A DNA stretch of 64,000 nt, from positions 70,713 through 134,712 of the forward strand of contig DAOMSJ010000003.1 of assembly GCA_035446285.1 (NCBI GenBank), written 5' to 3'. Shown in pieces: positions 1-64,000 of this stretch; positions within the stretch are counted from its first letter, which is position 1, and each line of letters begins with the position of its first letter. A model generated the notes under the pieces. The model made no database searches. It was not told the DNA's origin and worked only from the letters and a program-made list of their open reading frames with translations. The DNA comes from Anaerolineales bacterium. Lineage in GTDB: Bacteria > Chloroflexota > Anaerolineae > Anaerolineales > UBA11579. A program made the position numbers and the translations under genes.

Positions 1-525
1 GTGCTGGCCGGTGTGGCGAGCTATGGCTTGATGGTCTTCATCATGACGGCCACGCCGCTGCACATGCACGGGCACGGTTTCAGCCTGGACGATACAGCCT
101 TCGTCATCCAGAGCCACATCATCGCCATGTACCTACCCTCACTGTTTAGTGGCTTCCTCATTGAAAAGTTTGGCTCGCTGCGTATCATGCTGGCTGGCGT
201 GCTGCTACTGCTGTTCTGTACTGTGACTGGTCTGCTCAGTGTGGAGTTGCCCGGCTATTGGACGGCGTTGGTGCTGCTCGGTCTCGGTTGGAATCTGCTC
301 TTTGTAGGTGGCACCGTGCTGCTCACTTCGACCTACCGCCCGGCTGAGCGTTTCAAGACGCAGGCCAGCAACGATTTCACTATCTTTGCGGTACAAGCCT
401 TGTCTTCGTTCTCAGCGGGCTCACTGTTGCACGGCGCAGGCTGGGATGTGATGAACTGGCTGGGTCTCGGCATTATGCTGGTGACGGGCATGACGCTACT
501 GGCGCGTCGTAAGGCAATTGTGTAG
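1..525 (+). CDS. MFS-type transporter, C-terminal part (5' end outside window)
   Basis: Frame is open from the window edge. Successive hydrophobic helices (SLRIMLAGVLLLLFCTVTGLL, WTALVLLGLGWNLLFVGG, FTIFAVQALSSFSAGSLL) are typical of the second half of a 12-TM major-facilitator permease. Confidence 0.6.
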   Translation: MLAGVASYGLMVFIMTATPLHMHGHGFSLDDTAFVIQSHIIAMYLPSLFSGFLIEKFGSLRIMLAGVLLLLFCTVTGLLSVELPGYWTALVLLGLGWNLLFVGGTVLLTSTYRPAERFKTQASNDFTIFAVQALSSFSAGSLLHGAGWDVMNWLGLGIMLVTGMTLLARRKAIV

Positions 526-562
526 CGTGCTCAGCCCAGCCCCTGTAGGAGAGCTCGCTGCA

Positions 563-1066
563 TTAGCGATACTCGTCCTTGTCCCAGTTCCGGGGATTTT
601 CAAAGATGTAGTTGTATACCGCGGCGTACTCAGTCTCGCTACGGACTATACGCTCATAGTAGTTACGTTGCCAGAAACGTGCTCCTGGCGTTGCCTGCAA
701 CTCATTTATATATTTAGTTGTGGCGTATTTAAATCTTCCAACAACCTGACCCAGCGTCAAGCGCTTTCGTAGGGGCGGGGTTACCCCGCCCCTACCAGGC
801 TCGTGTTCAGGTTCAACAAAATTGAGCAACAAATGTAAGTGATTTGGCATTATGCAAACCGCACCAATTTCTAAATGCTTACCGCTCATTGGAATGCTCG
901 CAATCGCATCCTCAACAATATGACCTGCAGGACTTAAAACCATCTGTTGGTCCTCTATCTGACCCAACAGCCACGCGCGCTGTTGAACGCAAATGGTTAC
1001 AAAGTACACACCCGGTTGGCTGTAATCATAGTCTTGCAGCCTTATGGATCTTCGCCCCCTCGCCAT
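563..1066 (-). CDS. REP-associated tyrosine transposase (RAYT) / IS200-like Y1 HUH transposase family protein
   Basis: 167 aa. HUH motif in MPNHLHLLL and a C-terminal catalytic-Tyr region WQRNYYERIVRSETEYAAVYNYIFENP. No tnpB partner or IS ends nearby. Starts 3 nt after the stop of the upstream dehydrogenase gene. Confidence 0.7.
   Translation of the reverse strand: MARGRRSIRLQDYDYSQPGVYFVTICVQQRAWLLGQIEDQQMVLSPAGHIVEDAIASIPMSGKHLEIGAVCIMPNHLHLLLNFVEPEHEPGRGGVTPPLRKRLTLGQVVGRFKYATTKYINELQATPGARFWQRNYYERIVRSETEYAAVYNYIFENPRNWDKDEYR
769..795. repeat. 27-nt GC-rich palindrome (13-bp arms) inside the RAYT coding sequence
   Basis: gtaggggcggggt-t-accccgcccctac read directly. It encodes GRGGVTPPL between the HUH motif and the Tyr region. 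Confidence 0.9.
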
Positions 1067-1069
1067 GGA

Positions 1070-2590
1070 TTATCCTCGCGCCCAGCGCCTCAGCAGCACC
1101 GAGGCACGATAGCGCTCCTCGTGGTACTCAGCATACAGATGATCGAGCACGGCTAGCACCGTTGGCCAACCAAGCTGGCCGCCCCACTCCACCAAGCCGC
1201 GCGGATAGTTCACGCCCAGCTTCATGGCCAGATCGATCGTCTCGGCATCCCCCACACCTTCAAGCACGGCGAAGCTGGCTTCGTTGATCAGCTGGCACAC
1301 GATACGCGGCAGCACCAGCGCCGGGCTCTCGTTGACCCAGGCCGCCTGGCGGCCAAGGCCGGCCAGCACCGCATCCACATGCGGGCGCATGGCCTCGTCC
1401 CCGCTCACGGTGACCAGGCTGCGATCCAGGAACAAGCCATCGAACACAAACACGCGCTGCGGGTGCTTGGCCCAGCGGCGTGCTTCGCTCAGCGTGATGT
1501 CGGCGCCCTGCACCAGCAACGGGATGCTCGCATCCAGTGCGGCATCCCAGCCCTTGACGATGGCCGCGGCACCCTCGACCTGGCTGGCGGCTACAAAGGC
1601 GGCCACCGGCGCGTCACCCAGCTCATGGCTGAGGACATAACCACCCGTTACCGCCAACCCGGCCAGGCCGGGCGCAAAGCTGCCGGATGAGATCAGCACG
1701 TTGCCATCGCCTTGTACTACGGAAGGTTGCTTGGGCTCAGGAGCCACGTCCGAGTCCGCATAGGTGTAAAAACCCTTGCCGGTCTTGCGCCCCAGCTCAC
1801 CTGCGGCCAGCTTCTGCATCTGGATCCAGTGCGGGCGGTAGCGCGGCTCGCCATAGGTCTGCTCATACATCGAGCGCATCGCCCCGGCGTTGATGTCAAT
1901 GCCGATGAGGTCCATCAGGCGGAACGGCCCCATGCGGAAGCCAGCTCCCTGCTCTACTAAACGGTCAATTGTTTCGAAGGAAGCCACACCCTCGCCCAGC
2001 AAGCGCAGCGCTTCGCCGTAAAACGGCCGCGCTACGCGGTTGACGATGAAGCCGGGTGTGTCACCCGTGACCACCGGCGTCTTGCCCAGCGCTTCGGCCA
2101 GCGCCACCAGCGCGTCGATCGTGGCCTGGCTGCTCTGGGCGGCGCGCACAACCTCCACCAGAGGCAGTACCGGAGCGGGATTGAAGAAGTGCATGCCGGC
2201 GACGCGTTGCGGGCTCTTAGTCATGGCGGCAATCGCGGTGACGGAGAGTGTGCTGGTGTTGGTGGCCAGGATCGCATCTGGCGCACACACCGCCTCCAGC
2301 TTGGCGAAGAGCTCCTGCTTGAGCTCAAGACGCTCCGGCGCGGCCTCGATCACTACGCCGGCACGCGCAAAGGCATCCAACGTATCGGTGAGCGTTAGGT
2401 TGGCGTACAGAGCCGACTTGTCCTTCTTCTCCAGAAACTTCCTGATGTACCCATCCGCCTTTTCAAGCACAGGCGCATAGGTGTCTTGCAAGATGACGAC
2501 TGCACCCGCCAAAACAGCGGCCAGCGCAATGCCAGAGCCCATCGTGCCTGCGCCGATGATGCCGATGGTGGGAAGTGTGCTTGCCTTCAT
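1070..2590 (-). CDS. 3-hydroxyacyl-CoA (3-hydroxybutyryl-CoA) dehydrogenase, long form with extra C-terminal domain
   Basis: Rossmann motif IGIIGAGTMGSGIA, signature ATNTSTLSVT and HFFNPAPVLPLVEVV. A second 3HCDH_C-like segment lies near the C-terminus (RIVCQLINEA...GVNYPRGL). Confidence 0.85.
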   Translation of the reverse strand: MKASTLPTIGIIGAGTMGSGIALAAVLAGAVVILQDTYAPVLEKADGYIRKFLEKKDKSALYANLTLTDTLDAFARAGVVIEAAPERLELKQELFAKLEAVCAPDAILATNTSTLSVTAIAAMTKSPQRVAGMHFFNPAPVLPLVEVVRAAQSSQATIDALVALAEALGKTPVVTGDTPGFIVNRVARPFYGEALRLLGEGVASFETIDRLVEQGAGFRMGPFRLMDLIGIDINAGAMRSMYEQTYGEPRYRPHWIQMQKLAAGELGRKTGKGFYTYADSDVAPEPKQPSVVQGDGNVLISSGSFAPGLAGLAVTGGYVLSHELGDAPVAAFVAASQVEGAAAIVKGWDAALDASIPLLVQGADITLSEARRWAKHPQRVFVFDGLFLDRSLVTVSGDEAMRPHVDAVLAGLGRQAAWVNESPALVLPRIVCQLINEASFAVLEGVGDAETIDLAMKLGVNYPRGLVEWGGQLGWPTVLAVLDHLYAEYHEERYRASVLLRRWARG

Positions 2591-2595
2591 AGTTA

Positions 2596-2644
2596 AATCT
2601 CCAATCTCGAATCTCCGTTAAACGGAGATTCGAGATTGGAGATT
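2596..2644. repeat. Perfect 49-nt palindrome built from 3+3 inverted heptamers (AATCTCN / NGAGATT)
   Basis: aatctccaatctcgaatctccgtt-a-aacggagattcgagattggagatt. It lies between the enoyl-CoA hydratase stop (2643-2645) and the dehydrogenase start (2590). Confidence 0.9.
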
Positions 2645-3416
2645 ATTTTCCTTTGAACTCCGCCTTCCGCTTCTCCAAAAATGCAGCCATGCCTTCTTTT
2701 TGGTCCTGCGTGTCGTAGGTCATCAGGTAATTGCGGCGTTCGAGCTCCATGCCTTCCAGCAAGGTGCGTTCGTGGCCGTAGCGCAGCGCTTGGCGCGCCA
2801 GGCGTACGGCCACGGCTGGCCGCTCGGCTACCACGGCGGCCAACTCCAAGGCCTCGGCCAGCACGCGCTCATCCGGCACTACACGGTTAAGCAGGCCTGC
2901 TTGCAACGCGGCCTGAGCCGAGAGCGGCTCCCCGGTCAGCACCATCTCCATCGCACGCGCCGGGCCAATGGCACGCGCCAAGCGCTGCGTGCCGCCCGCG
3001 CCGGGCATGATGCCCAGCTTGATCTCCGGCTGGGCAAAGCGCGCCGTCTCGCCAGCCACAATGAGATCGCAGCCCAGCGCCAGCTCGCAGCCGCCGCCAA
3101 AGGCCACGCCGCGTACGGCGGCGATGACGGGCTTGTCGATAGCCCAGATGCGCTGCCACAGGGCGCGCGTGTTGCGCAGATAGATATCCACCGGGCCGGC
3201 TTTGGCCATCGCCTCAATATCGGCGCCAGCGGCAAAGGCACGCTCGCCACCGTAGAGCACGATCACACGCACCTGCTCATCAGCGTTCAGTATTTCCAGT
3301 GTCTCCGCCAGGGCGCGCAGCATCTCCGGGCTGAGCACGTTGAGCTTCTCAGGCCGGTTAAGGCGCACGGTGGCTATGTACGATTCGATTTGAGTAAGAA
3401 CCAGGGCATCGCTCAT
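2643..3416 (-). CDS. Enoyl-CoA hydratase (crotonase family)
   Basis: Crotonase motifs FAAGADIEAM and IAAVRGVAFGGGCELALGCDLIVA. Start set at MSDALVL (the ORF-track start at 3449 adds 11 aa with no support). Confidence 0.85.
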   Translation of the reverse strand: MSDALVLTQIESYIATVRLNRPEKLNVLSPEMLRALAETLEILNADEQVRVIVLYGGERAFAAGADIEAMAKAGPVDIYLRNTRALWQRIWAIDKPVIAAVRGVAFGGGCELALGCDLIVAGETARFAQPEIKLGIMPGAGGTQRLARAIGPARAMEMVLTGEPLSAQAALQAGLLNRVVPDERVLAEALELAAVVAERPAVAVRLARQALRYGHERTLLEGMELERRNYLMTYDTQDQKEGMAAFLEKRKAEFKGK

Positions 3417-3488
3417 ACCCTTAGTATACGGGCATTGTTTGCCGAGCAATCTTCACCAAATTATGGCTTTACCCATTAACATTCAGCC

Positions 3489-4685
3489 ATGGCTGAAGAA
3501 CGTCTGCAAAAAATACTGGCTCGTGCGGGCTATGGCTCGCGACGCACTGCGGAAGAGATGATCGAAGCAGGGCGCGTGACCGTGAATGGCGCCACCGCCC
3601 ACATTGGCGATAAAGCCGATGCGTCACGGGATGCCATCAAGGTAGACGGCTCACGCATTTCTGCCGCGGCCAGGCCGGTGTATTACGCAGTCTACAAGCC
3701 ACGCGGTGTGCTCTCGACCACCGGCGGCCCTGAGCCGCGCCAAAAGGTGGTTGACCTCATCCCGGGTGGCGAGCAACTGCACCTGGTGGGCCGCCTGGAC
3801 AAAGAGAGCGAAGGGTTGATGATCCTCACCAATGACGGTGAGCTCACCCAACGTGTCAGCCATCCGCGTTTCGAGCAAGAGAAGGAATACCGCGTGCTGG
3901 TGGCGCGCCAACCAGACGCTGAGCAACTGGCCACCTGGCGCCGCGGCGTCGTGCTGGAAGATGGCACACGCACCCGCCCTGCCGAAGTGCGCATTGAGCA
4001 TAACTACGGCAAAGGCGCCTGGCTGCGTGTGATCATGCATGAGGGGCACAAGCGCCAGATCCGTGAGATTGCCGGCCAACTGGGCCTGCCAGTCGTGAAA
4101 CTGATTCGCGTACGTATCGGCAATCTGTACCTGGGCAGCCTGAAGACCGGTGAGTGGCGTGCCTTGAATGAAAATGAAGTGCGCGATCTGATGGCGGGCG
4201 AAAAGCCAGATACGCGCAAACCGCGCCCCGCCGCCAAGAGTGATGAGGCGCCGCGCAAAACCAGCGCGCCGCGCCGCAAACAGGGCAAAGGCCCCGGCAG
4301 CCGCAAGCCAGCCGTGCGCAAACCCGGCATCGCCCTCGGGCGGCCGCGCCGCGAGAGTGCTGCGGGTGAGGACAGAGGCAATGACACGCCAAGCCGCCGT
4401 CCGTCTGGCCGGCCGAGCTCACGGCCTTCGGGTGGCAAGCCCAGCTCACGCCCGTCTGGCAAACCAAGTTCGCGGCCTTCTGGTGGCAAGCCAAACAGCA
4501 GGCCCTCAAGCAAGCCAAGCTCGAGGCCTTCCGGTGGCAAGCCGAGCACCAGACCTTCAAGCAAGCCGAGCTCGCGCCCATCAGGCAGACCCAGTTCGCG
4601 GCCTGCCGGTAAGCCGAGCTCGCGGCCCGCTGGTAGACCGGCGCGTTCTTCCAGCAAGCCTAGCGGCAATCGCCGCCCACGCTAG
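3489..4685 (+). CDS. rluB: 23S rRNA pseudouridine synthase, RluB/RsuA family, with long basic Pro/Ser/Arg repeat tail
   Basis: N-terminal S4 domain (ERLQKILARAGYGSRRTAEEMIEAGRVTVNG), catalytic GRLDKESEGL motif, and a low-complexity tail of about 150 aa. Confidence 0.8.
   Translation: MAEERLQKILARAGYGSRRTAEEMIEAGRVTVNGATAHIGDKADASRDAIKVDGSRISAAARPVYYAVYKPRGVLSTTGGPEPRQKVVDLIPGGEQLHLVGRLDKESEGLMILTNDGELTQRVSHPRFEQEKEYRVLVARQPDAEQLATWRRGVVLEDGTRTRPAEVRIEHNYGKGAWLRVIMHEGHKRQIREIAGQLGLPVVKLIRVRIGNLYLGSLKTGEWRALNENEVRDLMAGEKPDTRKPRPAAKSDEAPRKTSAPRRKQGKGPGSRKPAVRKPGIALGRPRRESAAGEDRGNDTPSRRPSGRPSSRPSGGKPSSRPSGKPSSRPSGGKPNSRPSSKPSSRPSGGKPSTRPSSKPSSRPSGRPSSRPAGKPSSRPAGRPARSSSKPSGNRRPR
4393..4660 (+). 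repeat. In-frame tandem repeat (about 24-27 nt units, about 10 copies) encoding PSSRPSG(G)K
   Basis: Reiterated ccNagctcNcgNccNtcNgg(tgg)caag units and the peptide ...PSSRPSGGKPSSRPSGKPSSRPSGGKPNSRPSSK... Confidence 0.8.
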
Positions 4686-4729
4686 CAAGAACATTCGTGC
4701 TATACTGCGGCAAACGTTTTAGAGGCCGC

Positions 4730-5971
4730 ATGCGCAATCGTCTGTCACAACGTTTTGGCAGCTTTACCCGTGAGTTTCCGCGTGCCTTCTGGCCCGTGGT
4801 GGCCGTCTCGTTCATAGACGGCATCGGGCGCACGCTGCTCTTCCCCTTCTTTGCCCTCTATGTAACGCAACGCTTCAACGTTGGCGCAACCCAGGCTGGC
4901 CTGGTGACGGGCATGTTCTCAGTCTCTGGCCTTGTGGGCTCGATGGTGGGCGGTGCGCTCACTGACCGCATCGGGCGCAAGAAGCTCATCATTATTGGCT
5001 TGGTGTGCAGTGCGCTCACTACGCTTGGTCTGGGGTTGGTCAACGAGATGCGCTGGCTCTACGTAGTAGCGCTGATCAGCGGCCTGTTCGGTGAGCTGGC
5101 CGGGCCAGCCCACCAAGCCATGATCGCTGACATTCTGCCGGAGAAGCAGCGACAGGAGGGCTTCGGCATTCTGCGCGTCGTAAATAACCTGACCTGGATC
5201 GTGGGGCCAAGTATTGGCGGCCTGCTGGCGGGTTGGTCTTTCTTCTATCTATTCATCTCCGATGCCATCATTAGCTGCATAGTGGCCGTGCTGTTCTTCT
5301 TCTATATTGCTGAGAGCAAGCCCAAGCCAAGTGAAGACCAGCAGCCCGAGAGCTTTGCCAAGACCTTTGCTGGCTACGGTACTGTATTGAAAGACCTGCC
5401 CTTCCTGGCCTTCATCCTCACCTCTATTCTGCTGGGCATGGTCTACATTCAAATGTACGGGACGCTCTCCATCTTCTTGCGAGACCAGCACAACATTGAC
5501 CCGCAAGGCTTTGGCCTGCTGATGAGCACCAGCGGTATCACCGTGATCCTGTTTCAGCTGTGGGTCTCACGCATTATCAAGTGGCGGCCGCCCTTCCTGA
5601 TGATGACCCTGGGTGCCATTTTCTACGTCATTGGCTTCAGCCTCTTCGGGCTGGTGGCGGCCTATTGGCTGTTCGTTGGGGCCATCATCGTCATCACGAT
5701 TGGCGAGATGGTCATCCTGCCCACCGCCTCGGCACTGGCGGCCAACTTTGCGCCGGAGTCAATGCGCGGCCGCTACATGGCCGCCTTCAGCCTGGTGTGG
5801 GCGCTGCCAGCGGCGCTCGGCCCGGCCGCGGCAGGCTTTGTGCTCGACAATTACGATCCGAGTTTATTGTGGCTGGGCGGCGGTGCGCTGTGCGCAATTG
5901 CTGCCGCGTTTTACTATTACCTGCACCTGCGGCTTGGCCAACACAAAAAGTTTGCCGCATCCGCAGAATAA
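4730..5971 (+). CDS. MFS transporter
   Basis: 12 predicted TM helices and the MFS loop motif GALTDRIGRKK. Start chosen at ATG 4730 (agagg upstream) rather than 4697. Confidence 0.75.
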   Translation: MRNRLSQRFGSFTREFPRAFWPVVAVSFIDGIGRTLLFPFFALYVTQRFNVGATQAGLVTGMFSVSGLVGSMVGGALTDRIGRKKLIIIGLVCSALTTLGLGLVNEMRWLYVVALISGLFGELAGPAHQAMIADILPEKQRQEGFGILRVVNNLTWIVGPSIGGLLAGWSFFYLFISDAIISCIVAVLFFFYIAESKPKPSEDQQPESFAKTFAGYGTVLKDLPFLAFILTSILLGMVYIQMYGTLSIFLRDQHNIDPQGFGLLMSTSGITVILFQLWVSRIIKWRPPFLMMTLGAIFYVIGFSLFGLVAAYWLFVGAIIVITIGEMVILPTASALAANFAPESMRGRYMAAFSLVWALPAALGPAAAGFVLDNYDPSLLWLGGGALCAIAAAFYYYLHLRLGQHKKFAASAE

Positions 5972-6050
5972 ACGGCTTCTCACGGCAGGCTTATTGCCGA
6001 ATGTTGCGCCTGCCCGTACAATTGAGCTTTGACCTCCCCAGAGTAAACCT

Positions 6051-9000
6051 ATGGCCAAAGACCCCTCCCCTTCGCACACTAGCTGGTTGGATCGCCCCCT
6101 GCTGGGCGGTAAGAAATTCACTTGGGAGCACGCGGTGCTGGTGCTCATCCTGCTGGCCGCCGTGGTCACGCGCTTTCACATGCTCGGCGAGCGTGTGATG
6201 AGCCATGACGAAACGACCCATGTCTACTTCTCCTGGCAGTTGTTCAAAGGCAACGGCTACCAGCACGACCCGCTGAGCCACGGCCCGATCCAGTTCCACA
6301 TGTTAGCGCTGAGCTACTTCCTGTTTGGCGATAATGATTTCACGGCGCGTGCGCCGCAAGCGTTGTTCGGCGTAGCGACTGTGTTCTTCGTGTGGTGGGC
6401 CTTCCGCCGTTACCTGGGGCGCAACGCCGCCATACTGGCGTCACTGTTCTTTCTTATATCGCCCTATACGATGTACTACAGCCGCTACGCGCGCAACGAG
6501 ATCTTCGTCGCCCTGTTTGGCTTGGTGATGCTGTGGGGCATACTGCGCTATCTGGATACAGGCAAGAATAAATTTATCTACATCACAGTTGCAGCCATCT
6601 CACTGCACTTCACCTCTAAAGAGACCTCCTTCATTTATCTTGCCCAGGCACTGATTTTCCTCGGCCTGGTCTTCCTTTGGCGCATCGCTGCACGCAAATG
6701 GAAGACGGAGGGCGCGCGGCGCGTGTTCTTCGTCACGCTGGTGCTCAGCGTTGCACTGCTGTTCCTGGCGATTGGCGCACAAGCGCAGGCCAGCGAGCAA
6801 GACAGCACGGCGGCAATCAGTGCCACCCAGGTGGAGGAACCTGTCATCCCCTCCGAAGGCGAAAGCGCTGGCTTTGAGTCACCGCTTTCCGCCACCACAG
6901 TAATTCTGGGCGGCCTGGGCGCGCTATCGCTGGTCGCCGCGCTGGTGGCGCTATTCACAGGCTACGGTTTGCCGCGCCTGCGCCAGGAACGCGCCTTCAC
7001 CCTGATGGCCATTCTGTTTGCTCTTGTGCTGCCGCATCTTTCAGCCTTCCCGATACGCTGGTTGCACCACGACCCGATGGCCTACCGCGATACCAGCAAT
7101 CTCATCTTCATCAGCGGCGTCGTTGTAGTGCTGGCAATCATCTCTGGTGTGATGGGTGCGTTGGTCAACTGGCGCGCCTGGTGGGTCAGCACGGCGGTGT
7201 TTTACGCCATCTTTGTGCCCTTCTACACCACCATCTTCAGCAATGGGCTGGGCTTCTTCTCTGGCCTGGTGGGTTCGCTGGGCTACTGGCTGGCGCAGCA
7301 GGCCGTCGAGCGCGGCAACCAGCCCACCTACTACTACTGGGGCGTACAGATTCCTGCCTACGAATTCCTTGCCGCGGCAGGCAGCCTGCTAGCCGGCATC
7401 CTTGGCCTGCGCAGCCTGAAGCGGCTGCAGCACACACAGCCCGACCCGGACAGCGAGGGCCGCGACCTGCTCCCGCACGAGAGCTATCGCATGGCGCTGG
7501 TGCTTTTTGCTTTCTGGGCGGTGACGGCGCTCATCGCCTACACCGTGGCGGGCGAGCGCATGCCCTGGCTCACCCTGCACATTGCCATCCCCATGCTGCT
7601 GCTGGCGGCATGGGCGGTGTCACGCCTGATTGCGCGCATCCCGTGGGCAAGTTTTGCTCAGAACCACGGCTGGATGCTGCTTGGCTCAGTGCTGCTGTGC
7701 CTGGTGGCTAGCTTCAACCTGCTCGGCTCGCTGCTGGGTGCTGCACCGCCCTTCCAAGGCAATGAACAAGCCCAGTTGCAGGCTACTTATCACTTCTTGT
7801 TCTTTGTCATCACCTTTGCGCTTGGCGCCTACGGGGTGATGCACTATGCCTTAGTGGGCGAGTGGCGGCGTGACCAGATCGCGCGTGTGGCTACGCTGCT
7901 GGTGTTTGCCGCGCTGGCCCTGACCACGTTCCGCATTGCCTTGCGCGCCAACTTCCGCAACTACGATCTGGCCACGGAGTATCTGGTCTACGCCCATATG
8001 GCGCCGGGGCCAAAAATTGCCATCAACCAGATCGAAGAGATCTCGCGCCGCCTCACCGATACGCTTGATCTCAAAGTAGCGTACGACAACGAGACTTCCT
8101 ACCCCTTCTGGTGGTATCTACGCAACTATCCCAACCAGCGCTACTACGCAGACCAACCCAGCCGCGATCTGCGTGATTTCCCGGTCATCATCGTGGGTGA
8201 CAGTAACTACGGCAAGATCGAACCCGTGGTGGGCCAGAGCTTCTACATGTTCGAGTACATGCGCATCTGGTGGCCCAACCAAGACTACTTTGACTTCAGC
8301 CCCAGCAGTATTGGCTATGGTTACACCGCTGAGACCGGGCAGCCCGCCACCCAGATGGGCACCGGCGACTACCTGCGCCGCGTAGTGCAAAAACTGTGGA
8401 GCTACATCGGTGACGCTACGACGCGTGATGCGCTGTGGCAGATCTGGATCAATAGTGACTTCACCGATTACCTTACCAACAAGGGCCAGAACGCCAGCCT
8501 CGAAGCCTGGTCACCTGGGCGCACCATGCGCATTTACATCCGCAAGGATGTGGCCGCACAGATCTGGGATTACGGCGTGCAGGGTGTAACGCCCGAAGAC
8601 GTGCTGGCCGACCCTTACGAGGGCAAAGGCCGCGAGCTGCCGCCGCAGTTCACCATCGGCGGCTTTGGCAGCGAGCCCGGTCAGTTCATCTCGCCGCGCA
8701 ACGCCGCCGCAGCGCCAGACGGCACGCTCTATGTTGCCGACACCGGCAACCATCGCATTCAACACCTGGCGCCGGATGGCAGCGTGCTGCACATGTGGGG
8801 CAGCTTTGCTGACCTGGCGGCGGGTGAAGCCGAGGGCGGCACATTCAACGAGCCGTGGTCAATCGCTGTTTCGCCCGATGGCGAGTATGTGTATGTGGCC
8901 GACACCTGGAATCACCGCGTGCAACAGTTCACCTCAAGCGGCGCCTTTGTCCGCATGTGGGGCTACTTCGGGCAGGATGAGAGCAGCGGCGCACTGTGGG

Positions 9001-9521
9001 GCCCGCGTGATGTTGTGGTGCTCAGCGATGGCAACGTGCTAGTGACCGACACCGGCAACAAGCGCTTGCGTCTGTACGATGCGCAAGGCAACCACCTGAG
9101 CGACTATGGTGAATACGGCTTCGATCTCGGCCAGTTTGATGAGCCGGTGGGCCTGGCCTACGATGCCAGCCGCGAGATCATCTATGTGGCCGATACGTGG
9201 AATCAGCGCGTGCAGGTGCTGGAGTATCAGGACGGCCGCTTCATCCCCCAGCCCCCGTGGGAGATTGCCGGCTGGTATGGCCAGTCGCTCATCAACAAGC
9301 CTTATATGAGCGTAGGCCAGGGCGGCCAATTGTTCATTGCTGACCCGGAAGCGGGCCGCGTGCTGGTCTACAACCCCGATGGCACGATTGCCTATTTCTT
9401 CGGCGGCTACGATCAGACCGCGGCCAACATCGCCGTTGCCCAAGGCGTGGCCGCTGACCCCAACGGTGGTGTCTGGGTGATTGACAGCCAGAACGCTACT
9501 GTGTCTTGGTTCACTGAGTAG
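6051..9521 (+). CDS. Fusion protein: N-terminal polytopic GT-C-like membrane domain (TIGR03663/Agl23-like, ArnT/PMT-like) plus C-terminal NHL-repeat beta-propeller
   Basis: About 800 aa with many TM helices and a conserved MSHDETTHVYFS / PLSHGPIQFH start. The C-terminal about 330 aa has repeated NHL signatures (DTGNHRIQHL, DTWNHRVQQF, DTGNKRLRLY, DTWNQRVQVL). Confidence 0.65.
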   Translation: MAKDPSPSHTSWLDRPLLGGKKFTWEHAVLVLILLAAVVTRFHMLGERVMSHDETTHVYFSWQLFKGNGYQHDPLSHGPIQFHMLALSYFLFGDNDFTARAPQALFGVATVFFVWWAFRRYLGRNAAILASLFFLISPYTMYYSRYARNEIFVALFGLVMLWGILRYLDTGKNKFIYITVAAISLHFTSKETSFIYLAQALIFLGLVFLWRIAARKWKTEGARRVFFVTLVLSVALLFLAIGAQAQASEQDSTAAISATQVEEPVIPSEGESAGFESPLSATTVILGGLGALSLVAALVALFTGYGLPRLRQERAFTLMAILFALVLPHLSAFPIRWLHHDPMAYRDTSNLIFISGVVVVLAIISGVMGALVNWRAWWVSTAVFYAIFVPFYTTIFSNGLGFFSGLVGSLGYWLAQQAVERGNQPTYYYWGVQIPAYEFLAAAGSLLAGILGLRSLKRLQHTQPDPDSEGRDLLPHESYRMALVLFAFWAVTALIAYTVAGERMPWLTLHIAIPMLLLAAWAVSRLIARIPWASFAQNHGWMLLGSVLLCLVASFNLLGSLLGAAPPFQGNEQAQLQATYHFLFFVITFALGAYGVMHYALVGEWRRDQIARVATLLVFAALALTTFRIALRANFRNYDLATEYLVYAHMAPGPKIAINQIEEISRRLTDTLDLKVAYDNETSYPFWWYLRNYPNQRYYADQPSRDLRDFPVIIVGDSNYGKIEPVVGQSFYMFEYMRIWWPNQDYFDFSPSSIGYGYTAETGQPATQMGTGDYLRRVVQKLWSYIGDATTRDALWQIWINSDFTDYLTNKGQNASLEAWSPGRTMRIYIRKDVAAQIWDYGVQGVTPEDVLADPYEGKGRELPPQFTIGGFGSEPGQFISPRNAAAAPDGTLYVADTGNHRIQHLAPDGSVLHMWGSFADLAAGEAEGGTFNEPWSIAVSPDGEYVYVADTWNHRVQQFTSSGAFVRMWGYFGQDESSGALWGPRDVVVLSDGNVLVTDTGNKRLRLYDAQGNHLSDYGEYGFDLGQFDEPVGLAYDASREIIYVADTWNQRVQVLEYQDGRFIPQPPWEIAGWYGQSLINKPYMSVGQGGQLFIADPEAGRVLVYNPDGTIAYFFGGYDQTAANIAVAQGVAADPNGGVWVIDSQNATVSWFTE

Positions 9522-9528
9522 CCAGAAT

Positions 9529-10120
9529 ATGAGCAAAATAGAGAAACTTCTTGATGTTCACATTGCAGAGTACGAAGCTTTGCGACGAGAAATTGAGGTT
9601 CGCACAAATTCGCAGGTCCAGCTTATCAGCTATTCTGTTGCGATCATTGCTGCTGTAATAACACTACTCAGTATAGCCGTGGACACAGTAACAACCCAGT
9701 ATCCAGTAGTGTTGCTCATTGCCTCAACACTTCTCTCTACACTAATCTGGGCCACTCTTCATGAGATATCCTATATTTTAGAAATCTATAACTACATAAA
9801 TCAAGTACTAAAGAAGAATATAAAGAATACACTTGGTTTAAAAGGAAAAGTTCCTGAATATCTAGGCTGGGAGAAGTTTGCTTACGCACAATCCTTTCGC
9901 AGGTTTTCGCGCGGCGTGCTATCGCTAGGCATTACTGCAATTTCTGCAATTTACAAGCCTTACTTTCCTGGGAATGTACTTCCTAATTCGAGATCCATTT
10001 GCAGCAGAAGTGCCGCTATTTGAACTTGCTCTATTCATTCTCTCTATTTTTGCTTTCGTCTTCTCTTTCATCGGCTTTGCTGGAAACGCGGCTACTCTAA
10101 AGCTGGCAACCAAAAAGTAA
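9529..10120 (+). pseudogene. Hypothetical multi-TM membrane protein in a low-GC islet, apparently frameshifted near 9930-9965
   Basis: Frame 1 ORF is MSKIEKLLDVHIAEYEALRREIE...GITAISAIYK, with a stop at 10021-10023. The +1 frame is open from 9929 to the TAA at 10118-10120 and encodes a convincing TM continuation, LTFLGMYFLIRDPFAAEVPLFELALFILSIFAFVFSFIGFAGNAATLKLATKK. Confidence 0.45.
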
Positions 10121-10124
10121 GCAG

Positions 10125-10431
10125 TTAGCCTAAATCTTTCACATGCAAACTGTGAAATACGCGGTGCAACATGGGTGAGACCACAATACCCGTGGTGAGT
10201 GTGAACACCAGGCCAGACACCACTGCATAGCCGGTAGCAAACCATTTGCCCACATCGCTGCTGATCGGATTCACTGGCCCCATGCCCGAAAGAAACATCG
10301 CCGCGTTGAGCAGCGCATCCAGCCAGGCCATGTCGGTAGCCCAGCGTGCCGATGAGCAAGAATACGCTCATCAGGGCCAGCGCCAGCAGCACATGCCGCC
10401 CCCCTCGCACTGCAAACTGGCGGCGTGGCAA
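10125..10431 (-). pseudogene. Small 2-TM K+-channel-like (pore-loop) protein with non-canonical filter, apparently frameshifted near 10330-10340
   Basis: The frame starting at 10431 gives TM1 (MPRRQFAVRGGRHVLLALALMSVFLLIGTLGYRH). A different frame from 10331 gives the pore helix, loop and TM2 (MAWLDALLNAAMFLSGMGPVNPISSDVGKWFATGYAVVSGLVFTLTTGIVV). This matches the xxDALYFSxxTxTTVGYGDxxPxTxxGK layout of the Ion_trans_2 family, except that the filter is SGMGPV. Confidence 0.45.
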
Positions 10432-10493
10432 CAGCGGCTGGCTGCGCTACTCATAGCGAAACATGAGCCCATTATAGGGCGGATAAGCGGTGA

Positions 10494-10502
10494 TGTTATA
10501 AT
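10494..10502 (+). promoter_or_regulatory. Candidate extended -10 promoter element (TGtTATAAT) for sucCD
   Basis: tgttataat lies about 80 nt upstream of the sucC ATG. AAGGAG Shine-Dalgarno at 10567-10572. Confidence 0.3.
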
Positions 10503-10581
10503 GCACCCGTTTTGCCACACCAGCCAGGCTGCGACTTGGCGCTGCTAAAATCCGCTCTCTCCAAAGGAGCAATTCCCGGTT

Positions 10582-11715
10582 ATGAAGCTACACGAATACG
10601 ACTCGAAGAAGATCTTTGCCCAGTACGGCGTGCCCGTTCCCAAGGGCAAGATTGCCAAGACCCCCAAAGAGGCTGGCGAGATCGCCAAAGCCCTGGGTGG
10701 TGCAGTAGTGGTCAAGGCGCAAGTGCTGGTGGGTGGCCGCGGCAAGGCTGGCGGCGTGAAGGTGGTGAAGACCGCCAAGCAGGCTGAAGATGCCGCCAAG
10801 CAGATCATCGGCATGGATATCAAGGGCCTGCCGGTGCGCAAAGTGCTCATCGACCCTGCCATTGGCATCGCCAGCGAGATCTACTTAGGCATCACCAATG
10901 ACCGTGCGGCTCGCCAGCCGGTCATCATCGCCTCTGCGGCAGGCGGTGTAGACATTGAAGAAGTGGCCGCCACCAACCCCGAAAAGATCATCCGCGTACA
11001 TGTAAACCCGCTGTTGGGTCTGCAAGACTACAACATCCGTGACCTGGCCGTGGGCATTGAGCTGGACCGCAACCACTGGGCCGCCTTCCACAACATCTGC
11101 AAAGGACTGTGGGAAGCCTACAAGAACTCAGACGCCACACTGGCTGAGATCAACCCGCTGGTGATCACCGCAGACAATGAGCTGTTAGCCATCGATGGCA
11201 AGATGCTCATTGACGACAACGCTATCTTCCGCCAGCCCAAACTGGCCAAGCTGCGTGATTTGGACGAGGAAACCCCGGCCGAGACCCAGGCGCGCAAGAG
11301 CGGCCTGACCTATATCCAGCTGGACGGCGAGATTGGCTGTATGGTCAACGGCGCCGGTCTGGCGATGGCCACCATGGACATCATCAAGCTGTTCGGCGGC
11401 GAGCCAGCCAACTTCCTCGACATTGGCGGTGGCGCCAATGCAGAGAAGGTGGCAGCCGCCCTGCGCATCATCCTGCAAGACAAGAACGTCAAGGCTGTGC
11501 TGTTCAATATCTTCGGCGGCATTACGCGTGGCGATGAAGTGGCCAAGGGTATTCTCGAAGCACTCAAGAGCATCAAGACCGATGTGCCGATGGTGGTGCG
11601 CCTGGCGGGTACCAACGCCGCCGAGGGCCGCGCCCTGCTGGCCGATGCCGACATGATCACGGCCGAGACGCTAGCCGAAGCCGCACAGAAGGCTGTAGCC
11701 GCCGCCAAGGGCTAA
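10582..11715 (+). CDS. sucC: Succinyl-CoA synthetase (ADP-forming) beta subunit
   Basis: [21 protein letters not shown]-terminus, ATP-grasp fold, [15 protein letters not shown] and NIFGGITR motifs. Confidence 0.95.
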
Positions 11716-11740
11716 GGCTGCAGAGGAAAGGAACTTATCC

Positions 11741-12604
11741 ATGGGAATTTTGGCTGACAAGAACACCCGTGTAGTGGTGCAAGGCATCACCGGCAACGAA
11801 GGCTTGTTTCACTCCCAGCGCATGCTGGAATATGGCACCCAGGTTGTAGGCGGTGTGCGCCCTGGCAAGGGCGGCGAATGGGTGCTGGATGGCAAGGTGC
11901 CCGTCTTCGACTCCGTGAAGGTGGCCGTAGACGCCACCGGCGCCGATTGCAGCATGATCATTGTGCCGCTGGCTGCTGCGGCAGACGCCATGCTGGAAGC
12001 CGCCGATGCGGGCGTGCGTCTCATCGTGTGCCTCACTGAAGGCATCCCCCTGCAAGACATGATGCGCGTGCGCGCCTACCTCGACTCGAAGGGTGTGCTG
12101 CTCATTGGCCCCAACTGCCCGGGTCTATTAACCCCCGGCCAGACCAAGATTGGCTTCATCCCCGGCGACAACGCCATCCCTGGCAATATTGGCGTCGTCT
12201 CCCGCTCTGGCACGCTGACCTATGAAGTGCTGTACGCCCTCAAACAGGTCGGCATGGGCTCCAGCACTACGGTGGGTATCGGTGGTGACCCCGTCAAGGG
12301 TCTGAACTTCATCGACATCCTGCAGATGTTCGAAGAAGACCCGCTGACCGACAAAGTGGTGATGATCGGTGAGATCGGTGGCACGGACGAAGAGAAGGCC
12401 GCCGAATACATCAGCAAGCACATGACCAAGCCGGTGGTGAGTTTCATCGCTGGCCGCGCTGCCCCTCCGGGCAAGCGCATGGGCCATGCGGGCGCTATCG
12501 TTGAAGGCAGCGCCGGCAGCGCCGAGGACAAGATTGCCGCGCTGACCAAGGCTGGCGTGCGCGTGGCAGACTATCCGGAGCAGATCCCGGACATGCTGAA
12601 GTAG
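11741..12604 (+). CDS. sucD: Succinyl-CoA synthetase alpha subunit
   Basis: [19 protein letters not shown], and the phosphohistidine loop GHAGAI. Confidence 0.95.
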
Positions 12605-12609
12605 GCTCT

Positions 12610-13188
12610 GTGCTCACTCTCTTCTCAGGCGTGTACTGGGTTGGCATGATGGTCAAGGCCGCCATCCGCGCCCCACTGCGCAACACCTGGAAGAGCAATA
12701 TAAAAGTAGAACAACGCTCCGCGCCGCGCGAGCGTTTGTTTTTAATTCTTCTGGGCTTGGTTGAGTTTTTACTGCCGCTACTCTTCGTAACCACGCACTG
12801 GCTGGATGACTTCAACTACAGCCTGCCCAGCTGGGCAGGCTGGGTTGGCGCCGTGCTGTTGGCCGCCTCACTGTGGATGCTGGCCAAAACCCATGCTGAC
12901 CTAAGCAAATTCTGGTCACCCGTGCTGGAGATCGTGGAAGGCCACAAGCTCATCACCACTGGCATTTACAGCAAAGTGCGCCACCCCATGTATGCCAGCC
13001 AATGGCTGTTTGTGGTGGCGCAGGCGCTGCTGCTGCACAACTGGGTCGCTGGCTTGGCGGGGATCGTGATCTTCGCGCCCTTCTACTTCATCCGCGCCCA
13101 CAGTGAAGAGCAGATGATGCTGGATGCATTTGGTGACGAGTACCGCCACTACATGGCCAGCACTGGGCGCGTTCTGCCCCGTGTTTAG
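12610..13188 (+). CDS. Isoprenylcysteine carboxyl methyltransferase / phospholipid methyltransferase family membrane protein
   Basis: Polytopic protein. Family motif LITTGIYSKVRHPMYASQWLF followed by EEQMMLDAFGDEY. Confidence 0.7.
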   Translation: MLTLFSGVYWVGMMVKAAIRAPLRNTWKSNIKVEQRSAPRERLFLILLGLVEFLLPLLFVTTHWLDDFNYSLPSWAGWVGAVLLAASLWMLAKTHADLSKFWSPVLEIVEGHKLITTGIYSKVRHPMYASQWLFVVAQALLLHNWVAGLAGIVIFAPFYFIRAHSEEQMMLDAFGDEYRHYMASTGRVLPRV

Positions 13189-13196
13189 GAGTAAGC

Positions 13197-13442
13197 ATGT
13201 TTAGAAAAGCACTGTTCATCGGTCTCATTCTGCTGGCAGTCCTCATCGGCTGGATGCAAATGAGCAAGATGCAGGCAGTGCAGATCGCCAACCCGGCCTC
13301 GATATACTGCCTCGAGCAAGGCGGCCAGCATGAGATCCGCAAAGATGCAAACGGCAACGAGATCGGGGTCTGCGTGTTTGATCCTGGCCATGAGTGCGAG
13401 GAGTGGGCCCTCTTCCAAGACAATGACTGTGTTGCCCCGTAA
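13197..13442 (+). CDS. DUF333-type small secreted protein (putative hemolysin family)
   Basis: Signal/TM segment, then NPASIYCLEQGG...GVCVF...CEEW, the Cys pattern typical of DUF333. Confidence 0.65.
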   Translation: MFRKALFIGLILLAVLIGWMQMSKMQAVQIANPASIYCLEQGGQHEIRKDANGNEIGVCVFDPGHECEEWALFQDNDCVAP

Positions 13443-13452
13443 GCAGGGAAAC

Positions 13453-13482
13453 AAAAAGAGCGGCAGTTGCCGCTCTTTTTTG
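13453..13482. terminator. Bidirectional intrinsic terminator between DUF333 gene and acpP
   Basis: aaaaa-gagcggc-agtt-gccgctc-tttttt: a 7-bp GC stem flanked by A-run and T-run. Confidence 0.7.
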
Positions 13483-13504
13483 TTTGCGTTCGAATGAAGG
13501 CGGG

Positions 13505-13750
13505 TTACTTCTTGCCTTCGATGTAATCGACAGCGCCACCTACGGTGGTGATGCTCTGTGCATCCTCATCGGAGATCTCGATGTTGAGCTTATCCTCGAG
13601 CGCCATGATCAGCTCCACGATGTCCAACGAGTCCGCCTCGAGGTCCTCGCGGAAACGAGCCTCACGGGTGACCTTGGCCTCATCTACGCCGAGCAGTTCG
13701 ACGACGGTAGCCTTCACTTGTTCAAATGTATCTGACATGTATGCCTCCAA
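13505..13750 (-). CDS. acpP: Acyl carrier protein
   Basis: 81 aa with phosphopantetheine attachment motif [16 protein letters not shown]. Confidence 0.9.
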
Positions 13751-13855
13751 AAGTGTAGAGTGATATTTTACCGTCTTTAGCCGCTTATCTTGCGCTTAAT
13801 TAAGCGCCGAATTTGCGGTGGTAAACTACCCATCACTCCACAGGAACACTACTCT

Positions 13856-14890
13856 ATGGCGAAAGTTACGGGCACCGGCGCCCGAAAAGCCGACCACATT
13901 CGCATCAATCTCGAAGAAGACGTGCGCTCCGGGCTCACCACAGGCTTCGAGAAGTATTCCTTCCTGCACAACGCCCTGCCCGAACTGAACCTGAACGAGA
14001 TCAGCCTTGGCGTGCAGGTGTTTGGCAAGCAGCTTAAAGCGCCTCTGCTAATTTCCTCCATGACTGGCGGCACCGACGAAGCCGGCGCAATCAACCAGGC
14101 CCTGGCCGAAGCGGCCCAGGAAACCGGCATTGCCCTTGGCCTGGGCAGCCAGCGCGCCGCCATCGAGGACCCCAAGCTGGAGCCGACCTTCCGCGTGCGC
14201 AATGTAGCTCCGGATATTCTGCTGTTCGCCAACGTTGGCGCCGTGCAGCTCAACTATGGCTATGGCTTGAACCACTTGCAGCGTGCCGTAGACATGGCCG
14301 AGGCGGATGCGCTGATGCTGCACCTCAACGCGGTGCAGGAAGCAGTGCAGCCCGAAGGTGACACCAACTTCAGCGGTCTGCTCAAGAAGATTGAGATCAT
14401 GTGCAAGCAAATGCCCGTGCCAGTGGTCATCAAAGAAGTTGGCTGGGGCATCTCCGGTGAACTGGCCAAACAACTGGCGCGTGCTGGTGTACAGGCCATT
14501 GACGTGGCTGGTGCGGGCGGCACCTCCTGGAGCCAGGTAGAGATGCACCGTGCCAAGAATCCGAGCCAGGCGCGCCTTGCAGCTGCCTTTGTGGATTGGG
14601 GCATCCCCACGGCCGAGAGCATCATGCAGGTGCGCCAGGCCGTCAAGGCCATGCGCATCTTCGCCTCTGGCGGGCTGCGCAGCGGCGTGGATGTGGCCAA
14701 GGGCATCGCCCTGGGTGCAGAACTCGGCGGCATGGCTGGCCCCTTCCTCAAGGCTGCGGTGAAGTCCAGCGAAGCGGTGGTCGAGACCATTAACGAAGTC
14801 AGCCGAGAGCTGCAGGTGGCCATGTTTGCCGCCGGCGCAGGCGACATCGCCAGTTTGCAGGCCGTGCCGCTCATTTACCGCGGCGAATAG
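13856..14890 (+). CDS. fni: Isopentenyl-diphosphate delta-isomerase, type 2 (FMN-dependent)
   Basis: [26 protein letters not shown] and ASGGLRSG motifs of IDI-2. Start set at MAKVTGTG. Confidence 0.9.
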
Positions 14891-14959
14891 CCAAACCCTC
14901 ACCAAGCTTTTTTCAATTCGATAATCAAAGCGTGGCTGGCTAGTCTATAATCCAGCTCT

Positions 14960-15979
14960 ATGTCGCTCGCCTCATATCAAGAACAGTTGCTCCCTGCGAT
15001 TGAAGACGCGCTGCAAGCTGCCGTGCAGCCCGCATTGTTCACCAATACCCAATCTCCACAAGAATTGCTGGCCATGTTGCGCTATCACATGGGCTGGGAA
15101 GGCGAAGGCGCCGGCCCCAAAGCCTGCGGCAAGCGCGTGCGCCCCACCCTGGTGCTGCTGAGCGCGGCGGCTGCGGGCGCCGAGTGGCACAAGGCGCTGC
15201 CTGCCGCGGCGGCGGTGGAGATTCTGCACAACTTCTCGCTAATTCACGATGACATTCAAGATAACAGTGAGCAGCGCCGCGGCCGCCCCACCGTGTGGGC
15301 GAAGTGGGGCGTGGCTCAGGCCATCAACGCTGGCGATACGCTGTTCTCCCTGGCACACGTAGCGCTGGAAGGACTGATCGACAGCGTGTCTGAGCATACG
15401 TATGTGCAGGCCGCCCGCCTGCTGCCGCGCACCAGCTTGCAGCTCACCCAGGGCCAGTATCTGGACCTGGCCTATGAGGGCATGCCGGACATCACCGTAG
15501 ACGACTATTGGCCAATGATCTGGGGCAAGACCGGGGCGCTGATTGCTGCCTGTGTGCGCATGGGCGCCCTGGTGGCCGGCGCCGATGGCGCACGCCTCAA
15601 AGCCTACATGGTGTTCGGCGAGAAGCTGGGGCTGGCCTTCCAGGTACATGATGATTTTCTAGGTATCTGGGGCAACCCGGATGCCATGGGCAAATCGGCC
15701 CACACCGATCTGCTCAGTGGCAAGAAATCCCTGCCGGTGCTCTATGCGCTGCAAAAGAATGGGGAGTTTGCCCGCGGCTGGCGCGCCGGCGTGACCAAAG
15801 ACAATGTAGACGCCCTGGCTGACCAACTGGAAGCGGAAGGCGGCCGAGAGTTTTGCCGCCAGCAGGCAGACAAGCTGACCCAGGAAGCGATCGACGCCCT
15901 GCACAGCGCCAACCCCGCCGCCGCCCCCGGTGCGGCGTTGGTGGAGCTGGCCGAAGAACTCGGCCGCCGCGAGGTGTAG
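14960..15979 (+). CDS. Polyprenyl diphosphate synthase (trans-isoprenyl, GGPP/FPP synthase family)
   Basis: First Asp-rich motif LIHDDIQD and second motif region FQVHDDFLGIWG. Chain-length specificity is not determinable by eye. Confidence 0.8.
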   Translation: MSLASYQEQLLPAIEDALQAAVQPALFTNTQSPQELLAMLRYHMGWEGEGAGPKACGKRVRPTLVLLSAAAAGAEWHKALPAAAAVEILHNFSLIHDDIQDNSEQRRGRPTVWAKWGVAQAINAGDTLFSLAHVALEGLIDSVSEHTYVQAARLLPRTSLQLTQGQYLDLAYEGMPDITVDDYWPMIWGKTGALIAACVRMGALVAGADGARLKAYMVFGEKLGLAFQVHDDFLGIWGNPDAMGKSAHTDLLSGKKSLPVLYALQKNGEFARGWRAGVTKDNVDALADQLEAEGGREFCRQQADKLTQEAIDALHSANPAAAPGAALVELAEELGRREV

Positions 15980-16041
15980 ATTAAAAGCAATTGATGATTA
16001 ATCGGTCAATCCGATTGCTTCTTCTGATGAGTGAGAAACAG

Positions 16042-16320
16042 CGTCATTCCGAGGGGTCTTTATTGCATTAACTAAGCTTAACCGAGCAAACAACAGTGAT
16101 TTTTGCAATGCCCTAAAGGATTCCTCCTCGGGCTATCGCCCTCGTCGGAATGACTTAAGTAGCTATGTCAGATAGGACTGTCATTGTGAGCCACTGGCCG
16201 CTATGCGGCCAGTGCGCGTGGCAATCTGCCCACTACCTCTTATTGGCCAGGGAGATTGCTCGTCGGTTGAGCAAGAAACCGCGTCATTCCAAGGCTAGCC
16301 AGAGCCAATGCTGGAATGAC
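16042..16320. repeat. Cluster of three palindromic MITE/REP-like elements with GTCATT...AATGAC termini
   Basis: Element 1 (16042-16154): cgtcattccgagg...cctcgtcggaatgac. Element 2 (16180-16266): gtcattgtgagc...gggagattgctcgtcg, containing a perfect 10-bp hairpin cactggccgc-tat-gcggccagtg. Element 3 (16282-16320): cgtcattcca...tggaatgac. Confidence 0.75.
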
Positions 16321-16364
16321 TTAGGGAAGCATGTAAGAGCAGACCGCAAGGGAGCTACTCTGCA

Positions 16365-16400
16365 CAAAAAAGAGCACAAAGAAAAAATCTTTGTGCTCTT
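16365..16400 (-). terminator. Intrinsic terminator downstream of the 868-aa ATPase gene
   Basis: 11-bp stem agagcacaaag/ctttgtgctct with a 7-nt loop. On the minus strand it is followed by TTTTTT. Confidence 0.7.
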
Positions 16401-16423
16401 TGTGTCTTTGTGGTCAGTTTAGT

Positions 16424-19030
16424 TTATTCGTAAGCCGGAATTTCAACTTCGCGGCCGCCCACATTCACCAAGTGATACGGCAGCCAGATCACGCCAAAGC
16501 TGCTGACGTAGATATCCTTGCGGGCGGGTGCCATGGGAATCTGGGTGATCTTTTCGGCCACAGCATCCCAGCGAGCATCAATTGCCGCCAGGGCATCTTG
16601 AATTTCCTCACCCATCTGCTGCATTTCATTTTCCAGGCTGCCGATGGTGGCTTTGCTGTCTTCGACGCGCGCCTTGGCCTCACTGGACATGCGATGCTTG
16701 GTGAGCGAAGTGCTCAGGCGACGGCTGCGGCCAGCAAACAGGCCAATAATATTCTCTAGGTGCGTACCCATCGCTTCCATGTTGCGCTGGTTGGCCTTCT
16801 GCTCATCCTGGCCCAGGTCACGGCGCTCTTTCTCCAGCTTGCGCTGCAAATTCTTCAGCTGGGTGTCGAACTTCTGCTTGGTCCTCTCCACTTCCTGGTT
16901 GCTCTTGGTCTGCGCTTCCTGCGCACACAGGGCGGCAAACTCCTCGCGGGTCAGCTCAGGGCCGGCATACACCTTGAGCTCATCATTGGCCCACACCTGT
17001 ACCTCGCTGCTGCGGTAGACCCAGTCTGAGAAATCGCGCTCCAGGATTTTGAGCTGGGCGCCATCGGCCATTTGGCCAGTCAGCTCACTGTAGAGCGCGT
17101 CATCGCTCTCCGGGCGGCCTTCCAGTCGGCGCTCGTCCAGTGCCTCGTGCTCAAAGTCTTCCCAGCGCAGCCCACGGGCGGGCACATCCGTGACCAACGC
17201 GGCCTTCTGGGTTTCAAAGTCAAGGTTGTACTTGCGCTGCATTACGCGCACCTGCGCCTGCCCCAGCAAGGCAGGGTGATAGACCAGTCCGGTGCGCTTG
17301 GCATCTGCGGGCAGGCTGCGGCGGCTGGCTTGCGCAGCCGCCTCCAGGCCCAGGCTGGCAGGCATGAACAGCTCCTGCACGCCGGAGGGCACGATGGGGC
17401 GGTGGCTCAGGGCACCGGAATCAGTCGGGGTCATTTGCGGCTCCTCTTTTGATGAAGTGGATGGCTTGTACGCCTTCGCAGGCGTGGCCTTGGCAGACGC
17501 AGCTTTGACGGGCGTGGCCGAGAGCTTGTTGAGCGCAGGAATTTGGCTGCGCGTCAGCGGGCCAGCCAGGTAATTCATCGCCCAACGGGTGTAGAAGATC
17601 ACGGGTTGCTTCTCGTGCACATTGTGCAAAAGGAAGACGCGCTTATCCAGTGCCGAAATCTGCTTGTCGTAGTCAGAGCGCTTGAAACCACCGGGGGCGG
17701 CGCCTTCCAGCCCATCCAGCAGGCGCTCTTTATCTCTATCGGTCTGCAGCTTGCCAATGAACCACGAGCCGGCGTTGGAGAGCGCCTTGTAGTCCACATC
17801 TACCGGGTTCTGCGTGGCAAGCAGCTGCCCCACGCCAAAGGCACGCGCTTGCTTCAGCATGCGCAGCATGGGCGCCTTGCTGGGCGGCTCTTTGACCGGC
17901 GGCAGGTAGCCGTGGATCTCATCAAAGTAGACCAGCGCGCGCAGGGAGCCGGTGCCGCGCTGGTTGCGCATCCAGGTTTCCACAGCGGAGTACAGCAGCG
18001 TAATGAAGAACATGCGCTCCGCATCGGAGAGGTGCGAGAGCAGGAAGACACTGTGGCGCGGCTTACCGCCAGAGGTGAAGAGCAGCTTCTCAATGTCGAG
18101 CGGCGTGCCCTCAAGCCAGGTTTGGAAGCTGGGGGCGGCCAGAATGTTGTTGAGGCGTAACGCCAACGCGCCACGCTCTTTGGACGGGAAGAACTGGTCA
18201 AGGTCAAGCACGCCCAGTTTAGTAATAGGCGGATTTTGCACCTGGCGGATCAGTTCGCCGAGCCCAAGGTCTTTGCCCTTGGACCAGGCCTGTTCGAAGA
18301 GATTGGCGAGCAGGATGTGCTCGCGGGATTTCACAGGGTCAACATCGCTGAAACCCACCAGCCCAAGGATGGCGGTAGCGGTGGAGGCAATGCGCTCGCG
18401 AATGGCCTCACGATGCTCTTCCCAGCTTTCCTGCGGGGCCTGCAACGAAGCCAGGATGCTGACCGGGAAACCTGCATCCGAGCCGGGTGTGTACACGGCG
18501 TACTCGGCGGCGTCTGCCAGCGCCTGAATGCGCTGCGGGCCGATGCCCCAGTCGGCCAGACCCTTGGACCACATGGCGGCGGTGTCGGCGGCCGCCTGCT
18601 GCACATCTTTGCCAGAGCGCTTTGCCTCATCGGGATTGATCCACGGCTCAAAGTCAGCCGGCTGCAGGTTAGGGAAGTGCAGCAGCAGGTTGGTGATATC
18701 GCCCTTGGGGTCGATCATCAACGCCGGGATGCCCTGCAGCGCGGCTTCCTCCAGAATACTGATGCACAGACCCGTCTTGCCAGAGCCGGTCATGCCGAAC
18801 ACAACACCGTGCGTGGTGAGATCGGCCGGGTCGTAGAGCACTGGCTCGGGGGAAGTTTGGTTTTTCTTGAGATCGTGAACTTTACCCAGGTAGAACTTAC
18901 CCTTGGTATTCAATGCTTCACTCTTTACAGTGCTTTTTGCTGCGCTTTTGGGAGCGGCTGCTTTCTTTGTTGTTTTCTTTGTTGTTTTCTTTGTTGTTTT
19001 CTTGGTGGTCTTTTTCGTTGCCTTAGCCAT
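16424..19030 (-). CDS. HerA/FtsK-superfamily P-loop NTPase (YjgR/DUF853-DUF87-like) with Lys/Thr-rich N-terminal tail and C-terminal coiled-coil region
   Basis: Walker A is GMTGSGKTGLC followed by PALMIDPKGD, as in YjgR-type ATPases. Walker B-like is LVYFDEIHGY. The C-terminal about 250 aa is heptad-rich (QKFDTQLKNLQRKLEKERRDL...). Confidence 0.65.
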   Translation of the reverse strand: MAKATKKTTKKTTKKTTKKTTKKAAAPKSAAKSTVKSEALNTKGKFYLGKVHDLKKNQTSPEPVLYDPADLTTHGVVFGMTGSGKTGLCISILEEAALQGIPALMIDPKGDITNLLLHFPNLQPADFEPWINPDEAKRSGKDVQQAAADTAAMWSKGLADWGIGPQRIQALADAAEYAVYTPGSDAGFPVSILASLQAPQESWEEHREAIRERIASTATAILGLVGFSDVDPVKSREHILLANLFEQAWSKGKDLGLGELIRQVQNPPITKLGVLDLDQFFPSKERGALALRLNNILAAPSFQTWLEGTPLDIEKLLFTSGGKPRHSVFLLSHLSDAERMFFITLLYSAVETWMRNQRGTGSLRALVYFDEIHGYLPPVKEPPSKAPMLRMLKQARAFGVGQLLATQNPVDVDYKALSNAGSWFIGKLQTDRDKERLLDGLEGAAPGGFKRSDYDKQISALDKRVFLLHNVHEKQPVIFYTRWAMNYLAGPLTRSQIPALNKLSATPVKAASAKATPAKAYKPSTSSKEEPQMTPTDSGALSHRPIVPSGVQELFMPASLGLEAAAQASRRSLPADAKRTGLVYHPALLGQAQVRVMQRKYNLDFETQKAALVTDVPARGLRWEDFEHEALDERRLEGRPESDDALYSELTGQMADGAQLKILERDFSDWVYRSSEVQVWANDELKVYAGPELTREEFAALCAQEAQTKSNQEVERTKQKFDTQLKNLQRKLEKERRDLGQDEQKANQRNMEAMGTHLENIIGLFAGRSRRLSTSLTKHRMSSEAKARVEDSKATIGSLENEMQQMGEEIQDALAAIDARWDAVAEKITQIPMAPARKDIYVSSFGVIWLPYHLVNVGGREVEIPAYE
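18962..19015 (-). repeat. 12-nt in-frame tandem repeat (about 4.5 copies) encoding (KKTT)n
   Basis: ctttgttgtttt reiterated. Peptide is MAKATKKTTKKTTKKTTKKTTKKAAAPK. Confidence 0.85.
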
Positions 19031-19051
19031 AGGCGAATAATAACATCGGCG

Positions 19052-20257
19052 CTAGACAAACTCCATAAACACTTGATTGCCAAGCAGCCGCCCTTGCTGG
19101 GTCAGGCGTAGTGTCCCCGCTGCGGTCTCGAGCAAGCCGCGGCGCTGCAGCGTGCTGATGCTTTTGCCGTAGACCTGCTCCAGCGTGCTGCCGAAGCGTT
19201 GGGCGAACCCTTCAGTGGAGACGCCTTCATGCACCAGGCGCAGGCCCATCATCATTGTCTCGCCCATCTCACGCTCGACGTCGACCTGCTCGGCGCTGGC
19301 TGTGGCTGGCGTTCTCGGCAGTGTAGGCAGCTTGGCAGCCTGCACTGCCACGGCCTCGCGCATGCGTTTGATGTAGGCGGCGGGCGCCAGCACGTTGGCG
19401 GTGCGGTGGCCGGCCAAGAAGCCGTGCGCCCCCGCCCCCAGCCCGGCGTAGGGCAGATTGCGCCAGTATTGCAAGTTGTGCCGGCAGGCCAGCAGTTTGC
19501 CATCAGGGCCGGGTTTGGCCCAGTTGGAGATCTCGTACTGCACAAAGCCAGCCGCTGCCAGCTCACTATCGGCCAGCTCGTACATCTCGGCAGCCAGATC
19601 GCCGTCGGGCAAGGCCAACAGGCCGCGAGCGTCTAATTCTTTGAACGGCGTGCCATGCTCAATGCTGAGGGCGTAGAGCGAGAGATGCTCAGGGGCAAGG
19701 CTCACGGCCAGCTCCAAATTGCGCTGCCAGCTGGCCAGGCTCTGCCCGGGCAGACCGAAGATCCAATCCAGATTGAGATTCTCAAAACCAGCCTGGCGCG
19801 CCCACTTGACCGAGTTGATCACATCGGCAAAGTCGTGTTCGCGTTCCAGCACGATGAGCTCATGCGGGCTGGCCGATTGCACGCCCAAGCTGAGGCGGTT
19901 GAAGCCCGCCGCCCGCAGGCCTGCCAGGTACTCCGGTGACAGGGTGCCCGGGTTGGCCTCCAACGAGATCTCGGCATCGGCAGCCACATCGTAGGCTGCA
20001 TGCAGCGCCGCCAGCAGGCGCTGCATGCCGTCCAGCGGCAGTAGCGAAGGCGTGCCGCCGCCCAAGAAGATGGTGTGAACGGGCAGTCGCTGGCCGCCGG
20101 CCTCTTGTGCGGCGCGGCCCAGCCACTCAGCCTCGGCGATGAGCGCATCTGTGTACGCAGGGATGAGGCTATCCAGCCCAGCATAGGTATTGAAATCACA
20201 ATAGCCGCAACGGTGGCGGCAGAAGGGGATGTGCAAGTACAGGCTGGTGGGCTGCAT
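19052..20257 (-). CDS. hemW: Radical SAM family heme chaperone HemW (oxygen-independent coproporphyrinogen-III oxidase-like)
   Basis: LYLHIPFCRHRCGYCDFN cluster motif, GGGTPS, and a HemN_C-like C-terminus. Start set at MQPTSLY, because the upstream part of the ORF-track frame is the heptamer repeat. Confidence 0.85.
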   Translation of the reverse strand: MQPTSLYLHIPFCRHRCGYCDFNTYAGLDSLIPAYTDALIAEAEWLGRAAQEAGGQRLPVHTIFLGGGTPSLLPLDGMQRLLAALHAAYDVAADAEISLEANPGTLSPEYLAGLRAAGFNRLSLGVQSASPHELIVLEREHDFADVINSVKWARQAGFENLNLDWIFGLPGQSLASWQRNLELAVSLAPEHLSLYALSIEHGTPFKELDARGLLALPDGDLAAEMYELADSELAAAGFVQYEISNWAKPGPDGKLLACRHNLQYWRNLPYAGLGAGAHGFLAGHRTANVLAPAAYIKRMREAVAVQAAKLPTLPRTPATASAEQVDVEREMGETMMMGLRLVHEGVSTEGFAQRFGSTLEQVYGKSISTLQRRGLLETAAGTLRLTQQGRLLGNQVFMEFV

Positions 20258-20286
20258 CAGGATGAGTATAACCAGTGGAACAAGCG

Positions 20287-20337
20287 AGATTTGAGATTGG
20301 AGATTGGAGACTGGAATCTCAAATCTCCAATCTCCGC
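20287..20337. repeat. Heptamer inverted array (GAGATTT GAGATTG GAGATTG GAGACTG / AATCTCA AATCTCC AATCTCC) in the hemW 5' region
   Basis: Read directly. Alternative 12-13 bp hairpins are possible (ggagattggaga/tctccaatctcc and gagatttgagatt/aatctcaaatctc). Confidence 0.85.
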
Positions 20338-20376
20338 TTCTCACTCATCCTTCATTCATGCGCATCACCCACCCCT

Positions 20377-20385
20377 TGGTATAAT
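20377..20385 (+). promoter_or_regulatory. Candidate extended -10 promoter (TGgTATAAT) giving a near-leaderless transcript for the LysM gene
   Basis: tggtataat ends 11 nt before ATG 20397. The intervening cgccaagtttt has no Shine-Dalgarno. Confidence 0.35.
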
Positions 20386-20396
20386 CGCCAAGTTTT

Positions 20397-21569
20397 ATGG
20401 CTATGGAAAAACCTCGTTCCACTCCTACCAAAATCTGCCCCAGTTGTGGCACACGGGTAAGCGAAAACGCTCCCCGCTGCCTGGTATGCGGCCACCAGTT
20501 TGTGGCTGGCAGCACGCCTATCACCAAGAAGGCCACCAAGCCAGCCGCCCAAATCGGCGGCCGTGCCAGCCTGCCTGAGCTGCGCCTCAGCTTGCCCATC
20601 GCCATTGGCCTGCTGGTGCTCCTCCTGCTGGTTGGCGGCGGCGTGGCCTATGCCGCCCTCTCGCAAACCGGCCGCCTGCTGGCGCCCGAAGTGGAGGGTA
20701 CCGCCACGCCCACGGCCAGCATCACGCCCACCGAGACGCCGGAAACCCCCACGCCGACCTCTACCCCGGTGCCCACGTACACTCCGCTGGCCTACACCGT
20801 GCAGCAGAACGATACCTGCGGCGGTATCGGCTTTGCCTTCAATGTAAGCGCGGCCTCGATCATTCTACAAAATTCGCTAGATGCTAACTGCAACCTCTTC
20901 GTCGGCCAGGCGCTGCTTGTACCCCAGCCCACATTCACAGCCACGCCACAAGCCACCGCTACGCTGGGCGAGATGGAAGCTACCATCGCCGCCTGCGAAG
21001 TGAGCCCTTATGTTGTGCAATCAGGTGAGTCGCTGAGCCTCATCTCGCTGACCTATGGCGTGCCGATGGAAGCCATCATGAGCTGGAACGGCATGACCTC
21101 CGACAGCACCTTTGAAGGCCAGCGCCTGAACATTCCCCTGTGCATGCGCACCTTCGTGGGTGCGGCTACTGTCACCCCCACCGTAGCACCGCCCTACCCA
21201 GCCCCGGAGCTGCTGCTGCCCGTAGATGGCGATGCCTTCACCTCCAGCAGCGACACGATCGCCCTGCAATGGGCCTCGGTAGGTTCCCTGCGCAGCAACG
21301 AGTACTACCAGGTGACGATTGTGGATGTGACCAGCGGCCAAAACCTGAACATCACTGATGAAGTAAAGGACACCACCTTCACGGTACCCACCGCCTTCCG
21401 CCCCACGGATGGACGCCCGCATATCTTCCGCTGGTATGTGGTCACTGTGGCGCAGATCGGTGTGGATGCTGATGGCCTGCCGGTGTACATCCAGGGTGGC
21501 CCGGTGAGCCTGACGCGCACCTTCACCTGGAATGGCAGCGGCGCCCCGGTCAACTCGCCCACACCGTAA
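20397..21569 (+). CDS. Membrane-anchored zinc-ribbon / double LysM domain protein
   Basis: N-terminal CPSCG...CLVCG zinc ribbon, one TM helix, a Thr/Pro linker, and two LysM motifs (YTVQQNDTCGGIGFAF...GQALLVP and YVVQSGESLSLISLTYG...GQRLNIP). Confidence 0.75.
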   Translation: MAMEKPRSTPTKICPSCGTRVSENAPRCLVCGHQFVAGSTPITKKATKPAAQIGGRASLPELRLSLPIAIGLLVLLLLVGGGVAYAALSQTGRLLAPEVEGTATPTASITPTETPETPTPTSTPVPTYTPLAYTVQQNDTCGGIGFAFNVSAASIILQNSLDANCNLFVGQALLVPQPTFTATPQATATLGEMEATIAACEVSPYVVQSGESLSLISLTYGVPMEAIMSWNGMTSDSTFEGQRLNIPLCMRTFVGAATVTPTVAPPYPAPELLLPVDGDAFTSSSDTIALQWASVGSLRSNEYYQVTIVDVTSGQNLNITDEVKDTTFTVPTAFRPTDGRPHIFRWYVVTVAQIGVDADGLPVYIQGGPVSLTRTFTWNGSGAPVNSPTP

Positions 21570-21582
21570 ACTCATCACAAAC

Positions 21583-21620
21583 AAAAAAGCCCGCTCCATG
21601 GAGCGGGCTTTTTATTTTTT
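21583..21620. terminator. Bidirectional intrinsic terminator (LysM gene / gltA)
   Basis: aaaaaa-agcccgctc-catg-gagcgggct-ttttatttttt. Confidence 0.75.
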
Positions 21621-21630
21621 GCAAATCAAG

Positions 21631-22920
21631 CTACTTGCGCTTGTCCATCGGCTGGAAGTCACGCTTGTCTTCGCCCAGATACACCTGGCGCGGGCGAGCG
21701 ATCTTCTGCTCATCATCCAGCAGCATCTCCTGCCACTGCGCCAACCAACCCACTGTGCGGGGGATGGCGAACATGACCGGGAAGAAGGCTACCGGCAGTC
21801 CCATGGCCTGGTAGATGATGCCGGAGTAAAAGTCTACGTTGGGATACAGCTTGCGCTGGATGAAGTACTCATCGCTCAAAGCAATCTGCTCCAGCTCCAG
21901 GGCAATATCCAGCAGATCATTGCGGCCGGTGACCTTGAAGACATCCTCCGCCACCTGCTTGATTATCTTGGCACGCGGATCGTAATTCTTGTAGACGCGG
22001 TGGCCGAAGCCCATCAGGCGGCCTTCGCCGTTCTTGACCTTCTCGATGAAGCCGGGGATGTTCTTGACATCGCCGATCTGCGCCAGCATGCGCAGCACCG
22101 CTTCGTTGGCGCCGCCGTGCAGCGGGCCGTACAGCGCCGCTGCCGCGCCAGCCATGGCAGAGTACGGATCCACCTTGCTGGAGCCGATGGAGCGCATGGC
22201 GCTAGTGCTGCAGTTCTGCTCATGGTCTGCATGCAGGATGAAGAGCACATCCAGGGCGCGCTCCAAGACCGGGTTGGGCTCGTAATTCTGCTCCATCATC
22301 TTGAACATCATGCTCAAGAAGTTGCCCGGGTAGCTCAGATTATTGTCAGGGTAGATGAACGGCAGACCGCGGCTGTGGCGATAGGAGAAGGCGGCGATAG
22401 TGGGCACCTTGGCGATCAGACGTTGGATCTGAATGGTGCGCACGCTGGTGTCGTTGATCTGATTGGCTTCAGGGTAGAAGGTGGAGAGCGCCGCTACAGT
22501 GGCGATGAACATGCCCATGGGGTGGGCGTCGTAGCGGAAGTTCTGCATGAAGTGCTTGATGTTCTCGTGGATGATGGTGTGGTGCGTGATCTCATGCACC
22601 CACTGGGCCAACTGGTCCTTATTGGGCAGCTCGCCGTAGAGAATAAGGTAAGCCACTTCAAGGTAGGTGCATTTCTCGGCCAACTGCTCGATCGGGTAGC
22701 CGCGGTAGCGCAGGATGCCGTTGTCGCCATCCAGGTAGGTGATCTCGCTCTTGGTGCTGGCCGTGTTCATGAAGGCCGGGTCGTAGGTCATCAGGCCAAA
22801 ATCCTCTGCACCTGTTTTGATCTGGCGCAGGTCAGTGGCCTTGATCGTGCCCTCCCAAATGGGGAGTTCGTACTCCTGCCCGGTACGGTTATCTTTGATG
22901 GTTAGTGTGTCTTTTGCCAT
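21631..22920 (-). CDS. gltA: Citrate synthase
   Basis: 429 aa. GFGHRVYKNYDPR signature, HADHEQNCSTS and PRTVGW motifs. Confidence 0.95.
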   Translation of the reverse strand: MAKDTLTIKDNRTGQEYELPIWEGTIKATDLRQIKTGAEDFGLMTYDPAFMNTASTKSEITYLDGDNGILRYRGYPIEQLAEKCTYLEVAYLILYGELPNKDQLAQWVHEITHHTIIHENIKHFMQNFRYDAHPMGMFIATVAALSTFYPEANQINDTSVRTIQIQRLIAKVPTIAAFSYRHSRGLPFIYPDNNLSYPGNFLSMMFKMMEQNYEPNPVLERALDVLFILHADHEQNCSTSAMRSIGSSKVDPYSAMAGAAAALYGPLHGGANEAVLRMLAQIGDVKNIPGFIEKVKNGEGRLMGFGHRVYKNYDPRAKIIKQVAEDVFKVTGRNDLLDIALELEQIALSDEYFIQRKLYPNVDFYSGIIYQAMGLPVAFFPVMFAIPRTVGWLAQWQEMLLDDEQKIARPRQVYLGEDKRDFQPMDKRK

Positions 22921-22942
22921 GCCTGCTCCAATCGTAGGCGGT

Positions 22943-23869
22943 CTAGATCTTAAGCGCTGCGGTCAACTCGCGCACTTCGGCGGCTGAGTTCTCCAACATC
23001 GCCTTCTCATCATCGTTGAGCTTGTACTCGATCACCTTCTCCAAGCCCTTGCGGCCCAATTGCGCCGGCACGCCGAAGAAGATGTCTTTCAGCCCGTACT
23101 CGCCGTTCATATACACGGCGCACGGGGCGATCAGCTGCTTGTCTTTCAGAATGGCCTCAGCCATCTGGGCCACCGCCACCGAGGGAGCGTAGAAGGCGCT
23201 GCCCTGCTTGAGCAGAGCCACGATCTCGCCACCACCCTTGCGGGTGCGGTCTACGATGGCTTCCAGGCGGTCTGCAGGCATGGTCTCGTTGAGCGGCACG
23301 CCAGCCACGTTGGAGTGGCGCGTCAGCGGCACCATGCTGTCACCGTGGCCACCCAGCACGTAGCAGAAGATGTTCTCCACGCTCACGCCCAGCTCCATGG
23401 CGACGAAAGCACGCATACGCGCCGAGTCGAGGATGCCAGCCTGGCCGATCACGCGCTCACGCGGCAGGCCGCCCGCCTTCATGGCTACGTAGCACATGGC
23501 GTCCAGTGGATTGGTGAGGATGATGTAGATAGCGTTGGGAGAGCTTTTGAGGGTCTCTTCGGTGGCCTTCTTGACGATGTCTGAGTTGACGGCCAGCAAG
23601 TCATCACGGCTCATGCCCGGCTTGCGCGGCAGACCGGCGGTGATGACCACGATGTCTGAGCCTTCGCTGGCGGCATAGTCATTGCTGCCGGTGATCTTGA
23701 CATCCTTGCCAATGACGGGCATGGCCTGGAATAAATCGAGGGCTTTACCCTGCGGCATGCCCTCGACAACGTCAATCAATGCAATTTCCGCCAGCTCGCG
23801 CTCTGCGAGCCAGTGGGCGGCGGTGGCGCCAGTCATTCCGGCGCCGACAATCGTGATCTTGTGCGACAT
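22943..23869 (-). CDS. mdh: Malate dehydrogenase (LDH-like family)
   Basis: KITIVGAGMTGATAA, ITAGLPRKPGMSRDDL, GGHGDSMVP. Confidence 0.95.
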   Translation of the reverse strand: MSHKITIVGAGMTGATAAHWLAERELAEIALIDVVEGMPQGKALDLFQAMPVIGKDVKITGSNDYAASEGSDIVVITAGLPRKPGMSRDDLLAVNSDIVKKATEETLKSSPNAIYIILTNPLDAMCYVAMKAGGLPRERVIGQAGILDSARMRAFVAMELGVSVENIFCYVLGGHGDSMVPLTRHSNVAGVPLNETMPADRLEAIVDRTRKGGGEIVALLKQGSAFYAPSVAVAQMAEAILKDKQLIAPCAVYMNGEYGLKDIFFGVPAQLGRKGLEKVIEYKLNDDEKAMLENSAAEVRELTAALKI

Positions 23870-24002
23870 GTACTTCTCCGCTAGTTAAGAATTATGGGAT
23901 TTTGTGCTTAATGCCACGATTATATCACCGCGGCTTAAAGTGAAGCGTCCTCCATTATGGAGGACGCTTGTCACTTGCTTGCTGTGGGTGTGCGCGGTAG
24001 CG

Positions 24003-24956
24003 CTACTCGTTGGCTTCGAGGAAGCGCGTGGCCTGAATGCCCGCCCCGGCCCCCATGCCCGCCGAGGTGATCACCTGGCGGAAGTGCGGGTCTGCCACTT
24101 CGCCAGCAGCGAAGACACCCGGCACGCTGGTTTCCATGTAACGGTTGGCGACCAGATAGCCGCCCTCATCCATCTCCAGCTGGCCCTCGAAGAGTTGCGT
24201 GTTGGGCGTGTGGCCGATGAAGATGAATATGCCATCGGTGGTGAAGGGCTTCTTCTCACCCGTAACCACATCTTCCAGCTCAATGGTTTGCACCGTGCCG
24301 TTACCCTCGATCTTGTTCACCACGGTGTTGGTGATGAAGCTCATTTTTGGATTGTCTTTGGCACGCTGCAACAGCAGATCGCCAGCGCGGAAATCATCCC
24401 GGCGGTGGATAACGGTCACGTTGTTGGCGAAACGGGTCAGGAAGGCGCCTTCTTCCATAGCGCTATCGCCACCGCCCACCACTACGATGTCTTTCTCTTT
24501 GAAGAAGAAGCCATCACAGGTGCCACAGTAGGAGACGCCGCGGCCGGTGAATTCGGTCTCACCGGGTACTTCCAGATGGCGCGGGGTGGCGCCAGTGGCA
24601 ATGATGAGCGTATCGGCGGTGTACTCGGTGGCGAAACTGGTAACCTTGAACGGGCGCTGGCTCAGGTCGACCTTCACGGCGGTGTCGAAGACCGTCTTGG
24701 CGCCGAAATGCTCGGCCTGCTTGCGGAACAGCTCAGTGAGTTCGGGGCCGCCCACGGCATCCGGGAAGCCCGGGTAATTCTCAACCGTGTGGGTCAGCGA
24801 GACCTGGCCGCCGTACTCCTGGCCAGCCAGCACCACCGGCTCGAGCTGGGCGCGCGCCGTATACAGGGCGGCGGCCAGCCCTGCCGGGCCAGACCCCAGG
24901 ATCAGTACCTTCACGTGTTCCTGGGCCAGTGATTTTTCATTGGGAGTGAGTTCCAT
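24003..24956 (-). CDS. trxB: Thioredoxin-disulfide reductase
   Basis: VLILGSGPAGLAAALY FAD motif and redox-active CGTCDGFFF. Start set at MELTPNEK (the ORF-track N-terminal 90 aa has no support). Confidence 0.9.
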   Translation of the reverse strand: MELTPNEKSLAQEHVKVLILGSGPAGLAAALYTARAQLEPVVLAGQEYGGQVSLTHTVENYPGFPDAVGGPELTELFRKQAEHFGAKTVFDTAVKVDLSQRPFKVTSFATEYTADTLIIATGATPRHLEVPGETEFTGRGVSYCGTCDGFFFKEKDIVVVGGGDSAMEEGAFLTRFANNVTVIHRRDDFRAGDLLLQRAKDNPKMSFITNTVVNKIEGNGTVQTIELEDVVTGEKKPFTTDGIFIFIGHTPNTQLFEGQLEMDEGGYLVANRYMETSVPGVFAAGEVADPHFRQVITSAGMGAGAGIQATRFLEANE

Positions 24957-25076
24957 AGTTTTTGCCTCTTGATGTATAGACGCAAGGGATGCAATAACCT
25001 TACCGCTGGAATTATACAAGCCGTGCAGCCACCAACACGATTGTAAGATAGCACATGCTAGAATCGTCTTGAGCTT

Positions 25077-25994
25077 ATGCCTTCGCCAGATGCGCACGCC
25101 AGCGCTATACCCGCCGCCGCATGCTACCGCGTATCGCAGCCGGGCACGCTGTTGGTGAGCGGCGCCACACGGCAAGACTACTTGCAGCGCCAGACCACCA
25201 ATGATATCGGCCTGCTTAGTGCGCAACGCGCCGTTCCGACGGTGCTGACCAATCCCAGCGCGCGTATTTTAGAGGTGTTCACTGTAGTGCAGCACGGTGA
25301 AGCCATGCTGCTGCTTACCCAGGCTGGCCACGCCGCCGGCCTGGCGGCTTACTTCAAACGCCACATCTTCTTTAATGATGACGTGAGTGTTACAGATGTC
25401 AGCGCAGAGTGGGAGCAGGTTGAGATCGTAGGCGTACAAGCGCAGGCAGCTCTGGCGGCGCTGGGTCTGCCCGCCCCTGCCACGCTGGACGAAGTTGCCA
25501 GCGGCACGCTGGAGAGCTACAGCGTGTATGCCATTGCGGAAGACAGCGGCATTCGCTTGCTCATGCCAGCAGGCGCACTACCTGCCCTGCTGGCCGCGCT
25601 GCAAGCCAATGGGTTGCCCGAGCTTACGACAGATGCGCGTGAGCAGCTGCGCATCGAAGCTGGCCGCGCCGGTACCCCTGAATTCACCGATGCCTACACC
25701 CCGTTCGAAGTTGGCTTGCGCCGCTATGTTTCAGACACAAAAGGCTGCTACACCGGCCAGGAAGTGCTGGCGCGCCAGGTGACCTATGACAAGGTCACGC
25801 GTAGCTTGGCGCTGATGCGCACCGCCGCTGGTGTGCAACCCGGCGCCAGCGTGCAGCTGGAGGGCCGCACGCTGGGCAGCGTGAGCTCGGTTGCCGCTTC
25901 CGGCGACACAGGGCTGGCGCTGGCGGTGCTGCGCAAGCCGTTTGAAATAGGCCAGGAAGTCAGCATTGGCGGGCATCCCGCTACAATTCTCTAG
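25077..25994 (+). CDS. ygfZ: YgfZ/GcvT-like folate-binding Fe-S cluster repair protein
   Basis: Diagnostic KGCYTGQE motif and aminomethyltransferase-like fold length. Confidence 0.8.
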   Translation: MPSPDAHASAIPAAACYRVSQPGTLLVSGATRQDYLQRQTTNDIGLLSAQRAVPTVLTNPSARILEVFTVVQHGEAMLLLTQAGHAAGLAAYFKRHIFFNDDVSVTDVSAEWEQVEIVGVQAQAALAALGLPAPATLDEVASGTLESYSVYAIAEDSGIRLLMPAGALPALLAALQANGLPELTTDAREQLRIEAGRAGTPEFTDAYTPFEVGLRRYVSDTKGCYTGQEVLARQVTYDKVTRSLALMRTAAGVQPGASVQLEGRTLGSVSSVAASGDTGLALAVLRKPFEIGQEVSIGGHPATIL

Positions 25995-26013
25995 TCCCCT
26001 CTGCACTAGCCTC

Positions 26014-26044
26014 AAAAAGAGCCCGCATTTTTGCGGGCTCTTTG
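26014..26044 (+). terminator. Intrinsic terminator after ygfZ-like gene
   Basis: agagcccgca-tttt-tgcgggctct followed by a short T tract. Confidence 0.55.
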
Positions 26045-26116
26045 CGCTTATAGCCAGATTCTTGAAGCCTATTTAAGAAAATTTAAGCCAGTTTTCAACT
26101 TTCCTTATTAAAACTA

Positions 26117-26144
26117 TTGACATTATCAAGAATACCTGTATACT
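26117..26144 (+). promoter_or_regulatory. Near-consensus sigma70-type promoter TTGACA-16 nt-TATACT
   Basis: Sits in a conspicuously AT-rich gap of about 170 nt. GGAGG at 26201-26205 precedes ATG 26211. Confidence 0.55.
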
Positions 26145-26210
26145 TTTCTATGATTTAACGAGCAATCATTCAGATTTTACAAGGTTCGTTTTAGATTTTT
26201 GGAGGAAACC

Positions 26211-26465
26211 ATGTACCAGAACATTCATAGCTTTGCCGAACACCGTGCGCAGGATGCCAGCCAGCTGGCTCGCCTGCAGGCCCAGGCTCACGCTGTGGAC
26301 CCGCAGCCCCAGGTTGCCGTGCTCAACAGCCTGTTCGATGAGATGCGCAACCAGGCTGCCGGCGCCCTGTTCTCTCTGGGCAGCTGGGTGGCGCCGCGCA
26401 AGTCGCTGCGCCCCACGGTGCCCGTGCAGTTGCAGCGCACGGCCAATCACAGCATCGCTGGCTAA
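26211..26465 (+). CDS. Hypothetical 84-aa protein, first gene of the five-gene operon
   Basis: Good SD and ATG, and the stop lies 2 nt before the next start. No recognisable motif. Confidence 0.5.
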   Translation: MYQNIHSFAEHRAQDASQLARLQAQAHAVDPQPQVAVLNSLFDEMRNQAAGALFSLGSWVAPRKSLRPTVPVQLQRTANHSIAG

Positions 26466-26467
26466 CC

Positions 26468-26854
26468 ATGCACCACGCTCCCTCAGCCTGCCCCGTGTGC
26501 AGCGGCGAGCTGGTGGTCACCAGCTTGCGCTGCCGCGAATGTGACACCAGCCTGCAAGGACGCTTCGCCAGCGCACCCTTCAGCCAACTCAGCGAGGACC
26601 AGCTTGCCTTCGTCGAACTCTTTGTTCGCAACGAGGGCAAGCTAACCCGCATGGAAGCCGATCTGGGCCTTTCCTACCCCACCATCCGCAACCGCCTGCT
26701 GGAGATCATTCGCAGCCTGGGGTACGAGCCCGGCGAGGATGAATTTGCCGGGCTGAGCGAAGACGAACGCAAGCAAATCGTGGATGACCTTGAACGTGGC
26801 GCCATCAGCTATGACCAAGCCATGCAGCGCATCCAAAACCTACAAGGAAATTGA
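26468..26854 (+). CDS. DUF2089-like protein (zinc ribbon + HTH)
   Basis: CPVCSGELVVTSLRCRECDTSLQGRF zinc ribbon, then LSEDQLAFVELFVRNEGKLTRMEADLGLSYPTIRNRLLEI helix-turn-helix. Confidence 0.7.
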   Translation: MHHAPSACPVCSGELVVTSLRCRECDTSLQGRFASAPFSQLSEDQLAFVELFVRNEGKLTRMEADLGLSYPTIRNRLLEIIRSLGYEPGEDEFAGLSEDERKQIVDDLERGAISYDQAMQRIQNLQGN

Positions 26855-26855
26855 G

Positions 26856-28085
26856 ATGGCACGAATAGAGATCCCCTGTGACGATGACGCCCAAATCAAC
26901 ATCGAAAGTGTGCACGGCTCGCTGCAAGTGCGCGGCTGGGACACAGACCGCGTTCGTATCGAGGCACGCAACGAAAATGACGTGCACTACACCAACACCC
27001 CCGACTCGCTAACGCTGCAAGTCACCAATGATTGCGTGCTGCGCGTGCCGCTGGCCAGCAGCCTCAATGTGCAGAAGGTGACGCGTGACGCCTACGTGCA
27101 CAACATTGAAGGCGAAGTGAGCATTGAGCAGGTGGCCGGTTCGCTCACCCTGCGCAATGTCGGCGAGACCACCGTGCAGCATGTGGCCGGCAGCTTCACC
27201 GCCCGCAACATTGAAGGCAGCCTGACCGTAGACGAAGTAGCTGGCAATGCCAGCGTGCGCAACATCGAGGGCGACTTCATTGCCCGCTCGGTGAGCGCTA
27301 ACCTGGCCGCCCGCAACATCCAAGGTGACCTGCAGGCCATGGTTGCCGGCAATGCCGACCTGCGCCTGGAATCCGAGGGCGATGTCTCCGTAGAAGCCAG
27401 CGGCAATCTGTTCTGCCGCCTCTCGGAGGCGGAGAACGCCAGTGTGCTGCTGGAGAGTGCCGCCCAGAACATCAACCTCAACACCGGCGAAGGCAAGACC
27501 CACATCCAGGCCGCCACGCACCAGTTCACCCTGGGCGACGGCTCACAAGATGTGCGCCTCGTGGCCGCCGGCCTGATCGATTTTCGCAGCCGCGGCTCCA
27601 GCGACGATCTGGACGAGCTGGATATTGACCTCGACCTGGATCTGGACTTTATGGACGACAGCAGTGCGCTGGCAGGCGAGATCACCGAGCAAATCACCGC
27701 CCAACTGGACCAGCAGATGGAGAACGTGAACGAGCAGCTCAAGCAGATGCAAGAACGCTTGCGCCACTCCACCGAGCGCGCCCAGCACCGCGCCCAACAG
27801 CGCGTGGCCGAGGTGCAACGCCGCCTGCAAAGCAAGCTAAACCAGCGCAGCTCCCGCGTGGCGGTGCAGCCCAAGAAGGCCGCCCCGGTTAGTGAACAGG
27901 AGCGCATGCTCATCTTACAGATGGTGCAAGACAAGAAGATCAGCGTGGCTCAAGCGGAAATGCTGCTGAACACCATTGAAGGCCGCCAAGCCACGCCCCC
28001 CACTCCGCCGGTGCCTCCTGTTCCACCCGTGCCTCCGGTTGCGCCGGTTGCACCGCTAGACCCTGAGGACACTCCCGATGCCTAA
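26856..28085 (+). CDS. DUF4097 / YvlB-LiaX-like beta-repeat protein with acidic run, coiled coil, SHOCT-like motif and (PPV)n tail
   Basis: Degenerate ~20-aa repeats (VAGSLTLRNVGE, VAGSFTARNIEG, VAGNASVRNIEG, VSANLAARNIQG), DDLDELDIDLDLDLDFMDD, a heptad-rich 90 aa, ERMLILQMVQDKKISVAQAEMLLNTIEG, and PPTPPVPPVPPVPPVAPVAP. Confidence 0.6.
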   Translation: MARIEIPCDDDAQINIESVHGSLQVRGWDTDRVRIEARNENDVHYTNTPDSLTLQVTNDCVLRVPLASSLNVQKVTRDAYVHNIEGEVSIEQVAGSLTLRNVGETTVQHVAGSFTARNIEGSLTVDEVAGNASVRNIEGDFIARSVSANLAARNIQGDLQAMVAGNADLRLESEGDVSVEASGNLFCRLSEAENASVLLESAAQNINLNTGEGKTHIQAATHQFTLGDGSQDVRLVAAGLIDFRSRGSSDDLDELDIDLDLDLDFMDDSSALAGEITEQITAQLDQQMENVNEQLKQMQERLRHSTERAQHRAQQRVAEVQRRLQSKLNQRSSRVAVQPKKAAPVSEQERMLILQMVQDKKISVAQAEMLLNTIEGRQATPPTPPVPPVPPVPPVAPVAPLDPEDTPDA

Positions 28086-28701
28086 CGCCCAGCAACGCAT
28101 GGAGATATTGCTGCGCCTCGAACGCGGCGAGATCACCCCTGCAGACGCTGAGCAGTTGCTCAGCGGCATGCAGGATCTGCCTCCAGCAGCCGATACCCGT
28201 ATGGGCATCCTGGAGCAGGTGGAACGCGGCCAGCTCAGTGCAGATGAGGCCACACAGCGCCTATTGCAGCAGCCTACTGTAGTCATCCACGAGGCTCAAC
28301 ACCGTGCGCGTGACGAGCGCACGGTGTTTGAAAATGAACATGTGAGCGTCACCCCCATCAAGCCCAAGCAAAGCGCTGGGCGCGGCTTGCTCATCATTGG
28401 CCTGGTGATCACCATTGGCAGCGCGCTGTGGATGGGCAATGTCCTGCAGCGCAGTGGCATGAACTTCTGGTTTTTCTGCCTGTGGTTGCCCTTTGCCATC
28501 GGGCTGGCCACCGTGGTGATAGGTTGGGTGGTGCGTAACAGCGAATGGATGCGTGTACGCGTCGGCTCGCACAAACCGGGCAAACATTCAGTGAATGTTG
28601 ACATGCCCTTGCCCACCAGCGTAGTCGAAACATTTATCGAGAAGAGCACAAACTGGTTCCGCGGCAAACAAGATGAAACGCCTCGCAGAGAGGAACGCTA
28701 G
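28078..28701 (+). CDS. Two-TM membrane protein with two N-terminal SHOCT-like motifs
   Basis: QRMEILLRLERGEITPADAEQLLSGMQ and RMGILEQVERGQLSADEATQRLLQ, then TM helices GLLIIGLVITIGSALWMGNVL and FWFFCLWLPFAIGLATVVIGWVV. Overlaps the upstream stop by 8 nt. Confidence 0.55.
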   Translation: MPNAQQRMEILLRLERGEITPADAEQLLSGMQDLPPAADTRMGILEQVERGQLSADEATQRLLQQPTVVIHEAQHRARDERTVFENEHVSVTPIKPKQSAGRGLLIIGLVITIGSALWMGNVLQRSGMNFWFFCLWLPFAIGLATVVIGWVVRNSEWMRVRVGSHKPGKHSVNVDMPLPTSVVETFIEKSTNWFRGKQDETPRREER

Positions 28702-28708
28702 GAGAGCT

Positions 28709-29086
28709 ATGGCAAGCAGCGAAGAACGAATCAAGATACTGCAAATGATCCAGGACGGCAAAATCAGCCCGGATGACGGCGCCAAGTTGCTTGAGGCGCT
28801 GAACCGCAGCGCCGGGCTGCGCCCCACTCCACCCCGCCCGCCTAACCCGGTGGAGGATGGCCGTTACCTGCGTGTGCGTGTGACGGATGTCATCACTGGC
28901 AAAGCCAAGGTGAGTGTGAACTTGCCGCTCTCGCTGGTGGATGCCGGCATGAGCATCGCCTCCAACTTTGCACCGGAGATCGCCCATGCCGACATTATGG
29001 GCGCCATCCGCGACGGGCTGAGCGGCAAGATTGTGGACGTGATTGACGAAGAAGATGGGGAGCACGTCGAGATCTTTCTCGACTAG
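28709..29086 (+). CDS. Small protein: SHOCT-like motif + beta-rich C-terminal domain
   Basis: GGAGAG SD. ERIKILQMIQDGKISPDDGAKLLEAL, then YLRVRVTDVITGKAKVSVNLPLSLVDAG... Confidence 0.55.
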   Translation: MASSEERIKILQMIQDGKISPDDGAKLLEALNRSAGLRPTPPRPPNPVEDGRYLRVRVTDVITGKAKVSVNLPLSLVDAGMSIASNFAPEIAHADIMGAIRDGLSGKIVDVIDEEDGEHVEIFLD

Positions 29087-29105
29087 GCTATAACAATGCA
29101 CGTAT

Positions 29106-29136
29106 AAAAAACCGCTGAGGTCTCAGCGGTTTTTTG
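29106..29136 (+). terminator. Intrinsic terminator closing the five-gene operon
   Basis: aaaaaa-ccgctgag-gt-ctcagcgg-tttttt. Confidence 0.75.
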
Positions 29137-29160
29137 TTGCCCCTGCGCTATACTGAGTCC

Positions 29161-29592
29161 ATGGCTGTACGCAACCCAGACGAAGTTTTCGTCACCGCGG
29201 AACAACTGCCCAACGCGTGCAGTGGGCCGCTGCACGCCGAGGCCGCACGCGGCATCGCCCTATTCAACGCCGGCCAGTACTGGGAAGCACACGAGGCCTT
29301 GGAAGCCGCCTGGAAAGAGGAACAAGGCCCAGCACGCCATCTGTACAAGGGTATTTTGCAAGCCGGGGTGATGTACCTGCAGATTCAGCGCGGCAACTAC
29401 GTAGGTATGGCCAAGATGTACGAGCGCTGCAAAAAATGGCTGCGCCCCTGGCCAGCGCTGTGCCGCGGCGTGGACGTAGAGCAACTGCGTGCGGATGTGG
29501 AAACGGTGATGGAAGCGGCGCGGGCGCTGGGGCCAGAGCGCCTGGGGGAATTCGATTGGGGATTAATGAAGAAGATAGTGGTTAGTGATTAG
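29161..29592 (+). CDS. DUF309 domain protein
   Basis: GIALFNAGQYWEAHEALEAAWKEE...GILQAGVMYLQIQRGN is typical of DUF309. Confidence 0.65.
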   Translation: MAVRNPDEVFVTAEQLPNACSGPLHAEAARGIALFNAGQYWEAHEALEAAWKEEQGPARHLYKGILQAGVMYLQIQRGNYVGMAKMYERCKKWLRPWPALCRGVDVEQLRADVETVMEAARALGPERLGEFDWGLMKKIVVSD

Positions 29593-29645
29593 AGATTGAT
29601 GCATCAAACCAGGCAAACGCAACCTGCTCCGTGGGCATGACGCGT

Positions 29646-30236
29646 TTATGCCGCAGACTCGCCTTCCAGAATGTCGGCGATTTGCTGGCTGCCAACCAGC
29701 GCGCTGAACGGCGTGGGAACTTGTGGCTCAGACGCGGCAGGCCGCAGCACGCGTTCCCACCAGCCCACGTCATGCCATGTGTTCAGCTTGTAGCCAACAG
29801 CTTTGTATACGGCAAAGTGCGTGAAGCCGAGCGACTCATGCAGCCCAATGCTGCTCAAGCCAGGCAAGGTGATAACCGCATAGGCCTTGTAGAAGCCTTG
29901 CAGCTGCAGAATGGCCAACAATGCTTTATACATACGGGTCGCCAAACCTTTGTGTCGTGCCTGCGGATGCACATACACCGAAGTCTCCACTACCCATTGA
30001 TACGCCGGGCGCGGGCGGTGCCTGCTAGCATAGGCGTAGCCCAAAATGCGGCTGTCGGCCTCTGCCACCAGCCAAGGATAGTCCGCCAAGATAGTAAGCA
30101 TGCGGGACTGCATGTCTGTAATTGAAGGTGGCTCGATTTCAAACGAGGCGGAGGTTTCGCGCACCACTGGCGCGTAAATTTCCAGTATGGCGGCTGCATC
30201 TCCACTGGCCGCCGGGCGGAGCTTGATGTTTTGCAA
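29646..30236 (-). CDS. GNAT family N-acetyltransferase (phosphinothricin acetyltransferase-like)
   Basis: IRPAASGDAAAILEIY...ILGYAYAS...VYVHPQARHKGLATRMYKALL acetyl-CoA binding segment. Confidence 0.8.
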   Translation of the reverse strand: MQNIKLRPAASGDAAAILEIYAPVVRETSASFEIEPPSITDMQSRMLTILADYPWLVAEADSRILGYAYASRHRPRPAYQWVVETSVYVHPQARHKGLATRMYKALLAILQLQGFYKAYAVITLPGLSSIGLHESLGFTHFAVYKAVGYKLNTWHDVGWWERVLRPAASEPQVPTPFSALVGSQQIADILEGESAA

Positions 30237-30881
30237 CTACACGCCCTGCAGCACCACGCGGGCGGGTGCGCCATCGGTCTTATCCAGCTTGAGCGGCAAG
30301 CACCAGAAGTTGTAGCGCCCCTGCGCCACCTGCGAGAGGTTCAGCCCCTCAACGATGACCACGCCAGCGCTGAGCAAGGTCACGTGGGTCGGCTGTGGCT
30401 CAGGGAACGGCGCCACGGACAAGTAATCCACCCCCACCAGTTTGACGCCGCGTTCCACCAGATATTTAGCGGCGCTTTCATCAACGCCTACATAGCTCTC
30501 GTCAAAGGCTTTATATTCGCCCTTGGCCCAGTGCTTGGAGTTGCGCGTGCGGATCAGCACACGCTGCGTGCGCGGCGGAATGCCGGCAGCTTCCAGATGG
30601 CTGGGCAGCACGCGCTCTACGCTGTCATCCAGATGCACTACATACGCCCGCCCGATCAGTGTCTTGAGCGAAAGACTCTCGACCGTACTGCCATCTTTGA
30701 TGAAGTGATAGGGAGCATCCACATGCGTGCCGGTGTGCACGCCCATCTCAATGCGTGAGACGTTGGCGAGCGAACCCTCCTCAATCTTTTGCACACGCCC
30801 TAGCGAGACACCCGGGTCACCGGGCCACACAGGCATGGAAGGAGAGATGGTGAGGGTTACATCGTAAGTTCGCATCTTCAT
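30237..30881 (-). CDS. Cyclase family protein / kynurenine formamidase-like
   Basis: HTGTHVDAPYHF metal-binding motif, about 214 aa. Directly abuts the GNAT start. Confidence 0.8.
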   Translation of the reverse strand: MKMRTYDVTLTISPSMPVWPGDPGVSLGRVQKIEEGSLANVSRIEMGVHTGTHVDAPYHFIKDGSTVESLSLKTLIGRAYVVHLDDSVERVLPSHLEAAGIPPRTQRVLIRTRNSKHWAKGEYKAFDESYVGVDESAAKYLVERGVKLVGVDYLSVAPFPEPQPTHVTLLSAGVVIVEGLNLSQVAQGRYNFWCLPLKLDKTDGAPARVVLQGV

Positions 30882-30950
30882 GGCAGTATATAGAGCGGCG
30901 CTTTCTTACGCCAGTAAATTTGCTACAGAGCTTGAGCCAACACTATGAGC

Positions 30951-31880
30951 TTAGAGCTCATAGCTCTTGTGCAGGTCTGCTTTCCAATCTATGTTCTGCA
31001 AGTAAGCCAGGCGTTGTGAGAAGCGCGCCGGCATCAGGTGAAACATACGCGGCACAGTATCCAGCTCACAAATGCGGTCAGCCGCCAGATAATCCAGCCA
31101 ATAGCTGGAAACTGGCAAGCGCGGCGCCATGGTGTGCAGCAAGACATTCAGCAGACGCAGGTATGAGGGACGCACCGAGAACAAGCGGTGCGGCTGGCCG
31201 CTGCGCTGCATCACCAGCTCGACAATGCGGCGGTAGGAGATATGCTCCGGGCCGCCGACGTCGATCGTTTGGCCCAGCGTCTCGTCATCTTCAAGGCACC
31301 AGGCCAGGCAGGTCACCAGATCCTCGACCCAGATGGGCTGCAGCAACGCCGAACCCTCGCCGGGCAGCGGAAAGACGCGCGGCGTGTAGGCCAGCAGCTG
31401 CGCCAGGCGCACGGTGAAGTGGTCGCCCGGCCCATATACGATGGCCGAGCGCAGGATGGTGCTGGGAATAGGGCTCTGGCGGATGAACTCCTCAGCGATG
31501 CCCTTGGTCTTGAGCACCGGGAATGCCGCGGCACGGTCCGCATCCAGGTGGCTGAGGTAGATCAATCGCTTGATGCCCACCTCCTGCGCGGCTTGCAGCA
31601 GGTTGCGCGTGCCATCAATATCGGTAGTGCGTAAGTCATCGCCAGGGTCTGCCCAGTCAATGCCGGCCAGGTGATACACAGTGTCCACACCCACCAATGC
31701 AGCGCGCAGACCGCGGATATCGGCCAGGCTGCTCAACGCCGCCTGCACCGCTACGCCATGCGGCAGTTGCGGCGAGCGCTGCGAGGGGCGGATCAGGGTA
31801 CGCACTTCACGCCCCTCTTGCACAAGGCGATCAATCAAACGCTGACCGATAAAGCCGGGGCCGCCGGTGACCAATATCAT
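30951..31880 (-). CDS. NAD(P)-dependent epimerase/dehydratase (SDR, NmrA/complex-I NDUFA9-like)
   Basis: MILVTGGPGFIGQRLIDRLV Rossmann start. The ORF-track 565-aa version is a spurious upstream extension antisense to the PAP2 gene. Confidence 0.75.
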   Translation of the reverse strand: MILVTGGPGFIGQRLIDRLVQEGREVRTLIRPSQRSPQLPHGVAVQAALSSLADIRGLRAALVGVDTVYHLAGIDWADPGDDLRTTDIDGTRNLLQAAQEVGIKRLIYLSHLDADRAAAFPVLKTKGIAEEFIRQSPIPSTILRSAIVYGPGDHFTVRLAQLLAYTPRVFPLPGEGSALLQPIWVEDLVTCLAWCLEDDETLGQTIDVGGPEHISYRRIVELVMQRSGQPHRLFSVRPSYLRLLNVLLHTMAPRLPVSSYWLDYLAADRICELDTVPRMFHLMPARFSQRLAYLQNIDWKADLHKSYEL

Positions 31881-31979
31881 GGGCTGTTTTGTACCATATG
31901 CGTATCTAAGTGCGGTTAAACTTGTTAACAATATATTCGCCGTTGCTTCATCCCCCCTTAAAGGCTGTGAACTAAGCTT

Positions 31980-32633
31980 ATGCCTAAGATGCAAACCGCT
32001 ACTACTGCTGACCGCGCCGCTGGCAACCCCTTGTGGGTCATCGCCAAGGCGATCTCTGTGCTCACCAGCCCGGCTGTGCTGAGCTTTGCCAGCATGTATC
32101 TGATGGGTGCCGAGATCAACGATGCGCGCTTCTGGCCCTGGGCCGGTGTGTATGCCAGCTTCGGCTTCGTGCTGCCGCTGCTGTATCTGATCTATCTGAT
32201 GCGCAAAGGCGAAGTGAGCAACTTTCATATGAAGGAACGCACTGAGCGCATCAAGCCGATGGCGTTCATCTTCATCGTCTTCAGCCTGGCCAGCATCGTG
32301 ATGTACTTTATGGATGCACCCTTCGTCATTCAGGCGTTCACCTATGTGGGCGCGCTGCAAGGCCTGCTGATGCTGCTGATCACTCTCAAGTGGAAGATCA
32401 GCGGGCACGGCGCTGGCATCGCCGCCTTTGTGCTGTTGCTGTGGGCATTGTTTGGCCCGGCAGCCGCGCCCTTCTTCCTGCTGGTGCCGCTGGTGCTGTG
32501 GGCACGTGTGTACACAGACCGCCACGACCTGCCGCAAACTATCATCGGTGCGGTGGCAGGCTTTGCCTTCATGGCCTCGGCGCTGGCGCTTATTGCTGCG
32601 CGTTGCCCAGGAGCTGGCTTGGCCTGTTTCTAG
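31980..32633 (+). CDS. PAP2-superfamily membrane phosphatase-like protein
   Basis: Six hydrophobic helices. KWKISGHGAG and ARVYTDRHDLPQ resemble PAP2 motifs C2/C3. Confidence 0.55.
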   Translation: MPKMQTATTADRAAGNPLWVIAKAISVLTSPAVLSFASMYLMGAEINDARFWPWAGVYASFGFVLPLLYLIYLMRKGEVSNFHMKERTERIKPMAFIFIVFSLASIVMYFMDAPFVIQAFTYVGALQGLLMLLITLKWKISGHGAGIAAFVLLLWALFGPAAAPFFLLVPLVLWARVYTDRHDLPQTIIGAVAGFAFMASALALIAARCPGAGLACF

Positions 32634-32715
32634 GCCGGCATCAGTCACTACTCAAGAGGTTCACCCAATCCCTGAAAATCGAGGGGTTGGCACGTCTCTT
32701 GCATCCTATGCCAGC

Positions 32716-34059
32716 ATGATGCTGGACATAACGATGCAAGAGAATTCGTTTAAAGGCAATGCAAGCCGTGACCGTTTCGGGGTGCACTACTTCCCTGACA
32801 GCGAGCACTACACCACGGCCGATATGCTGGCCTGGCTGCCCAAGCTGCAAGCCATGGGCGCCAACTGGGCCATCCTGCAGGCCACGGCTGAGCGGGCCAT
32901 CCCTGAAGACTTTATCCGCAGCCTGGCACAGGCGGGCATTGAGCCCGTGCTGCACTTCCAGCTGCCGCTGGACAACGCCGGCGCGGATGCCGAGATGCTG
33001 CGCCCCCTGTTTGAGGCCTATGCCAAATGGGGCGTGCGCTACGCCGTGCTGTTTGACAAGCCCAACCTGCGCAGCCAGTGGCCCGCCACCGGCTGGACGC
33101 AGCGCGGCTTGGTGCCGCGCTTCCTCGAACTTTTCACCCCGCTGGCGCAGGCCGCGCTGGACGCGGGTCTGATCCCCGTCTTCCCTCCGTTGGAGCCGGG
33201 TGGCGATTATTGGGACACCGCCTTCGTGCGCGGCGCGCTGGAAGCGCTGGCGCAACAAGGCCACGAAATGCTGCTGAATAACCTGGCCCTGGGCGCCTAC
33301 GCCTGGGCGGGTGACAAAGGACTCACCTGGGGCGAGGGCGGCCCGGAACGCTGGCCCGCTACGCTGCCTTACTCCACACCGGAGAACAGCCAGGATCAGC
33401 GCGGCTTCCGCATCTTTGATTGGTACAACGCCGTCAGCCAAGCTGCCATTGGCCACACCCTGCCCATCGTTCTGGTGGCCACAGGCATGCAGGCCGAAGG
33501 CGACGCCGATGCGGCCAGCATGCAATCGCTGATCGCTGCGCTCAAGAGCGCCGAGCTGCCCAGCAACGTGATTGCCAGCGGCGTGTGGCTGCTGGCGGCC
33601 GAAGCCGACAGCGCCGCCGCTGGCCAGGCCTGGTTCAGCGCCAAGGGTCTGCCGCAACCACTGGCCGAAGTGCTGCTGGAGCCCGGCCGCCTGGCGGCGC
33701 ACAGCTTCCCCACGGCGTTCACCCCCGAGGACACTTTCCCCGAGGCGGATGTGGAAACCACCCACGCGGTGAGCCACAGCCTGCCCGCCATCGAGATGGA
33801 CGATGCAGCCTCTGCACCGGTTGCAGGCCGCGCCGGCAGCATCCGCCACTACCTGCTGCTGCCCGATGCCAACTGGCCACTGCAGCAGGCCATGCCCTTC
33901 ATTGCTCACTATCAGCCCACGATTGGCTTCTCGCTAGAAGAAGCCAAGCTGGCCCAGCGCGTGACGCTGGCTGGCGGGCTGGATGCTTTTTCAGATACCA
34001 CACTGCGCGAGCTGATTGCGGCTGGCTGCCAGGTCAACAACCTGCCCAGCCAAGCCTGA
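32716..34059 (+). CDS. Hypothetical protein (possible TIM-barrel glycosidase-like N-domain) immediately upstream of ftsZ
   Basis: Coding-like composition. Alternating beta/alpha pattern (GANWAILQA, IEPVLHF, VRYAVLFDKPN, LIPVFPPLEPGG). No diagnostic catalytic motif recognised. Start at ATG 32716 is chosen to avoid overlap with the PAP2 gene. Confidence 0.4.
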   Translation: MMLDITMQENSFKGNASRDRFGVHYFPDSEHYTTADMLAWLPKLQAMGANWAILQATAERAIPEDFIRSLAQAGIEPVLHFQLPLDNAGADAEMLRPLFEAYAKWGVRYAVLFDKPNLRSQWPATGWTQRGLVPRFLELFTPLAQAALDAGLIPVFPPLEPGGDYWDTAFVRGALEALAQQGHEMLLNNLALGAYAWAGDKGLTWGEGGPERWPATLPYSTPENSQDQRGFRIFDWYNAVSQAAIGHTLPIVLVATGMQAEGDADAASMQSLIAALKSAELPSNVIASGVWLLAAEADSAAAGQAWFSAKGLPQPLAEVLLEPGRLAAHSFPTAFTPEDTFPEADVETTHAVSHSLPAIEMDDAASAPVAGRAGSIRHYLLLPDANWPLQQAMPFIAHYQPTIGFSLEEAKLAQRVTLAGGLDAFSDTTLRELIAAGCQVNNLPSQA

Positions 34060-34080
34060 GCTGCGCAACGAGGAGCTGCT

Positions 34081-35364
34081 ATGGAACAGATCAACACACA
34101 CGAAACCCAACCGAGCTATGTCAAATACGGCCCTGTCATTAAAGTTGTGGGCCTCGGTGGCGGCGGCAGCAACGCCGTGGACCGCATGATCGAGCTGGGC
34201 TTGGAAGGCATTGACTTCATCGCCGCCAATACTGATTACCAGGTGCTGCGACAGAGCCTGGCCCCCACCAAGGTGCAGCTTGGCCCCATGCTGACCCGCG
34301 GCCTGGGCGCCGGTGGCGATCCTGAGGTCGGCCGCCAAGCCGCCATCGAGAGCCGCAAGGAGCTTGAAGCCGCGCTGCAAGGCGCCGACATGGTGTTCCT
34401 CACGGCGGGCATGGGCGGCGGCACGGGCACTGGCTCGATTGGTATCGCCGGCGAAGTGGCGCGCAGCCTGGGCGCGGTAACGATTGCGGTAGTGACGATG
34501 CCCTTCAGCTTTGAGATGGGCCGCCGCCTCAAGAACGCCCAGGAAGGGCTTGCGATGCTGCAGCCCAACACGGATACGCTCATCGCTATTCCCAATGACC
34601 GCTTGCTGTATGTGGCGCCGCACGACTTGCCGCTGGAAACCGCCTTCCGCATGGCCGATGATGTGCTGCGCCAATCGGTGCAGGGCATTGCCGAGCTAGT
34701 CACCCAGCCTGGCCTGATCAATGTGGACTTTGCCCACGTGCGCAATATGATGCTCAAGGGCGGTGGCGCACTGATGGCCATCGGCCAGGGCAAGGGTGAA
34801 GGCAAGGCCGTAGCCGCTGTGCAGCAAGCACTCAACCACCCCCTCTTGGAGAGCGTGTCCCTGAAGGATGCCTCAGGTGTTATTGCCAACTTTAGCGGCG
34901 GTGATGACCTGAGCCTGTTTGAAGTTGGCGAGGCGCTGGGCTACCTGCGCGACCTCGTGAATGAAGATGTTGAAGTGGTGATGGGCGTCTCGCATGATGA
35001 GCGCATGACCGAGCGCACTCAGGTGATCCTGGTGGTGACCGGCATCGGCGCCAAGAGCCTCTCCGATGTGTTGCCGGGTGCGGAGAAGCTGCAACCGGTA
35101 GCCGTCTCGACGGCGGTGCCAGCCGCCGCTAAAGTTGTGGCCGTGCCAGCCATGGCCGCAGTGGGCGCTGGCGATGAGTACGCCGCGCACGAAGACGAGC
35201 CCAGCGAGAGTGTCTTCCAGGCCGGTCTGCAAGACCAGCCCGCGCAAGTGGAGATGATGGCAGAGAGCATGCCCGCCATGCCGGTGGATGTGCTCAATGA
35301 CCTGGATGTGCCCGCCTTTATGCGCAAGCGTGCGCGCTTCAACCTGCGCGTGGGCGAGCAGTAA
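34081..35364 (+). CDS. ftsZ: Cell division protein FtsZ
   Basis: GLGGGGSNAV and the tubulin signature GMGGGTGTG. C-terminal conserved peptide DLDVPAFMRK. Confidence 0.95.
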   Translation: MEQINTHETQPSYVKYGPVIKVVGLGGGGSNAVDRMIELGLEGIDFIAANTDYQVLRQSLAPTKVQLGPMLTRGLGAGGDPEVGRQAAIESRKELEAALQGADMVFLTAGMGGGTGTGSIGIAGEVARSLGAVTIAVVTMPFSFEMGRRLKNAQEGLAMLQPNTDTLIAIPNDRLLYVAPHDLPLETAFRMADDVLRQSVQGIAELVTQPGLINVDFAHVRNMMLKGGGALMAIGQGKGEGKAVAAVQQALNHPLLESVSLKDASGVIANFSGGDDLSLFEVGEALGYLRDLVNEDVEVVMGVSHDERMTERTQVILVVTGIGAKSLSDVLPGAEKLQPVAVSTAVPAAAKVVAVPAMAAVGAGDEYAAHEDEPSESVFQAGLQDQPAQVEMMAESMPAMPVDVLNDLDVPAFMRKRARFNLRVGEQ

Positions 35365-35368
35365 GCCC

Positions 35369-35605
35369 ATGCTGGAACGCCGCGTAGTGGACGCTATTAC
35401 CAAGCAGATCCATCGCCAGTTTCCTGAACTGGCGAATGGAGAGCCGAGTGTGCGCGCCCAGGCCAGCGCCAAGAGTGCTGGCGGGGCCACCTACCTGCTC
35501 ACCTTCCGAGGGCACGCCAGTACCAGCGAACCGCGGCTCTCACGCACGGTGCGCGTAGTGGCCGATGAACGCGGCAAAATTTTGAAAGTAACAACCTCAC
35601 GGTGA
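35369..35605 (+). CDS. Hypothetical 78-aa soluble protein, 4 nt downstream of ftsZ
   Basis: ATG at 35369. No motif recognised. Tight spacing suggests co-transcription. Confidence 0.4.
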   Translation: MLERRVVDAITKQIHRQFPELANGEPSVRAQASAKSAGGATYLLTFRGHASTSEPRLSRTVRVVADERGKILKVTTSR

Positions 35606-35609
35606 TCGT

Positions 35610-35951
35610 ATGGCCCAGGTAAGTCAATGGCTTGAATTGAAATGGTGGCAGCTGGTGGTTCAAGCCCTCAGCGCTACGCGCAGCCTAGGCGCAGCGCGCC
35701 CAGTGGGCGGCCGCGTGCTGCGTGCCGCCGCCGATGCTGCCCAGCGCGCCAACGCGCGCGCCAACAGCCGTCAAGTGCAGCAAGCCCTGCACGCCGAGTA
35801 CATTGCGGCAGACTTGTACAGCGCCGAAGATGGGCTGCGCCCCATCACCGTGTGGCAGCGTATGGCAGATAACTGGACTTTTGTGGCCCTGGCCGGCTGG
35901 ATGCTGGGGTTGGGTATTGGCCTGTGGCTGGCCGGAGCGCTGTGGGGATGA
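35610..35951 (+). CDS. Hypothetical 113-aa protein with C-terminal TM helix
   Basis: Begins 4 nt after the previous stop. Hydrophobic FVALAGWMLGLGIGLWLAGALW. Confidence 0.4.
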   Translation: MAQVSQWLELKWWQLVVQALSATRSLGAARPVGGRVLRAAADAAQRANARANSRQVQQALHAEYIAADLYSAEDGLRPITVWQRMADNWTFVALAGWMLGLGIGLWLAGALWG

Positions 35952-36562
35952 ACGGCTTACGCGTCACACGCCATTCTTTGTTCCTGGCCTTCATTGCCAT
36001 GGGGCTGGTATGCGGCCTGCTGATCGGCAGCCTGGGCAGCGCCCTGGCGGCCAGCGAAAACGCCAAGACCCCGGCTACCGAGAATACAGTGGTGGTGCTG
36101 GTGAACCAGCTCAGCGCGGCTGAGCCACAGGTGCAGAGTGTGTGGGCAGTACAACGCTCGGTACCTGGCGCCTATGAATGGACACCGCTGTACGCCGCAC
36201 CGCTCGAGCAGGCTGAGTACCCGCTAGTGCTGGCCAGCTTGAGTATGGATGCAATTATGCAACTCGTGCCGGTGCAGCAATCAGGTATGCAATTCTCTGC
36301 CTACTTTGTGCTCGATCAGGTGGCCGCGAAGAGTCTGCTGGCGCTGATGGGCACGACGCCAGAGACTGGCCTCTTGCAGCAAGCCCAAGCCATCGAGCAG
36401 GCCTGTGCCCTCCCCTGGCAAGCCGAGCATTTAGATGTATGGGTCGCCTTGATGCCTGAGCACCTGCAAAGCAGCGTCAGCGTCTTTGAGCTTATTACTC
36501 GCTGGGATGCGTGGGCACAAGGCGGCTTCACGTTGCAATGCACGCTGGCCTGGGCCGGCTAG
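35948..36562 (+). CDS. Hypothetical membrane-anchored 204-aa protein
   Basis: ATGA start/stop overlap with the preceding ORF. N-terminal anchor LFLAFIAMGLVCGLLIGSLG. Confidence 0.4.
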   Translation: MNGLRVTRHSLFLAFIAMGLVCGLLIGSLGSALAASENAKTPATENTVVVLVNQLSAAEPQVQSVWAVQRSVPGAYEWTPLYAAPLEQAEYPLVLASLSMDAIMQLVPVQQSGMQFSAYFVLDQVAAKSLLALMGTTPETGLLQQAQAIEQACALPWQAEHLDVWVALMPEHLQSSVSVFELITRWDAWAQGGFTLQCTLAWAG

Positions 36563-37095
36563 CGGCGCAAGCGGTCGCGGCTCAACAGTTGTTCGCTGAC
36601 TGAGTGGGTCATCAGAATGCCGGTGACCAAAAACAGCATGCTCAACACTTCATAAATAATCACCAGGTCTTCTGTGGGCGGCTTGTTGATGCCCAGTACA
36701 TACTGCGTAGTGATGCCTAGCAGCAAGCCCCAAACAATATGAAAGCGAAAGTTATAGACAAAGTAAGTTTCTGGCCCCAGCCATACTGACAAACGCGGGT
36801 GCAGCAAAGGCAGGGTCACCATCAGCGCCCAGAGCACCAGACATACCAATACGCCCACCAGCACATTCGGAAACAGGAAGGTGGCGGTGCGCACGCCCAC
36901 CATCAGCAGCAACCACGACTCACAAAAGCCGCGCGCTGCGCTAGCATAGCGGTTGTCGCGCCAACGCGGTGAGAGCACAATAGCCAGGGCGGTCAGGCCT
37001 AGCAAGCTACTGAGCACAAGATACAGTACAGAAGGCGTTGGCAAAATAGGCAAGAAGGCTGCCAGCAAAAAAAATGCCCAGGCTGTCCATCGCAA
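36559..37095 (-). CDS. Hypothetical polytopic membrane protein
   Basis: 178 aa with five or six hydrophobic helices. No motif recognised. Confidence 0.45.
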   Translation of the reverse strand: MRWTAWAFFLLAAFLPILPTPSVLYLVLSSLLGLTALAIVLSPRWRDNRYASAARGFCESWLLLMVGVRTATFLFPNVLVGVLVCLVLWALMVTLPLLHPRLSVWLGPETYFVYNFRFHIVWGLLLGITTQYVLGINKPPTEDLVIIYEVLSMLFLVTGILMTHSVSEQLLSRDRLRR

Positions 37096-37240
37096 TCGCT
37101 CGGGCGTGCTGGGCCTGAGGAGAGTCTTGTCTCCTCATCCCCACCCTGGCGCACCCCGTTGGTTGCCTGAAGACGGTTTGTATCCCACCATGTGCAAATC
37201 ATAACAAAGCCTGGCCGGCTGGTGAGTTGGGGCGCGGCCG

Positions 37241-37447
37241 CTAAACGGCTGGGTCAGCCTGCAGGCGCAGACAGTCCCGGTACGCCTGCAAGGCCTGGTT
37301 GACCAGGCTGCTGTGCTGGGCACGCTGGCGGTAATCGCGCAACTGGTTGCGCTGGTCCGCCAGGCGCACTACGGCAGTAGCCAGGCTTTCAGCAGCAGCT
37401 TCCGGGGTTTGCAGAGTGGTCTGTGTGTGCAGATCGGCTTTCATCAT
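37241..37447 (-). CDS. Hypothetical 68-aa helical protein
   Basis: Only ORF in a 520-nt gap, with a helical heptad-like sequence. Weak support. Confidence 0.3.
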   Translation of the reverse strand: MMKADLHTQTTLQTPEAAAESLATAVVRLADQRNQLRDYRQRAQHSSLVNQALQAYRDCLRLQADPAV

Positions 37448-37468
37448 TCACCTCACTGCCACCAGTAT

Positions 37469-37486
37469 ATAGAACGCTCGTTCTAT
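37469..37486. promoter_or_regulatory. Perfect 18-bp palindrome ATAGAACG-CT-CGTTCTAT (candidate operator)
   Basis: Read directly. Lies 22 nt upstream of the 68-aa ORF and about 130 nt upstream of the FadR/GntR-type regulator. Confidence 0.4.
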
Positions 37487-37614
37487 TGTCAAGCATGAAA
37501 AAAGCTACCAAGTCGGGTAAATTTAGTCAGCTGCGGCTTGACTCAAAGCATTCAAGGGGCTATACTTAAATCCTCATAATAATCTGATTAATAACAGCTT
37601 TAGTCAGAGGCCTT

Positions 37615-38274
37615 ATGTTAAAAGAAACCACCTCCTTCGATTTTATTAAGTACCTTGCCAACGGCAACGGTGGTGACCGCCTGCCCTCGCTCCAGGAGTT
37701 GAGCGCTGAGCACGGGGTCAGTATCTCTGTATTGCGTGAACAATTGCAGGTGGCCCGCGCGCTGGGCTTTGTTGAGGTACGCCCGCGCACCGGCATCAAA
37801 CGCCTGCCCTACACCTTCGCCCCGGCTGTGCGCGAGAGCTTGTTCTACGCCATTGACCGGGACCAAGCTGCCTTTGCCAGCTTCTCAGACGTGCGCCGCC
37901 ACCTGGAACGCGTGTATTGGTTTGAAGCGGTGCAACGCCTGACGCCTGAGGATGTTGAGCATTTACGCAGCCTGGTGAATCGCGCCCAAGGTATGCTCAA
38001 AGCCGAACCCATCCGCGTGCCGCATGCCGAGCACCGTGAGCTGCATCTGGTGATCTACCAGCATCTGCAGAACCCCTTTGTCATTGGCCTGTTAGAAGCG
38101 TACTGGGAAGCCTACGAACAAGTGGGCCTGAGCCTGTATACCGGCTTGGAGTACCAGTTGCAGGTGTGGGATTCGCACCGCCAAATTGTGGAAGCGATCG
38201 CCGAGAAAGATTTTGTGCGTGGCCACCAATTGCTCGTGGGCCACTTTGACCTCATCGACAAGCGTAACGAGTAA
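37615..38274 (+). CDS. GntR family transcriptional regulator, FadR/FCD subfamily
   Basis: N-terminal winged HTH (LPSLQELSAEHGVSISVLREQLQVARALGFVEVRPRTG) and a helical FCD-type C-domain. Confidence 0.8.
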   Translation: MLKETTSFDFIKYLANGNGGDRLPSLQELSAEHGVSISVLREQLQVARALGFVEVRPRTGIKRLPYTFAPAVRESLFYAIDRDQAAFASFSDVRRHLERVYWFEAVQRLTPEDVEHLRSLVNRAQGMLKAEPIRVPHAEHRELHLVIYQHLQNPFVIGLLEAYWEAYEQVGLSLYTGLEYQLQVWDSHRQIVEAIAEKDFVRGHQLLVGHFDLIDKRNE

Positions 38275-38330
38275 CACCCTTCAGGGTGTAACACCCATTC
38301 AGGGTGTCTCAAGTCAACCAAGGAGATGTA

Positions 38331-40157
38331 ATGGCAACACCGCAGGTGCAAGATACTCATCAAACAGGAACAGGAGGCAAAGCCGTGGTGAACGACTTTT
38401 CAATGACCGTCGCCACGAAGAACGGTTCCGGCAGCCAGACTTCGAATCTGACGCTGCTGCGCGCCCTGTTCAAGATGGGTATCCCCGTCTCGGGCAAGAA
38501 CCTGTTCCCCTCCAACATCCAGGGCCTCCCCACCTGGTACACCATTCGCCTGAGCAAGAAGGGCTACCTCGCCCGCCGCGCCGAGCACGAGATTGTTGTG
38601 GCGATGAACGAGGATACCTTTGTTGAAGACCTGGCCAGTGTGGCCCCCGGCGGCGCCTTCTATCATGGCGACCATCTGAAATTCGAGATTAAGCGCACGG
38701 ATATTTCCGTGTACTCCTTCCCGGCTAAGAAGTTCGCCAAGGAATCTGACGCCCCGGCCACCCTGCGTGACTACGTAGCCAACATGGCGTATGTAGGCGT
38801 GCTGGTGCACATGCTCGAGATCGACATGGCCAAGATCAGCGAGGCCTTGGAGTATCACTTCGACGGCAAGCAGAAGCCCATCGCCATCAACATGGGCGTC
38901 ATCGAAGCTGCCTACGAATGGGCCAAAGCGAACCTGACCAAGACCGATCCCTTCCGCGTGGAAGCAATGGATGAAACCAAGGATTACATCATGGCTGACG
39001 GCAACACCGCCGGCGCGCTGGGCTCCATCTTTGGCGGCTTGCAATTCATGGCCTGGTATCCCATCACCCCTGCCTCCAGTGTGGCTGAGGGCGTGAGCCA
39101 CAACATTGCCAAGTTCCGTGACAAAGAAGGCCAGGAAGGCAAGACCTACGGCATTGTGCAGGCTGAGGACGAATTGGCTGCCATCGGCATGGCCGTGGGG
39201 GCCGGCTGGTCTGGCTTGCGCGCCATGACCTCCACCTCCGGCCCCGGCATCAGCCTGATGACCGAGTTTGTAGGCCTGGCGGCGTATGCCGAGATCCCCG
39301 TAGTGGTCTGGGACGTGCAGCGTGTTGGCCCCAGCACGGGTTTGCCTACACGCACCTCGCAGGGTGACATCATCTCGACCTACTTCCTGGGCCACGGCGA
39401 CACCAAGCACATTTTGTTGCTGCCCGGCTCCGCCAGCGAGTGCTTTGAGTTCGGCTGGAAGTCCTTTGACATCGCCGAGCGCATGCAGACGCCTGTGTTC
39501 GTGATGAGCGACCTGGATCTGGGCATGAACACCTGGATGACCAAGCCCTTCGAATACCCCAGCACTCCGATGGACCGCGGCAAGATCCTGTGGGAAGAGG
39601 ACCTGGAGAAGCTGAGCGATTGGCAGCGCTACAAAGACATTGACGGTGATGGCATCCCCTATCGCACCGCCCCCGGCAACAAGCACCCGCGCAGCGCCTG
39701 GTTCGCCCGCGGCACCGGCCACAACGACGCCGCAAAGTACAGCGAGCGCAGCGAAGATTGGGAGCGCAACATGGCACGCCTCAAGCACAAGTTTGAGACG
39801 GCTGCCAACTACGTGCCCAAGCCTGAGGTCGTTGACAATGGAAACAAGGTTGGCATCATCTCTTACGGCTCTACCCATGAAGCAATCGTCGAAGCCCGTG
39901 ACTACCTGGCTGAAAATGGCTTAGAGACTGACTACCTGCGCTTGCGCGCCGTACCCTTCACGAATGAGGTCAAGAGCTTCATCGAGAAGCATGAGCGCAT
40001 CTATGTAGTGGAAATGAACCGTGACGGGCAGATGCACATGATTCTGCGCCTGGAGTACCCGGAGCACACCAACAAGATGGTTTCCTTGGCCAAGCATGAC
40101 GGCATGCCGCTCACTGCGAACTGGATCAAAGAAGCTGTAGAGCTTCAGGAGAAGTAG
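38331..40157 (+). CDS. korA: 2-oxoglutarate/2-oxoacid:ferredoxin oxidoreductase, alpha subunit
   Basis: Fused gamma/alpha architecture, with YPITPAS and GPSTGLPTRTSQGD motifs. Start at ATG 38331 is preceded by AAGGAG. Confidence 0.9.
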   Translation: MATPQVQDTHQTGTGGKAVVNDFSMTVATKNGSGSQTSNLTLLRALFKMGIPVSGKNLFPSNIQGLPTWYTIRLSKKGYLARRAEHEIVVAMNEDTFVEDLASVAPGGAFYHGDHLKFEIKRTDISVYSFPAKKFAKESDAPATLRDYVANMAYVGVLVHMLEIDMAKISEALEYHFDGKQKPIAINMGVIEAAYEWAKANLTKTDPFRVEAMDETKDYIMADGNTAGALGSIFGGLQFMAWYPITPASSVAEGVSHNIAKFRDKEGQEGKTYGIVQAEDELAAIGMAVGAGWSGLRAMTSTSGPGISLMTEFVGLAAYAEIPVVVWDVQRVGPSTGLPTRTSQGDIISTYFLGHGDTKHILLLPGSASECFEFGWKSFDIAERMQTPVFVMSDLDLGMNTWMTKPFEYPSTPMDRGKILWEEDLEKLSDWQRYKDIDGDGIPYRTAPGNKHPRSAWFARGTGHNDAAKYSERSEDWERNMARLKHKFETAANYVPKPEVVDNGNKVGIISYGSTHEAIVEARDYLAENGLETDYLRLRAVPFTNEVKSFIEKHERIYVVEMNRDGQMHMILRLEYPEHTNKMVSLAKHDGMPLTANWIKEAVELQEK

Positions 40158-40159
40158 AC

Positions 40160-41209
40160 ATGACTGAAACCGCACAGATGCCTAACGTACAACTCAACCT
40201 GGTTGGGATGTCGAAGAATGATTACCGCGGCGCCCCCACCACCCTGTGTGCAGGCTGTGGCCACAACTCGATCTCCAACCAGATCATTGCCGCGGCGTAT
40301 GAGCTGAACGTAGTGCCGGAAGACATGATCAAGCTGAGCGGCATTGGCTGCTCCAGCAAGAGCCCGGCCTACTTCCTGAACCGCAGCTTTGGCTTCAACA
40401 GTCTGCACGGCCGCATGCCCTCGGTGGCCACCGGCGCCATGTTTGGCGACAAGCGCATGCGCGCCCTCGCCGTCAGCGGTGATGGCGACACCACCAACAT
40501 CGGTATGGGCCAGTTCAAGCACATTATGCGCCGCAACGTGCCCATGGTTTACATCGTGGAGAACAACGGCGTATACGGCTTGACCAAGGGCCAGTTCTCC
40601 GCCACCGCGGAGAAGGGCCTGCGCCTCAAGTACCAGGGCCTGAACCCGTTCACCCCGGTAGACGTGGTTCAAGAGGCCATGGCCTCCGGCGCCACCTTTG
40701 TGGCCCGCTCGTTTGCGGGTGACGCCAACCAGGTGAAGGCGCTGATCAAGGCCGCCCTGAGCCACAATGGCCTGGCCATTCTGGACATCATCAGCCCTTG
40801 TGTCACCTTCAACAACGAAGATGACTCACGCCACTCCTACGGCTGGGGCCGTGAGCACCGCGAACCGCTGCACGACTTCACCTTCGTGCCGCGCGAGGAA
40901 GAGATCCAGCTAACCGATTTCCCCGAGGGCACCACTACCACGGTGACCCTACACGACGGAGCTAAGGTTGTGCTCAAGAAGATCGATCGCGATTACGATC
41001 CCACCAGCCGTTCGGCGGCCATGAAGCTGATCGAGGATGCCCGCAACGAGGAAGTACTGCTGACCGGCCTGGTCTACGTTGACCCCAGCCAGCCCTCCCT
41101 GACCGATGTGGCCGAGCTCTCCGAGCAGCGCCCGCTCAACCGCCTCACCGAAGCTGATCTGCGCCCGGACAAGAGCATGATCGACGTGGCTAACGCCATG
41201 ATGTTCTAA
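40160..41209 (+). CDS. korB: 2-oxoglutarate/2-oxoacid:ferredoxin oxidoreductase, beta subunit (TPP-binding)
   Basis: LCAGCGH and the GDGD...N TPP motif (VSGDGDTTNIGMGQF). Confidence 0.9.
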   Translation: MTETAQMPNVQLNLVGMSKNDYRGAPTTLCAGCGHNSISNQIIAAAYELNVVPEDMIKLSGIGCSSKSPAYFLNRSFGFNSLHGRMPSVATGAMFGDKRMRALAVSGDGDTTNIGMGQFKHIMRRNVPMVYIVENNGVYGLTKGQFSATAEKGLRLKYQGLNPFTPVDVVQEAMASGATFVARSFAGDANQVKALIKAALSHNGLAILDIISPCVTFNNEDDSRHSYGWGREHREPLHDFTFVPREEEIQLTDFPEGTTTTVTLHDGAKVVLKKIDRDYDPTSRSAAMKLIEDARNEEVLLTGLVYVDPSQPSLTDVAELSEQRPLNRLTEADLRPDKSMIDVANAMMF

Positions 41210-41235
41210 AAAGTAAACCGTTTACCAATCACGCA

Positions 41236-41273
41236 AAAAGGCTGTGCTTGCAGTTAGCAGGCACAGCCTTTTG
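41236..41273. terminator. Bidirectional terminator (korB / usp)
   Basis: aaaaa-ggctgtgc-(13 nt)-gcacagcc-ttttgc. Confidence 0.65.
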
Positions 41274-41299
41274 CATTGAGCAGGCAATTACAGGCTAGC

Positions 41300-42130
41300 T
41301 TAGCGGTTGCCAAAGACCAGCAGTGAAAGCTTGGATTTCTCAAGCACTTCTTTCGTGATGTTATCCGCCAGGATAGCCGACCAGCCGCTGCTGGCATGCC
41401 TTCCCAGCACGAGCACATCGTACTCGCCTTCTTCAGCCTCAGCCAATATTTCTTCAACCACCAACCCGTGCCGCACTTTGGGCTTAACCTGGACGCCAGC
41501 ATAAGGCTGGAAGAGTGCAATGGCCTCATCCAGCCACACACCCTCAACGGCCTTCATGTTCATCAGCTCCTCGGCAGTTGCGCTAAGCTCCCACCCACTT
41601 ACCTGATGGTCCGCTCGCATTTGCGACATTACATGCAACAGGGTCACTTCGCACCCCGCCGTCAGTATGCCGCCAGCCTTATTCAGAAAATTGGGCAGTG
41701 CTTGCGCAGCTTGAGAGCCGCCATGCAGCACAAGCAGACGCAACGGCGGCCGCGCCCCTGCGCGCACCAGCAAAACCGGGCACGGGGCATTGGCCAACAC
41801 GCGTTCGCTGGGCGGGGAAAGCAATGGCCCAAATAGAGACTCAGATTTCTCTGCGGCGAGAATAATCAGATCGCAAGCTGCTTCATACGCCAGATGAACG
41901 ATCTGCTCGGCCGGTTGCCCTAGGCGCAACTCCGTCTTGACCTCTATATTCTTCTCGGCCGCCATAGCGGCTTGTGTCTGCAACAGCTTATGCCCACGCT
42001 CACGCTCGTTCGGCGTGGCGACAACATATACCAGCGTACCTGTGGCGCCAGACCGCTGCACTAACTCCAAGCCGTACTCTAAGGCAGCCGCAGAGTGTGA
42101 GCTGGAGTAACTGGCAATTAAGACATGCAT
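41300..42130 (-). CDS. Tandem universal stress protein (two UspA domains)
   Basis: Two Usp-like halves (MHVLIASYSSSHS...LIILAAEK and LRLLVLHGGSQ...YDVLVLGRHASSG). Confidence 0.8.
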   Translation of the reverse strand: MHVLIASYSSSHSAAALEYGLELVQRSGATGTLVYVVATPNERERGHKLLQTQAAMAAEKNIEVKTELRLGQPAEQIVHLAYEAACDLIILAAEKSESLFGPLLSPPSERVLANAPCPVLLVRAGARPPLRLLVLHGGSQAAQALPNFLNKAGGILTAGCEVTLLHVMSQMRADHQVSGWELSATAEELMNMKAVEGVWLDEAIALFQPYAGVQVKPKVRHGLVVEEILAEAEEGEYDVLVLGRHASSGWSAILADNITKEVLEKSKLSLLVFGNR

Positions 42131-42140
42131 ACAACCCTCT

Positions 42141-43268
42141 CTATACAACAAGCAGCAGTAAAGGAATAACAAAAATCAACAGAATAAATACAGCCAAATT
42201 GCGGTTGTTGGCAACCAGCCAACTGACAAACTTCAGAACTGTGCGCTCATATGGCGAATACACAAAAAACAAGATAAGCGTGGATACCAAAGATATGCTG
42301 AGCATTTCTACAAGAACCACCGTGAAGGCGCGCGGGTTTCCTAGCAGCACCGCGGCCAACAAGGTGTCTATAAATGTAGTGATGTTTGCTCCCATGATGT
42401 AGGGAATCACATTCTCGCGGCGAACAAAGCCTCGCTGGCTGAGTGGCACAAGAATGGAAATGGATACGCTCACTGACATGGAGATCAGCGTGATCAATGA
42501 CCCCAGGACAAACATCACGAAGGGCTTGTACGCCAGGCTGGAGAGCTTGCCGACGGGGCTTTTCTTGATGGCCTCTGTCGGCAGTAAGTCATCAAACAAA
42601 CGGAAACTAAGCAGAATGACAGCTATCCCTACCGCGAACAGCATCCAGCCGGGCAGCACTGCATCCAGCCAACCCACAACAGGGTCAAACAAGCTTTCGA
42701 GTAGCGAAGTAACCACTGTTCCACTGCCAAGCTGTATGTTATCGACCGTATTGTTTGCAAGCAAAAGATAGCCCGGCAGCAGAGCTAGCAGGTATGTGCT
42801 GCCAGTAACAGAAAATGACATCAAGCCCATACCCAGGCTTTCTGCACGGCTGCGGCCTCGCAGCACATACACAAAGCCGATCAGGAGCACGATCAAGCTT
42901 GCCCCCAACCGGCTGCCGGTGATCATGGCAAAGGCATCCAGGTCACGCACCACACCAGCGTCAAAGAAAGTGAGCGCTGCTGCGGCTACAGGTGAACCGC
43001 TCATCACACCATACGCAAACAGCCAGCCAAAGCCCAAACTATTGGCAAAGTTTTCCAACGAGAACCATGACTGGATAAAGGGGCCGAGCTCGCGTGCGCC
43101 GGCTTTCATTAGGCTGATGGCAAGCACAAACAGCCAGAGACTTACCAAAAGAAGGGCAAGCTTGCTTATAGGCCTAAGCAGCCTGAGAAACTGCTCAGAG
43201 ACAGATGGGGCTGATTTTTTTCTGGTCAAGGGTTCAAAATTATAACGAGGCAAACGGTGTTTGAGCAT
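42141..43268 (-). CDS. Na+/phosphate cotransporter family (NptA-like) membrane protein
   Basis: Polytopic. ISLMKAGARELGP and SGSPVAAAALTF repeats resemble Na_Pi_cotrans. Start set at MLKHRLP. Confidence 0.5.
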   Translation of the reverse strand: MLKHRLPRYNFEPLTRKKSAPSVSEQFLRLLRPISKLALLLVSLWLFVLAISLMKAGARELGPFIQSWFSLENFANSLGFGWLFAYGVMSGSPVAAAALTFFDAGVVRDLDAFAMITGSRLGASLIVLLIGFVYVLRGRSRAESLGMGLMSFSVTGSTYLLALLPGYLLLANNTVDNIQLGSGTVVTSLLESLFDPVVGWLDAVLPGWMLFAVGIAVILLSFRLFDDLLPTEAIKKSPVGKLSSLAYKPFVMFVLGSLITLISMSVSVSISILVPLSQRGFVRRENVIPYIMGANITTFIDTLLAAVLLGNPRAFTVVLVEMLSISLVSTLILFFVYSPYERTVLKFVSWLVANNRNLAVFILLIFVIPLLLLVV

Positions 43269-43372
43269 TGCGTGAGCACACGCGCTACTCTTTGCGCGCA
43301 GCATGCGCCAGACTAGCAGAAGCTGTCTGCATCTGCACAAAAATAAAAAAACCGCCGCATTATACTGACGGC

Positions 43373-44356
43373 ATGTTTGAGGCAGCATCAATCGACAAGC
43401 GGCTTTCACAGCGCTTGAGCTTGCTGGAGCTGTTTGCACTCGCACTATGTGCTGCCATGGTACTCGTATTTGCCTGGTACCAGCTGCATGGTGGCAACGG
43501 AGCCTACGACCTCACCAACTATCTGCGAGCCGGCCAGGGCGATACCAGCTTTCACTTCTACGCCTCCTGGATCCTGCCACTTTACACCTTGCTGGGTTTT
43601 ATGCATCCGGTGGCCGCCTTCGTGCTCTGGAACTTAGCAAACATCGCTGGTGTCTTCGCCGCTACACGCGTGTTTGGCGGGGGAAGTAAAGCAGCCAGCG
43701 CGCTGCTGACCTACCAACTGTTTTACACGCTGTACTACGGCAACATCACCGGAGTCCTGCTAGGCGGCATGGCGCTTTGCTGGTGGGGGCTCACTCACAA
43801 GCGCTGGGGCTTAGCTGGGCTTGGACTCACGCTGCTGCTAACCAAGTTTCAGCTTGGCGTACCCTTGGGCTTGGCGCTATTGTGCTTAGCCGACCTTTCC
43901 TGGCGGGAGCGCGCATACAGCGCGGTAGTGCCCCTGCTAGCTTTGCTAGTGTCACTGGCGGCCTACCCCCACTGGCCCGTGGAGGTTATTGGCACCATCC
44001 TAAGCAATCCACCCAACGACCTTAGCAGCATTTCTCTGTGGCAGTGGCTAGGGCCATTGGCTGTGCTGCTGTGGTTGCCCGTACTTCTGCCACTTTCCAA
44101 GACCAAACGCCTTATCCTGCTGACCGCTACCACTGCCTTATCGCTGCCCTATTTTCAGCATACGGATTTGCTGGCCCTGTTTGTGCTGCCGATAGGCTGG
44201 GTTCCCTTGGCAGGGAACCTGAGCTTCTACTTGTTTGCCAAGTACTCCTGGCCTGGGCTGAAAGCACTGGCGATCATCCCCCTAGGAATCTATCTTTGGA
44301 TTGGAGTGCCAGCCACATGGCAATGGCTACAGGCACGCCTGGCCAGTAAACGATGA
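43373..44356 (+). CDS. GT-C type membrane glycosyltransferase-like protein (DUF2029/GT87-like)
   Basis: About 10 TM helices, small loops, and an N-terminal region with YDLTNYLRAG typical of DUF2029-type proteins. Confidence 0.45.
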   Translation: MFEAASIDKRLSQRLSLLELFALALCAAMVLVFAWYQLHGGNGAYDLTNYLRAGQGDTSFHFYASWILPLYTLLGFMHPVAAFVLWNLANIAGVFAATRVFGGGSKAASALLTYQLFYTLYYGNITGVLLGGMALCWWGLTHKRWGLAGLGLTLLLTKFQLGVPLGLALLCLADLSWRERAYSAVVPLLALLVSLAAYPHWPVEVIGTILSNPPNDLSSISLWQWLGPLAVLLWLPVLLPLSKTKRLILLTATTALSLPYFQHTDLLALFVLPIGWVPLAGNLSFYLFAKYSWPGLKALAIIPLGIYLWIGVPATWQWLQARLASKR

Positions 44357-45594
44357 GCAAACCAGTGCAAAAACACCCTGCTCCGGCAAGTGCGCGCATT
44401 GAGCAGCAAAAAACAATTGTGCTACTGATCGCTGGCTTGCTGCTCTCGCTGGCGCTAACTTTTCTGTTCAACAGGGAAGAGAGTGTGCGTATGCGCGCCG
44501 ATCTCTTCCCCTTGTGGAACGCGAGCCGCGCCTTCCTGGATAGCGGAAGAAGCATCTACGATGTGCAAAACGGCACGGACATGCTGGCGCAGTTTAACAA
44601 CACCGTGCACCTGCATGATGGCTTGTTCTTCTACCCCGCCACAATACTGCTATTTATTCTGCCATTGGCGGCCCTGCCTTATGACGCAGCTCATTTCATT
44701 TGGACATTGTGTGTCCAGTGGATGTTTTATCTGGGTACCTGGTTGCTGATGGCCTCGGTGAACTGGCCTAAGAGCGTCAACCAGCGCACGCTTGTCCTGG
44801 TGCTGGGCATCGTGTCGATCCCAATTTGGCAGCACACCATCTGGTCACAGTTCAATGCGATCGCCACATTCAGCCTGGGTGCAAGCTACTGGGCCTTACG
44901 CAAGGGGCGTCTTGGCATGGCCGGCGCACTGGCAGCCGGCCTGACCTTCAAGCCCCAGGCAACGCTAGCCCCCCTGATTTTTTTGACAGTTTGGGCGCTG
45001 CTGGATCGCAAGCGCTGGCGTTTGCTCGCTAGCTTGGCCGCAGCCAGCCTGGGACTGTGGCTGTTTGCCGAGGCGCTGCAACCCGGCTGGGTAGCCGAGT
45101 TCCTCGCCATGATTCGGGTCTACGCCAACAGCCCACGCTACCCGATTGGCTCCATTACAGACCTGGTATGGAATCCATACCAGGTCACAACTGGCCTGCT
45201 GCTCTTAAGCATGCTGGCATTGACCCTGTTCTGGCGTCGCGCAGAACCCGGCTCCGCAGCCTTCTGCGCCATACTGGTATATAGCGTTGCGATTGGCTGG
45301 CTGAGCCTGCCAGTGCTGGGCATGATCCATCTGGTGACCGCGCCCGGTGTAGTAGTGTTGCTGCTGAGCGCTGTTGAAGAGCACAGTCGCACAGCAACTC
45401 GCAAAGCGCTATTTGGGATCCTGGCCTTGTATGCGGCTGGTATTGTGCTTTTCATCCTCGGCCTGCTGCGCCAGTATGGCTTGCATATTGAATGGACAGA
45501 ACTCGCATACAAGGCGTTGCTGCCCAGCTATCTCTGCGCCATAGCATTGTGGCTGCTGTTTCATATCCAAGCAAAGGGGCAGCGAGCCAAGTAG
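44353..45594 (+). CDS. GT-C type membrane glycosyltransferase-like protein (DUF2029/GT87-like), paralogue of the preceding gene
   Basis: ATGA overlap with the upstream gene. Polytopic, with LFPLWNASRAFLDSGRSIYD early-loop motif and FKPQA loop. Confidence 0.45.
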   Translation: MSKPVQKHPAPASARIEQQKTIVLLIAGLLLSLALTFLFNREESVRMRADLFPLWNASRAFLDSGRSIYDVQNGTDMLAQFNNTVHLHDGLFFYPATILLFILPLAALPYDAAHFIWTLCVQWMFYLGTWLLMASVNWPKSVNQRTLVLVLGIVSIPIWQHTIWSQFNAIATFSLGASYWALRKGRLGMAGALAAGLTFKPQATLAPLIFLTVWALLDRKRWRLLASLAAASLGLWLFAEALQPGWVAEFLAMIRVYANSPRYPIGSITDLVWNPYQVTTGLLLLSMLALTLFWRRAEPGSAAFCAILVYSVAIGWLSLPVLGMIHLVTAPGVVVLLLSAVEEHSRTATRKALFGILALYAAGIVLFILGLLRQYGLHIEWTELAYKALLPSYLCAIALWLLFHIQAKGQRAK

Positions 45595-45611
45595 AAGCCT
45601 TTGGCTGTGTT

Positions 45612-45620
45612 TGATATAAT
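45612..45620 (+). promoter_or_regulatory. Candidate extended -10 promoter (TGaTATAAT) for tRNA-Gly
   Basis: tgatataat ends 10 nt before tRNA position 1. Confidence 0.45.
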
Positions 45621-45630
45621 GCGGCTCATC

Positions 45631-45702
45631 GCGGGTGTCGCCAAGTGGTAAGGCACTTGCTTCCCAAGCAAGTATGCGTGGGTTCGAATCCCATCACCCG
45701 CT
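45631..45702 (+). tRNA. tRNA-Gly (anticodon CCC)
   Basis: Acceptor stem GCGGGTG/CACCCGC, anticodon arm CTTGC-TTCCCAA-GCAAG, T arm GTGGG-TTCGAAT-CCCAT, discriminator T. CCA is not encoded. Confidence 0.9.
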
Positions 45703-45835
45703 CCTCATGCATTATTTACTGCCAAAGCGAAGCTTTGGCTATAGCGAGCAAAGCGAGCGTACCTTCCAGGCACCCCAACCACATGAGTCTTGCAATTATG
45801 TGCAACCACTTGCCTTGTAGCGGGTTATATACTCA

Positions 45836-47308
45836 ATGCTGAAAGAACGACGCGCCAAAATTGTTGCCACCCTGGGCCCATCCAGCCAGGATAGCACCAC
45901 CCTTGAACGAATGATTGCCGCGGGCATGAGTGTTGCCCGCCTCAACTTCTCACACGGTACGCATGCAGAATACGCCGAGCTCATTCAACGCGTGCGTGCT
46001 GCCGCCGAAAAGCTCGATTCCCCGGTTGCCATTCTGCAAGACCTGCAAGGGCCTAAGATCCGCGTAGGCGATCTGGCCAACGGCAGCGTGGTGCTGACCC
46101 GCGGCGACTGGATAACCCTAAGCACGATTGACGACAGCGACGGAGCCATCCCGGTGGATTTTGCCGAGCTGCCGCGCTTCATCAGCAAGGGCAACCGCAT
46201 TCTGCTGGATGACGGCCGCCTGGAGCTGCGCGCAGGCGACGTGACCGAAACCACCATCCAGGCCGAAGTGGTTATCGGCGGCACGCTAAAGTCAAACAAG
46301 GGCATCAACCTGCCCGGCGCCTATATTGATGTGCCCGGGCTGACCCCAAAAGATGAGCAGGATCTGGCCAAGGGGCTAGAACTGGGCGTAGACATGGTGG
46401 CCATCTCCTTCGTGCGCACCGCCGATGATGTAAAGCGCGTGCGTGCCTTTATCAATGAGCACGCCCCGGCCCCAGACCGCATGGATGTGCCCATCATTGC
46501 CAAGCTGGAGCGCAGCGAGGCGCTGGAAAACCTTAACGAGATCGTAGAAGCCGCCAATGGCGTAATGGTGGCGCGCGGCGACCTGGGTGTTGAGCTACCG
46601 CCTGAGTATGTGCCCATTGCCCAGAAGCAAATCATCGATGCAGCCAACCAGGCCAGCAAGATTGTGATCACGGCCACGCAGATGCTGGAATCGATGATCC
46701 TCAACCCGCGCCCCACGCGTGCAGAAGCATCAGACGTGGCCAATGCCATCTTTGACGGCACAGACGCGGTGATGCTCTCCGGCGAAACTGCCATGGGCGG
46801 CTACCCTGTGGAGACGGTGCGCATGATGGAAGCCATCATCCACGAATCGGAGTTGCACCAGGCCAAATGGGGCCACTGGAAGGGCAGCGAACCCTCTGCC
46901 GAGCGCGAGGACGCCATCTCCATCACCCGCGCCGCACGCGAGCTGGCGCAAGATGTGAACGTGGCGGCCATCACCGTATTCACCGAGTCTGGCCGCACCG
47001 CCCTACTCATGTCCAAGTCTTTCCCGCGCGTGCCCATCCTCGCCCTCACCCCAGAGCGCAAGACCTACAACCGCATGGCGGTGTACGCTGGCGTGCTGCC
47101 CATCATGGTGGACCTCTCCCACAGCATTGATGAAATGCTTGAGAGCATTGAGAGCACCACGCTTGGCCTGCACGAGCTCAAACCGGGTCAAAAGGTGGTT
47201 GTGATTTCGGGCTATCCGATTGGTGACATGCGCCCCCCCAACCTGGTGATGCTGCACACCTTGGGGCAAGACCGCAATAAGCTGTACAAGCGCGAACCCA
47301 AGCAATAA
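45836..47308 (+). CDS. pyk: Pyruvate kinase
   Basis: RRAKIVATLGPS, MVARGDLGVE, and the TQMLESM signature. Confidence 0.95.
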   Translation: MLKERRAKIVATLGPSSQDSTTLERMIAAGMSVARLNFSHGTHAEYAELIQRVRAAAEKLDSPVAILQDLQGPKIRVGDLANGSVVLTRGDWITLSTIDDSDGAIPVDFAELPRFISKGNRILLDDGRLELRAGDVTETTIQAEVVIGGTLKSNKGINLPGAYIDVPGLTPKDEQDLAKGLELGVDMVAISFVRTADDVKRVRAFINEHAPAPDRMDVPIIAKLERSEALENLNEIVEAANGVMVARGDLGVELPPEYVPIAQKQIIDAANQASKIVITATQMLESMILNPRPTRAEASDVANAIFDGTDAVMLSGETAMGGYPVETVRMMEAIIHESELHQAKWGHWKGSEPSAEREDAISITRAARELAQDVNVAAITVFTESGRTALLMSKSFPRVPILALTPERKTYNRMAVYAGVLPIMVDLSHSIDEMLESIESTTLGLHELKPGQKVVVISGYPIGDMRPPNLVMLHTLGQDRNKLYKREPKQ

Positions 47309-47311
47309 CAA

Positions 47312-47340
47312 AACGGGCTGCCGATGGCAGCCCGTTCTAT
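47312..47340. terminator. Hairpin terminator between pyk and convergent membrane-protein gene
   Basis: aacgggctgcc-gat-ggcagcccgtt, an 11-bp stem. The T tract is weak. Confidence 0.55.
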
Positions 47341-48456
47341 TTACCAGCCTATGCGTTTGCGGTTCAGTGGAATTCCAGGAGAGGAGTGACGCCGCGCCAG
47401 CACGTAGGCTGTATACGCCAGCGCCACACCAGCCACGAGCAGAATGATGCCGTAAAGCATAAGGGGGCCACTGGCGTAGTCCAATGCGCCGCTGGCTACC
47501 GCACTACCAAGAATGGCCACGGCGCCGCTTTGTTGCAGCAAAGGGCCAGCAAGGAATACATCTATAAAGTGCAGCGAGAAAAAGCCCAGGCCCATTCCAA
47601 AGGCCAGGGTAATACCGCCCGCCAATAATGAAGGCCAACCCAACCAGCGCAACGTCTGAGGCAGCGAACGTGCCCCAAACAACACCCCTAGCAAACCCAC
47701 GCCGGCCACGGCCACCCAGCCCCATAGCAAGACTTGGCGTACGCGGATCAAGCCTTCCTTAAGGCCGGCCAACTGTTGGGGCGCGCCAGACAATTGGCTG
47801 AGCGCGCTCACATCAATGCTGGAAGGGGCAAACTGCAAGCTGGTGCCCAAAAGAACGCCAGCATTGTCCAAAATGGCAGAATAAAAAGGCTCCGGCGGGC
47901 GGCAGCCGCCAATTTGCTCCAGCAAGCCTTCCATAGACTGCAGCGCAGTCACGACCAGGTTGGCCGCCTCCTCCGCGGTGCATTGCGGTTGAGCGTCCAA
48001 CACAATGGCAAGCACTGGGCCGGCATTGGCTTCCATGTTGGCTTTCCACCCGTCTAGCTCTACGCGTATCTCAGGCAACTCGGCCTCGCCATCCATCCAG
48101 GCCGTATAGCCACTAACAATTTCTTCTACCGTGTCTTCCACCAGGCGAGGAGGCATGGTCAGCGCTGTGATGGCGCGCCAGTCGTCTTCAGTAAGCTCGC
48201 TGAGCGTATTGCGCACGAAGGCGTTGGGGAGCGAATCCTGGCCGCCCTGGGTGCGCAGCAGCATCTGCTGCGCAATCTGGCTGGCCAGCACCGAGGTCAT
48301 CTGCCCACCCATCAGGCTTTCGCGCACCATGGTCTTGGTGGCCTCAGCATCGAAGACGAGCTTGCCCACTTCGCGGAAGGCCAGGCTTATCGGGAGGAAG
48401 ACAACAAAGATGACGATGGCAACAATGCCAATCGGGCGGAAAATATACTGCTGCAA
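47341..48456 (-). CDS. Hypothetical membrane protein (N-terminal TM, large extracytoplasmic region, C-terminal multi-TM)
   Basis: Start assigned to TTG 48456, preceded by GGAGGG. The longer ORF-track version overlaps the EamA gene by 118 nt. Confidence 0.45.
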   Translation of the reverse strand: MQQYIFRPIGIVAIVIFVVFLPISLAFREVGKLVFDAEATKTMVRESLMGGQMTSVLASQIAQQMLLRTQGGQDSLPNAFVRNTLSELTEDDWRAITALTMPPRLVEDTVEEIVSGYTAWMDGEAELPEIRVELDGWKANMEANAGPVLAIVLDAQPQCTAEEAANLVVTALQSMEGLLEQIGGCRPPEPFYSAILDNAGVLLGTSLQFAPSSIDVSALSQLSGAPQQLAGLKEGLIRVRQVLLWGWVAVAGVGLLGVLFGARSLPQTLRWLGWPSLLAGGITLAFGMGLGFFSLHFIDVFLAGPLLQQSGAVAILGSAVASGALDYASGPLMLYGIILLVAGVALAYTAYVLARRHSSPGIPLNRKRIGW

Positions 48457-48481
48457 AGGGACCCTCCAAGGAGCGGGCGAA

Positions 48482-49375
48482 CTATTCGATTCTATCGCCC
48501 CGTGAAGCCACCCACAAGCAGAGCAAGATGAGTGCTGCACCCCAGGCAAATTGAGCCGTAAAACGTTCACCCAACAGCAGAATGCCCAGCCCGGCTCCAA
48601 CCAGAGGTTGTGCGAAAAAGGTCATCGAAGCCGTGCGCGCTGGGAGCAGCGCAAAGGCGTTATTCCACAAGTAGGATGCCACGGCGGTAGACACGATACC
48701 TAAGTAGAGGATACCCAGCCAGATGGCGGGTGTTATCTCGGGTAGCGCAGCACCTGCCAGTTCCTTAGCGCTCATCGGTACAGTAAAAAGCAAGCCACTG
48801 GCCAGCGCTACCAAAGTCAGTGGGTATACTGGCACACGCGCGGCCAGTTGGCGCACACGAGAGGAATACAGCGCCCAGGTCAGCGCCGCCCCCACCAGGA
48901 ACAGGTTGCCAGTCATCTTCTCGCTACTGAGATCCGCCTGGCGTGGGTCAAGGATCAACAGGATGCTGAGCAGTGAAACCAAGAGTACAAACACTTGCCG
49001 CCAGCCGGCAGGTTCTTTCAGCATCAACCATGCGGTCACAAAAATGATGGCGGGCGTAAGGGAAGTGATGATGGCGCCATTGCTGGCTGTGGAAAGCTGC
49101 GTTCCAAGAAATTGAAACCCCAGCGAAATGCCGTATCCTAAAACTCCCAGTATTATCAAGTTGCGCCAGTCTGCTCGGTTGAGTGCAGGCCATGCGATAC
49201 CACGCAGTCGCATCCACAAAGCCAGGCTGCCGACACCCAGCACCAAACGCAGCGTGAGCAATGTAAACGGTGGCACTACTTCAAGCACCACTTTGCTAAC
49301 AACATACATGCCGCCCCACATGGAGGCGGCAAGTATTCCTGAGACGATACCGACGCGGCGTTGAACCAGATCCAT
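48482..49375 (-). CDS. EamA/DMT family transporter
   Basis: 10 TM helices in two EamA-type halves. Confidence 0.8.
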   Translation of the reverse strand: MDLVQRRVGIVSGILAASMWGGMYVVSKVVLEVVPPFTLLTLRLVLGVGSLALWMRLRGIAWPALNRADWRNLIILGVLGYGISLGFQFLGTQLSTASNGAIITSLTPAIIFVTAWLMLKEPAGWRQVFVLLVSLLSILLILDPRQADLSSEKMTGNLFLVGAALTWALYSSRVRQLAARVPVYPLTLVALASGLLFTVPMSAKELAGAALPEITPAIWLGILYLGIVSTAVASYLWNNAFALLPARTASMTFFAQPLVGAGLGILLLGERFTAQFAWGAALILLCLWVASRGDRIE

Positions 49376-49437
49376 ATGCTTGAAAAGAAGAATAGTGGGG
49401 AACTATAACATCCTTGCTTTGTACTGCTTTGACACAG

Positions 49438-50268
49438 CTATGCCAGTTCAGCTCTCAGTGCCTGCAGCACAGGGATGGCTTGGGCGATGCGCATACCGGG
49501 CCAGGTGAGCAGGCTCCCGTCTATCAGCCTGATGCGCTCAGCCGCCAGCTGCCCACCCAGCGCACCGGCCAAGTGCTGGGTATCTGCCGCTGCAAAGGCA
49601 TACGGCTCCGAGGGCAGCAGCGCGGCCCGTGGCCCTGCCGCGGCAATCTCGGCGGCGGTCACACGCGGGTAGCGCGTGTCGCGCCCTTCGGCTGGCTTGG
49701 CAGGCTCGCTGCCAAGGTCAGCCGCCAACGGATAGCGGCGTTCACGCGCAGTGAAGATGCTCTGAAAGCCACACAGCGTCAGTACATCATGGGTAAAGGT
49801 GTGCTGGTTGAAAGTCATCCACCACTCTGGCAAGCCAGGCTGATACCAGATGGGCACAAAGACTGGCAGCCCGGCTGGGTTGCGCTGGCGGGTTACGGCA
49901 ACCTGCTCGGCCAGCAGATCCACCTGAGCCTGAGCAGCATGGCTGCCAAACAAGGCGGCCATGCTGGCCAGATCCGCCACGGCCTGTTGCACAGTCAGCG
50001 GAAAATGGACGATGACGTTGAGGCCAGCTGCTCGCAGCCCCTCTACGGCAGCCTGGGTATTCTCCTCCTGATTGGCGAAGACTACGTCTGGCTGGAGCGC
50101 CACAATCTCTTCCAGGCGCGGATTCTTGGTGCCGCCGATGCGCGGCAGGCTCTCCAATGGTTCCGCCGGGTAGATGCAATAGTCGGTAATGCCGACAACA
50201 ACTTCGCCAAAGCCGAGCTCGAATAGACTCTCAGTAATAGAGGGGACCAAGGATACGACACGGCGCAT
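49438..50268 (-). CDS. Cobalamin/siderophore-type (BtuF-like, class III) substrate-binding protein without signal peptide
   Basis: RVVSLVPSITESLFELG...VVGITDYCIYP start is typical of the PF01497 family. No leader peptide or lipobox, and no adjacent ABC permease or ATPase. Confidence 0.65.
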   Translation of the reverse strand: MRRVVSLVPSITESLFELGFGEVVVGITDYCIYPAEPLESLPRIGGTKNPRLEEIVALQPDVVFANQEENTQAAVEGLRAAGLNVIVHFPLTVQQAVADLASMAALFGSHAAQAQVDLLAEQVAVTRQRNPAGLPVFVPIWYQPGLPEWWMTFNQHTFTHDVLTLCGFQSIFTARERRYPLAADLGSEPAKPAEGRDTRYPRVTAAEIAAAGPRAALLPSEPYAFAAADTQHLAGALGGQLAAERIRLIDGSLLTWPGMRIAQAIPVLQALRAELA

Positions 50269-50390
50269 TAGCGCAAGTATACAAGCCGCCCCGCTGCATC
50301 CTCCTTCGCTATTAAATCGACAAAATTAGCCTTCCCTAATCTGGGTCTTAGATGGCCAGCCTATACTGTATCAACCTGAGGAGGTGTGAA

Positions 50391-50831
50391 ATGAATTCGC
50401 TTTCCCGCACAAGTACTTTAGTCATTCTCATGCTTTTGCTTACCGCCTGCGCCAGCAGCCCACCCGCCACAGAAGCCCCTACTCCCGCTGAAGCAACCGA
50501 ACCTAGCGACAACCCCACTGAGACAGCGGCTGCGACCCAAGAAGAGGCCGAGGGCAGCAGCGCGGATGGCGCCACAGTAGCCATCGCCAACTTTTCATTT
50601 GGCCCTGATACGCTCACCGTGAAGGCTGGCACCACGGTCACCTGGCGCAACAACGAAGACGCTCCGCACACGGTCACTGCCGATGACGAGAGTTTCAGCA
50701 GCAGTACGTTGAGCCAAGGGGATAGCTTCAGCTTCACTTTTGAGACCCCGGGCACCTACGACTATCATTGCCAGTTCCATGGCGGCGCTGGGCATACCGG
50801 CATGTCCGGCACAATTATCGTAGAAGAATAG
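50391..50831 (+). CDS. Cupredoxin (plastocyanin/amicyanin-like blue copper) lipoprotein
   Basis: GGAGG SD, lipobox LLLTAC, and Cu ligands in the APHTV...YDYHCQFHGGAGHTGM pattern. Confidence 0.8.
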   Translation: MNSLSRTSTLVILMLLLTACASSPPATEAPTPAEATEPSDNPTETAAATQEEAEGSSADGATVAIANFSFGPDTLTVKAGTTVTWRNNEDAPHTVTADDESFSSSTLSQGDSFSFTFETPGTYDYHCQFHGGAGHTGMSGTIIVEE

Positions 50832-50844
50832 TTCACAGCCACAC

Positions 50845-50877
50845 ATAAAAAACGCCCGCTGTTGCGGGCGTTTTTTA
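50845..50877. terminator. Bidirectional intrinsic terminator (cupredoxin / PSP1 gene)
   Basis: aaaaaa-cgcccgc-tgtt-gcgggcg-ttttt. Confidence 0.8.
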
Positions 50878-51843
50878 TTAGTCGTCAGTCTTCTTCTGGG
50901 CCGTGTTGTAGTTAGCCTTGCCGCAGTCGCAGCCGCCGTTCTCGTGGCGATCACACGGGGCTTCGCTCTTGCGACGCAGCGCCTCAAGCTCATCCCAGGG
51001 TTCGATCTCATGCTTGAGGAACTCGGCACGCTTGCCCTCTGGCAACGAGACCAGCACTGCCTGCTTGAGCGGCACGACATCGATCACCTTGCCGCGGCCG
51101 AGCGGGGTTTGCACTTCTTTGCCACGCTTGGGCAGAGTCTTGCGGGCTTCTACGTACTGCTCGTATTCGTAGATAAGGCAGCAGCGCAAGCGGCCACACA
51201 TGCCAGTGATCTCACCTGGGTCGAGCGAGATGCCCTGGGCCTTGGCCATCTTGATCGAGATGGGACTGAAGTCCGTCAGGAAGGTGGAGCAGCAACGGCT
51301 CTCCAGGCCGCAAGCGCCCATGCCGCCCAGGATCTTGGCGACATCACGCGGGCCAATGCGGCGCATCTCAATGTTGGTGTTCTTGTACAGCTTGAGCATC
51401 TCTTTGCGCAGCTTGCCCAAGTCAACATCTTTATCTTCTTCGGTGTTGTACATGAAGGTGAGCATCTTGCGGTCAAAGCTGAACTCTGCTTTGACGATCT
51501 TGACGCCCTTGTAATTCAGTTTGGAGGCCGAGGCACGCGCCTCGATCATGGCCTCCACTTCTTTTTTCTGAATGTTCTTGTGCACCTCAAGATCGCCGAC
51601 AGAGGCTTTGCGCTCGATAGGCTTCCAGGTGCCTTGCTGTGGGGGTGCGGGCGGCTCCTCAAGACGCTGCACCACCTGGCCGATCTGCACGCCGCGGCTG
51701 GTCTCAACAATGGCATAGTCGCCAGGTTTGAGCTCAGGCTCTTTGCTGGCATCAAAGTGATACAGCTTGCCAATCTTTTGAAAACGTATGCCAACGATGA
51801 GCGGGTTTTGCACCTGCTCCGTAGGCTGTGGCGAATCAGTCAT
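50878..51843 (-). CDS. PSP1 domain protein (RicT/YaaT-like)
   Basis: The PSP1 C-terminal domain pattern is conserved throughout. Cys cluster CGLESRCC...CGRLRCCL. Confidence 0.85.
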   Translation of the reverse strand: MTDSPQPTEQVQNPLIVGIRFQKIGKLYHFDASKEPELKPGDYAIVETSRGVQIGQVVQRLEEPPAPPQQGTWKPIERKASVGDLEVHKNIQKKEVEAMIEARASASKLNYKGVKIVKAEFSFDRKMLTFMYNTEEDKDVDLGKLRKEMLKLYKNTNIEMRRIGPRDVAKILGGMGACGLESRCCSTFLTDFSPISIKMAKAQGISLDPGEITGMCGRLRCCLIYEYEQYVEARKTLPKRGKEVQTPLGRGKVIDVVPLKQAVLVSLPEGKRAEFLKHEIEPWDELEALRRKSEAPCDRHENGGCDCGKANYNTAQKKTDD

Positions 51844-51891
51844 GTTGTTATCGCTGGGGTGTTACACCCACAGCGCACCTTTCTGTTTTTA

Positions 51892-51972
51892 GTGAATAGT
51901 AAACAGTGATTAGTGAGCAGGAAAACCCGTTGGCACATGCCTGTTCACTGGCCCCTATTCACTGCTCACTCG
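51892..51972. repeat. Heptamer inverted array (TGAATAG TAAACAG TGATTAG TGAGCAG ... CTGTTCA CTGGCCC CTATTCA CTGCTCA)
   Basis: Read directly. The right arm covers the stop codon of the Mrp gene. Confidence 0.8.
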
Positions 51973-53048
51973 ATTTTAATGGAAAATGCCTGACTTTGCG
52001 CAGCCAGTGCAGCTACGGATGTACGCAGGGCAATATCGGCGGCAATCTCGGTCAACGCCTTGGCAGCAGGCGAATCCGGGTGGCCGATCACGATGGGCTT
52101 CCCGCCGTCACCGCCGGCGCGCACATCGGGTTCCATGGGGATAGCGCCAATGAAGGGCACGCCGAACTCATCAGCCAGCGATTCACCGCCACCCTTGCCG
52201 AAGACCTCCATACGCTTGCCATCCGCCAGCTCAAGATAGCTCATGTTCTCCACTACGCCCATCAGCGGCACGCGCAGCTGGCGGAACATCTCGGCGCCAC
52301 GGCGCGCATCGTCAATGGAGACTTTCTGCGGCAGGGTGACGATGACGCCGGCGCTCAGCGGCGTGGTTTGTGCCAGGCTCAACTGCACATCACCAGTACC
52401 CGGCGGCATGTCAACGACCAGATAATCAATATCGCCCCACTCCACATCATTGATGAACTGGCGAATAGCGTTGTGCAGCATGGGGCCACGCCACACCATG
52501 GCCTGCTCCGGCTTGACCAGGAAGCCGATCGACATCATCTTGACGCCGTAGGCTTCGGCTGGCAGCAGGTGGCCGCTGGCATCCGGGGGTGCGGGCAGGT
52601 GCTTTACGCCCATCATGGTAGGTACATTGGGGCCATACACGTCTGAGTCGAGCAGGCCGACCTTGGCGCCCGCCTTGGCGAGCGCAGTGGCGACGTTGAC
52701 CGAGACGGTGCTCTTGCCTACCCCGCCCTTGCCGGAGGCGATGGCCACTACGTTCTTAACGCCGGAGGCATAGCCAGCCCGCGGGCGGCCGTCACCGGGA
52801 ACTTGCAGCACGAAGTCAAGCTCAATCTGCTTGGCGCCAGCCTTCTCCAGCGCTTTGCGCACATCCTTCTCGATCTCCGCCTGGAAGGGATGGTTGGGAC
52901 TAATCAGCGCCAGGGTGAGCACAACACGCTCCCCGCTGACCTCAAGTTTCTGCACCGCATTCAGAAGTACAAAGTCTTTCTGAACGGCAGGCTCTTTTAC
53001 TTTGGCAAGAGCGGCCAATACAGTTTCGTTGGTGAGTTCTTTGGACAT
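51966..53048 (-). CDS. apbC: Mrp/NBP35/ApbC family Fe-S cluster carrier ATPase
   Basis: N-terminal DUF59-like domain, deviant Walker A IASGKGGVGKSTV, and the CxxC-equivalent region of the Mrp family. Confidence 0.9.
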   Translation of the reverse strand: MSKELTNETVLAALAKVKEPAVQKDFVLLNAVQKLEVSGERVVLTLALISPNHPFQAEIEKDVRKALEKAGAKQIELDFVLQVPGDGRPRAGYASGVKNVVAIASGKGGVGKSTVSVNVATALAKAGAKVGLLDSDVYGPNVPTMMGVKHLPAPPDASGHLLPAEAYGVKMMSIGFLVKPEQAMVWRGPMLHNAIRQFINDVEWGDIDYLVVDMPPGTGDVQLSLAQTTPLSAGVIVTLPQKVSIDDARRGAEMFRQLRVPLMGVVENMSYLELADGKRMEVFGKGGGESLADEFGVPFIGAIPMEPDVRAGGDGGKPIVIGHPDSPAAKALTEIAADIALRTSVAALAAQSQAFSIKIE

Positions 53049-53082
53049 AGGATGAATTCTAACCTTGTGGTGATAGTTAACA

Positions 53083-53124
53083 GAGATTTGAGAATAGAGA
53101 TTGCAATCTCTATTCTCAAATCTC
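53083..53124. repeat. Perfect 42-nt palindrome of 3+3 heptamers (GAGATTT GAGAATA GAGATTG / CAATCTC TATTCTC AAATCTC)
   Basis: Read directly. Overlaps the stop codon (53116-53118) of the Cys-rich ORF. Confidence 0.9.
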
Positions 53125-53430
53125 CCCTAACTCTTTGGCTGCCTTCTCGATCTGTTTGAGCAGCGCCTTCTCGCCACCTTTGTAGCGGCGCACATTATCT
53201 TGCGCACAGGCGGTGCAACCCTTCATGGCGCGGAACGAATCGGCGTTGCAGTTGTGGCAACCGTTGACGCGTGCCATGGCCAGCACAAACACCACGGCCT
53301 CCTGCCCATCTGGGCCGGCCTTGTAGGCTTTTTGCGCGGCGTCACGCCAGGCCTCTCCGTGCAGATCGCGGATGGCTGGCGTGACGCGCAGGGGATACAG
53401 CAGTTCGGTATCTTCGTTGTACATATGCAT
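53116..53430 (-). CDS. Hypothetical Cys-rich 104-aa protein
   Basis: Four-Cys pattern NGCHNC...GCTAC. Lies between nuoI and the Mrp gene on the same strand. No family recognised. Confidence 0.45.
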   Translation of the reverse strand: MHMYNEDTELLYPLRVTPAIRDLHGEAWRDAAQKAYKAGPDGQEAVVFVLAMARVNGCHNCNADSFRAMKGCTACAQDNVRRYKGGEKALLKQIEKAAKELGEI

Positions 53431-53488
53431 TTACAACGAAGCGAGGCATAACCTCGCTTCGTGTACTTTCTGTGAAACTGGCAGCCTG

Positions 53489-54163
53489 TTACTCAGTGGC
53501 CGCCGGAGCCGCGGGCGCAGCCGGAGCGGCTGGGGCAGCAGCAGCGGCAGCAGCCTTGGCGGCCGCCGCAGCGGCCTTCTTGGCGGCTTCTTCAGCCTTC
53601 ACCGCTTCCTCACGAGCATAGTTCGTGGGGCGGATGCCGGCGTAGTAGCTGGCAGGCTTGGAGAGCTTCTCCTTGTTGAAGATGTGCTCTGCATGACGGT
53701 CGAACGAGGCCATTTCGTAGTCGTGGTCCATCTTGATGGCATCGAACGGGCAGTACTCGGCGCAGTAGCCACAGTTCATGCAGATATCTACATCAATGAA
53801 GAAGTCTGCCGGTTCGGGCACAGGGCGCTTGGTAACAGGGTCTTCCGTGCGCACAATCCAGATGCACTGGGGCGGGCAGGCCTTGGCGCAGATACCGCAT
53901 GAGGTACAGCGGTCATGCTTGTTGCCCTCTTCGTCAATATCGTAGACCAGGAAGGGCACATAGCGAAATTCCTCAGGCACCGGCAGCTTCTCTTCCGGAT
54001 ACTGCACAGTGAAGATGCCTTTGGTGTCTACGCTGCGACGATGTTCAATGCCTTCTTTGGTGAAGTAGCGCTTGCGGCCCCACCACTTGATGTCTTCGAC
54101 ATACGAGTCGATGAAATGGGTCAGGGTCACCCACATACCTTTGAGAATACCGAGTCCGTACAT
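53489..54163 (-). CDS. nuoI: NADH-quinone oxidoreductase subunit I (2x[4Fe-4S]) with Ala/Pro-rich C-terminal tail
   Basis: CTSCGICAKACP and CMNCGYCAEYCP motifs. The tail is [34 protein letters not shown]. Confidence 0.9.
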   Translation of the reverse strand: MYGLGILKGMWVTLTHFIDSYVEDIKWWGRKRYFTKEGIEHRRSVDTKGIFTVQYPEEKLPVPEEFRYVPFLVYDIDEEGNKHDRCTSCGICAKACPPQCIWIVRTEDPVTKRPVPEPADFFIDVDICMNCGYCAEYCPFDAIKMDHDYEMASFDRHAEHIFNKEKLSKPASYYAGIRPTNYAREEAVKAEEAAKKAAAAAAKAAAAAAAPAAPAAPAAPAATE

Positions 54164-54183
54164 ATCTTTTCTCCAGCCTCGCC

Positions 54184-55968
54184 TTAGCGGTCTACTTCGC
54201 CGAGCACGATGTCAATGGAACCGAGGTTGACCACTACGTCGGCCACCTTCTGGCCAACGCACATCTTCTCAAGAATCGTCAGGTTAATGAAGCTTGGGGC
54301 GCGCACGTGGTAGCGGGCAGGGTTACCCTTGCCGTTGGACACGATGTAGTAGCCAAGCTCGCCCTTGGGGCCTTCGACACGGCCGTAGGATTCGCCGGCC
54401 GGGACACGCACCTGGTAGGGGTTCTTGCCGTTCATGATCTCGCCACTCGGCAAGTCCTTGAGCGCCTGGCCCAGAATCTGCAGGCTCTGGCGCATCTCGT
54501 CGATACGAATCATGTAGCGGTCATACACATCACCGTGGTAGCGCACGGCCACATCAAACTTGAAGCGGTCGTAGATGCCGTAGGGGTCGGCACGGCGCAC
54601 ATCGTAAGGCACGCCAGAGGCGCGCAGTACGGGGCCAGCGGTGGAGAAGGCAATGGCCTCCTCCGGGGTGATGATGCCCACACCCTCAGAGCGGCTGCGC
54701 ACCAGCTCATTCTCAGAGAGGTAGATATCCAGCTCGTCGATCTTGCGCGGCAGGCGGTCATGCACCAGCAGCTTGATCTTCTCGAAGATGCCTTCGGGCA
54801 GGTCACGCGCCACCCCACCGAAGCGGAAGTAGTTGCACATCATGCGTGAGCCTGTGGTGGCCTCGAATACATCCAGAATGAGCTCGCGCTCTTCAATGGC
54901 GTAGAGCGCCGGGGTGAAGAAAGCGCCGAGGTCATTCAGCAGGAAGCCGACGGCCCACAAGTGATTGCTGATGCGGGTGAGCTCAGCCATGATGACACGC
55001 AGATACTCAGCGCGCTCCGGCGGAGTGCCCTTATCGCCCATCAGCTTCTCAACGGCCAGGGCGTAGCCAAAGTTGTTGCTCATCGAGGCGAGGTAATCCA
55101 AGCGGTCGGTGAACGGCATATTCATCGTCCAGGTGTTGCGCTCGCCGATCTTCTCGTGATTGCGGTGCAGGTAGCCCATCACCGGCTTGAGCGCCACGAT
55201 GGTCTCACCATCCAGGCGCACCGCCATGCGGAACACACCGTGGGTGGAAGGATGCTGCGGTCCGAGGTTGACGACCACCTGCTCGGTGTCGATATCCTCG
55301 GTGTACTCGCGGGCAGCCTTCTCCAGGACTTCGTAGAGTCTGGGGTCATCCACCTCTTTGAAGTTGGCGGGGTCAAACCCTTGCGGGTACTTGTTGTTCT
55401 TATTGAAGGGGTTGCGGTCCTCAGCGCGGTAGACCTGGCCTTCGGGCCAGCGGTTCTTGAACGGCTTGGCCTCTTCTTCGTAGAAGGCTTCAGTCCAGTC
55501 TTTGCGCATGGGGTGGCCGGCAAAGCCTTCCCACATCAGGATGCGGCGCAGATCCGGGTGACCTTCAAAGGTCACGCCGTAGAGGTCATACGCCTCGCGC
55601 TCCTGGAAATCAGCGCCGGGGTAGACCGGAGTTAGCGAAGGCACTACAGAATTGTCACGCGGGGTCTGGACTTTAATCTCCAGCGCGCTGCCGCCAGTGG
55701 ACTTATAGAAGTGATAGACCACTTCGATGAAGTTGTTGGCATTGGGGGCTTCGGAATAGTAGTCCACCGCGGTAGCAGAAGACAGGTAGTCGTACCCCAT
55801 CTCATCACGCAGAGCAGTGGCTACTTCCACCAGGTTACTGGTCTCGACCAGGTAGCCGGTGTAGCCGGCGCGTTCGTCAGCCTTCACCGCGTTGGGGAAG
55901 CGCTTTTCCAGCTCGCTCTTTTCAACAGGGGCCGCAGCGGCCGGGGCAGTTGGTGTTTGTTCGCTCAT
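54184..55968 (-). CDS. nuoCD: Fused NADH-quinone oxidoreductase subunits C and D
   Basis: NuoC part has YGVTFEGHPDLRRIL. NuoD part has LGPQHPSTHGV and ends GSIDIVLGEVDR. No NiFe-hydrogenase CxxC motifs. Confidence 0.9.
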   Translation of the reverse strand: MSEQTPTAPAAAAPVEKSELEKRFPNAVKADERAGYTGYLVETSNLVEVATALRDEMGYDYLSSATAVDYYSEAPNANNFIEVVYHFYKSTGGSALEIKVQTPRDNSVVPSLTPVYPGADFQEREAYDLYGVTFEGHPDLRRILMWEGFAGHPMRKDWTEAFYEEEAKPFKNRWPEGQVYRAEDRNPFNKNNKYPQGFDPANFKEVDDPRLYEVLEKAAREYTEDIDTEQVVVNLGPQHPSTHGVFRMAVRLDGETIVALKPVMGYLHRNHEKIGERNTWTMNMPFTDRLDYLASMSNNFGYALAVEKLMGDKGTPPERAEYLRVIMAELTRISNHLWAVGFLLNDLGAFFTPALYAIEERELILDVFEATTGSRMMCNYFRFGGVARDLPEGIFEKIKLLVHDRLPRKIDELDIYLSENELVRSRSEGVGIITPEEAIAFSTAGPVLRASGVPYDVRRADPYGIYDRFKFDVAVRYHGDVYDRYMIRIDEMRQSLQILGQALKDLPSGEIMNGKNPYQVRVPAGESYGRVEGPKGELGYYIVSNGKGNPARYHVRAPSFINLTILEKMCVGQKVADVVVNLGSIDIVLGEVDR

Positions 55969-55974
55969 CGTCGT

Positions 55975-56664
55975 TTAGCTCGCAGCGGGGGTTGCAGGGG
56001 CAGCGGGTGCTGCTGCAGCCGGAGCTGCGGCAGGTGCAGGAGCCGGCTTGCTGGTTTCCTGCTTGATGATTTCATAGTCACGCGGGTCAAGAATATCCGG
56101 CCCGAGCAGCGGCACAGGAATGGCAGGAATGTCATCCTTGCCATACCAGCGCACGCTGGTGATGGATTCAGAGTCAATCTTCTCTTGCAGTTTCATCAGG
56201 CCGTGCAGCAGCGCCTGCGGGGTCGGCGGGCAGCCGGGCACGTACACGTCCACGGGGATGTACTGGTCTACACCAGACACCACGTTGTAGCCTTCTTTGA
56301 AGGGGCCACCACCGGAAGCGCAGGCGCCCATCGCCAGCACATACTTGGGCTCAGGCATCTGGTTGTACAGACGCACAATTTGCGGGATCATCTTCTTGGT
56401 GACAGTGCCGGAGACGATCATCAGGTCAGATTGGCGCGGGCTGGGGCGCATTACTTCCATACCGAAGCGCGCCAGGTCATAGCGGCTGGCAGCGGTACAG
56501 ATCATTTCGATAGCGCAGCAAGCCAAGCCGAACATCATCGGCCAGACCGAATAGCGGCGGCCCATGTTCCAGATCTTGTCCAGCGTGGTGATGGCCACGT
56601 TCTGGCGCAACTCAGGCGGAACGTCGTAGCCGGCGCTATTCACGGTGGGATTGGTGTCAGTCAT
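55975..56664 (-). CDS. nuoB: NADH-quinone oxidoreductase subunit B (N2 cluster) with Ala/Pro-rich C-terminal tail
   Basis: [20 protein letters not shown], and the VPGCPP cluster N2 ligands. Confidence 0.9.
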
Positions 56665-56702
56665 GTACGTTCATCTCCACTTGTGTATATCCACTACCCC
56701 GG

Positions 56703-56936
56703 TTACACCGGGTTGATCTCTTCGAACCACTCCTGGTAAATGGCAGCCAGGATCTCATCATTGGCCAGCTCAGGGTCGTCTGCAAAGCCTGGCAAGGCAA
56801 TTACCCACTGAAAGAGCTCGCCCAGCGAGAGTGTTTCAAGCGTCTCGTTGGGATGGGCTTCTTTCAACGCCAACGCTATCTCATATATGGCGTCCCAATA
56901 CAGTGTGCGGGCCATTGCTCCCGATTGTTCTTTCAT
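56703..56936 (-). CDS. IscX-like Fe-S assembly accessory protein
   Basis: LYWDAIYEIALALKEAHP...LFQWVIALPGFADDPELANDEILAAIYQEWFEE parallels the E. coli IscX pattern (W.D..EI..AL....P......W...L..F.DDP...N...L.AI...W). Confidence 0.55.
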   Translation of the reverse strand: MKEQSGAMARTLYWDAIYEIALALKEAHPNETLETLSLGELFQWVIALPGFADDPELANDEILAAIYQEWFEEINPV

Positions 56937-57011
56937 TCACATTATACATGGTTGAACATTTGAGTCAACGTCTGCGAATAAAGTAAATATTTATTTGGTA
57001 AAATACCGGGA

Positions 57012-57099
57012 CGAGTGAGCAGTAATCGGTGATTAGTGAGCAGCAGAGATTCGAGATTAGAGATTGCCTGTTCACCCGTTACTGTTCACTCCTCACTCG
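57012..57099. repeat. Composite heptamer inverted array combining TGANNAG and GAGATTN units
   Basis: cgagTGAGCAG TAATCGG TGATTAG TGAGCAG CAGAGAT TCGAGAT TAGAGAT tgc CTGTTCA CCCGTTA CTGTTCA CTCCTCA ctcg. Confidence 0.8.
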
Positions 57100-57103
57100 C
57101 CCA

Positions 57104-57703
57104 ATGCAATCCACCCGCCAAAGTATCCTTGACTTCCTCAGCGCGCGCGGCAGCGCCAGCGCATTGCAGATGGCGCAGGCCTTTGGTATGAGCGTGCAGA
57201 ACCTGCGCCGCCACCTGCACATTCTCGAGCAACGCGGGCTGGTCAGCGCCAACCAACCACCTCATGAGGGGCGCGGCCGCCCCCAGCTCACCTATATGCT
57301 CACCAACCAGGCCCAGCCCAATCACCTGGCCGGGCTGAGCAGTGCCTTGCTGGGTGGCTTGCGCGCCAGCGGCCTGCGCCCGCTGGCGCAGCGCTTGCTG
57401 GGCAGGCCCAGCAATGCCCCTCCCCGCCCGGCGCGCAGTGCCAGCCAACGCTTGCTGAGCGCGGTGCAACGCCTGGAGCCATTGGGCTACCGGCCGCGCT
57501 GGGAAGCGCATCCCGGCGGGCCGCAAGTCGTGCTGGGGCACTGCCCCTTTGCCGCCATCATTGATCAGCACCCTGAACTGTGCCAGGTAGACGCGTACAT
57601 GCTGGAGGAATTGCTCGGCGCAGACGCCGAACAAGCCAGCAAGCTGCAAGCGGGGCCACAGGGCACGCCGCAATGTGTCTTCCGAATCAAAGAGCGCCGG
57701 TAG
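57104..57703 (+). CDS. Winged-HTH transcriptional regulator (ArsR/DeoR-like N-domain) with uncharacterised C-domain
   Basis: SILDFLSARGSASALQMAQAFGMSVQNLRRHLHILEQRGLV helix-turn-helix. Confidence 0.6.
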   Translation: MQSTRQSILDFLSARGSASALQMAQAFGMSVQNLRRHLHILEQRGLVSANQPPHEGRGRPQLTYMLTNQAQPNHLAGLSSALLGGLRASGLRPLAQRLLGRPSNAPPRPARSASQRLLSAVQRLEPLGYRPRWEAHPGGPQVVLGHCPFAAIIDQHPELCQVDAYMLEELLGADAEQASKLQAGPQGTPQCVFRIKERR

Positions 57704-57720
57704 AACCGGCGCTCTTTTGA
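57688..57720. terminator. Bidirectional hairpin terminator shared by the HTH gene and the convergent small ORF
   Basis: agagcgccgg-tagaa-ccggcgctct-ttt. The stop codon of the HTH gene is in the loop. Confidence 0.65.
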
Positions 57721-57734
57721 TTCAGTACACCTGG

Positions 57735-57941
57735 CTACGGGAACAAGCCTGACAGATTCACGTTGAGATTGACGCCGCCACTGCCGCCCAACCCTACTTC
57801 AATCGTGTTCAGCAAATTGAGGTTGACGCCCCTGCTGGTTGCTTCATCATTGCCGTTACCACTGCCCAGCAGGTTGAGGTTGGCATCGACGTTGATACCC
57901 TCCTCATTCACACCGGCGCCCACCGAGCCACAACGAACCAA
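57735..57941 (-). CDS. Hypothetical small Asn/Gly/Leu-rich repeat protein
   Basis: Three copies of a (G)VNLNLL-type unit (INVDANLNLLGSG, GVNLNLLNT, GVNLNVNLSG). Ends next to the terminator. Start codon is uncertain (TTG/GTG), with no SD. Confidence 0.3.
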   Translation of the reverse strand: MVRCGSVGAGVNEEGINVDANLNLLGSGNGNDEATSRGVNLNLLNTIEVGLGGSGGVNLNVNLSGLFP

Positions 57942-58130
57942 GACGTACAGGGTGTATAAGCCTCTCCAGGAGGCGCACGAAAGTTAATAAGATTCTAGAG
58001 TCAGTGTTTGTCTTTTGTCTTAACAGCTTTGAGAATGGGCAAAATCCAGCACGGTTGCGCTGTGTACTGCGTGCTATCTCTAAACGCCGCTTAATGCACA
58101 CAGGTGGTAGCATTTGAATCGGCCCCCACC

Positions 58131-59216
58131 ATGTATTCCCTGTTTCGTTGGCTTGCTGCCACATCCCTGCTGCTAATCAGTGCCGCTCCTGCCCTCGCCC
58201 CTGTGCCGCAAGGCTCGCCGAGCGAAGTGGTAGGGCTGATCAACGCCTACCGCGCCGAGTACGGCTTGCCGCCATACGAGGAGCACACCTTGCTCTCACA
58301 GTTAGCGCAGGGACAGGCAGATTACCTTGCCTCCACCCAAGGCGCCACCGGCGGCGACATTCACACGGGCCCCGGTGGCACGCGCCCGCGTGACCGCGCC
58401 TATGCGGCCGGTTACGGCGGCGGCTCCACCATCTTCATCTCAGAGATCGCCAAGTACGGCATGGGCGAAACTTCGCAAAGCGCCATCGCCTGGTGGAAGC
58501 AATCGCCCGATCACAACCCCACGATGATCGCCTCTACCTATGTGCACATCGGTTGTGGCATCGCCAATGACGGCACCACGCGCTATTACTTTGTGTGCGT
58601 AACCGGCTACAGCGTGGGCGGCGGCAGTGGCAGTGGCAGTGGTAGTGGCACCAGCGGCACCGCATCCACGCCATCCAGCGGCTCCAGCAATGTGCCGCCA
58701 GTACAGATCATGATCCCGGTTACCAAAGCCGAGGCGCAGCCGGATGGCTCGGTGGTGCACATCATCCGCACCGGCCAAACGCTGTGGACACTAGCCGCGG
58801 TGTACGATGTGCCGCTGGAGCAATTGCTGCAACTAAATGGTTTCGCCGAATGGGAGGTACTGCACCCCGGCGACGAAGTGATCGTGGCGCCCGCTGGCAG
58901 CATACCCACCAGCGCCCCGACCGAAGACCCCAACACTACGCCCAGCCCCACTCCTACGCTGACGCCATCACCACCGCCGACCGCCACGGTGCTCTCCGCG
59001 GCAGACACGGATGCCACCGTGCAAGCCGCGCTGGCTGAGGCACAGTTGGTGGTGGCGCAACAAGCCGCGCAGGACAACAGCAACAGCAGTGTTCAGTTGG
59101 TGGTGGGCATTGCCTTGGTCAGTATCCTGAGCATTGTTGTGGCGAGCTTCTTTATTCAGCGCCCCGCCACAGAGCCCGAGCTGGACGAGAACGATCCCTT
59201 CGCGCCGTTGCCGTAA
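58131..59216 (+). CDS. Secreted CAP/SCP (PR-1-like) domain + LysM domain protein with C-terminal TM anchor
   Basis: Signal peptide LLLISAAPALA. CAP motifs INAYRAEYGLPP and WWKQSPDHNPTM...HIGCG. LysM HIIRTGQTLWTLAAVYDVPLEQLLQLNG. TM helix VVGIALVSILSIVVASFFI. Confidence 0.75.
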   Translation: MYSLFRWLAATSLLLISAAPALAPVPQGSPSEVVGLINAYRAEYGLPPYEEHTLLSQLAQGQADYLASTQGATGGDIHTGPGGTRPRDRAYAAGYGGGSTIFISEIAKYGMGETSQSAIAWWKQSPDHNPTMIASTYVHIGCGIANDGTTRYYFVCVTGYSVGGGSGSGSGSGTSGTASTPSSGSSNVPPVQIMIPVTKAEAQPDGSVVHIIRTGQTLWTLAAVYDVPLEQLLQLNGFAEWEVLHPGDEVIVAPAGSIPTSAPTEDPNTTPSPTPTLTPSPPPTATVLSAADTDATVQAALAEAQLVVAQQAAQDNSNSSVQLVVGIALVSILSIVVASFFIQRPATEPELDENDPFAPLP

Positions 59217-59265
59217 ATTTCTGCACGTCGGCCAGGCTGAGTGCGGTTAAAATCCAGCAGCCGCT

Positions 59266-60003
59266 ATGCCCTCCAGCCCAACAACTCAACCTTCCTCCGC
59301 ACGCACTCACTTCTGGCAGGGCGCAAAGGACACCTTTCCGCTGCTGGTAGGCGCGCTGCCCTTTGGCTTGATCTATGGCGCACTGGGCATCGCCAGCGGG
59401 CTCAGCCCGGCTGCCACCGCGGCGATGTCGCTGGTAGTCTTTGCAGGGTCAGCCCAGTTCATTGCCGTGAGCCTGATCGCGGCACAGACGCCTGCAGTGG
59501 TGATTGCACTCACCACGTTCGTAGTCAATGCCCGCCACATTCTCTACTCGGCCACCCTGGCCCCACAACTTAAGGGTCTGAGCACCGGCTGGCTGGTGCC
59601 GCTCGGCTTCTGGCTGACGGATGAATCCTTTGTGGTGGCGGTCAAAGGCTTCGAAGAACGCAATCAGCTGGAAGAGCGCAAGTGGTATCTGCTTGGCAGT
59701 GAGCTGGCCATGTACACCAACTGGTTCGCTGCCACCGGCCTGGGCATCCTGGCCGGCCAGGCGATTGATGACCCGGGTAGCTGGGGCCTGGACTTTGCCC
59801 TGGTGGTGACCTTCATCGGCATGCTTGTGCCCATGGTCAAAGGCCGGCCGGAGTTGCTGGCCGTGCTTGTCTCCGGCGTTACTGCTGTGCTGGGTTATGG
59901 GCTGCCCCACCGCGCCGGCCTGCTGCTGGCCGCCGTGCTCGGCGTCCTGAGCGGCGTGCTGGCTGAGCGCGCCTGGCCGCGCAGCAAGGCAGGCACCCCA
60001 TGA
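59266..60003 (+). CDS. azlC: Branched-chain amino acid exporter, AzlC family
   Basis: FWQGAKDTFPLLVGALPFGLIYG start and SAQF motif typical of AzlC. Confidence 0.85.
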   Translation: MPSSPTTQPSSARTHFWQGAKDTFPLLVGALPFGLIYGALGIASGLSPAATAAMSLVVFAGSAQFIAVSLIAAQTPAVVIALTTFVVNARHILYSATLAPQLKGLSTGWLVPLGFWLTDESFVVAVKGFEERNQLEERKWYLLGSELAMYTNWFAATGLGILAGQAIDDPGSWGLDFALVVTFIGMLVPMVKGRPELLAVLVSGVTAVLGYGLPHRAGLLLAAVLGVLSGVLAERAWPRSKAGTP

Positions 60004-60314
60004 ACGAAGTATGGTTGCTGGCTAGTATGGCCATCGCCACTATGGCTACACGCATCCCGGTGCTGGTTGCCCTCAGCCGGCGCACGCTGCCCGAAGGCGT
60101 CGAGCGCGCTCTGCGCTACGTGCCGCCTGCGGTGCTCTCGGCTATCATCCTGCCCATCGTCGTGCTGCGCGAAGGTGAGCTCAATCTGGTGACCAACAAT
60201 GCCATGCTGCCGGCCAGCCTGATCGCCATCCTCATTTCATGGCGCACCAAAAACCTGCTGCTCACCATCGTGGTGGGCATGACGGCCTTTCTGGTGTGGC
60301 GTATGATTTTCTAA
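60000..60314 (+). CDS. azlD: AzlD family small membrane protein
   Basis: ATGA overlap with azlC. 104 aa with four hydrophobic segments and an ATRIP-type N-terminus. Confidence 0.8.
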   Translation: MNEVWLLASMAIATMATRIPVLVALSRRTLPEGVERALRYVPPAVLSAIILPIVVLREGELNLVTNNAMLPASLIAILISWRTKNLLLTIVVGMTAFLVWRMIF

Positions 60315-60426
60315 GGAAAGCATAGTTTGTCGCGGTAACTCTGCGCAGACTTGCGCTGGCATTTCGCAGCACCAAACCAAATCCGCATCATCAAGCATAG
60401 AGCCTGAATTTTGCTCGGGCTTCCGC

Positions 60427-60455
60427 TTGACAAGAGAAGTGAAAGCCGATAATAT
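60427..60455 (+). promoter_or_regulatory. Sigma70-type promoter TTGACA-17 nt-TAATAT
   Basis: Read directly, about 30 nt upstream of the SRPBCC gene start (GGAGGG SD + GTG). Confidence 0.55.
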
Positions 60456-60476
60456 GTAACCAATTAGTTACATATT
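60451..60476. promoter_or_regulatory. Perfect 10-6-10 inverted repeat AATATGTAAC-CAATTA-GTTACATATT (candidate ArsR-family operator)
   Basis: Overlaps the -10 hexamer and predicted TSS of the SRPBCC-arsR operon. Confidence 0.6.
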
Positions 60477-60485
60477 GGAGGGCTT

Positions 60486-60953
60486 GTGCTTAGTAAACAT
60501 TCCCCACAAGAATTAAAAATAGAGTTTGAGATCTACATAGACGCTGCTCCTGCAAGAGTCTGGGGCTTGATGGCCAGCACGGAGGGCATGAACCTGTGGC
60601 TGGCACGCAATCTGGTCTTCGAGCATAAGCTGGGCGGGCGCTTTGAAATGAAGGGCAATCTGCCCGGCGAAGGGCCTTACCGCTTCACTGGCGAAGTTAC
60701 GAAACTTGAGCCAGAGCGTGAGCTAGCCTTCACTTGGAAGAGTGATCCTGAGAACGGCACGCCGTGGAACACAAGCACACTAGTGACACTACGCCTACAA
60801 CCACAAGGGGCCGGCACACTCGTCAGCCTGATCCACACGGGCTTCGAGGGGCTGGGTGAAGCTGCTTCCAAGGAAGCCTACGAAGGCCATATCCAGGGCT
60901 GGACGATTGCTGACAACTTGAATGATCTCAAACAGGCCGCTGAGGCAAACTAA
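60486..60953 (+). CDS. SRPBCC superfamily protein (Aha1/AHSA1-like)
   Basis: IDAAPARVWGLMAS...GRFEM...FTGEVTKLEPERELAFTW pattern of the Aha1_N/START-like family. Confidence 0.8.
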   Translation: MLSKHSPQELKIEFEIYIDAAPARVWGLMASTEGMNLWLARNLVFEHKLGGRFEMKGNLPGEGPYRFTGEVTKLEPERELAFTWKSDPENGTPWNTSTLVTLRLQPQGAGTLVSLIHTGFEGLGEAASKEAYEGHIQGWTIADNLNDLKQAAEAN

Positions 60954-61265
60954 GTGCAGGATCGCTCTGCCTTCTACGCCATCGCCGACCCGACTCGCAG
61001 GCGCATCCTGGATGCGCTGCTGGCTGGGCCACTGCGGGCCGGTCAGCTCGCCGAGCGCTTCCCGCGCATCAGCCGCCCCGCCGTCAGCAAGCACCTGCGC
61101 GTGCTGCGCAGCAGCCGCCTGGTGCTTGTGGAACAGCGCGGCCGCGAGCTCTGGTACCGCATCGATCCGGCACCGCTCTCCGAAGTTGAGGAGTGGGTGC
61201 AGAAATACGCAGCCTTCTGGGAAGACAAGCTACTGGCGCTGAAAAAAGTGGCGGAAGAAGGCTAG
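60954..61265 (+). CDS. ArsR/SmtB family transcriptional regulator
   Basis: FYAIADPTRRRILDALLAGPLRAGQLAERFPRISRPAVSKHLRVLRSSRLV. GTG start abuts the upstream stop. Confidence 0.85.
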   Translation: MQDRSAFYAIADPTRRRILDALLAGPLRAGQLAERFPRISRPAVSKHLRVLRSSRLVLVEQRGRELWYRIDPAPLSEVEEWVQKYAAFWEDKLLALKKVAEEG

Positions 61266-61273
61266 AATTCATC

Positions 61274-61305
61274 AAAAAGGCCATCGCTCCATCGATGGCC
61301 TTTTG
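61274..61305. terminator. Bidirectional terminator (arsR-type gene / glmS)
   Basis: aaaaa-ggccatcg-ctccat-cgatggcc-tttt. Confidence 0.75.
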
Positions 61306-61326
61306 ATCAGTGAATAGCAGTTGCCT

Positions 61327-63168
<1,842 letters not shown>

Positions 63169-63174
63169 GGCAGA

Positions 63175-63597
63175 AGAATCCTCCAACAAGAAAGACAATG
63201 AGCCGCTGCTGGCGGTTTTGTCAGCAGGGTTACCCCGGCAGCCTTGTGCGCCAGCTTTGATTCTGGAGGGAAATTCGGGGGCGGGTCTCCCGGAGTGGCA
63301 TCCGCTGATCTACGCAAGCACGTGGACGGCCTTCGGCCGGCCACTGCGCTTGCTGATGCAGTTTGCAAAAAGCGCAAACTGCACCTGTATTCGATTTTCG
63401 CAGCCCCGTTAGGGGCTACTTATCTTCGCCGTGAAGCGGAGCGAAGCAATCAGCAAGCCGTGCGGCCACTATACCAGCCACGCGGCGAATGCGCCTTTTG
63501 CCTTCGCCCGCGCAAGCCACGAACAGTTTCACCGTTCGTGAGCTTGCGCAAGAACCAACTCAACCTCGTCACCCGGCAAAATACCGGGCCGTGCGCT
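63175..63597 (-). ncRNA. glmS-ribozyme-like 5' leader, apparently interrupted by a structured insert of about 240 nt
   Basis: Minus strand reads A-GCGCAC, then hairpin CCCGG-UAUUUUG-CCGGG, then U-GACGAGG-UU-GAGUUGG (63597 down to 63555). This is the order of cleavage site, P1 and the conserved GACGAGG in known glmS ribozymes. Further 3' it reads UAGAUC-A-GCGGAUG-CCACUC (63312 down to 63293), matching the conserved ...AUC...GGCGGAUGCC... core. CCACUC can pair with GAGU(U)GG as P2. AGAAUC (63264-63259) pairs with GAUUCU (63180-63175) next to the SD. This has not been verified with a covariance model. Confidence 0.45.
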
Positions 63598-63665
63598 ATT
63601 CCCTCAAATGTAGTATTTGTGTCTATCCGGCTTTTTTCACCTCAGATTTATCTGTAGTTGGCAAG

Positions 63666-63671
63666 ATTATA
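63666..63671 (-). promoter_or_regulatory. Candidate -10 hexamer (TATAAT on the minus strand) for the glmS leader
   Basis: Forward attata at 63666-63671. The nearest TTGAAC-like -35 is 20 nt away, which is a non-ideal spacer. Confidence 0.25.
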
Positions 63672-63856
63672 CCCAGCTAGACGGGTAAATTGTTCAAGTC
63701 AGGTGAACGGCGCACTCAAACCCGCATGGTAAAATCATTCGGTTGTAAGCATCTCTAAGGTTTCTGCAGTACGTTCTCGCGCTGCCACTACATTAATGAA
63801 GACGTTGCATCCTCCTCAAGTCTTTTGCCCTGCGTTGTCAGGGCTGTATGCCGTAG

Positions 63857-64000
<144 letters not shown>

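Follow-up and report, generated by a model that had tools for sequence, protein, structure and literature searches.

Five open reading frames on the same strand, spanning positions 26211–29086, form a real, self-contained operon in the 64,000-nt stretch of an Anaerolineales (Chloroflexota) genome analysed here, which we refer to as the window. The intergenic gaps from ORF1 to ORF5 are 2, 1, −8 and 7 nt in order, and the unit is bounded by a promoter upstream and by terminators at both ends (Table 1). Its upstream boundary is marked by the terminator hairpin of the preceding gene, an ORF at 25077–25994 that matches PF01571.

Table 1. Features of the five-gene unit and its boundaries, in window coordinates
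Feature	Position	Strand	Basis
Terminator hairpin of preceding GCV_T/YgfZ-like gene	26016..26043	+	12-bp stem, −24.1 kcal/mol, z = −5.1
Sigma-70-type promoter TTGACA-16-TATACT	26117..26144	+	11/12 consensus positions
Palindrome TTGACATTATCAA (TTGA-N5-TCAA), candidate operator for ORF2 HTH	26117..26129	.	Enrichment upstream of DUF2089 genes
Conserved 5'-UTR block ATTTTACAAGGTTCGTTTTAGA	26174..26195	+	Cross-locus conservation
ORF1, small protein, 84 aa	26211..26465	+	Orthologues in same position; dN/dS 0.11 against L009
ORF2, DUF2089 regulator, 128 aa	26468..26854	+	PF22747, PF09862, PF22746
ORF3, Toastrack/DUF4097 β-helix protein, 409 aa	26856..28085	+	AlphaFold2, Foldseek, hhalign, PF22746
ORF4, membrane anchor, 207 aa	28078..28701	+	PF22746, hydropathy, hhalign to ORF5 family
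ORF5, soluble SHOCT-X protein, 125 aa	28709..29086	+	PF22746, AlphaFold2
Intrinsic terminator	29104..29141	+	15-bp hairpin then U6, −21.8 kcal/mol, z = −5.0

The gene spacings and expression signals proposed in the initial annotation hold. Both hexamers of the near-consensus promoter are kept in an alignment of 11 orthologous upstream regions, and a GGAGG at 26201–26205 stands 5 nt ahead of the ORF1 start codon. The 5'-UTR block is kept in the window and in loci L009, L010 and L011, and partially in L012 and L028; an Rfam search matched no family to it. The closing hairpin and its U6 tract, as claimed at first, were found by folding positions 29087–29142, for which none of 200 shuffles was equally good, a terminator scan having reported none.

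Domain composition of the five products

ORF1, a small accessory protein that evolves fast, has no match in Pfam or NCBIfam searches. An identical protein (100%) is annotated in an Anaerolineales MAG, an HMM search finds orthologues in the same position at 12 of 89 loci, and counterparts of 71–73 residues occur in Ktedonobacteria; the conserved segment reads AGxALxxLGxW(I/V)xP(R/K). From its domains, ORF2 is a predicted DNA-binding protein in which the DUF2089 zinc ribbon and HTH recognised earlier (residues 8–39, PF22747, 47.3 bits; residues 41–87, PF09862, 69.8 bits) are followed by a C-terminal SHOCT-like hairpin.

This hairpin is the element that unites the products. It corresponds to an already named two-helix module, Pfam PF22746 (SHOCT-like_DUF2089-C), with scores above the Pfam cut-off of 27 bits in ORF3 (32.4 bits, E 6e-8), ORF4 (35.4 bits over two stretches, E 7e-9) and ORF5 (44.6 bits, E 9e-12). 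The initial annotation had described a ~26-residue motif repeated four times in three products; those copies are significant, but a fifth had been overlooked at residues 99–127 of ORF2, where the match is weak and under the cut-off (22 bits, E 1.2e-4). The DUF2089 (ORF2) and SHOCT-like (ORF2–5) assignments hold, with five copies of the module in four proteins, two of them in ORF4.

In ORF3, a β-helix (residues 1 to ~245) is followed by an acidic run, a long helix (270–331), a SHOCT-like hairpin (347–376) and a Pro-rich tail; the acidic run, long helical segment and tail had all been noted previously. The β-helix is seen in the AlphaFold2 model, with pLDDT >90 over residues 1–170. Its repeats, first described as ~20 residues long, have a period of 18 residues and not 20 (autocorrelation z = 6.8). 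Assignment to DUF4097, also proposed at the outset, receives no direct support from Pfam, whose DUF4097 model gives no match even at E<1. We nevertheless place ORF3 in the Toastrack/DUF4097 family because profile-profile comparison matches it to bona fide PF13349 proteins (hhalign, 98.7%, E 4e-16), many of its 85 homologues carry PF13349, and the top Foldseek matches (3lyc, 3ljy, 4ygu, 3jx8, 3pet, 4qrk and 4opw) agree. Neither a signal peptide nor a TM segment is found in its sequence, and we conclude that ORF3 is a soluble Toastrack β-helix platform whose long helix links it to the SHOCT-like hairpin.

ORF4 and ORF5 are, as judged from family alignment (hhalign, 99.5%, E 2.9e-23), paralogues that combine SHOCT-like hairpins with an unnamed domain, here called X; a 2-TM hairpin is inserted in ORF4. 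The SHOCT-like hairpins of ORF4 occupy residues 6–34 and 40–66, and the two TM helices that had been annotated lie at ~99–124 and 128–153; hydropathy gives TM segments in this product alone among the five. Its X domain (~157–190) is C-terminally truncated, a feature common to the window, L009, L010, L011 and L089, and none of 30 family members matches PspC or DUF2157. Because the TM segments form a hairpin, the SHOCT-like and X parts share a single side of the membrane; basic residues flank both segments, suggesting that this side is probably cytoplasmic.

ORF5 comprises a SHOCT-like hairpin (residues 2–34), a disordered linker and an X domain (50–125) with a ββ-ααα-ββ fold (pLDDT 81.5 in AlphaFold2 with an alignment), for which comparison with PDB folds gave no significant match (best E 0.09). 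Its sequence has neither a signal peptide nor a TM segment. Homologues number 4135, with identities of 60–99%, and the X domain alone as query retrieves 535 cluster representatives. Firmicute orthologues adjoin DUF2089; ORF5 is the most conserved component and the travelling partner of DUF2089 even in Firmicutes. Of the two options first offered for ORF3, surface or soluble, the surface one finds no support: ORF3 and ORF5 lack both signal peptides and TM segments, and the topology of ORF4 suggests the cytoplasmic side.

Conservation and gene neighbourhoods

The conserved gene unit described in the initial annotation is borne out by neighbourhood comparison. More than 70 of 89 related loci preserve the order ORF2-3-4-5, and the genes around it vary: an ABC transporter flanks it in L003, LysM/M23 in L006 and CorA/LexA in L008, while TrxB/GCV_T/DUF309 flanks are common to the window, L001 and L002. 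In the window the operon sits among housekeeping genes whose synteny extends to other Anaerolineales.

A SHOCT-X gene comes directly after DUF2089 in Ktedonobacteria as well as in Niallia and Paraclostridium. Tethering to the membrane by way of ORF4 cannot be general, since the Ktedonobacteria variant is without any TM protein; the β-helix of this variant is extended to ~600 residues. The Firmicute dyads have no ORF3 at all, which makes the regulator and the SHOCT-X protein the conserved core. At L007, a relative with LiaX-like domain order is encoded beside a DUF2089 gene. No PspA, PspC, LiaI-LiaF-TM, sigma/anti-sigma pair or two-component system was found in or adjoining the window operon.

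Regulation and possible function

The palindrome TTGA-N5-TCAA overlaps the conserved −35 box in the window. Upstream of DUF2089 genes, 25 exact matches fall in 43.6 kb, whereas the remaining 780 kb of the same loci contains 19, an enrichment of ~24-fold per kb; other spacings are rarer in the same upstream DNA (0 matches for N3, 2 for N4, 7 for N6 and 3 for N7). Five loci carry paired sites 21 or 42–43 bp apart, corresponding to two or four helical turns. The palindrome may be the operator of the ORF2 HTH. Against this, just 20 of 78 loci have the exact form upstream, and one half of the sequence coincides with the −35 hexamer itself.

We assign this autonomous operon with high confidence to the DUF2089/Toastrack/SHOCT-like class. 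Comparative genomics by Ravi, Anantharaman, Aravind, Gennaro et al. (mSystems 2024; PMC11237479) proposes Psp/Lia-like stress signalling for this class: Lia/Psp-like signalling close to the membrane is predicted, with Toastrack as an intracellular sub-membrane assembly platform and the SHOCT-like domain as a membrane-proximal anchor, and DUF2089 is linked to Toastrack operons.

By analogy, the window operon may work as such a membrane-proximal signalling device, a proposal in which our confidence is evenly balanced. SHOCT-like hairpins would gather ORF2–5, the regulator included, into one sub-membrane assembly, either through contacts between the hairpins or through attachment of each to the same membrane surface. 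ORF2 would sit on TTGA-N5-TCAA over the −35 box and repress its own operon; membrane perturbation would alter the ORF3/ORF4/ORF5 assembly, and with it the amount of ORF2 free to occupy the operator, so switching the operon and possibly other targets. The role of the motif as a mediator of protein-protein assembly is putative: a classical SHOCT domain gave no self-oligomerisation in the only published test (PMC3581485), and Ravi et al. propose instead that the SHOCT-like domain anchors to the inner membrane leaflet (PMC11237479). The envelope-stress signalling first suggested for the operon agrees with the published prediction (PMC11237479), but the link is by analogy only, with LiaX, YvlB, LiaG and LiaF.

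Some neighbourhoods would instead fit regulation of transport or of resistance to membrane-active compounds, with DUF2089 and SHOCT-X acting as a small-molecule or peptide switch for efflux or immunity genes and ORF3 and ORF4 as accessories. An MFS transporter gene is inserted between ORF4 and ORF5 in L032 and at ~15 loci the space between these two genes has the same length, ~1.3 kb; the ABC transporter genes of L003 are directly upstream; an SbmA/BacA-like transporter adjoins DUF2089 on a Legionella plasmid; and DUF2089 genes occur in leaderless-bacteriocin immunity loci (PMC7332713). We consider such a switch unlikely, as the window operon and most relatives have no transporter and no ligand-binding domain is recognisable, the X domain being without a significant structural match. 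It is compatible with the signalling device and does not exclude it.

Two readings centred on ORF3 are less probable. Like ORF3, LiaX has no signal peptide or TM segment; it is nevertheless exposed at the surface and binds daptomycin and LL-37 (PMC6936494). ORF3 shares the LiaX domain set and has, besides, an acidic run and a long helix of amphipathic character; ORF3, perhaps with ORF5, might by this token be released to the cell surface without a classical signal, bind antimicrobial peptides or lipopeptides and signal through ORF4 to ORF2. This extracellular role is improbable in view of the reversed domain order and the lack of a PspC (LiaY) or holin-like (LiaZ) partner. Moreover, the SHOCT-like hairpins of ORF4 are predicted from its topology to face the same compartment as that of the regulator, a DNA-binding protein that carries the same hairpin and is necessarily cytoplasmic, and Ravi et al. 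make the case for an intracellular location of these domains (PMC11237479). Alternatively, the regular 18-residue β-helix with its 60-residue helix, the ~600-residue Ktedonobacteria version and a plasmid-borne MreB gene near the Paraclostridium dyad could suggest that ORF3 polymerises or forms a bactofilin-like sub-membrane scaffold, anchored by ORF4 and ORF5, with ORF2 setting dosage. We think this hardly probable: fold comparison ranks Toastrack "putative adhesin" structures, not bactofilins, at the top, there is no Pfam bactofilin match, and the conserved core dispenses with ORF3.

A mobile defence or toxin-antitoxin-like cassette, in which a small HTH regulator and compact partners move between contexts and plasmids, would fit the differing neighbourhoods and the DUF2089 dyads on Firmicute and Legionella plasmids, but is very improbable given that PADLOC gives no meaningful match among the five ORFs (best E 0.011, coiled-coil noise), that the window has no flanking integrase or repeats beside its syntenic housekeeping neighbours, and that ORF5 is highly conserved, unlike fast-turnover defence genes.

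Comparison with known systems

The initial annotation knew of no characterised system of this kind, and none has been characterised experimentally; already catalogued, however, are its domains, the association of DUF2089 with Toastrack and the gene pair of DUF2089 and SHOCT-like+X (PMC11237479; Pfam PF22746, PF22747, "Toastrack DUF4097"). The contexts of Ravi et al. share the ZnR-HTH-SHOCT-like regulator and its ties to Toastrack and SHOCT-like proteins, and their DUF2089 and SHOCT-like+X pair corresponds to ORF2 and ORF5 here and to the adjacent genes seen in Ktedonobacteria, Niallia and Paraclostridium. Their explicit four-gene context combines a sigma factor with a zf-HC2 anti-sigma receptor and with Toastrack proteins anchored in the membrane, all absent from the window operon. 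Its own Toastrack protein is soluble and has the SHOCT-like hairpin at the C-terminal end, the membrane anchor is a separate SHOCT-X paralogue, and the small ORF1 leads. The main text and portions of the supplement of that paper were not found to describe this arrangement.

The SHOCT-like copies resemble the classical SHOCT domain (PF09851), likewise a short module of two helices that occurs terminally, attached to many different and unrelated domains (PMC3581485), but match PF22746 and not PF09851; weak PF09851 matches occur in 3 of 30 ORF4 relatives.

LiaX (liaXYZ, Enterococcus) and YvlB (yvlABCD, Bacillus subtilis) similarly combine a SHOCT-like or helical region with a Toastrack (DUF4097) β domain, lack signal peptides and TM segments, and are encoded alongside small membrane proteins. 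[quoted passage not shown] The YvlB/LiaX-type architecture first attributed to ORF3 nonetheless needs correction, since in those proteins the helical part is N-terminal and the β part C-terminal, the reverse of ORF3, and their PspC-domain and holin-like partners are missing here. Control also differs, being exerted by LiaFSR or sigma-W and not by a DUF2089 regulator encoded within the operon.

LiaF and LiaG, from the Bacillus liaIHGFSR locus, likewise place Toastrack-class domains (DUF2154, DUF4097) at the membrane, where they modulate transcriptional output; LiaF is a negative regulator of LiaRS. These proteins have their own TM anchors and act on a two-component system, whereas in the window operon anchor, platform and regulator are separate polypeptides with a common SHOCT-like hairpin.

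Organisation of the operon and its regulatory sequences

The five open reading frames ORF1 to ORF5 lie on one strand and are separated by 2, 1, -8 and 7 nt, with GGAGG 5 nt upstream of the ORF1 ATG. The promoter recovered by a promoter scan is near-consensus and sigma-70-like in appearance. The operon terminator was missed by a terminator scan and is seen by folding of the 3' region, where a 15-bp hairpin (-21.8 kcal/mol, z = -5.0) is followed by U6. In all these features the operon structure described in the initial annotation was borne out. Another hairpin (-24.1 kcal/mol) ends the preceding GCV_T-like gene so that, with its own terminator downstream, the operon is insulated at either end. 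Its neighbours are unremarkable (TrxB-like, GCV_T/YgfZ-like, DUF309, GNAT, cyclase).

Coordinates of the features discussed, in the window and in related loci, with scores against the SHOCT-like family PF22746 (gathering cut-off 27 bits)
Feature	Sequence	Coordinates	Strand	Length or description	PF22746 (bits)	E	Relative to cut-off
Second exact TTGA-N5-TCAA site	window	19773-19785
Hairpin ending preceding gene	window	26016-26043
Promoter TTGACA-16-TATACT	window	26117-26144	+	11/12 consensus matches
5'-UTR block	window	26174-26195		ATTTTACAAGGTTCGTTTTAGA
ORF1	window	26211-26465	+	84 aa
ORF2	window	26468-26854	+	128 aa	22 (residues 99-127)	1.2e-4	below
ORF3	window	26856-28085	+	409 aa	32.4	6e-8	above
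ORF4	window	28078-28701	+	207 aa	35.4 (two stretches)	7e-9	above
Shortened X domain of ORF4	window	28546-28701
ORF5	window	28709-29086	+	125 aa	44.6	9e-12	above
Folded 3' region with terminator	window	29087-29142
Additional Toastrack gene	L003	7545-8510
Ktedonobacteria form	L004	3734-6878
Ktedonobacteria form	L005	3982-6824
Sigma/anti-sigma pair	L006	8840-9717	-
Locus with membrane protease	L007	3354-6659
Split ORF4	L009	5371-5993
MFS transporter	L032	4669-5946		425 aa
Third small ORF	L090	4740-5021
Third small ORF	L091	4780-5067
Legionella plasmid locus	L092	4001-6310

A 5'-UTR block, located 3' of the -10 box and ahead of the Shine-Dalgarno sequence, is conserved in the four nearest relatives, and partial conservation extends to more distant ones; it has no Rfam match and contains a TCAA-like half-site (ACAAGG). 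The only Rfam match in 25900-29300, to Thr_leader, is sub-threshold, falls on the upstream terminator hairpin and was rejected as chance. Searches with all five products gave no meaningful NCBIfam match, and none of the five matched sigma or zf-HC2 families.

No known domain is recognised in ORF1. An Anaerolineales MAG encodes a hypothetical protein that matches it at 100% identity, and a word-index homologue search returned two near-identical proteins only. An iterated HMM search over the fetched loci, however, finds its position, length and AGxALxxLGxW motif kept in 12 of 89; counterparts are present in Ktedonobacteria, and dN/dS against the closest relative is 0.11. We conclude that ORF1 is a real gene. 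Other loci contain more divergent small ORFs in which a comparable hGxWh motif is seen; their homology to ORF1 is putative.

By its Pfam matches ORF2 is a canonical DUF2089 protein, as annotated, with an N-terminal zinc ribbon (PF22747, 47.3 bits against a cut-off of 27.6; residues 8-39, CPVC and CREC visible) and a helix-turn-helix matched over the full length of its model (PF09862, 1-47 of 47; 69.8 bits against 33.4). A PDB sequence search with ORF2 gave nothing significant.

A candidate operator for this protein is seen at the promoter. The -35 and -10 hexamers align across 11 orthologous upstream regions, and a palindrome TTGA-N5-TCAA includes the -35 box; the palindrome (TTGACATTTTCAA) is also present upstream in the Ktedonobacteria locus L005. 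In the 43.6 kb that lie upstream of DUF2089 genes the exact form was counted 25 times, as against 19 copies in the other 780 kb of these loci. As a control for base composition, palindromes with other spacings were counted in this AT-rich upstream sequence, giving 0-7 occurrences. Paired sites 21 or 42-43 bp apart are found in five loci. The exact palindrome is present in only 20 of 78 loci, and half of it is the -35 consensus itself. These observations suggest that the ORF2 helix-turn-helix may bind the palindrome and autoregulate the operon, probably by repression given the overlap with the -35 box. The only other exact site in the 64 kb falls within a GC-rich 430-aa ORF on the minus strand and is probably a chance occurrence, two or more sites being found in 12 of 100 shuffles.

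The shared two-helix hairpin and the proteins that carry it

The repeated helical motif noted in the initial annotation corresponds, by profile match, to the Pfam family PF22746 (SHOCT-like_DUF2089-C). The matches in ORF3, ORF4 and ORF5 are significant, but the original count of four copies missed a putative one in ORF2, which scores below the cut-off and has 8-10 of 29 aligned residues in common with the other four. With this copy added there are five in four proteins, the DNA-binding ORF2 included. Firmicute DUF2089 proteins score up to 29.7 bits on the same model, and all of 30 ORF4 relatives match it. AlphaFold2 models have the two-helix hairpin in ORF3 (helices 347-358 and 364-374) and in ORF5 (helices 2-16 and 21-34). 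Four products of the operon, namely the DNA-binding ORF2, ORF3 as a soluble Toastrack platform, ORF4 as a two-TM anchor and its soluble paralogue ORF5, have one two-helix tag in common, in ORF2 as a putative copy.

The N-terminal part of ORF3 has an 18-residue periodicity (z = 6.8), and residues 1-170 are modelled by AlphaFold2 as a beta-helix with pLDDT >90, confidently even though the model was run without an alignment. At E<0.02 the Foldseek matches to this model are of the "putative adhesin" type (3lyc, 3ljy, 4ygu, 3jx8, 3pet, 4qrk and 4opw; E 2e-4 to 2e-2, with low TM-scores of 0.25-0.43), the sole exception being 7muc. The structures 4QRK and 4OPW are those that define Toastrack in the literature. 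No direct PF13349 match is found, either at E<1 for the full-length protein or at E<0.1 for residues 1-245, and a PDB sequence search gave nothing significant; of eight close orthologues, only one matches PF13349 (2.1e-9). The family is carried by about a third of 85 ORF3 homologues, and hhalign comparison of the ORF3-side alignment with that of bona fide PF13349 proteins gives 98.7% (E 4e-16, 215 columns); L003 7545-8507, a member of the latter alignment, scores 61.4 bits on PF13349. From the periodicity, the predicted beta-helix, the fold matches and the profile-profile alignment we conclude that the N-terminal ~245 residues belong to the Toastrack/DUF4097 class; the annotation as DUF4097 thus holds by profile and fold, though not by direct Pfam match. 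The beta-helix is followed by an acidic run that is conserved (DxDLDLDF) and then by a helix of 60 residues, after which come the SHOCT-like hairpin and a tail rich in Pro. Toastrack is therefore N-terminal and the hairpin C-terminal, an order that does not agree with the YvlB/LiaX-type architecture originally proposed.

ORF4 has two TM segments, as expected, at about residues 99-153; basic residues flank both, which suggests that the two termini are cytoplasmic. Family profiles of ORF4 and ORF5 align by hhalign at 99.5% (E 2.9e-23) over the SHOCT-like hairpin and the C-terminal domain, with the TM hairpin as an insertion, and on this comparison the two proteins are paralogues. No PspC or holin family match was obtained for ORF1, ORF4, ORF5 or the 30 ORF4 relatives. 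Assignment of the TM hairpin to LiaI-LiaF-TM or PspC was rejected; DUF2157 was matched once (E 0.13), and in none of the 30 relatives was this repeated.

The C-terminal domain of ORF5, here called X, is modelled as a bb-aaa-bb fold (pLDDT 81.5). It corresponds to no Pfam or NCBIfam family, a PDB sequence search with the ORF5 family gave nothing significant, and the best PDB fold match to the ORF5 model is at E 0.09, so that X is without an assignable fold relative. As a lone query it returned 535 representatives of 50%-identity clusters, whose names yielded little beyond Anaerolineales. In ORF4 of the window and of four relatives (L009, L010, L011 and L089) X is cut off after the first beta-hairpin and helix. 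Most relatives have the full ...VDxxxDGExVxIxIG ending. Because clade members as little as 77% identical share the truncation, it is not an artefact. A frameshift divides ORF4 of L009, the MAG with 98% identity, through assembly error or as a pseudogene. The first half of X (query residues 6-46) also matches six stretches of an uncharacterized 5692-aa protein of the crayfish Procambarus clarkii (XP_045624803.1, overall E 2e-20); the match may be spurious and caused by repeats, may come from contamination, or may reflect a true repeat in a eukaryote.

Conservation and variants of the module

At least 499 loci of this operon type were found in a scan of a one-genome-per-species collection, the best 80 of which are all labelled Chloroflexota except for one contig binned as Ramlibacter. 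Homologues number 85 for ORF3, from Anaerolineales wherever the source is named plus one Ktedonobacter, and 4135 for ORF5, which is 98% identical in an uncultured Anaerolineaceae MAG (L009). This identity and that of ORF1 place the window in an Anaerolineales (Chloroflexota) genome. A plasmid search with ORF5 gave no match. Gene order ORF2-3-4-5 is kept in more than 70 of 89 fetched loci, the exceptions being mostly contigs that end too early. Since the flanking genes vary between loci, the module is kept as a unit. Both the family matches (DUF2089 and SHOCT-like) and the conserved gene order agree with the initial annotation.

Several variants extend the module. In 5-6 loci (L003, L020, L027, L044, L063, L086) an extra Toastrack gene lies downstream; in L003, the one inspected, this sixth gene follows ORF5 and its product has a PF13349 match of 61.4 bits and a C-terminal SHOCT-like hairpin. 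L032 has an MFS transporter (PF07690, E 7e-52) between its ORF4 and ORF5 homologues, and a gap of similar size (~1.3 kb) occurs in about 15 loci, as judged by gap size with L032 alone inspected (L034, L037, L043, L047, L051, L056, L059, L066, L070, L074, L078, L081, L082, L084, L086). The Ktedonobacteria form (L004, L005) consists of a small ORF, DUF2089, SHOCT-X and a 600-aa protein with Toastrack, coiled-coil, Pro-rich and SHOCT-like parts; the TM protein is absent from both loci. In L007, a 37-aa ORF and an Rce1/CPBP-family membrane protease come after DUF2089, and next to them is a 552-aa protein in the LiaX/YvlB order, with a SHOCT-like N-terminus, a helical region and a C-terminal Toastrack (114 bits). 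In a single locus, L006, an ECF sigma and zf-HC2 anti-sigma pair lies on the opposite strand about 1.4 kb downstream of the module, recalling the association of DUF2089 with a sigma factor described by Ravi et al. (mSystems 2024, PMC11237479).

Outside Chloroflexota, replicons of Niallia taxi and Paraclostridium bifermentans have DUF2089 and, directly after it, a gene whose product is homologous to ORF5 over its full length (97.5% and 98.6%, respectively, by hhalign). From this recurrence we conclude that the conserved core is a dyad of DUF2089 and SHOCT-X, to which the Chloroflexota add the Toastrack platform, the membrane-anchored paralogue and ORF1. A third small ORF (93-95 aa) lies 3' of the dyad in L090 (N. 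taxi pMEGANia) and L091, and by eye its product is X-like without the SHOCT-like hairpin (IKVKV...FTIPVP...DGTEVSVRL). On a Legionella adelaidensis plasmid (L092), an SbmA/BacA-like peptide transporter lies before DUF2089, and the place of SHOCT-X after it is taken by a multi-TM protein of Yip1-like type together with a coiled-coil protein of 400 aa.

Possible mechanism and relation to known systems

The initial reading of the operon as an envelope-stress signalling unit assembled through the shared motif is supported in part, in its components; the mechanistic steps we infer. On the cytoplasmic side of the membrane, ORF2 to ORF5 would be gathered through their SHOCT-like tags; ORF2 would repress the operon at the -35 palindrome, and membrane perturbation would shift the assembly and hence the availability of ORF2. 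Such a mechanism would follow published predictions of Toastrack as a sub-membrane assembly platform and of SHOCT-like domains as anchors near the inner leaflet (PMC11237479), and would be analogous to the inhibition of LiaFSR by the LiaX C-terminal domain (PMC6936494) and to the contacts of YvlB with PspA and LiaH (PMC9239133). Against it, the operon encodes no Psp/Lia component, no sigma factor and no two-component system, the TM partner is missing in Ktedonobacteria, and the only experiment on the classical SHOCT domain showed no self-association (PMC3581485). A more specific form, in which the hairpin is a private hetero-association tag, ORF2 is held at the membrane through hairpin contacts with ORF3, ORF4 and ORF5 and is released or captured on perturbation, and X is the sensor or effector, we regard as possible though rather unlikely. 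If true, this would be a one-component envelope signalling device of a new kind, based on sequestration, with an ancient DUF2089 and SHOCT-X core common to Firmicutes and Chloroflexota.

Other readings are less well supported than this assembly. The products might form an extracellular sentinel like LiaX, which has the same two domains as ORF3 in the opposite order. They might regulate a transporter or resistance, a role with which the MFS gene of L032 is consistent, or serve as a structural scaffold. A mobile defence cassette is likewise less well supported, PADLOC returning coiled-coil noise only for the five products.

The Toastrack and SHOCT-like proteins LiaX, YvlB, LiaG and LiaF are central to how Gram-positive bacteria resist daptomycin, bacteriocins and antimicrobial peptides; of the present operon type we know of no member that has been studied. 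Here platform, membrane anchor, soluble partner and transcription factor are separate small proteins with one tag and a plausible operator, a simple system for asking which partners the SHOCT-like hairpin binds and how a Toastrack platform communicates with a regulator. Anaerolineales are hard to culture, which lowers its practical value; the Firmicute DUF2089 and SHOCT-X dyad would offer a tractable entry point.

LiaX and YvlB have the helical/SHOCT-like region N-terminal and Toastrack C-terminal, the reverse of ORF3. Their operons contain an adjacent PspC protein (LiaY/YvlC) and a holin-like protein (LiaZ/YvlD), neither of which is present here, and are induced by envelope stress under LiaFSR or sigma-W control; the promoter of the window operon looks sigma-70-like. 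Given the reversed order and the absent partners, the locus is not a LiaX/YvlB operon. It also differs from the four-gene context of Ravi et al., having no sigma factor, zf-HC2 anti-sigma receptor or membrane-anchored Toastrack. The initial claim that no such system had been characterised holds experimentally, but a 2024 paper (PMC11237479) had catalogued both the families of domains and the association of DUF2089 with Toastrack and SHOCT-like proteins, and Pfam now includes PF22746, PF22747 and "Toastrack DUF4097"; this kind of system is thus computationally catalogued and experimentally uncharacterised, and the central idea has been published before. The Chloroflexota arrangement, the ORF4-ORF5 paralogy, X as a family, ORF1 and the palindrome are not found in the main text of PMC11237479 or in part of its supplement. 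Table S4 of that paper describes a dyad of DUF2089 and SHOCT-like plus X that corresponds to ORF2 and ORF5 in one operon, and the Bacillus megaterium "X" is a putative equivalent of the ORF5 X domain.

Follow-up and report, generated by a model that had tools for sequence, protein, structure and literature searches.

A probable glmS ribozyme enlarged by two lineage-specific expansions in the glmS leader of an Anaerolineales bacterium

We analyzed a 64,000-nt stretch of contig DAOMSJ010000003.1, from an Anaerolineales (Chloroflexota) bacterium, hereafter called the window. Its minus strand carries glmS (63168-61327; coordinates are given 5' to 3' on the minus strand throughout), identified as glutamine--fructose-6-phosphate transaminase by its translation (613 aa, MCGIVGY...) and by 100% identity to an Anaerolineales MAG protein to which NCBI gives this enzyme name. 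An exact-protein look-up of this GlmS gave no record. The gene is divergent from mreB, as it is in the closest relatives with compact leaders, and is preceded by the Shine-Dalgarno (SD) sequence UGGAGG (63185-63180). At the other end of the leader, a likely -10 promoter element, TATAAT (63671-63666), can be read from the sequence; the same hexamer lies 56 to 85 nt upstream of the cleavage site described below in most long-leader relatives and 25 to 28 nt upstream in a short-leader subgroup. A scan of the leader minus strand for terminator-like or promoter-like sites found none, the TATAAT remaining uncalled by the simple promoter scan because it has no good -35. Downstream of it is an SD-like GAGGUG (63643-63638), possibly a 5' stabilizer, and 43 of 57 leaders have a GGAGG/GAGGUG-type motif 28 to 53 nt (mostly 33 to 48 nt) ahead of the cleavage site.

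An earlier note on this leader had suggested that it holds the two halves of a glmS ribozyme separated by a single insert of about 240 nt. The motif strings that it quoted are all on the minus strand, within 1 to 2 nt of where it had placed them, AUAGCGCAC..GACGAGGUUGAGUUGG at 63599-63555 and UAGAUCAGCGGAUGCCACUCCGGGAG at 63312-63287. We built a covariance model (R1) from 29 compact Chloroflexota glmS ribozymes, leaving out the clade of the window and covering the cleavage site to P3 in 147 positions. Searched with R1, the window gave one alignment spanning both halves and all 147 positions (63602-63274, 52.6 bits, E ~3e-11), thus bearing out the proposal of a correctly oriented glmS ribozyme ahead of the gene. 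The next-best match in the 64 kb reached 7.8 bits, so that the leader match is far beyond chance. The alignment contained just two long gaps, one of 123 nt inside a hairpin that we call hp1 and one of 79 nt in the loop after UCGA. The default banded search returned this full alignment, whereas a full-model scan with filters off broke the match into two (40.9 and 22.1 bits), likely because a 329-nt match exceeds the scan window.

The core elements follow one another in the canonical order, namely, the A/GCGC site, P1, GACGAGG, P2, UCGA (P2.1 strand), CAGCGGAUGCC (P2.2 strand), P3/P3.1, and P4/P4.1 with a GNRA loop, and the core strands A/GCGC, GACGAGG, UCGA, and (N)GCGGAUGCC are all present and colinear; the AUC..GCGGAUGCC core is retained, as had been noted. 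The R1 alignment places the predicted cleavage site between A63597 and G63596, within an AGCGC that is invariant in 29 to 30 Chloroflexota ribozymes and whose CGC (63595-63593) is the 5' strand of P2.2. The P1 hairpin GGCCCGG-UAUUUU-GCCGGGU (63590-63571) is supported by folding, R1, and family covariation. It is followed by GACGAGG (63570-63564), which contains the P2.1 5' strand CG, is invariant in 29 relatives except for its first G, and maps to G36-G42 of Bacillus subtilis through the residue numbers in PMC11602151. The P2 5' strand GAGUUGG (63561-63555) pairs with CCACUC (63298-63293), leaving one bulged U. This P2, already recognized in the earlier note, covaries across the family and against GAGGG/CCCUC and GAAGG/CCUUC in the relatives. 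A UAAG linker and a second hairpin, hp2 (UAGCCCC-UAAC-GGGGCUG), occupy 63422-63401 and are found in all Chloroflexota relatives, the base of hp2 covarying across the family. The conserved joining strand GAAAAUCGA (63399-63391) provides the P2.1 3' strand (C63393 and G63392), assigned from C38-G55 and G39-C54 (PMC11602151), and A63391, the equivalent of B. subtilis A56; it is 100% identical in the clade, and its AUCG is invariant in 29 relatives. The core strand GAUCAGCGGAUGCC (63310-63297), invariant in the clade and near-invariant in the family, carries the P2.2 3' strand GCG (63305-63303) and G63302, equivalent to B. subtilis G67. The P2 3' strand and the P3 hairpin CGGG-AGACCCGCC-CCCG together span 63298-63276, and the loop of P3 holds the P3.1 5' strand, CCGC (63284-63281).

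Beyond a pyrimidine-rich linker lie P4 (GCUGGCG/CGCCAGC) and P4.1 (63241-63222, GUAA tetraloop) with A-rich internal loops. This region (63255-63208) aligns column for column with the relatives. The helix AGAAUC/GAUUCU (63264-63259 with 63180-63175), previously likened to the P4 domain, is present as strings but is not P4, and close relatives do not preserve this pairing; it is also unable to extend a CCUCCA/UGGAGG helix in antiparallel register. The P3.1 3' strand GCGG (63206-63203) aligns with GUGGC, AUGGC, and GCGGG of the relatives.

All nested helices (P1, P2, P3, P4, and P4.1) are able to form in the leader. Across 30 relatives, covariation supported P1, P2, P3, and P4.1, while P4 was only 50% paired because MAFFT misaligned it; the nested structure together with P3.1 had 87% of cells paired versus 36 to 43% in slid controls. 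P3 covaries across the family and so does the P3.1 pseudoknot (GCCAC/GUGGC, GCCAU/AUGGC, and CCCGC/GCGGG). The double-pseudoknot strands are complementary as well, CG 63568-63567 with CG 63393-63392 in P2.1 and CGC with GCG in P2.2. Both never vary among the relatives and are thus silent on covariation, an invariance that limits covariation support for the whole glmS ribozyme family (PMC2258182). The weaker points of the leader are P3.1, with only 4 bp, and P4.1, with two mismatches. For a glmS core that is described as an only marginally stable double pseudoknot (PMC11602151), a 235-nt load around the 2-bp P2.1 strand might make folding slower or lead it astray.

The extra RNA is not the single insert replacing P2a that the earlier note had described but two separate lineage-specific expansions, E1 and E2, which flank the essential GAAAAUCGA strand, overlooked at that time. 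E1 (63553-63423, about 130 nt) lies in the P2-to-P2.1 joining region and takes the place of hp1, a small hairpin common to all Chloroflexota relatives and, in its simple form in the compact ones, about 17 nt long. Here, it is enlarged to a closed multi-hairpin junction, in which a UCUU/AAGA stem closes E1a (63549-63510), E1b (63509-63439), and E1c (63438-63427). E2 (63390-63311, 80 nt) places two hairpins, E2a (63385-63355) and E2b (63353-63314), in what is otherwise the 4-nt loop after UCGA. The two R1 gaps fall at these sites. Deleting the interiors of E1 and E2 in silico gave a single colinear end-to-end match to the family sequence profile (82.1 bits, E 4e-25), while the intact leader matched it in three pieces. 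The deletion proposed earlier (63554-63313), in contrast, removes GAAAAUCGA and does not restore colinearity in the profile match.

The two expansions differ in how unusual they are. The loop after UCGA measured 4 nt in 50 of the 52 leaders outside the lineage of the window and 3 nt in one (L041 differs in sequence there), and loops of 25 to 85 nt occurred only within this lineage. The GACGAGG-to-CAGCGG spacer ranged from 43 to 138 nt in the same 52 leaders. Additional hairpins where E1 sits are thus normal for Chloroflexota glmS ribozymes, and the suggestion that an insertion would be unusual holds only for their size here and for E2. The fold shape of E1 was the same in all eight clade members (z -4.4 to -10.8), with 94% of cells paired and both-side changes in 22 cells versus 8.2 in shuffles. 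E2 likewise kept one fold shape in every member, and both-side changes affected nine of its pairs versus 3.2 in shuffles and 1 to 3 in slid controls. These covariation statistics are modest, the clade being small (8 sequences, 7 to 8 of them distinct) and closely related.

The standard Rfam model, RF00234, gave no match in the intact window at its gathering threshold (37 bits). A permissive scan retrieved only a P4/P4.1 piece (model positions 108 to 157, 11.1 bits), in the right place and on the right strand; it also listed two chance-level matches, PtaRNA1 and RFPL3-AS1. The insert itself matched no other Rfam family, and the leader minus strand, empty in the terminator and promoter scan, thus shows no competing signal. 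The absence of an RF00234 match had been named as grounds for rejecting the ribozyme, and the intact sequence indeed has none; however, the model misses the ribozyme of the window because of the insert length. Homologous compact leaders scored 38 to 47.5 bits, and the gathering score was passed by compact relatives with mreB-glmS synteny (L168, 47.5 bits; L087, 40.0 bits; and 6 of L001 to L020). Among homologous leaders, the score fell with spacer length, from 47.5 bits at 58 nt to about 30 bits at about 95 nt and to nothing at 171 nt or more.

Conservation was followed in seven independent assemblies (NCBI, JGI, and Logan) whose GlmS is 93 to 99% identical; both expansions sit at the same sites in all of them. 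Relatives with GlmS 77 to 81% identical have intermediate or compact leaders, and a metagenome scan for further GlmS relatives returned none closer than 81%. Within the clade, identity was 68% at glmS third codon positions, 73% in E1 and E2, and 98 to 100% in the core, 45 of the 47 columns from GAUCAGCGGAUGCC through P3 and the linker being invariant. The core has thus remained under selection while carrying the expansions. A ribozyme inactivated by inserted RNA, its core motifs surviving as relics and glmS being regulated otherwise in this clade, would fit the failure of RF00234 on the intact leader, the very short P2.1 strand bracketed by inserts, and the slight weakening of P3.1 and P4.1. 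However, a relic would decay, whereas here the core is nearly invariant in every member, each with its inserts, and changes in P1, P2, P4.1, and the expansions are compensatory rather than random. We consider inactivation very improbable, and of the two options left by the earlier note, a functional ribozyme with an insertion or a disrupted one, the conservation data favor the former, except that the insertion is not one but two. Even less credible is a recent mobile-element insertion (a MITE or IS remnant) or an assembly artifact. Although the insert is rich in hairpins and a short TA..TA surrounds E2 (GAAUA...GUAGA), BLAST of the insert against the 64-kb window and 80 related loci found no second copy, just chance matches of 11 to 22 nt. 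Moreover, the same two sites are filled across the independent assemblies, more distant relatives show graded intermediates, and there are two separate insertions rather than one.

Overall, the segment 63609-63200, about 410 nt in the 5' untranslated region and on the same strand as the glmS ATG (63168), is most probably a true glmS ribozyme, that is, a GlcN6P-dependent self-cleaving riboswitch, oversized by E1 and E2; we put the probability of this reading at roughly 0.8. The analysis shows homology, architecture, core conservation, and structural conservation of the expansions. On these grounds, the RNA would be expected to still self-cleave on GlcN6P and thereby lower glmS expression. We class it as an atypical form of a known RNA rather than as a new kind. 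Since E1 and E2 are each closed on themselves, their ends remain together, leaving the double-pseudoknot core able to form. The expansions may have grown by stepwise accretion, akin to rRNA expansion segments, with selection acting mainly on self-containment rather than on a separate function. The contrary view, that they are functional add-on modules (a place for a protein or second ligand to dock, an aid to folding or thermostability, or perhaps a second sensor domain) providing a second regulatory input, appears unlikely to us, if less so than inactivation. It has in its favor that the folds are kept while the sequences drift; that conservation within the clade, and in part also in the relatives at 81%, extends to some unpaired or short elements, AAGAUA(A)G, CGCUUCACGGCG in E1c, GAAUA, and GUAGAU; and that expansion sizes increase stepwise along the lineage. 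Yet loops and lengths vary freely (E1, 85 to 152 nt; E2, 76 to 84 nt), the E1a and E1b sequences are wholly replaced in L084 to L086, the 73% identity is near that of third codon positions, compact sister lineages manage without expansions, and the insert resembles no Rfam family.

We then compared this enlarged ribozyme with known systems. With the RF00234 ribozymes of B. subtilis, Thermoanaerobacter tengcongensis, and B. anthracis, it shares the location in the glmS 5' untranslated region, the A/GCGC site, P1, GACGAGG, P2, UCGA, (C/A)GCGGAUGCC, P3/P3.1, and P4/P4.1 with its GNRA loop and A-rich internal loops, and its core matches B. subtilis G36-C75 residue for residue except at the two insertion points (numbering checked against residues in PMC11602151). 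It differs in length (about 410 nt versus about 170 nt in the Rfam consensus), in the P2-to-P2.1 joining region (about 160 nt versus 3 to 4 nt), and in the loop after UCGA (about 84 nt versus 4 nt). P2.2 is shortened from 4 to 3 bp, with A/A in place of C5-G63, a change common to all Chloroflexota relatives, and a P3-P4 linker of about 15 nt is extra. The compact Anaerolineae ribozymes (for example, L007, L087, and L168) have the same element order, hp1, hp2, GAAAAUCGA, an CUUUCCCUCC linker, and a purine-rich 5' flank; in these compact forms, many of which pass RF00234, hp1 is simple and the post-UCGA loop is 4 nt, and the GACGAGG-to-CAGCGG spacer is 43 to 138 nt versus 256 nt here. A literature search combining glmS ribozyme with Chloroflexi, Anaerolinea, or P2a returned nothing relevant. 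McCown, Roth, and Breaker (RNA, 2011) reportedly described rare natural variants in another phylum, Deinococcus-Thermus, that bear extra stems inside or beside the catalytic core and have modified supporting substructures. The expansion segments of rRNA and the peripheral domains of RNase P and group I introns are likewise self-contained, lineage-specific helices attached to a conserved catalytic RNA at surface loops that tolerate them, and their sequences change fast while the fold is kept. This last comparison is one of analogy between different RNA families and implies no homology.

The glmS ribozymes of a whole Anaerolineales clade are thus invisible at the standard Rfam threshold, so that riboswitch censuses undercount them in Chloroflexota, while the oversized forms are recovered by searching with a lineage model or with greater tolerance of length. 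A 2-bp P2.1 strand bracketed by about 155 nt and 80 nt, in a core yet under strong selection, also represents a natural experiment on domain-tolerant sites, relevant to the engineering of glmS-based switches and to folding studies, and the gradation of leaders, compact, intermediate, and large, offers a view of stepwise helix accretion on a small ribozyme.

The P3-P4 linker, AAUUUCCCUCCAGAAUCAAA (63275-63256), came to attention through a noisy k-mer-complement detection of P3.1. Its UUCCCUC (63272-63266) is complementary to GAGGGAA (63605-63599), the 5' strand of a helix, H0, that RNAalifold pairs with it, and its CCUCCA (63269-63264) has a candidate pairing partner in the SD. Neither the 5' flank nor the linker is part of the Rfam consensus. 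We tentatively propose, as a possibility we would rate below even odds, that this linker in Chloroflexota glmS ribozymes, including that of the window, acts as a cleavage-operated anti-SD switch. Before cleavage, UUCCCUC would be held by GAGGGAA, in the stretch of 7 to 9 nt that immediately precedes the scissile bond; GlcN6P-induced cleavage would carry the holding strand off on a 5' fragment about 60 nt long, and the freed CCUCCA could then pair with UGGAGG and block glmS translation. Such a switch, if real, would provide ribozyme cleavage with a natural expression platform working directly on translation, beyond RNase J-type decay alone, and would be a new route from self-cleavage to gene control. 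A literature search on glmS ribozyme with anti-Shine-Dalgarno found no description of it.

Column-based covariation was unusable for the flank, linker, and SD, the register sliding by 3 nt between subgroups and the SD being left unaligned by MAFFT, and the pairings were evaluated by cognate-versus-permuted duplex energies in 46 leaders. Both beat permuted partners (5' flank, z -6.9; SD, z -5.8; 0 of 5,000 permutations each), compared with z -0.5 to -3.3 in reversed-sequence controls, and no cognate effect was seen for a purine-rich control segment taken from these leaders. As another candidate partner of the linker, the 5'-proximal GGAGGUG/GAGGUG was discarded, showing neither a cognate advantage nor covariation with the linker. 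The flank and SD pairings overlapped within the linker in 46 of 46 leaders. The entirely different linker of L008 (CCAUGCAG) matches the 5' flank of that leader (GCAUGG) as well as its start-codon region (CUGCAUG).

The glmS open reading frame (61327-63168, minus strand, start codon at 63168) encodes a 613-aa GlmS identical to a protein of an Anaerolineales metagenome-assembled genome. It forms a divergent pair with mreB, the mreB-like gene starting at about 63862 on the plus strand (63862-64000 in the window); the 693-nt intergenic region is nearly all glmS leader, and this synteny is common to all close relatives. On the minus strand, 63599-63555 reads AAUA/GCGCAC-GGCCCGGUAUUUUGCCGGGU-GACGAGG-UU-GAGUUGG, and a second motif block, UAGAUCAGCGGAUGCC-ACUC-CGGGAG, follows about 240 nt later at 63312-63287. 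An earlier note had taken these blocks for the halves of a glmS ribozyme split by one insert; its strings and coordinates agree with the window sequence to 1-2 nt, and it had overlooked GAAAAUCGA at 63399-63391 (minus strand), which is part of the element order of the lineage.

Relatives were sampled by a protein-guided scan, one genome per species, in which the best GlmS identity was 72% (Anaerolineae/Chloroflexota loci) and most loci carried GACGAGG 180-390 nt upstream of glmS. The leaders read gave a lineage consensus, GGGAAAGACA/GCGCAUG-[P1]-UGACGAGGAUGAGGG-UUC-[hp1, ~17 nt]-CUAAC-[hp2, variable], continuing as GAAAAUCGAAAGAUCAGCGGAAGCCCUC-[P3]-..CUUUCCCUCC..-[P4/P4.1]-[P3.1], where hp1 and hp2 are lineage-typical hairpins, and the same order of elements, GAAAAUCGA included, was found in the window. 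The ACGAGG-to-CAGCGG spacer is 256 nt in the window versus 43-138 nt in 52 leaders outside its lineage, and the loop after UCGA is about 85 nt versus 4 nt in 50 of these 52 (L112 has 3 nt, and L041 has a different sequence at that position). Closer relatives from a protein search, whose contigs were fetched, form a graded series: both long regions are present in all of L081-L086 and L170 (GlmS 93-99% identical; seven independent assemblies), which make up a clade with the window; L088 and L169 (81%) and L089 (77%) are intermediates whose loops carry insertions of 48, 25, and 34 nt, respectively; and L087 and L168 (80-81%) have compact leaders.

RF00234, the Rfam glmS ribozyme model, gave no match in the window at gathering score. 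A permissive Rfam scan of 63100-63800 recovered only its model positions 108-157 (P4/P4.1), at 63258-63208 (11.1 bits, E = 5.2), in the correct place and on the correct strand, and the insert matched no other family in that scan. Six of the first 20 relatives passed RF00234 over its full length, in every case with a local gap of 57-85 nt in the P2a region. Scores fell as the spacer lengthened: 58-nt spacers gave 47.5 and 40.0 bits, a 93-nt spacer 30.4, and a 97-nt spacer 29.6, and relatives with a spacer of at least 171 nt gave no full match, indicating that the Rfam miss is a length effect and not a sign of non-membership.

An alignment of 30 compact Chloroflexota ribozymes strongly supported the hand-annotated family structure, P3.1 included: 87% of cells pair, versus 36 to 43% with slid partners, and 45 of the 57 pairs show two-sided changes. 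P4 looked poor in this alignment only because MAFFT had misaligned it. R1, a covariance model of the part from the cleavage site to P3 that has 147 positions and was built from 29 sequences outside the window clade, aligned over its whole length to 63602-63274 (52.6 bits, E ~3e-11), the next best match in the 64 kb reaching 7.8 bits, and this alignment contained exactly two long gaps, 123 nt within hp1 and 79 nt in the post-UCGA loop. When a sequence profile built from the full-length alignment was run on intact and deleted window leaders, the intact leader matched in three separate pieces, while removal of only 63549-63427 and 63388-63314 let the profile match in a single piece from end to end (82.1 bits, E = 4e-25). 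The deletion proposed in the earlier note takes GAAAAUCGA with it and left the profile match in two pieces.

Residues are numbered as in B. subtilis, using what we take to be the sequence of its glmS ribozyme, which reproduces the residues named in a published source. These are G36, A37, C38, G39, A40, C54, G55, A56, U61, G67, and C75 (PMC11602151). The 3' strand of P2.1 is the CG of UCGA, partnered by the CG of GACGAGG, and that of P2.2 is the GCG of CAGCGG; the loop closed by A56 and U61 measures 4 nt in B. subtilis, as it does in ordinary Chloroflexota. The first expansion, E1 (63553-63423, minus strand), lies in the P2-to-P2.1 joining strand, where a UCUU/AAGA stem closes around hairpins E1a, E1b, and E1c; UAAG and hp2 come after this stem. 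The second, E2 (63390-63311, minus strand), lies in the A56-U61 loop and comprises hairpins E2a and E2b, so that the 2-bp P2.1 strand is bracketed by both. P4/P4.1, placed by the RF00234 fragment match and by alignment with relatives, sits at 63255-63208 (minus strand) and is not the AGAAUC/GAUUCU "distal helix." The glmS ribozyme identity proposed in the earlier note is right, but the single insert replacing P2a gives way to two separate expansions with GAAAAUCGA between them, and neither the P4 assignment nor the proposed deletion holds. In place of C5-G63, the fourth P2.2 pair in B. subtilis, all the Chloroflexota leaders have A facing A (AGCGCA ... CAGCGG; 63592 and 63306 in the window, minus strand), and P2.2 is therefore 3 bp in this lineage.

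The fold of the 242-nt insert is far more stable than those of its shuffles (z = -9.0). With each clade member folded alone, E1 and E2 adopted the same shapes (z = -4.4 to -10.8), except for E2 of L082 (z = -1.8), whose minimum-free-energy fold differs, and the shared shapes persist even where hairpin sequences have been replaced wholesale. In covariation alignments made from sequence alone, 90.7% of E2 cells are paired and 9 pairs changed on both sides (shuffles, 3.2 ± 1.3; slid, 1-3); in E1, 94.4% are paired, with 22 doubly changed cells versus 8.2 ± 2.0 in shuffles. These compensatory changes are evidence of real RNA structure, supportive rather than conclusive in a small sample of close relatives. 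Length differences among members are not multiples of three, and hence no ORF is conserved across E1 and E2; neither the window nor 80 related loci held a second copy of the insert. In E1b (~63483-63440, minus strand), the window and L081 are about 44 nt longer than L082 and L083, giving GCGAAGGC two alternative partners, proximal GCAUUCGCC and distal UUGCUUCGC; the expansion seems to have gained this extra stretch recently, through internal duplication or insertion.

In the eight-member clade, identity is 67.7% at glmS third codon positions, 73 to 74% in E1 and E2, and 100% in GAAAAUCGA; of the 47 columns in the stretch that covers GAUCAGCGGAUGCC, P3, and the linker, 45 are invariant. Had the insertions disabled the core, it would not have stayed so conserved. 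Judged by these sequence comparisons, the leader RNA is a genuine glmS ribozyme and, within the known class, a new structural variant; its two large expansions are each self-contained and sit at defined sites next to the core. The variant is kept in an Anaerolineales clade and goes unseen at the Rfam threshold.

The conserved P3-P4 linker, CUUUCCCUCC in the family and AAUUUCCCUCCA in the window (63275-63256, minus strand), has two possible partners, the 7-9 nt immediately before the predicted cleavage site and the Shine-Dalgarno of glmS. The former partner is a purine run (window 63605-63599), a pairing also made by RNAalifold; the latter (window 63185-63180) was the longest complement found in the leader search. 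Duplex energies of the 5'-flank and Shine-Dalgarno pairings were compared between cognate and permuted partners in 46 Chloroflexota leaders (loci within L001-L145), giving -11.96 versus -10.23 ± 0.25 in the first comparison and -13.62 versus -11.92 ± 0.30 in the second, with 0 of 5000 permutations as good in each; the effect was much weaker in reversed-sequence controls. Both pairings covary across these leaders. The linker segments used overlap in 46 of 46 leaders, making the pairings mutually exclusive, and the entirely different linker of L008 matches both the 5' flank and the start-codon region of that same leader. The linker may hypothetically act as a cleavage-operated translational switch, in which cleavage would release it from the 5' flank and the freed linker would then sequester the glmS ribosome-binding site; our literature search found no description of such a switch.

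An SD-like motif, GGAGGUG/GAGGUG, follows TATAAT by about 20 nt and precedes the predicted cleavage site by 28-53 nt (mostly 33-48); it occurs at 63643-63638 (minus strand) in the window and in 43 of 57 related leaders. As a linker partner, the purine-rich GGAGGUG showed no cognate advantage or covariation in the duplex test; the motif may be a 5' stabilizer of the uncleaved mRNA, absent from the 3' product after cleavage. One group of Chloroflexota loci (L004, L005, L017, L019, and L099-L105) keeps the core through P3 in much shorter leaders and appears to be without the usual CUUUCCCUCC linker and P4/P4.1 domain. The only other Rfam matches at gathering score were a tRNA at 45631-45702 of the window (plus strand; anticodon loop CUUCCCAAG, read by eye as CCC, Gly) and a glycine riboswitch at 597-686 of L017, upstream of its glmS region.
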